Source: a virus
Taxonomy: Duplodnaviria > Heunggongvirae > Uroviricota > Caudoviricetes
Virus record (IMG/VR): IMGVR_UViG_2657244986_000004
Strand: one strand, 5' to 3'
Length of the DNA: 5,546 nt
In this document: positions 1 to 5,546 of the stretch, piece after piece
How positions within the stretch are numbered: position 1 is the first letter of the stretch
Layout of the letters: every line of letters begins with the position of its first letter
Notes under the pieces: model-generated
Seen by the model: only the letters and a program-made list of their open reading frames with translations
Told to the model about the DNA's origin: nothing
The model's database searches: none
Position numbers and translations under genes: made by a program

Positions 1-1
1 T

Positions 2-70
2 AAGCAATGGAAAGGTCTCATGACTCGTCGTGAGATTGAGCGTGAAATCTGTTTGTGGGTGCAACAATGA
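2..70 (+). CDS. Phage endolysin (lysozyme-type, lambda R / RrrD-like), C-terminal fragment; 5' end lies outside the window
   Basis: Frame 2 is open from the window edge to TGA at 68-70 and translates to [22 protein letters not shown]. This matches from memory the C-terminal tail of enterobacterial prophage lysozymes (recalled as ...[24 protein letters not shown]). It sits directly upstream of Rz, as expected for a lysis cassette. Only about 22 codons are visible. Confidence 0.55.
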
Positions 71-158
71 GCATGATTTGCTTTTTCATGGCAGCGTTGC
101 TCGCATTCAATGGCAACGATGCGTGGCCGTGGTTTCTGGCCGTTGGAGTGTTGATGTC

Positions 159-617
159 ATGAGTCGGTTAACCGCGATTATCTCCGCTCTGGTTATCTGC
201 ATCATCGTCTGCCTGTCATTGGCTGTTAATCATTACCGTGATAACGCAATCGCCTACAAAGAGCAGCGCGATAACAAGGCCAGTGAACTGGAGAAGGCGA
301 ACGCCACCATCGCTGACATGCGGAAGCGTCAACGTGATGTAGCAGAACTCGACGCAAGATACACAAAGGAGCTTGCTGATGCTAACGCGACTATCGAAAG
401 TCTCCGTGCTGATGTTTCTGCTGGGCGTAAGCGCCTGCAAGTCGCCGCCACCTGTGCAAAGTCAACGACCGGAGCCAGCGGCATGGGCGATGGAGAAAGC
501 CCAGGACTTACAGCAGATGCTGAACTCAATTATTACCGTCTCCGAAGTGGAATCGACAAGATAACCGCGCAGGTTAACTACCTGCAGGAATACATCAGGA
601 CGCAATGCCTGAAATAA
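159..617 (+). CDS. Rz: Rz i-spanin (inner-membrane spanin subunit)
   Basis: The six-frame ORF is 30..617, but the N-terminus [29 protein letters not shown]... at 159 is near-identical to my recollection of the lambda Rz N-terminus ([29 protein letters not shown]...). It has a single N-terminal transmembrane segment followed by a charged, coiled-coil-like periplasmic region. GGAG lies 9 nt upstream of the ATG at 159. The ATG at 30 would add a 43-residue extension overlapping the endolysin 3' end and is rejected. Confidence 0.88.
373..564 (+). CDS. Rz1: Rz1 o-spanin (outer-membrane lipoprotein), embedded in the +1 frame of Rz
   Basis: The 63-aa ORF lies wholly inside Rz in a different frame. 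It has a signal peptide ending in a lipobox-like VSAC ([22 protein letters not shown]), followed by a proline-rich mature region ([16 protein letters not shown]). This is the classic lambda Rz1 architecture. The exact start (373 vs 379) is uncertain. Confidence 0.75.
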
Positions 618-648
618 TTTTTTTGCAAATCACAAAGTCCATTTAATG

Positions 649-671
649 AGCCTCGCGATGCGGGGCTTTTT
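649..671 (+). terminator. Rho-independent terminator downstream of Rz
   Basis: AGCCTCGC (649-656) pairs with GCGGGGCT (660-667), one G-U wobble, 3-nt loop GAT. It is followed by a T-run at 667-671. Confidence 0.6.
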
Positions 672-678
672 GCAATAA

Positions 679-703
679 ATGCGTACCGCAACGCATGTTT
701 TTT
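679..703 (+). terminator. Second tandem Rho-independent terminator
   Basis: ATGCGT (679-684) pairs with ACGCAT (691-696), loop ACCGCA. It is followed by G and a six-T run at 698-703. Confidence 0.55.
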
Positions 704-818
704 ACACCGAACCTGCCCCTTTGGAATGGGCCTTTGAGGATACCAGTTAGTGCTGGCGAGCCTCGGTGGGCTGGTTTCCTGTGCGGCAAAGGTTCATTTC
801 AAAGAGTAGGTACACGCT

Positions 819-1316
819 ATGAAATCATTAACCCTCTTCAATCAACCAATTCGTATCGGTGAAGATGGCATGATCTGCCTCACTGATATGTGGAAAGCCA
901 GTGGTAAAAGTGAATCTGAATCGCCTTACCACTACCTGCGAAACAAGCAGACCAAAGAGTTCTTAGCCGAGCTGGAGAAAAACCACGAATCTGTGGTTTT
1001 TACTGAGCGCGGTGTACACGGTGGAACATATGGCGGGAAGTTTGTTGCTTACGATTATGCGGCTTGGTTAAACCCCGGGTTCAAGTACGCGGCCTATAAA
1101 GTCCTCGATGACTACTTCACCGGAGAACTTCAGCATCGCAACAGCTTAAGTGCGCAGCTCAACATGAAATGTCATGAGTTTGACCAGAAGAAAGACATGG
1201 CGAGCTTCTGCGGACAAGGGCTGGCAGCATGGCGCTATACGAAGCCAGTGTTGGTCGCTGAGATTAACTCCCTGGCTAACCAGCTGCAGATTACGATCCC
1301 CGGGCTTCCGGGATGA
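819..1316 (+). CDS. KilA-N (APSES-type) domain protein, phage accessory gene
   Basis: A 165-aa ORF. The N-terminal region (...IRIGEDGMICLTDMWKASGKSESESPYHYLRNKQTKEFLAEL...ERGVHGGTYGGKFVAYDYAAWLNPGF) fits the KilA-N/APSES pattern as I recall it from Mbp1-type sequences (...VNATHILKAAN..K......GG.GKYQGTWV...). The domain call is from memory, not a search. The RBS is weak (GTAGG about 8 nt upstream). Confidence 0.55.
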   Translation: MKSLTLFNQPIRIGEDGMICLTDMWKASGKSESESPYHYLRNKQTKEFLAELEKNHESVVFTERGVHGGTYGGKFVAYDYAAWLNPGFKYAAYKVLDDYFTGELQHRNSLSAQLNMKCHEFDQKKDMASFCGQGLAAWRYTKPVLVAEINSLANQLQITIPGLPG

Positions 1317-1576
1317 GTGATCGTGTCATTGAATGCGCCTCCAGAGCGGGGCGCGACTTCTCAGAGTTCATGAAAGGCGAGAAGGGCATGATGGAAGCAT
1401 TGGCCTCGGTGGATGAGTTTGGCGAGCAGCTGCGCCTCAACGGCTGTGTCAATCATCACTTTGTTAGCTACATGATGCGGAACTCGATCATGCAGGCATT
1501 CATGGACATGGCAAAAGCCGAGAGGAAAGAAGAGCGCCGGCGTAAGCGAGCGGAAGCAAAAGCAAAAGTGAAGTAG
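1313..1576 (+). CDS. Hypothetical protein (87 aa), translationally coupled to the upstream KilA-N gene
   Basis: The ATG at 1313 overlaps the upstream stop (ATGA at 1313-1316). The C-terminus is highly charged and Lys/Arg-rich (KAERKEERRRKRAEAKAKVK). No family recognised. It could be an independent small gene or the detached C-terminal part of a longer KilA-N protein. Confidence 0.5.
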   Translation: MSDRVIECASRAGRDFSEFMKGEKGMMEALASVDEFGEQLRLNGCVNHHFVSYMMRNSIMQAFMDMAKAERKEERRRKRAEAKAKVK

Positions 1577-1611
1577 CCATTACAAAGCCCATTTACGGGT
1601 GGGCTTGATAA
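1577..1611 (+). repeat. Direct repeat copy A (35 bp), contains a 7-bp stem hairpin
   Basis: CCATTACAAAGCCCATTTACGGGTGGGCTTGATAA, immediately after the stop of the 87-aa ORF. AAGCCCA pairs with TGGGCTT. No T-run follows. It matches copy B at 29 of 35 aligned positions by my hand alignment. Confidence 0.6.
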
Positions 1612-1996
1612 TGAAACCGGAATTTATTCTGGGCCACCAGTTAACGGCAGTACCACGAAACAACCCAAGCCAGTAAGTGGGGAAATAACACTGGCAGCCA
1701 CTGAAAGATGAAGCTCCTGCCTTAAGGCAAAAAAGATTCTTTGTGGTGGCGGACTGATGGAAAGACATCGGTTATTGCAGAGGCCATTCAATGAGTGGTC
1801 TCGACAATGGCTTATACCCTACACGGGATAACTTAACTGATATCCCTTTTAACGGATAAAGGTATTCAAGCCTGACACATCATGCGCTGTATCGTCGCTG
1901 TATTCCCGCATTAACCATGACCGTAGCCCGACGGGGAACACCTTCTGCACGAGTGTGCGGAAAATCAAAGAATTACGAGAACTACTCAATGACTCT

Positions 1997-2030
1997 CCAT
2001 TACAAAGTCTATCTGCGGGGGGCTTGATAA
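1997..2030 (+). repeat. Direct repeat copy B (34 bp), degenerate copy of A
   Basis: CCATTACAAAGTCTATCTGCGGGGGGCTTGATAA. The first 11 nt and last 11 nt are identical to copy A. The hairpin is not conserved. It lies about 60 bp upstream of the 74-aa gene start. Confidence 0.6.
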
Positions 2031-2053
2031 AGGTGCTTTCACCTCGCTTAGCA

Positions 2054-2062
2054 TGGTATGTT
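2054..2062 (+). promoter_or_regulatory. Candidate extended -10 promoter element (TGgTATGTT) for the 74-aa gene
   Basis: TGnTATGTT fits the extended -10 pattern TGnTATAAT. It lies about 28 nt upstream of the ATG at 2090 and just upstream of a GGGAGG Shine-Dalgarno (2080-2085). No convincing -35. Prediction by eye only. Confidence 0.3.
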
Positions 2063-2089
2063 CTGACTACCAACTTTTTGGGAGGACAC

Positions 2090-2314
2090 ATGGAACTGAT
2101 AAATGGACGGCCAGGCAGAGATTTTATAGTGGGAACATATACCTACTCAGAAATTAAAGATCTTAACTTCATGGCTAAGGAAGAGAAAAGAGCTCGTGAA
2201 GAGCTAAAGCATCGGGGTTACGAATTGGCGTATATCAAGGCGGACTCTGAATGTAACGGGATGTTTGTCAGGGCGTACCGGGTCTATACTGACAAAGCGC
2301 CATTTAATGTCTAA
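2090..2314 (+). CDS. Hypothetical small protein (74 aa), first gene of the AT-rich accessory cassette
   Basis: The ATG at 2090 is preceded by a strong SD GGGAGG (2080-2085). The six-frame ORF starts at GTG 1955, but that extension has no RBS and overlaps repeat B. Translation: MELINGRPGRDFIVGTYTYSEIKDLNFMAKEEKRAREELKHRGYELAYIKADSECNGMFVRAYRVYTDKAPFNV. No family recognised. The local sequence is visibly AT-richer than the flanks. Confidence 0.6.
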   Translation: MELINGRPGRDFIVGTYTYSEIKDLNFMAKEEKRAREELKHRGYELAYIKADSECNGMFVRAYRVYTDKAPFNV

Positions 2315-2361
2315 ATATACCTCGGGCGGTTTTTTACGTTCATTACCGTACGCAATTACAG

Positions 2362-2382
2362 CAGGCATTCATTGAGTGCCTG
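2362..2382 (+). promoter_or_regulatory. Intergenic hairpin / inverted repeat between the two cassette genes
   Basis: CAGGCA (2362-2367) pairs with TGCCTG (2377-2382), 9-nt loop. No T-run follows, so it is not a classic terminator. Possible operator or RNA-processing element. A -35/-10-like pair (TTATCA ... TATTCT) lies just downstream at about 2393-2420. Confidence 0.3.
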
Positions 2383-2449
2383 TGATAATGATTTATCAAC
2401 GTGCTTGCAAACGGTATTCTAGACCTCCAATTATCCTAAGGAGGTTTTT

Positions 2450-2854
2450 GTGGTTAAAAATTTAGAATACATGAAGGGGATGCTTGAGGTATTTTTGAAA
2501 GCGAAAACTCCCTTTATATCTACAAAAGACTTAGCTAATGCGGGGTACGATATCTGCTCGAATGAAGGGATGTTTCATTATCTACTTCTTATTGAGCAAG
2601 GTTATATCAGTAATAAAGATCTAATAACGGATGACATAACTAAACTGGGCTACATGCGCCATTGTGGCCATATGCTAGATATGGGTACCGACGTGCGACT
2701 ATCTGCGCAGGGACAAGAATTCGCCCAGGCATTAAATGAACCTACGGTTTTTGAGAAATTAAAGTCAATGAGCGATGCCCCTTTGAGTACAATCAAAGAT
2801 GTTGGGCTGGAGTTAACGAAGGCCTATTTAAAGAAGAAATTTGGCCTCGAGTAA
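2450..2854 (+). CDS. Hypothetical protein (134 aa), second gene of the AT-rich accessory cassette
   Basis: GTG start at 2450 with a near-perfect SD TAAGGAGG (2437-2444) 5 nt upstream. An alternative in-frame ATG is at 2471. AT-rich codon usage. The motif VRLSAQGQEFAQAL loosely resembles the R-L-T-x-x-G-x-E-F-L motif I associate with DUF2513-type phage proteins. That assignment is weak and untested. Confidence 0.65.
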   Translation: MVKNLEYMKGMLEVFLKAKTPFISTKDLANAGYDICSNEGMFHYLLLIEQGYISNKDLITDDITKLGYMRHCGHMLDMGTDVRLSAQGQEFAQALNEPTVFEKLKSMSDAPLSTIKDVGLELTKAYLKKKFGLE

Positions 2855-2914
2855 AATTTCTACCCTCACGAGTTAAGTTGTTTTGTGATGGTTATTCGCA
2901 ATGAATATCTCTAG

Positions 2915-2941
2915 CCACTGGCATTTGCTGGTGGTTTTTTT
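2915..2941 (+). terminator. Rho-independent terminator closing the AT-rich cassette
   Basis: CCACTGG (2915-2921) pairs with CTGGTGG (2928-2934), 7 bp including two G-U wobbles, loop CATTTG. It is followed by a seven-T run at 2935-2941. Confidence 0.5.
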
Positions 2942-3041
2942 ATGCGCATCCCTCGCGCACCACAAAGGGAGTCTTTCAGTAGTGATTCGTAACCGGCTCA
3001 TTTAAACCGTCTGGTCTGTTTCCTCCGGCTCTACAAAAATA

Positions 3042-3719
3042 ATGTCCATCATTTTTAATGGACACTATCGTATGAAACACCGGACCTGGATCACTGAAGC
3101 TTTACGTCTTCACTTTGAAGAACATTTACCCCGGGTTGTGGCCGGGCGTCGCCTGGGTGTACCAAAATCAACAGTTTGTAGTATGTTCGTGCGCTTTCGG
3201 AGAGCTGGCCTTTCGTGGCCTTTGCCCGCAGGCATGTCGGAGCAGGAACTTGATGCCTGCCTTTACGGACAATTTTCCACGGTACCAGTCGTACGTCCTG
3301 AAAGCACCGTTATATCCGAAGCCCCCGTGGTAAAAAAACGTCCCCGGCGGCCCAACTTCCCTTATGAGTTTAAAATCGCCTTAGTGGAGCAGTCACTGCA
3401 GCCCGGAGCCTGTGTGGCGCAGATCGCCCGGGAAAACGGAATCAACGATAACCTGCTCTTCAACTGGCGCCATCAATACCGGAAAGGTGGCCTGCTGCCT
3501 TCCGGAAAAAATATGCCGGCACTGCTTCCCGTGACGTTAACGCCGGAGCCGGATAATAAAATCCCGGCCCCCGCACAGGAACCAGAGCAGATAAATACAC
3601 CGTCCGACAGTCTGTGTTGTGAGCTGGTTCTGCCGGCCGGAACTCTCAGGCTTAAAGGTAAACTGACGCCGGCGTTATTACAGACACTTATCCGCGAAAT
3701 AAAAGGGAGCAGCCACTGA
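3042..3719 (+). CDS. tnpA: IS66-family accessory protein TnpA (orf1)
   Basis: A 225-aa ORF. The segment ...PRRPNFPYEFKIALVEQSLQPGACVAQIARENGINDNLLFNWRHQYRKG... matches the helix-turn-helix region of IS66 TnpA proteins as I remember them. The start is ambiguous: ATGs at 3042, 3060, 3072 and 3234 are in frame and none has a clear SD. Confidence 0.8.
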   Translation: MSIIFNGHYRMKHRTWITEALRLHFEEHLPRVVAGRRLGVPKSTVCSMFVRFRRAGLSWPLPAGMSEQELDACLYGQFSTVPVVRPESTVISEAPVVKKRPRRPNFPYEFKIALVEQSLQPGACVAQIARENGINDNLLFNWRHQYRKGGLLPSGKNMPALLPVTLTPEPDNKIPAPAQEPEQINTPSDSLCCELVLPAGTLRLKGKLTPALLQTLIREIKGSSH

Positions 3720-4066
3720 TGATATCTCTCCCTGCAGGTTCGCGTATCTGGCTGGTTGCAGGTATCACCGATATGCGAAATGGCTTTAACGGCCTGGCAT
3801 CAAAAGTTCAGAACGTCCTGAAGGATGACCCGTTCTCCGGACACCTGTTCATCTTCCGCGGACGCCGGGGTGACCAGATAAAAGTGTTGTGGGCTGACAG
3901 TGACGGACTGTGCCTCTTCACCAAACGCCTGGAGCGGGGCCGCTTCGTCTGGCCAGTCACCCGTGACGGCAAGGTGCACCTTACTCCGGCTCAGTTATCC
4001 ATGCTTCTTGAAGGTATCAACTGGAAGCACCCGAAACGAACGGAACGCGCTGGAATCCGCATATAA
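3719..4066 (+). CDS. tnpB: IS66-family TnpB (orf2)
   Basis: A 115-aa protein, MISLPAGSRIWLVAGITDMRNGFNGLASKVQNVLKDDPFSGHLFIFRGRRGDQIKVLWADSDGLCLFTKRLERGRFVWP..., the hallmark IS66 Orf2 sequence pattern. The ATG at 3719 overlaps the tnpA stop by 1 nt. Confidence 0.9.
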   Translation: MISLPAGSRIWLVAGITDMRNGFNGLASKVQNVLKDDPFSGHLFIFRGRRGDQIKVLWADSDGLCLFTKRLERGRFVWPVTRDGKVHLTPAQLSMLLEGINWKHPKRTERAGIRI

Positions 4067-4085
4067 CCCGTTGTAAAGTGAGGAT

Positions 4086-5546
4086 ATGGACACCTCACTT
4101 GCTCATGAGAACGCCCGCCTGCGGGCACTGTTGCAGACGCAACAGGACACCATCCGCCAGATGGCTGAATACAACCGCCTGCTCTCACAGCGGGTGGCGG
4201 CTTATGCTTCCGAAATCAACCGGCTGAAGGCGCTGGTTGCGAAACTGCAACGTATGCAGTTCGGTAAAAGCTCAGAAAAACTTCGTGCAAAAACCGAACG
4301 GCAGATACAGGAAGCACAGGAGCGAATCAGCGCACTTCAGGAAGAAATGGCGGAAACGCTGGGTGAGCAATATGACCCGGTACTGCCATCCGCCCTGCGC
4401 CAGTCTTCAGCCCGTAAACCGTTACCGGCCTCACTTCCCCGTGAAACCCGGGTTATCCGGCCGGAAGAGGAATGCTGTCCTGCCTGTGGTGGTGAACTCA
4501 GTTCTCTGGGATGTGATGTGTCAGAGCAACTGGAGCTTATCAGCAGCGCCTTTAAGGTTATCGAAACACAACGTCCGAAACAGGCCTGTTGCCGGTGCGA
4601 CCATATCGTGCAGGCACCAGTACCTTCAAAACCCATTGCACGCAGTTATGCCGGAGCGGGGCTTCTGGCCCATGTTGTCACCGGGAAATATGCAGACCAT
4701 CTGCCGTTATACCGCCAGTCAGAAATATACCGTCGTCAGGGAGTGGAGCTGAGCCGTGCCACACTGGGGCGCTGGACAGGTGCTGTTGCTGAACTGCTGG
4801 AGCCGCTGTATGACGTCCTGCGCCAGTATGTGCTGATGCCCGGTAAAGTCCATGCTGATGATATCCCCGTCCCGGTCCAGGAGCCGGGCAGCGGTAAAAC
4901 CCGGACAGCCCGGCTGTGGGTCTACGTCCGTGATGACCGTAACGCCGGTTCACAGATGCCCCCGGCGGTCTGGTTCGCGTACAGTCCGGACCGGAAAGGT
5001 ATCCATCCACAAAATCACCTGGCCGGTTACAGCGGTGTGCTTCAGGCCGATGCTTACGGTGGTTACCGGGCGTTATACGAATCCGGCAGAATAACGGAAG
5101 CCGCGTGTATGGCTCATGCCCGGAGAAAAATCCACGATGTGCATGCAAGAGCGCCCACCTACATCACCACGGAAGCCCTGCAGCGTATCGGTGAACTGTA
5201 TGCCATCGAGGCAGAGGTCCGGGGCTGTTCAGCAGAACAGCGTCTGGCGGCAAGAAAAGCCAGAGCCGCGCCACTGATGCAGTCACTGTATGACTGGATA
5301 CAGCAACAGATGAAAACACTGTCGCGTCACTCAGATACGGCAAAAGCGTTCGCATACCTGCTGAAACAGTGGGATGCACTGAACGTGTACTGCAGTAATG
5401 GCTGGGTGGAAATCGACAACAACATCGCAGAGAACGCCTTACGGGGAGTGGCCGTAGGCCGGAAAAACTGGATGTTCGCGGGTTCCAACAGCGGTGGTGA
5501 ACATGCGGCGGTGTTGTACTCGCTGATCGGCACATGCCGTCTGAAC
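4086..5546 (+). CDS. tnpC: IS66-family transposase TnpC (orf3), 3'-partial (continues beyond the window)
   Basis: My own translation from the ATG at 4086 is open in frame for 487 codons to the last base of the window; an in-frame TAA at 4074-4076 precedes it. It is absent from the ORF track only because it has no stop in the window. N-terminal leucine-zipper-like region ([25 protein letters not shown]...), a Cys cluster (CPACGGEL...CCRCDH), then the transposase core (...[23 protein letters not shown]...[29 protein letters not shown]...). Confidence 0.9.

Follow-up and report, generated by a model that had tools for sequence, protein, structure and literature searches.

Stem-loops of the REP/BIME type, like other mRNA-stabilising 3' stem-loops, can block 3' exonucleases and give differential stability within an operon. 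REPs, which have RAYT transposases as associates, are scattered in hundreds of copies across the chromosomes of their hosts. In phage T7, the 3' hairpin left after cleavage of RNase III hairpins such as R1.1 stabilises the upstream mRNA. Moron (intrinsic) terminators in lambdoid late operons were reportedly described by Juhala et al. in 2000. It has long been asked whether lambdoid mosaics are generated through conserved linkers or through illegitimate recombination with selection acting afterwards. Boundary or linker sequences belong to the modular theory (Susskind & Botstein 1978) and to the description of HK620 (Clark et al. 2001, via PMC3029335). Literature searches retrieved no specific hairpin or boundary element described for the region considered here, the sequences of Clark et al. 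being known only through PMC3029335.

We analyzed a 5,546-nt stretch of DNA from a virus of the Caudoviricetes (IMGVR_UViG_2657244986_000004), hereafter the window. A covariance model, R1, identified four members of a hairpin family in the window, all on the + strand and designated A, D', B and C. These elements and the genes and terminators around them are:

159-617 (+): Rz-like spanin gene, the last of the lysis cassette (phrog_13 at 2e-76, PF03245)
648-671 (+): intrinsic terminator after Rz, GAGCCTCGC-GAT-GCGGGGCTT followed by T5 (fold, record annotations)
679-703 (+): a further terminator-like hairpin, tandem to the Rz terminator and carrying a T-run (terminator scan, fold)
1577-1614 (+): element A (R1 56.6 bits, E 5.5e-15)
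1772-1810 (+): element D', TTATTGCA-GAGGCCATTC-AAT-GAGTGGTCTC-GACAATGG (R1 46.1 bits, E 1.4e-11)
1813-1858 (+): two TAT(N)CC-N-GG(N)ATA palindromes abutting D' (pattern count)
1997-2033 (+): element B (R1 42.9 bits, E 1.6e-10)
2090-2314 (+): 74-aa gene (phrog_6100 matched over 1-74 of 74)
2353-2391 (+): element C, CAATTACA-GCAGGCATTC-ATT-GAGTGCCTGT-GATAATGA (R1 46.8 bits, E 8.4e-12)
2913-2943 (+): intrinsic terminator behind a 134-aa gene, its 3' arm being a perfect Chi octamer at 2927-2934
2989-5546 (+): IS66-family insertion (tnpA, tnpB, tnpC; Pfam TnpB_IS66, DDE_Tnp_IS66), outside the feature

Identity with the E21845 prophage stops at 2988, just before the IS66 insertion. An earlier note on this DNA had overlooked the family members at 1772-1810 and 2353-2391.

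The family has the architecture CCATTA-CA-(variable stem of ~10 bp with a 3-6-nt loop)-GA-TAATGG and is 38-42 nt long. The basal stem of 6 bp (CCAUUA/UAAUGG) is followed by an almost invariant 2x2 internal loop (CA/GA) and then by an upper stem of ~10 bp in which the sequence is variable and complementarity is kept. The exact boxes ATTACA and GATAATG surround five different non-A middles, each folding at -9.6 kcal/mol or below. When the flanks only were searched (at most 1 mismatch), ~10 structured non-A cores were found along with ~30 unstructured matches, ~28 unstructured matches being expected by chance. RNAalifold independently predicted the stem, with compensatory changes in 10 of 13 pairs. 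In a covariation count, 93% of cells were paired and 12 of 16 pairs showed double changes, a result reached by 0 of 500 shuffles; the folding filter used to select the seed set and the fixed GGGCTTGATAA of the main collection pattern inflate both the pairing and how invariant the 3' arm looks (the ascertainment bias of a pattern-based collection). Slid-alignment controls gave 31-46% of paired cells compared to 93% in register.

R1 gave 139 matches of at least 42.9 bits in 100 loci, the next best scoring 25 bits. The strong matches were all on the + strand in the window, in whole HK97 and HK620, and in the seven phage or prophage stretches scanned. In the inner stem, the ratio of G.U to A.C was 131:2; the A.C mismatches that the other strand would carry, combined with a poor TGTAATGG tail, led us to reject a minus-strand terminator or RNA. 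A G.T versus A.C asymmetry is equally expected from a + strand ssDNA hairpin. Primary-sequence conservation in the boxes, in the CA/GA loop and in the stem of type A goes far beyond the need of a simple stabiliser hairpin. A search of Rfam at a permissive E-value matched no family (the sole match was a spurious snoRNA, E 0.49) and the records of HK620, HK97 and P22 leave the element unannotated; it is thus outside all Rfam families and record annotations.

The four elements of the window differ in preservation. Element A begins immediately behind the TAG stop of an 87-aa gene (gap 0) and folds into a stable GC-containing hairpin (-17 kcal/mol, z -3.0). Elements C and D' have 10-bp stems, and D' shows compensatory A-U to G-C changes relative to type D; its counterparts are found in HK97 at 38857 and in HK620 at 19134, with a G.U intermediate in P22 at 40310. 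Palindromes like those abutting D' lie 2-3 nt downstream in 51 of 138 elements, compared to 2% expected. Element C starts 38 nt past the stop codon of the 74-aa gene, and a short piece around it (window 2355-2396) matches Klebsiella and Escherichia phages. Element B is decayed: a 1-nt deletion affects its 3' arm, its right box is GATAAAG and its fold is no better than that of shuffles.

The earlier note had suggested a terminator module or an antiterminator site. Elements A, B, C and D' lack a T-run on either strand: no run of at least 4-5 U was found within ~8 nt after the stem, and the terminator scan flagged neither strand. The element tails read GATAATGA/G followed by AACCGG, CTTATA, TGCTTT or TTTATC. 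The Rz-linked hairpin at 648-671 does carry such a U-run, and the true terminators of the window are at 648-671, 679-703 and 2913-2943. The boxA consensus, (C/T)GCTCTT(T/A)A, occurs nowhere in the window, and a nut/boxA-type signature that could mark an antiterminator recognition site is absent. A promoter was rejected as well: neither GATAAT, read as a -10, nor TTGATA, read as a -35, is matched by a partner hexamer at usable spacing, and the promoter scan was silent.

The family is widespread and its position is restricted. Phages carry 1-4 copies, confined to the accessory region that separates the lysis cassette from the terminase genes. Carriers include HK97, HK620, P22 and Stx phages; the element is contained in 147 phage records, in 1362 of 5426 complete E. 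coli genomes (about 25%, at 1-4 places per genome) and, beyond Escherichia, in at least 12 other enterobacterial genera. Lambda has no element in the stretch searched and, on that basis, the element is dispensable. Its orientation is always the sense of late transcription: 80 of 82 Rz matches lay upstream of the element and 78 of 79 TerL matches downstream of it, in each case sharing its strand. The matches in the whole HK97, HK620 and P22 genomes were in the post-lysis region only, which disposes of a genome-wide gene-boundary motif.

The distance from stop codon to element is typically 0-5 nt; of 132 cases, 105 have a stop codon whose end lies 5-18 nt ahead of ACAAAG, and in 52 the spacing is exactly 5 nt. 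A translational-coupling adaptor (stop-hairpin-ATG) was considered and rejected, as an ORF of at least 40 aa starts from the element ATG in only 6 of 114 distinct downstream contexts; two of these six are ORFs of 174 aa starting MINEETDMATE, for which the true start is probably a downstream ATG. Pas, STnc100 and other prophage sRNAs were also rejected because they map upstream of the holin gene, in a different region.

The earlier note proposed a comparison of the motif with mosaic breakpoints. In blastn comparisons of the window with named phages, homology breaks at 1574, 1613, 1769-1774, 1997 and 2030-2033, which are the edges of hairpin elements, and the O104:H4 prophage matches start exactly at 1997. 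The proposal of a boundary module or recombination linker at mosaic breakpoints was thereby borne out for A and B. Among 132 pattern matches, the element is surrounded by 33 upstream and 41 downstream flank clusters, and in 6229 of 8128 copy pairs (77%) similarity is lost on both flanks within 10 nt of the element. As the flanks are unrelated in so many pairs, the element constitutes a conserved island at mosaic joints. Identical hairpin subtypes are found behind 3-11 different upstream sequences, and one locus (L189) has the same flanks with a different hairpin type. All 11 type D cases have GCTTATACCC next downstream but 4 different sequences upstream; with subtype thus going along with the downstream flank, a role bound to the gene upstream fits poorly. 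The breakpoints at the element edges are evidence of a comparative kind for a putative preference of recombination there.

Our preferred reading, to which we assign a probability of about 0.5, is that the element would be a non-terminating stem-loop of the late transcript doubling as a ~40-nt homology linker. The hairpin would form in the late (pR') mRNA between cistrons, where it would probably obstruct 3' exonucleases or be a site of processing and would determine how stable the accessory or lysis message upstream is, whilst RNA polymerase would read on into the packaging genes. Because selection would preserve near-identity over ~40 nt between phages that are otherwise unrelated, the element could also serve as a homology patch, long enough for Red/Erf/Sak-type recombinases to exchange the modules on either side. 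Recognition by an RNA-binding factor is possible given the nearly invariant CA/GA internal loop. Against the preferred reading stand the persistence of element B without its fold, the primary-sequence conservation in excess of a stabiliser's needs, the absence of the element from the lambda stretch, the link of subtype to downstream flank and the equal fit of the mismatch asymmetry to a + strand ssDNA hairpin.

A bolder form of the same idea, which we regard as speculative and rather doubtful, would make the family an undescribed structured signal of the Enterobacterales. A specific factor, which could be RNase III, a different RNase or some protein of phage or host, would read the nearly invariant basal stem and CA/GA loop; the element would act as punctuation of the late transcript and as a universal crossover point for accessory cassettes exchanged between lambdoid phages, and a correctly oriented Chi would have evolved in the loop and 3' arm of a sizeable subset.

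An element acting at the DNA level appears unlikely. It would be a + strand ssDNA hairpin (for example in the 3' tail that resection starting at the right genome end would expose) or the target of a structure-specific recombinase or nuclease, working in recombination, end protection or cassette exchange and not as RNA. The attC-like architecture (conserved inverted terminal boxes, unpaired 2x2 spacer, variable stem), the arrays of copies behind small accessory genes, the fixed orientation with respect to the genome end and the sharpness of the junctions at both edges would all suit such an element. A perfect Chi (GCTGGTGG) is moreover present in 25 of 141 copies, and in 13 of 30 species-level copies, on the strand active for RecBCD from the right end according to the orientation rule for RecBCD entry (PMC12315714). 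However, types C and D and the copies of the window are devoid of Chi (A has ACGGGTGG and B has GCGGGGGG, each with 6/8, and neither C nor D' has any), no gene for a recombinase or nuclease was seen co-travelling with the element, the named carrier phages differ in terminase type and the upstream gene differs between loci. The junctions lie outside the element and not at an internal crossover point; integron core motifs are missing, and the same hairpin subtype stands behind unrelated genes whereas integron cassettes each own an attC.

A pure homology linker, in which the hairpin has no function and the sequence persists only as recombinants that crossed over within it spread, is quite improbable. 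Very high identity across unrelated contexts, the independent assortment of the flanks and the retention of element B despite its structural decay speak for this explanation, and PMC3029335 cites earlier proposals of such boundary sequences in lambdoid phages (Susskind & Botstein 1978; Clark et al. 2001). Yet types A, C, D and D' have different stems in which pairing is kept, and the basal stem offers an A-U / G.U / G-C series; these complementary stems, the G.U excess (131:2) and the invariant internal loop argue for selection on a folded single strand. The palindrome itself counts against a pure linker, since maintenance by recombination only gives no reason for a palindrome.

The earlier note had read the locus as one 14-18-nt motif at the 3' ends of four consecutive genes. 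The four strings are all present where it placed them, and they are listed here with the proposed duplicate of the first terminator:

632-648 (+): copy 1, ACAAAGTCCATTTAATG, the spacer between the Rz stop codon and the Rz terminator, not a member of the hairpin family
758-774 (+): chance 8-mer match to the terminator stem (p=0.11; z +0.54)
1582-1595 (+): copy 2, ACAAAGCCCATTTA, within hairpin element A
2002-2014 (+): copy 3, ACAAAGTCTATCT, within hairpin element B
2292-2309 (+): copy 4, ACAAAGCGCCATTTAATG, codons D-K-A-P-F-N and 2 nt of the final V codon of the 74-aa gene

They do not form one family: copies 2 and 3 are left arms of hairpins, whereas copies 1 and 4 fall outside the family. When enrichment was assessed against a shuffled background in the window, ACAAAGYCCATTTA with up to 3 mismatches gave 3 matches compared to 1.0 expected, a count equalled by 13 of 200 shuffles, and copy 4 aligns only with an indel. 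The repeats around copies 2 and 3 (1577-1613 and 1997-2030) are related, with 81% identity over 26 nt (local-alignment p<0.002). The similarities of copy 1 to A and to copy 4 are nominally significant (p ~0.002-0.006 in pre-chosen 100-nt regions) and lose significance after whole-window correction; R1 matched neither copy 1 nor copy 4 even at E<=10. Nor are there four consecutive genes so marked, as KilA-N (819-1316) has no copy, the copy in B lies behind no credible gene in the window and copy 4 is intragenic.

A GC-rich segment and a T-run had been noted after copies 1 and 4. After copy 1 they form a real terminator hairpin (648-668, with T5 at 667-671), annotated as rho-independent in the mEp235 and Emek records, and the 620-700 stretch folds at -25 kcal/mol (z -2.6). 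After copy 4 the string CCTCGGGCGGTTTTTT is present, yet there is no stable stem (z -0.66) and the terminator scan flagged nothing. The supposed degenerate duplicate of this terminator at 758-774 has only the 8-mer GAGCCTCG in common with it (p=0.11), folds no better than shuffles (z +0.54) and is attributable to chance. Copy 1 always accompanies the same Rz 3' end and its sequence drifts among phages (TCC, TCA or AAAATCC); homology to HK97, mEp235 and Dewey stops at 671, the end of the Rz terminator. The relatives of copy 4 are all 99% identical and so are silent on divergence. Copies 1 and 4 (632 and 2292) are outside the hairpin-linker system. Although a genuine terminator follows copy 1, the type D left-box variant CATCACA resembles its context ATCACAAAG and a canonical element lies directly behind an Rz-type gene in some phages (loci L062 and L260), a single motif acting as terminator module or antiterminator site is largely refuted by the present analysis and very improbable, given a motif count at chance level, a family model that misses copies 1 and 4, a copy 4 that is conserved coding sequence, true elements devoid of a U-run, the absence of a boxA/boxB signature and the drift of copy 1 beside a constant upstream partner.

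For the question of how lambdoid mosaics arise, the element provides a concrete, abundant and experimentally manipulable linker, and its defined secondary structure and sharp junctions make the linker hypothesis directly testable. It is also a new cis-element for annotating a region now left "hypothetical" or blank, and its embedded Chi variants tie it to recent work on Chi-rich lambdoid phages.

Compared to known systems, the family shares with REP/BIME sequences the form of ~35-40-nt imperfect palindromes located just past stop codons in transcribed DNA with no U-tract; it differs by its own conserved boxes and its 1-4 copies in a single phage region, and its 1-4 places per E. coli genome are not the dispersed multi-copy, RAYT-associated pattern of REPs. 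Like T7 R1.1, it is an intercistronic hairpin in a long phage transcript with upper and lower stems split by an internal loop, but its basal stem of 6 bp and total of ~16 bp are shorter than in typical RNase III substrates; the resemblance to RNase III processing sites is confined to the stem / internal loop / stem geometry. Integron attC sites are likewise single-strand-specific imperfect palindromes arrayed at the 3' ends of small accessory genes, and they too combine conserved inverted boxes at the termini with an unpaired spacer and a centre that varies. In contrast to attC, its boxes are CCATTACA...TGATAATGG in place of RYYYAAC/GTTRRRY cores, unrelated genes share the same hairpin and the junctions are outside the element; the phage records examined annotate no integrase or IntI close to the locus. 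Moron terminators likewise place a GC-containing hairpin directly behind late-operon accessory genes, but the present element has no U-run on either strand and is therefore not an intrinsic terminator. The lambdoid linkers, as far as they are reported in the paper citing Clark et al., are similar in being short conserved boundary sequences with non-homologous, independently assorting flanks, proposed as foci of homologous exchange. The element is likewise found between otherwise non-homologous modules and at gene boundaries; what distinguishes it from those linkers, within the account given by that citing paper, is a defined, structure-constrained and strand-specific hairpin confined to one genome region.

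The element under study reads (stop)-CCATT-ACAAAG-CYYAYC-TRCK-GGTGGGCTT-GATAATG and was collected by scanning IMG/VR for the pattern ACAAAG-N8-16-GGGCTTGATAA, which returned at least 120 loci. It folds, at -17 kcal/mol (z -3.0), into a 6-bp basal stem (CCAUUA/UAAUGG), a 2x2 internal loop (CA/GA) that is nearly invariant (62 of 64 distinct copies), an upper stem of 9-10 bp and a tetraloop; it has no U-run and hence lacks a terminator tail. A search with the outer boxes (ATTACA...GATAATG) revealed more types, in which the upper stems are wholly different yet complementary: type C (GCAGGCATTC/GAGTGCCTGT), type D (AAAGCCATTC/GAGTGGCTTT) and its variant D' (GAGGCCATTC/GAGTGGTCTC). Candidates chosen by flanks only fell into a structured class, for which just 0-2% of shuffles fold equally well, and an unstructured class with about 30 matches against about 28 expected by chance. 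RNAalifold recovered the same stem from a 24-sequence alignment with compensatory changes in 10 of 13 pairs, and direct counting gave 93% paired cells and double changes in 12 of 16 pairs (0 of 500 shuffles as good; 31-46% paired with slid partners), figures for which the seed sequences were picked with a folding filter and the 3' arm was fixed by the main collection pattern. The basal stem includes a series from A-U (most copies) to G.U (P22) and G-C (D' of the window, HK97 and HK620). The folded element is shown to be strand-specific: the upper stem has 131 G.U against 2 A.C.

The window comes from the late region of a lambdoid prophage and over 1-2988 shares 99.8% identity with a prophage of E. 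coli E21845. The covariance model of the hairpin family, R1, matched it four times, always on the + strand and with E of at most 1.6e-10; beyond these four elements, nothing scored under E=3.

Genes and hairpin elements of the window
159-617, Rz spanin gene
819-1316, gene for a KilA-N/ORF11CD3 protein
1313-1576, hkbL-like gene, 87 aa
1577-1614, + strand, hairpin element A
1772-1810, + strand, hairpin element D'
1997-2033, + strand, hairpin element B
2090-2314, 74-aa gene
2353-2391, + strand, hairpin element C
2450-2854, 134-aa gene
2989-5546 (window end), IS66-family insertion

The IS66-family element carries tnpA (HTH_Tnp_1), tnpB (TnpB_IS66) and tnpC (DDE_Tnp_IS66); compared with the E21845 prophage it is an insertion, which separates the accessory genes from the terminase genes, and the window stops inside it. 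In an IS-free relative the terminase genes lie about 300 nt further on. At the 3' end of the 87-aa gene, a (GCAAAA)n hexanucleotide repeat (about 1553-1570) ranges between about 1 and 9 copies across relatives otherwise 98-100% identical (L132-L211), so that the hkbL-like protein has an (AK)n tail of variable length.

The earlier note had read four strings, at 632-648, 1582-1595, 2002-2014 and 2292-2309, as one motif recurring at gene ends. All four are present, and the second and third indeed belong together, lying in elements A and B, which are clearly related by sequence comparison. The first and fourth are missed by R1, and their resemblance to A and to each other reaches only a nominal p of 0.002-0.006 over hand-picked 100-nt regions; two true members had been caught, two missed and two non-members added. 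The bare motif is not enriched in the window, with 3 matches at up to 3 mismatches against 1.0 expected, a count equalled by 13 of 200 shuffles. The copy at 632 is a spacer in the Rz 3' UTR whose upstream partner is constant while its own sequence drifts (TCC, TCA, AAAATCC), and the copy at 2292 encodes the conserved C-terminus of phrog_6100 (profile matched over 1-74 of 74). The GC-rich segment and T-run attributed to both correspond after the former to a true terminator (648-671, which the mEp235 and Emek records also annotate) and after the latter to no stable hairpin. The supposed duplicate of the terminator stem at 758-774 is an 8-mer coincidence (p=0.11; fold z +0.54). A further terminator-like hairpin with a T-run (679-703) directly follows the Rz terminator, making tandem terminators. 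In phage Dewey (L008) a gene for an HNH endonuclease (2112-2663) separates the Rz terminator from the KilA-N gene; it sits exactly at the 671 breakpoint and is a further type of mobile insertion at such boundaries.

The proposed tie to gene ends extends outside the window: among the 132 pattern matches listed, the stop codon of the upstream ORF ends 5-18 nt before ACAAAG in 105 and exactly 5 nt before it in 52. The element is shown to lie at gene 3' ends and to point in the direction of late transcription. It is also shown to sit at mosaic joints. The same 132 matches link 33 clusters of upstream flanks to 41 of downstream flanks in many different pairings, and in 6229 of 8128 pairs of distinct contexts similarity is lost within 10 nt of the element in both flanks. 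In comparisons with named phages, the homology of the window breaks off at 1574, 1613, 1769-1774, 1997 and 2030-2033, which bears out for elements A and B the suggested coincidence with mosaic breakpoints; in O104:H4 prophages the match begins exactly at 1997. One locus (L189) keeps both flanks with a type D hairpin replacing type A. Type D is followed by the same sequence in 11 of 11 cases and preceded by 4 different ones, so joints are commoner on the left, stop-codon side. The stretches between consecutive elements (1614-1771 and 1811-1996) are about 87-96% identical in many phages and hold no annotated + strand gene, PhiR49_1 having a 53-aa minus-strand CDS annotated in the second; they may represent decayed cassettes or non-coding RNAs.

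Over 100 IMG/VR loci R1 gave 139 matches of at least 42.9 bits, the next score being 25 bits. Copies within one locus share a strand. With loci oriented by the element, an Rz homologue precedes it on that strand in 80 (2.5 kb or more of upstream sequence is available in 85), and TerL follows it, also on that strand, in 78 at a median of +1.4 kb (3 kb or more downstream is available in 90). Whole-genome searches found 2 copies in HK97, 2 in HK620 and 1 in P22, all in the post-lysis region on the late strand and none elsewhere in these genomes; lambda 44000-48502 has none. Of 5426 complete E. coli genomes, 1362 carry type A (1-4 places per genome), which is also present in 147 phage records (Salmonella, Escherichia, Shigella, Klebsiella, Enterobacter) and in species representatives of Leclercia, Pantoea, Kluyvera, Buttiauxella, Pragia, Budvicia and others. 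In metagenome-assembled genomes labelled Nanosynbacter, Bacillota and Collinsella (L234, L235, L250, L254, L255) the element and near flanks match E. coli-type loci, and these contigs are probably mis-binned.

In many type A copies the loop (U)GCU and the 3' arm GGUGG together make up a perfect Chi octamer, GCTGGTGG (25 of 141 element copies and 13 of 30 species-representative copies; for example L007 3392-3429, L230, L238 and L258). It is always on the late-sense strand, never reversed, which is the active orientation for RecBCD that enters at the right end (PMC12315714). The window elements match Chi at only 6 of 8 positions. The only perfect Chi of the window (2927-2934, + strand) is the 3' arm of an intrinsic terminator (2913-2943) after the 134-aa gene, about 330 nt upstream of the terminase small-subunit gene in the IS-free relative. 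TAT(N)CC-N4-12-GG(N)ATA palindromes (TTATCCC/GGGATAA type), present at 1813-1830 and 1841-1858, start 2-3 nt past 50 of 138 elements and lie within 120 nt of 51 (2% expected); they may be a second hairpin or protein-binding site, composite with the element.

We favour, with a probability of about 0.5, a non-terminating stem-loop of the late mRNA that also serves as a homology patch for module exchange. The element would form between cistrons in the pR' transcript and act as a 3'-exonuclease barrier or processing site, while transcription would carry on into the packaging genes. With about 40 nt held nearly identical by selection across unrelated phages, it would offer short homology by which phage recombinases may exchange neighbouring modules. 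The main rival, a role at the DNA level as single-stranded hairpin, cassette-like exchange site or Chi-related function, seems improbable to us; a functionless linker, disfavoured by the covariation, is slightly less probable still. The shared terminator or antiterminator module of the earlier note is very unlikely, as the true elements lack a U-run, boxA is absent and two of the four copies are not family members. A promoter and a minus-strand terminator were rejected, as were a stop-hairpin-ATG translational coupler (an ORF of at least 40 aa starts from the ATG in only 6 of 114 contexts) and known prophage sRNAs (Pas, STnc100 and others), which are located upstream of the holin gene.

The records examined, including the heavily curated P22, HK97 and HK620, carry no annotation of the element, and an Rfam search gave no match. 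Linker sequences and intercistronic hairpins are already known as a concept, and homology exchange at the element is the boundary-sequence idea cited in PMC3029335. A post-lysis hairpin family spanning at least 12 Enterobacterales genera appears undescribed in annotations, Rfam and the literature searched, with the HK620 'boundary sequence' (Clark et al. 2001) as a possible earlier sighting.

Follow-up and report, generated by a model that had tools for sequence, protein, structure and literature searches.

A stem-loop family with a conserved foot at gene-module boundaries in the late region of lambdoid phages

Introduction

Two imperfect direct repeats bracket a short segment of DNA in the window, that is, in the whole stretch of 5,546 nt that was analyzed here (IMG/VR record IMGVR_UViG_2657244986_000004, a virus of the class Caudoviricetes). 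What do such repeats represent? An earlier note on this DNA had proposed the footprint of a small inserted or excised element, a recombination junction between phage modules, or paired binding sites for a regulator. Here, we describe the repeats, their relatives in other phages and the DNA between them, and weigh these and further explanations.

Results

The direct repeat is genuine and extends beyond 35 bp

Upon realignment, copy A (1577–1611, CCATTACAAAGCCCATTTACGGGTGGGCTTGATAA) and copy B (1997–2030, CCATTACAAAGTCTATCTGCGGGGGGCTTGATAA) matched at 30 of 35 positions, with four mismatches and one gap; the repeat itself was thus reproduced, with a count corrected from the 29 given before, and the 11-nt termini were again found to be identical (CCATTACAAAG and GGGCTTGATAA). 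When the non-IS part of the window was split in half and the halves were aligned locally with gaps, the score was 43, a value reached by none of 200 mononucleotide shuffles (mean 23.4, maximum 31), so that the similarity of the two copies is above chance by this statistic. The ungapped measure alone was marginal (21 of 26 matches, equalled in one of 40 dinucleotide shuffles). The decisive support for the repeat comes from beyond the window: A and B each match one and the same element in many further phages. The true extent of the repeat unit reaches on to ...GATAATG(G).

Both copies belong to a family of stem-loops

A and B are members of a family of stem-loops of about 40–45 nt in lambdoid phages of Enterobacteriaceae. 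The family is characterized by a conserved foot (5′ CCAUUA-CA / GA-UAAUGG 3′), which comprises pairing and a 2x2 internal loop, and by a variable inner stem-loop. Scored with R1, a covariance model of the family, the window carries four copies, all on the + strand:

1574–1615, + strand: hairpin copy A; orf87 UAG stop, then CCAUUA-ca-AAGCCCAUU...GGUGGGCUU-ga-UAAUG; R1 64.9 bits, E 9e-16
1774–1808, + strand: degenerate hairpin copy D at the S2/S3 junction; AUUGCA-GAGGCCA...UGGUCUC-GACAAU; R1 18.5 bits, E 1.4e-3
1994–2034, + strand: hairpin copy B, weakened; 3′ foot GAUAAAG; R1 44.5 bits, E 2e-10
2350–2392, + strand: hairpin copy C; foot AUUACA...GAUAAUG, inner stem GCAGGCA/UGCCUGU; R1 20.2 bits, E 5e-4

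Copy A begins 0 nt past the orf87 stop codon. Its hairpin is longer than the 7-bp one described earlier, with 5 bp in the outer stem and 9 bp in the inner stem and the 2x2 internal loop between them (−17 kcal/mol, z = −3.0). That copy B has lost its hairpin, as had also been stated, is too strong: six pairs of its inner stem (AAGUCU/GGGCUU) are kept, two of them U.G. Its fold is weak (−8 kcal/mol), no better than those of shuffled sequences. Copy D shows a compensatory change from A-U to G-C in the foot and is homologous to a copy with the stem AAAGCCA/UGGCUUU at the same position in HK544. The class of copy C alternates with that of copy A downstream of one 65-aa gene (60 loci), and a C-class copy is also found in phi80, after the Rha gene. 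A U-tract after the stem, the absence of which had been noted correctly for copy A, is missing: the tails are GAUAAUGA (A) and GAUAAAGG (B), and the family consensus ends with GAUAAUGG. In scans of the window, no hairpin copy was flagged as a terminator, and no two-hexamer sigma-70 promoter was found at any copy. The only promoter-like feature in the hairpins is the −10-like GATAAT, preceded by a TGn extension in the C class alone.

The stem covaries, and the fold is specific to one strand

Among 38 distinct variants, 98.1% of the cells were paired, double-sided changes were observed for 6 of the 14 pairs, and 22 cells were compensatory. The covariation score was unmatched in 500 shuffles, and controls slid along the sequence paired in just 27–49%. 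Two of the stem classes found after the 65-aa gene, AAGCYCA/UGGGCUU and GCAGGCA/UGCCUGY, are five consecutive compensatory pairs apart on the same foot, and a third class has the stem AGGCGCA/UGCGCCU. Compensatory changes occur in the foot as well (CAUCACA with GAUGAUG; AUUGCA with GACAAU).

The counted wobbles are G.U when read on the + strand, the sense strand of the late genes, which points to a folded RNA or to one DNA strand. Since G.T pairs are also tolerated in single-stranded DNA, a hairpin formed by a DNA strand is possible as well. Sense matches scored 62–69 bits and the reverse strand 21–27 bits, a relaxed foot pattern yielded 147 sense vs 3 antisense matches, and the hairpins always point along the sense orientation of the genes.

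The first set of instances was gathered with a pattern that fixes the foot, which by itself accounts for part of the foot conservation there. The gene-anchored samples, gathered by the neighboring gene (orf87 or the 65-aa gene) and not by the motif, are the only ones free of this bias. Of 80 loci with orf87, the 3′ end of the gene was located in 70. In one of these the contig stops at that point; each of the remaining 69 shows the hairpin or a close variant directly after the stop. For the 65-aa gene, the end was placed in 60 of 80 loci, about 57 of which have the hairpin. Even in these samples, the unpaired CA/GA of the foot is conserved.

A search of the whole window with the Rfam 15 covariance models (E ≤ 1) returned a single match, a chance snoRNA hit at 1238–1332. 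The hairpin was not annotated in the records inspected, nor was a description of it found in the literature read on lambdoid boundary sequences, stem-loops and morons; in full-text literature the 11-mer occurred only in unrelated primer sequences.

The interior is a chain of independently assorting blocks

The 385-bp interior between the repeats is non-coding and consists of blocks that assort independently among phages. The blocks and their surroundings are as follows:

649–672, + strand: intrinsic terminator after Rz, with flanks (AUCACAAAG...GCAAUAAAUG) resembling the hairpin foot
1313–1576, + strand: orf87 (phrog_875), the upstream gene; its TAG stop abuts copy A
1612–1773, no strand: block S2, conserved and non-coding; in HK97, HK544, HK620 and P22-like phages, absent from phage 2851 and the Stx2 phages examined
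1809–1862, no strand: block S3; two conserved palindromes, TTATCCC(N5-8)GGGATAA, at 1812–1831 and 1840–1859
1863–1960, no strand: block S4, non-coding; common to Stx2-type phages and thousands of E. coli prophages, absent from HK97
1961–1996, no strand: 36-nt leader of copy B (GAAAATCAAAGAATTACGAGAACTACTCAATGACTCT); found in the architectures 'B36 H1 S2' and 'B36 H1 S3 S4'
2090–2314, + strand: 74-aa gene (phrog_6100) downstream of copy B; full-length PHROG match, E 1.4e-54

In agreement with the earlier note, the interior contains no convincing ORF: no ORF inside 1577–2030, those of S2 included, matches any PHROG family, and an alignment of S2 from 33 loci revealed 1-nt indels, a 58-nt insertion variant and no conserved frame. 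A structured RNA in S2–S4 was considered and rejected (z about −2 for S2 on both strands, about 0 for S3–S4, no covariation). S3 is common to HK97, 2851 and HK544, and many right flanks, although otherwise unrelated, contain its two palindromes after the hairpin. For S4, query positions 494–670 were matched in many genomes that have no annotated features there. The 36-nt leader of copy B is also found in HK544 and P22-like phages, where the hairpin after it is followed by S2.

The 74-aa gene has a GGAGG 6 nt before its ATG, and the RefSeq record has no CDS there. A rho-independent terminator is annotated at the same place after Rz in the HK544 record; as a candidate member of the hairpin family, the Rz terminator was rejected (R1 5.2 bits, not significant). 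Likewise, the hairpin region does not correspond to the known prophage sRNAs AgvB, AsxR, Pas and STnc100, which map elsewhere, at the pR′ site upstream of the lysis genes (PMC4104026; bioRxiv 10.64898/2026.05.13.724894).

The hairpin recurs beside dozens of unrelated neighbors

A pattern scan of viral contigs yielded at least 120 loci, which together with six annotated loci gave 126 for analysis. Among the matches listed, these loci comprise 137 instances, whose flanks fall into 37 clusters on the left and 39 on the right and form 69 combinations; 70 of the 126 loci share nothing but the hairpin with the window, and the repeat is single in most loci, the copy number ranging from one to four per phage locus. 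An ORF of at least 40 codons ends 0–7 nt upstream of the hairpin in 60 of 94 unique contexts. In 82 of the 137 instances among the matches listed, the hairpin is preceded by a lysis gene on the same strand (median separation 962 nt), and the usual location is the interval between the lysis and packaging genes of the late accessory region. The only two copies in HK544 lie in the interval from Rz to the terminase genes, HK620 carries the hairpin after hkbL, and lambda has no copy. The neighbors include KilA-N, Rha, small ORFs and terminase; no recombinase gene was consistently close, and no integrase was seen among them.

In 185,579 species genomes, only about 26 genuine matches were found, and the loci inspected are late regions of prophages or phages. 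The hosts are E. coli, Salmonella, Enterobacter, Pantoea and relatives, and the phages include Stx-converting ones. Pattern matches in non-enteric genomes were dismissed, either because they were at the estimated chance level (roughly 50 in 596 Gb) or because they represented an unrelated Lachnospiraceae sequence without the family stem.

Homology breaks at the edges of the hairpin

The homology of other phages to the window breaks exactly at the hairpin edges. In phage 2851, copy A is joined straight to position 1808 onward, resulting in the order hairpin, S3; the order is hairpin, S2, decayed hairpin, S3 in the window, and hairpin, S2, small ORF, hairpin, S3 in HK544. In O104:H4 prophages, a different gene with its TAG is joined to a sequence identical to copy B, and in HK544 and P22-like phages, the homology shared with the window stops at the 3′ end of copy B. 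Altogether, 39 other architectures were observed among the loci analyzed, with S2, S3 and S4 in many independent combinations. An information analysis indicated that the hairpin interior tracks both flanks, the right one slightly more.

Because the hairpin recurs beside dozens of unrelated neighbors, it is best described as a marker of module boundaries and not as the ends of an insert. Of the possibilities raised previously, the junction between phage modules is thus supported. The footprint of an inserted or excised element is not, given that 1612–1996 was never missing as a whole and that a chimeric query for the A x B recombinant found none in 5,426 complete E. coli genomes. Such junctions would also be seen at any conserved intergenic element whose neighbors are reshuffled by other means, and a crossover inside the hairpin itself is therefore only one possible source of them.

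Discussion

Relation to other palindromes and hairpins

REP/BIME sequences are extragenic palindromes of enterobacteria that are present in hundreds of copies per chromosome and are thought to stabilize the upstream mRNA. Like these, the hairpin is an imperfect palindrome of about 35–40 nt with conserved pairing just past stop codons, and it is often preceded by GTAG, though in some contexts only. Unlike these, it occurs in prophages only, at a few copies per prophage, its sequence is unrelated by inspection, and it has no link to a RAYT transposase.

With intrinsic terminators, the family shares a G+C-containing hairpin directly downstream of a gene, which is stable in copy A and weak in copy B, but the stem is followed by GAUAAUG and not by a U run (at least about 5 of 8). 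Could the copies be relics of the intrinsic terminators of accessory ('moron') genes that have lost the U-tract and are now functionless passengers of neighboring genes? The flanks of the Rz terminator (649–672) do resemble the foot, in some loci the hairpin stands directly after a true terminator ending in TTTTATTG, and copies B and D are visibly decayed. However, the same GAUAAUG ends the copies read and the consensus, unlike what random decay would leave, and the pairing has been maintained through many compensatory changes, with two or three fully different stems on one foot. Because pairing is maintained family-wide and different stems occupy the same foot, selection appears to continue, and an origin as functionless relics is improbable.

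In lambdoid phages, the names 'boundary' or 'linker' sequence refer to short, conserved stretches between genes that are believed to be sites of module exchange by homologous recombination (Susskind and Botstein, 1978; Clark et al., 2001, on HK620; both as cited in PMC3233612). Compared by concept, the hairpin resembles them in that homology breaks at its edges in 2851, HK544, P22-like phages and O104:H4 prophages. It differs from the concept, as far as the literature read presents it, in the strand-specific, compensatory evidence for a folded structure.

A further parallel is provided by the PeSL (promoter-early stem-loop) cassettes of T4-type phages, lytic myoviruses, in which a sigma-70 early promoter is combined with a terminator-like stem-loop and for which a regulatory role and a function as recombination linkers have been proposed (PMC2839356, PMC4122927). 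Both are short, conserved intergenic stem-loop motifs in direct orientation around variable cargo. PeSL repeats lie in hyperplastic regions and flank single small genes, and their 'motif-cargo-motif' arrangement vs a single motif has its counterpart in the window and HK544 vs phage 2851. In contrast to PeSLs, the hairpin has neither a detectable two-hexamer promoter nor a U-tract, and it resides in the late operon of temperate lambdoid phages, with only one to four copies per genome.

Competing explanations

The union of stem-loop and promoter in PeSLs (PMC2839356) lends some appeal to a promoter or operator, in which the 3′ foot would be a −10-like GATAAT (or a −35-like TTGATA, as the earlier note had it) for the downstream gene, while the 5′ foot would be kept by pairing. 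GATAAT agrees with TATAAT at five of six positions, the C class has the shape of an extended −10 (TGYGATAAT), downstream genes start about 16–66 nt past the element, and the inner part of the hairpin is slightly more associated with the right flank than with the left. Yet the scan for two-hexamer sites supports neither the TTGATA hexamer as part of a promoter nor paired regulator sites; the A class lacks both the TG extension and a −35 element at 16–18 bp, the foot variants GATGAT and GACAAT preserve the pairing and not the −10, and the covariation of the inner stem would be left unexplained, by regulator sites as well as by a promoter. We thus regard this explanation as unlikely. A coding or recoding role, for example as a signal for stop-codon read-through, has much less to recommend it. 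The frame is open past the TAG (PLQSP.TGGLDN...), TAG directly precedes CC in 58 of the 137 motif-ascertained instances among the matches listed, the in-frame extension after orf87 in the window comprises 44 codons, that after the HK544 KilA-N gene is open too, and the median in-frame extension is 30 codons vs 20 and 9 in the other frames. This difference between frames is small, however, and the extensions are entirely different from one context to the next, are interrupted in S2 by 1-nt indels and match no PHROG family; stop codons and spacing vary (TAA, TGA, offsets 1–7), and stem variants freely alter the putative peptide. Read-through is hence a most improbable function.

The same low standing applies to the idea that the repeats are the ends or the footprint of a small mobile element with 1612–1996 as its body. 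Its starting point is the pair of direct repeats, 420 bp apart, around non-coding DNA. Against it, the interior is a mosaic of blocks that are found separately and in other orders, the repeat is single in most loci among the matches listed, and there are no terminal inverted repeats, no transposase and no evident target duplication in the bases flanking the copies, including the three tabulated on each side; neither an empty site nor an A x B junction was present in the 5,426 genomes. A dedicated structure-specific recombination site resembling integron attC, where one DNA strand would fold, a phage or host enzyme would recognize the foot and cassettes would be cut and joined, is a further alternative. 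Conserved outer arms, a center that varies but stays paired, strand-specific folding, the uniform direct orientation at the edges of individual genes or blocks, one site per cassette, the many flank combinations and the conserved unpaired CA/GA, which suggests sequence-specific recognition, are all in its favor. But the hairpin is much shorter than attC, its foot (CCATTAC/GATAATGG) has no R″/R′ core sites (RYYYAAC/GTTRRRY), no recombinase gene is consistently nearby, a phage has only one to four copies, no sign of site-specific cutting was seen, and the A x B product was seen in 0 of 5,426 genomes. Relaxed homologous recombination by Rad52-like phage recombinases would suffice for the junctions (PMC3945230, PMC2327257). 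An attC-like site is therefore unlikely.

A probable intercistronic RNA stem-loop with a foot possibly used for exchange

The explanation that we favor, with a probability of roughly 0.6, is an intercistronic RNA stem-loop, the conserved foot of which doubles as a crossover point for module exchange. The hairpin would act as an RNA structure in the Q-antiterminated late transcript, where it may protect or process the 3′ end of the upstream message or insulate neighboring cistrons. The foot, in turn, could serve as a short patch of homology for phage or host recombination systems, so that genes and non-coding blocks would be swapped, lost or gained exactly at the foot. The interior of the window would then be a chain of assorting blocks (S2, decayed hairpin, S3, S4) left behind by such exchanges, and not the cargo of a mobile element. 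A simple stabilizer role gives no explanation for the conservation of the foot sequence beyond its pairing. In a stronger version, which we consider rather unlikely, the hairpin would actively direct structure-specific exchange, or would be recognized by a phage or host factor, and would thereby drive the turnover of cassettes in the late accessory region. If this were true, the hairpin would be a temperate-phage counterpart of integron attC sites or T4 PeSLs, with folding of one strand, and part of lambdoid mosaicism would be targeted and not a residue of random illegitimate recombination.

For annotation, the hairpin is of practical use, as it flags real gene ends where annotation is poor, for example near the 74-aa gene after copy B, which the RefSeq record does not list. 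A further possibility is that it represents a new RNA motif in the processing or stability of late-operon mRNA in phages. Finally, the origin of mosaicism in lambdoid genomes, a question of long standing, has been ascribed either to targeted exchange at conserved linkers or to random illegitimate recombination followed by selection, and the hairpin offers a concrete, widespread and covariation-supported case in which these two views can be tested.

Gene layout and the direct repeat

The window covers the late region of a lambdoid E. coli prophage. Positions 1–2988 are 99.8% identical to NZ_CP076272, and the homology ends at 2988, next to an IS66-family element. This element is missing from NZ_CP076272, where a small terminase gene occupies its place; it separates orf134 from the small terminase gene and carries ORFs at 3042–3719 and 3719–4066 and a long third one from about 4086 that runs off the window.

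Features of the window (bit scores from the hairpin covariance model, run without filters, which found four + strand copies)
159–617: Rz spanin gene
649–672: intrinsic terminator after Rz
819–1316: KilA-N gene
1313–1576: orf87 (phrog_875)
1577–2030: region of the finding
1574–1615, + strand: hairpin copy A, 64.9 bits
1612–1773: block S2
1774–1808, + strand: decayed hairpin copy D, 18.5 bits
1809–1862: block S3, two palindromes TTATCCC(N5-8)GGGATAA in tandem (1812–1831 and 1840–1859)
1863–1960: block S4
1961–1996: 36-nt leader of copy B
1994–2034, + strand: hairpin copy B, 44.5 bits
2090–2314: 74-aa gene (phrog_6100)
2350–2392, + strand: hairpin copy C, second stem class, 20.2 bits
2450–2854: orf134 (phrog_585)
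2989–5546 (window end): IS66-family element

The KilA-N gene and orf87, the pair preceding copy A, share the stop-start overlap ATGA at 1313–1316, suggestive of translational coupling. The 74-aa gene matches phrog_6100 over its full length (E 1.4e-54) and has a GGAGG ribosome-binding site; it is left unannotated in the RefSeq entry for the nearly identical prophage. The phrog_6100 family profile gives no support to a longer ORF (1955–2314) that would take in copy B.

The imperfect direct repeat reported in the earlier note (1577–1611 and 1997–2030) is real, with 30 matches, four mismatches and one gap in the alignment and identical 11-nt ends. Its similarity remained above chance upon recomputing: a gapped local alignment of two halves of the window's non-IS sequence scored 43, versus a mean of 23.4 and a maximum of 31 in 200 shuffles; an ungapped statistic, taken alone, was marginal. 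Copy A folds and lacks a U-tract, as had been described, but its hairpin is longer than the 7 bp proposed: a 5-bp outer stem and a 9-bp inner stem flank a 2x2 internal loop (−17 kcal/mol, z = −3.0). Copy B, said to have lost the hairpin, indeed folds weakly (−8 kcal/mol, not more stable than shuffles), but retains six pairs of the inner stem, including two U.G pairs; it also lacks a U-tract. At the position equivalent to copy D, phage HK544 carries an AAAGCCA/UGGCUUU copy homologous to it. A promoter scan detected no two-hexamer promoter at copies A and B, and Rfam returned nothing in 1577–2030. The flanks of the Rz terminator (AUCACAAAGUCCAUUUAAUG...CUUUUUGCAAUAAAUG, within 620–680) resemble the hairpin foot and 5' half, a likeness that hints at common ancestry; the terminator's score against the covariance model was not significant and does not place it in the family.

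Covariation and strand

Across 38 distinct variants, the 14 proposed pairs are formed in 98.1% of the cells, so that the covariance comparison called for earlier came out positive. Double-sided changes occur in six of the 14 pairs (22 compensatory cells), the covariation score was reached by none of 500 shuffles, and sliding the partner by 1–3 columns lowered pairing to 27–49%. Because this set had been ascertained with a fixed foot, two samples were gathered via a neighbouring gene instead. For orf87, the gene end was located in 70 of 80 fetched loci; one contig stops there, and in the remaining 69 the hairpin lies directly 3' of the stop (seven of them near variants). For a 65-aa gene (MTVVLTAKQIEDL...), the end was located in 60 of 80 loci, and in about 57 of these the hairpin follows 1–5 nt past a TAG, TAA or TGA stop. 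Here, two inner-stem classes, aagcYcaYc...ggtgggctt and gcaggcattc...gagtgcctgY, alternate; they are five consecutive compensatory pairs apart and share the foot CATTACA...GATAATG. A third inner stem, aggcgca/tgcgcct, was found in the same sample. Compensatory changes extend to the foot, where CATCACA is matched by GATGATG and, in the window, AUUGCA by GACAAU.

The counted wobble pairs are G.U on the + strand, and sense copies score 62–69 bits against the covariance model, compared with 21–27 bits for their reverse strands. Thus, pairing is selected on the sense strand of the late genes, which points to an RNA hairpin; a fold of one DNA strand is less likely.

Position and recurrence

The earlier suggestion to search for recurrence of the 35-mer proved productive: a pattern derived from the two conserved ends matches at least 120 loci in the viral collection. 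The 120 matches listed and six annotated loci (126 in total) contain 137 instances, and in 70 of the 126 the hairpin is the sole sequence in common with the window. A looser foot pattern yielded 147 sense and 3 antisense matches. Among GTDB genomes, one per species, about 26 copies are genuine; their hosts are Enterobacter, Leclercia, Kluyvera, Yokenella, Siccibacter, Pseudocitrobacter, Pantoea, E. coli and unnamed Enterobacteriaceae, and two further copies lie in MAGs labelled outside this group, probably through mis-binning. The other 74 GTDB matches, none of which has the stem, and an unrelated Lachnospiraceae sequence come to roughly the number estimated to occur by chance. The Lachnospiraceae sequence, CCATTACAAAGAAAACCTTGCACAGTTTCTTGATAA, is a conserved 36-nt match in Lachnospiraceae and other gut MAGs (loci L152, L163, L173, L179, L191 and L223), with interior and flanks different from those of the hairpin family, and is probably an unrelated coding sequence.

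In 60 of 94 unique contexts, the hairpin begins 0–7 nt 3' of an ORF of 40 codons or more; the distance is 0 nt in 36 of these, where the stop is mostly TAG. TG follows the hairpin in 128 of 136 instances. In 82 of 137, a gene for a spanin or an endolysin lies upstream on the same strand (median distance 962 nt). Upstream of the hairpin lie, among others, orf87, genes for KilA-N or Rha regulators and a number of small ORFs; judged by sequence, the upstream protein in two loci looks like a major tail protein. Downstream are DUF2560-type small genes and, slightly farther off, HNH genes; some downstream proteins resemble small terminase subunits. The hairpin occurs twice in HK544, each time between Rz and terminase, and is present in HK620; phi80 has a C-class copy directly 3' of its Rha gene, and lambda has no copy. 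In the HK544 annotation, terminators and one stem-loop are recorded at other places, and the hairpin elements are left unmarked. HK544 also contains two putative small ORFs, one of 31 aa (1973–2068 of locus L004) that overlaps the KilA-N stop and continues through the hairpin to a TGA in the foot, and one of 23 aa (about 2260–2330) between S2 and the second hairpin.

The element is a stem-loop whose foot is conserved and whose pairing is under selection on one strand; it is located just after late-operon stop codons amid reshuffled neighbours.

A mosaic of blocks between copies A and B

That the repeats mark the footprint of an inserted or excised element did not hold: 1612–1996 is neither gained nor lost as a unit, as indicated by the block arrangements in other phages and by the expected product of A x B recombination, orf87-hairpin-phrog_6100, which occurs in none of 5,426 complete E. 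coli genomes. The order is hairpin-S2-S3 in HK97, with other DNA beyond; hairpin-S3-S4, without S2, in phage 2851 and the Stx2 phages among the matches listed; leader-hairpin-S2-small ORF-hairpin-S3 in HK544; and leader-hairpin-S2, followed by other genes, in P22-like phages. In further loci, S2 and S3 are separated by an additional 431–699 nt of cargo, and in O104:H4 prophages a different gene with its TAG is joined to copy B, with the right-hand side unchanged. The full arrangement of the window was found in only 5 of the 5,426 genomes. The alternative idea of a recombination junction between modules fits, with each hairpin its own junction: the 30-nt flanks of the 137 instances listed form 37 left and 39 right clusters in 69 combinations.

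The segment indeed lacks a convincing ORF, as no ORF within 1577–2030 matches a PHROG family and S2 has no conserved reading frame among the aligned loci. S2 shows 1-nt indels, a 58-nt insertion variant and a weak folding signal on both strands; it is interpreted as a decayed gene or as filler without coding function that spread via exchange, its conservation not exceeding that of coding neighbours. The insertion, near the start of S2 in L040, L050, L052 (HK620) and L069, has its own hairpin, UUUACAUCCCC...GGGUAUGUAAA. The S3 palindrome pair comes after the hairpin in many right flanks that are unrelated to each other, frequently shortly before a gene start or terminator. In these palindromes sequence is kept, rather than pairing; they may represent operator-like binding sites for a protein or form SD/anti-SD hairpins.

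Possible roles and alternative explanations

Within the long Q-antiterminated late transcript, the hairpin would be an intercistronic structure that may protect a 3' end, serve as a processing site or insulate cistrons from one another. The AU-rich GAUAAUG beside the stem would make a suitable site for RNase E or another such endonuclease, and the helix of roughly 16–19 bp with its internal loop would be compatible with RNase III. The foot also contains a −10-like GATAAT, as a promoter would, with a TGnGATAAT extension limited to the C class; this reading is unlikely, given that it explains neither the inner-stem covariation nor the foot variants that preserve pairing. Decayed terminators are an improbable source of the family, since compensation is maintained.

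The conserved 10–11-nt feet may in addition serve as a landing patch for recombination systems, so that exchanges would end exactly at gene boundaries; phage Rad52-like recombinases are reported to recombine diverged sequences (PMC2327257, PMC3945230). The hairpin interior tracks both flanks, the right one slightly more, and therefore reveals no clear crossover point. A dedicated, attC-like recombination site is doubtful, as no recombinase gene lies consistently near the hairpin. Three further readings, a mobile element with copies A and B as its ends, chance resemblance of the two copies, and read-through coding, are either rejected or highly improbable.

For PeSL elements of T4-type phages, recombination between flanking copies has been demonstrated (PMC2839356), and hairpin-cargo-hairpin in the window and HK544 versus a single hairpin in 2851 is the pattern described for them. 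Conserved boundary sequences in lambdoid phages are an idea from Susskind and Botstein and from Clark et al. 2001 on HK620, as cited in PMC3233612. The hairpin matches no Rfam family, is left unannotated in the inspected records and gave no text match in the literature searched; it belongs to a known kind, the conserved intergenic stem-loops or linkers at phage module boundaries. To this the analysis adds strand-specific evidence of covariation.

Follow-up and report, generated by a model that had tools for sequence, protein, structure and literature searches.

Two small neighbouring genes at the end of the late region of a lambda-like E. coli prophage, here called ORF74 and ORF134 after the length of their products, had been proposed to form a single accessory system. 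Our analysis favours another reading, to which we assign a probability of about 0.65: the two genes would be independent single-gene accessory modules that have become neighbours by chance in the hypervariable DNA separating the lysis genes from cos/terminase. Both are real genes under purifying selection (dN/dS ~0.1); a two-component system is not supported, and neither gene would need the other. The finding is thus real as sequence and ordinary as biology, since both products are hypothetical phage proteins already catalogued, and the site that houses their genes is known for accessory cargo. The short hairpins found at the module boundaries are a more interesting lead than the genes themselves.

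Position of the two genes in the prophage

The window, that is the whole stretch of 5,546 nucleotides analysed, was recognized from its gene content and from related annotated genomes as the late region of a lambda-like E. coli prophage. Its genes and signals are the following.

159-617, Rz (Phage_lysis match, 2e-39)
819-1316, KilA-N/ORF11CD3 gene
1313-1576, gene for an 87-aa protein
2054-2062, + strand, candidate extended -10 promoter element TGgTATGTT, read from the sequence
2080-2085, + strand, Shine-Dalgarno sequence of ORF74, GGGAGG (anti-SD duplex -10.2 kcal/mol, second strongest in the window)
2090-2314, + strand, ORF74, ATG start, 74 aa, PHROG 6100
2437-2444, + strand, Shine-Dalgarno sequence of ORF134, TAAGGAGG (anti-SD duplex -12.7 kcal/mol, strongest in the window)
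2450-2854, + strand, ORF134, GTG start, 134 aa, winged-helix protein, DUF2513 / PHROG 585
2913-2941, + strand, intrinsic terminator, a 10-bp stem (2913-2936) followed by a T7 run
2989-5546, + strand, IS66-family insertion sequence, partial in the window

The original prediction placed the two genes between the lysis module and an IS66 element. The IS66 side of this description is correct, the identity of 2989-5546 being supported by Pfam matches to HTH_Tnp_1, TnpB_IS66 (4.7e-40), DDE_Tnp_IS66 (3.4e-103), zf-IS66 and LZ_Tnp_IS66. The lysis module, on the other hand, is not the direct neighbour: Rz is separated from ORF74 by the KilA-N gene, the 87-aa gene and, between the latter and ORF74, 513 bp devoid of any convincing ORF.

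In genomes that lack the interruption, the match to the window ends at 2988. The insertion point corresponds to positions 2488/2489 of L008, an IS-free locus of the same prophage type (fetched loci are designated by L numbers), and lies ~78 bp upstream of cosN. The downstream neighbours of the two genes in IS-free relatives are thus cosN and nu1. In L008, a lambda-type cosN (GGGCGGCGACCT) is found ~130 bp downstream of the terminator and nu1 ~400 bp past ORF134. ORF74 and ORF134 are therefore the last genes at the right end of the lambda-type chromosome, a slot occupied in lambda by bor. In the annotated complete genomes, the block is flanked by the lysis genes on one side and by the small terminase subunit on the other, and is preceded on its strand by an antitermination gene, a holin and a lysozyme.

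Expression signals and base composition

Several features that had drawn attention to the two genes hold up well. They are co-directional and possess the two strongest Shine-Dalgarno sites of the window, as borne out by the anti-SD duplex energies, which range from -1.7 to -7.8 kcal/mol for the other seven gene starts. Their AT-richness is also real, with a GC content of 40.9% over 2054-2941 versus 50.6% in the phage part (1-1576) and 55.4% in the IS, and a GC3 of 0.43-0.45 versus 0.54-0.67. The downstream hairpin and T7 terminator was recovered by a terminator scan as the sole + strand terminator within 1500-3100 and folds at -13.9 kcal/mol (z = -3.3); it is the last signal before cos in IS-free relatives. 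The same scan gave no terminator between ORF74 and ORF134.

The predicted promoter is less certain. The extended -10 element TGgTATGTT is indeed present, but the promoter scan did not report any + strand promoter at 2054-2062 at its threshold. The T, A and final T of the candidate hexamer are invariant in seven aligned leaders of ORF74 homologues, which is mildly suggestive of a functional element. For ORF134, a promoter match could be picked out by eye (TTATCA-16-TATTCT, 8 of 12 positions).

The two proteins

ORF134 corresponds to WP_000240372.1, which PGAP labels 'hypothetical protein'. It matches PHROG 585 at E = 3e-31 over positions 1-127 of 128. ORF134 itself gives no PF10711 match at E <= 1 and stays below every Pfam threshold, and its relatives provide the connection with DUF2513 (PF10711). 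It shares 30% identity (E = 1e-5) with the Klebsiella phage protein QBP07719, which scores 47.7 bits against PF10711 for a cut-off of 29.6, and 61 of the 82 relatives collected by profile search match PF10711 at E <= 0.01. The structural model displays a winged helix-turn-helix followed by C-terminal helices. Altogether, the full-length PHROG 585 match, the PF10711 matches of the relatives and the winged-helix model identify ORF134 as a divergent DUF2513 winged-helix protein; it differs from the catalogued family by its sub-threshold Pfam score, and our searches found no characterised member or structure for that family. The original prediction had recognized neither protein as a member of a characterised family. 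This is still true insofar as both are uncharacterised, but ORF134 does belong to a catalogued family.

Across the 82 relatives, F42, H43 and R83 hardly vary, and G88 never does. We consider it an even bet that ORF134 binds nucleic acid, through a recognition helix bearing F42 and H43 and a wing bearing R83, and serves as a dispensable regulator or as a DNA/RNA-binding accessory factor. Its family consists mostly of acidic proteins (median pI 5.35; pI below 6 in 66 of 82), which is unusual for a DNA-binding regulator and leaves room for protein binding. The gene is clearly under constraint, its dN/dS being ~0.08-0.09 against homologues of 96% and 87% identity.

ORF74 is a small cytoplasmic alpha/beta protein unrelated to ORF134. 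It matches PHROG 6100, a narrow enterobacterial family, over 74 of 74 profile positions (E = 1.4e-54); like PHROG 585, this family is annotated 'unknown function'. Its dN/dS is ~0.11 against a 69%-identical homologue, a comparison in which synonymous sites are near saturation. Most likely, ORF74 would act by binding some host or phage protein. The PGAP annotation omits the gene in 36 of the 36 complete E. coli carriers, among which is the 2011 O104:H4 outbreak strain. A relationship with DUF2560 (PF10834), the small gene that precedes the DUF2513 gene in the Klebsiella phage L004, was considered and rejected (hhalign probability 0.4%, no Pfam match).

Scans of both proteins against Pfam, NCBIfam and PADLOC returned nothing significant, with zero matches to the PADLOC defence models and zero to NCBIfam; neither protein matched a defence or toxin model. 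Sequence searches of the PDB, with the single families or with the 82-member profile, gave chance matches only, and neither the structure searches nor the family searches retrieved a solved structure or a characterised relative for ORF74 or ORF134. A profile search of genome contigs yielded two loci, one of them spurious (Patescibacteria, 36 residues matched). Literature searches on DUF2513/PF10711, PHROG 585 and WP_000240372 found nothing relevant.

Distribution of ORF74 and ORF134

Among 5426 complete E. coli genomes, ORF74 is carried by 36 and ORF134 by the very same 36, always with at least 99% identity. The genes are adjacent in the E. coli carriers except in strain CT282, where an IS100 lies between them, and no fewer than three distinct prophage backgrounds harbour the block. 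The wider co-occurrence survey, a check set beforehand, relied on profile searches of all ORFs in every fetched locus, and its outcome goes against a linked pair. In these loci, the two families meet in a single E. coli block alone, the copies of which are at least 99% identical. The genes do co-occur outside the genome studied here, but only as these near-identical copies, a result that comes close to what the original prediction had named as its refutation, namely that they never co-occur elsewhere.

The diverged relatives of either gene are never near the other. Sixteen loci contain a diverged ORF134 relative only, with identities going from 96% down to ~27% (96% in Citrobacter, 86% in L022, 47-55% in L023-L033, plus one Yersinia and one Klebsiella phage). 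Fourteen contain a diverged ORF74 relative only, from 83% down to 55% (81-83% in L045-L050, ~68% in L042, L043, L179 and L180, 55-59% in Citrobacter and Raoultella); two of the 14, L047 and L048, end just past ORF74 and are uninformative on ORF134. Both genes are thus found together in none of the 30 loci with diverged homologues, with the proviso that two of these end just past the gene. A functional link could conceivably have been acquired recently within E. coli, where both always travel together.

Whatever the terminase type, both families always lie between the lysis genes and the terminase in the fetched loci. In L026 an ORF134 relative, and in L042 an ORF74 relative, stands ahead of related genes of 66-69 and 211-212 aa. 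As the genes behind are related in these two loci, the slot accepts ORF74 or ORF134 interchangeably.

Hairpins at the module boundaries

The window also contains four copies of an element of ~43 nt with the organization GCATTACA-stem-loop-stem-(T/C)GATAATG. The exact motif has three + strand occurrences in the window, against 0.035 expected, and the fourth copy was detected by a covariance model.

1574-1616, + strand, hairpin copy 1 (CATTACA-stem-loop-stem-GATAATG), directly after the 87-aa gene, 60.2 bits, E = 1.4e-12
1769-1812, + strand, hairpin copy 2, diverged, covariance model 36.3 bits, E = 3e-6
1994-2035, + strand, hairpin copy 3, left boundary of the ORF74 module, 46.8 bits, E = 5e-9
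2350-2393, + strand, hairpin copy 4, left boundary of the ORF134 module, 52.4 bits, E = 1.7e-10

Three of the four copies fold into an outer stem of 4-8 bp, separated by a 2x2 internal loop (CA/GA) from an inner stem of 9-10 bp, at -17 to -23 kcal/mol with z from -4 to -6. The values are -17.0 kcal/mol (z = -4.6) for copy 1 and -23.3 kcal/mol (z = -6.1) for copy 2, while copy 3 folds weakly (-8 kcal/mol, z = -0.45). For copy 4, the sense strand (-17.2 kcal/mol) is more stable than the antisense strand (-11.0 kcal/mol) because of G-U pairs. An alignment of 29 distinct copies has 96% of its cells paired, with compensatory changes in 9 of 10 pairs. It reaches a covariation score of 0.58 (shuffles 0.21, slid registers at most 0.125), but was fitted to the model and therefore leans towards structure. 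The compensatory changes in the stems, together with G-U pairs on the sense strand only, point to selection that would act on an RNA or single-strand structure and not merely to a shared sequence.

Over ~290 kb of gene-anchored loci, every match below E = 1e-4 is on the gene strand, and the copies located are typically followed, after ~55 nt, by the start codon of a small gene. A scan of IMG/VR with the bare motif gave mostly chance matches, of which the covariance model confirmed 17 of 80 loci; in these 17 motif-anchored loci, the element lies between the lysis genes and the terminase wherever both flanking markers were recognized, and relatives of ORF74 and ORF134 are absent from all of them. 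By BLAST, the element types were found in 146, 22 and 7 phage records, including P22-like ST64T, HK620 and Stx2 phages. The element is not universal in lambdoid phages: neither lambda nor the part of 933W covered by the search has it. Rfam gave nothing above chance (best E = 0.49 for the whole window, E >= 3.1 for 1550-2460), and a literature search on the hairpin sequences found nothing relevant.

Two simple roles could be discarded. The hairpin is not an intrinsic terminator: its stem is followed by GATAATG without any T run, and the terminator scan is silent. Neither is it a promoter, for ATTACA and GATAAT resemble -35 and -10 boxes but are separated by a spacer of 21-25 nt.

The hairpins also coincide with the limits of homology with other phages. 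At hairpin 1 (1613-1614), the window ceases to match L067 and L069; the blocks in common with L001, L067, L088 and L108 start at 1793-1795 (hairpin 2), those with L002 (the O104:H4 prophage), L011, L049 and L045 at 1997-1998 (hairpin 3), and those with L005, L021, L022 and L004 at 2355-2365 (hairpin 4). Breakpoints falling at the hairpins imply that the proposed cassette is in fact two modules. One extends from 1997 to ~2336, comprises hairpin 3 and ORF74, and is found alone in L049; the other (2355-2985) comprises hairpin 4, ORF134 and the terminator, and is found alone in L005 and L021. In a Klebsiella phage, an element 97% identical to copy 4 stands ahead of a DUF2513 gene with no more than 30% identity. 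As judged from these alignments, phages demonstrably exchange modules at or next to the hairpins.

Weighing of other explanations

The original prediction suggested, as a speculation, that ORF74 and ORF134 make up a two-component system (a toxin-neutraliser or an exclusion pair, for example) which the prophage would express as a moron. Such a pair would agree with the compact, co-directional arrangement, the strong ribosome-binding sites and the common downstream terminator, and also with genes that are always adjacent and nearly invariant in 36 E. coli genomes, bar one IS insertion. This picture does not survive the comparison with more distant loci, where the diverged homologues are never together (16 loci with the ORF134 family only, 14 with the ORF74 family only) and the two genes belong to separate homology modules, their co-occurrence being limited to one block. 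Moreover, PADLOC and NCBIfam models match neither protein, and an IS100 between the genes is tolerated in CT282. We thus regard a functional pair as very improbable.

An anti-defence operon of the acr-aca type, with ORF134 as a winged-helix autoregulator and ORF74 as a variable effector, would account for a conserved ORF134 family that is preceded by changing small genes: ORF74 in E. coli, unrelated genes of 62-67 aa in the Citrobacter loci L005 and L021, one of 116 aa in L022 and DUF2560 in Klebsiella (L004). Hairpin 4 would then be the inverted repeat expected upstream of the regulator gene. Yet the ORF134 relative comes directly after Rz, with no small gene between, in at least five loci (L023-L026, L033), ORF74 relatives are found without any ORF134 relative, and the 17 motif-anchored loci possess the hairpin in the absence of any ORF134 or ORF74 relative, which excludes it as the specific operator of ORF134. 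A location in the late operon is also atypical for early-acting anti-defence genes, and the acidity of the ORF134 family fits poorly with an autoregulator, so that this explanation is unlikely, if somewhat less so than the pair. One could finally imagine that ORF134 is a DNA-packaging accessory protein that binds near cos/pac and assists terminase. Here the odds are the poorest of all: unrelated terminase types adjoin the ORF134 relatives (Nu1/GpA, Terminase_2, HNH + P27-type), the gene is missing from most related phages, including lambda, 933W and HK620, in Citrobacter it is a glycosyltransferase-like gene and not a terminase that comes after the ORF134 relative, and the slot is a general dump for accessory genes.

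Proposed organization and significance

Under the preferred reading of two independent modules, each module would consist of a ~43-nt hairpin, a ~55-nt leader with a strong Shine-Dalgarno sequence and one small gene. By analogy with lambda biology, expression would most likely take place late in lytic growth, from the Q-antiterminated late transcript, because both genes are on the sense strand of the late operon. Weak expression from their own promoters in the lysogen could perhaps be added to this, given that the TA...T of the candidate -10 is invariant in the seven leaders. The hairpins may be RNA processing or stabilising signals.

A bolder proposal, which we find rather doubtful though less so than the explanations rejected above, is that the hairpins serve P22-like and lambda-like enterobacterial phages as a dedicated punctuation between lysis genes and terminase. 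They would combine an RNA structure, which may be for example an RNase III-type processing site or a stabilising site in the late transcript, with a repeated homology barely sufficient for phage recombinases to swap single-gene modules. If this were true, ORF74 and ORF134 would be two of many plug-in cargo genes, possibly with counter-defence or host-modulating functions, and the whole would represent a cassette-exchange system lacking a formal description.

For practical purposes, the pair is not worth prioritising in defence or toxin screens. The analysis is of use in other respects. ORF74 is a conserved, selected gene missed by the NCBI pipeline in all 36 complete E. coli carriers, and ORF134 extends the DUF2513 winged-helix family to a subgroup below the Pfam threshold that is consistently located between lysis and packaging genes. 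The hairpin-bounded modules offer a testable handle on the shuffling of small accessory genes among lambdoid phages.

Comparison with known systems

The definition of lambdoid-phage morons used here is the one reported by Juhala et al. in 2000. ORF74 and ORF134 resemble lambdoid morons in several ways: their DNA is absent from close relatives, has a lower GC content and ends with its own terminator. That it is extra DNA is illustrated by L088, L126, L074 and L067, which run from Rz or the 87-aa gene through a hairpin towards the terminase without either gene; the terminator is factor-independent and the base composition is unlike that of the flanks. The moron reading of the original prediction is therefore sound as regards extra AT-rich DNA, a terminator and a classical slot, but the promoter is only a candidate and the notion of a functional pair is not supported.

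The closest positional parallel is lambda bor, which occupies the same right-end slot between Rz and cos. In the lysogen, a promoter of its own drives bor transcription in the direction opposite to the late operon. ORF74 and ORF134 differ from it in being co-directional with the late operon, with a promoter that is a candidate only, and in forming two separate single-gene modules instead of one unit.

A second parallel concerns the short conserved 'boundary sequences' long proposed to mediate the exchange of modules in lambdoid phages, an idea cited in PMC3029335. The ~43-nt repeats of the window are similar in that they lie at gene boundaries and coincide with homology breakpoints; they are distinct in that the boundary is a hairpin with compensatory stem changes and sense-strand G-U pairs. 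Considering the hairpins, ~40 nt long and repeated, as lambdoid boundary sequences is speculation on our part.

Finally, the segment hkbK-hkbL-hkbM-hkbN of HK620, between Rz and gene 3, provides a very similar overall arrangement, with Rz, a KilA-like gene, a gene of ~85 aa, hairpins, small genes and the terminase, and the window is 90% identical to HK620 over 746-1860. The two differ by their cargo: the accessory slot of HK620 contains a DUF2560 gene (hkbM) and hkbN in place of ORF74 and ORF134.

A conserved hairpin element downstream of the lysis genes

The window carries four copies of a hairpin of about 43 nt, of which the third and fourth precede ORF74 (the 74-aa gene) and ORF134 (the 134-aa DUF2513 gene), respectively.

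Copies of the hairpin element in the window (coordinates, strand, feature)
1574-1616, + strand, copy 1, CATTACA-stem-loop-stem-GATAATG
1769-1812, + strand, copy 2, same architecture
1994-2035, + strand, copy 3, same architecture
2350-2393, + strand, copy 4, same architecture

The stems covary and the 2x2 internal loop is constant; no Rfam family was found for the element. P22-like, HK620-like and Stx phages carry it widely, and among our comparison loci it also occurs in L001, L004, L005, L021, L022, L042-L050, L055-L126, L173 and L174; it was not found in lambda or in the part of 933W that was searched. In the loci examined, the hairpin lies on the sense strand between the lysis genes and terminase, and small accessory genes begin about 55 nt 3' of it. 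Breakpoints of homology between one phage and another fall at this hairpin. Copies 1 and 2 flank a 180-bp segment (1614-1794) whose + strand contains no convincing ORF; this segment is missing from locus L067, where one hybrid hairpin stands in its place.

Annotation and variants of the two genes

None of the 36 complete E. coli genomes that carry ORF74 (2090-2314) has a RefSeq annotation for it, with no feature of any kind under the match, and this omission stands despite a full-length PHROG match and a dN/dS of about 0.11. A 60-aa protein, P0017, aligns through its C-terminal half almost identically with ORF74 residues 44-74. The N-terminal part bears no relation to ORF74 and, judged by eye, resembles a Cro/YdaS-type HTH, and P0017 is apparently a recombinant with its junction in the middle of ORF74.

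In the two Citrobacter loci, ORF134 is 96% identical and is followed by two other genes rather than by terminase.

Genes after ORF134 in Citrobacter
L005 1676-3456, 112-aa gene, then 485-aa gene
L021 6619-8399, 112-aa gene, then 485-aa gene

The N-terminus of the 485-aa protein looks, by eye, like a family-2 glycosyltransferase.

Insertion sequences

The IS66-family element is inserted at 2988/2989 (2488/2489 in L008, the same prophage type without the IS), past the last terminator and before cos, a lambda-type cosN (GGGCGGCGACCT) lying about 78 bp downstream of the insertion point. The packaging genes are split from the lysis region by this element. In E. coli CT282 (L181, NZ_CP095798.1 3274559-3277282), an IS100 (istA and istB) occupies the ORF74-ORF134 intergenic region and sets the two genes about 2.1 kb apart; with IS100 present, the PGAP call of ORF134 is shortened.

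Comparison with HK620 and ST64T

Upstream, the KilA-N/ORF11CD3 gene together with the 87-aa gene makes up one module (819-1576) that is shared with phage HK620 (L173), whose hkbK-hkbL genes are about 90% identical to them. ST64T lacks this module, and its hairpin directly follows Rz.
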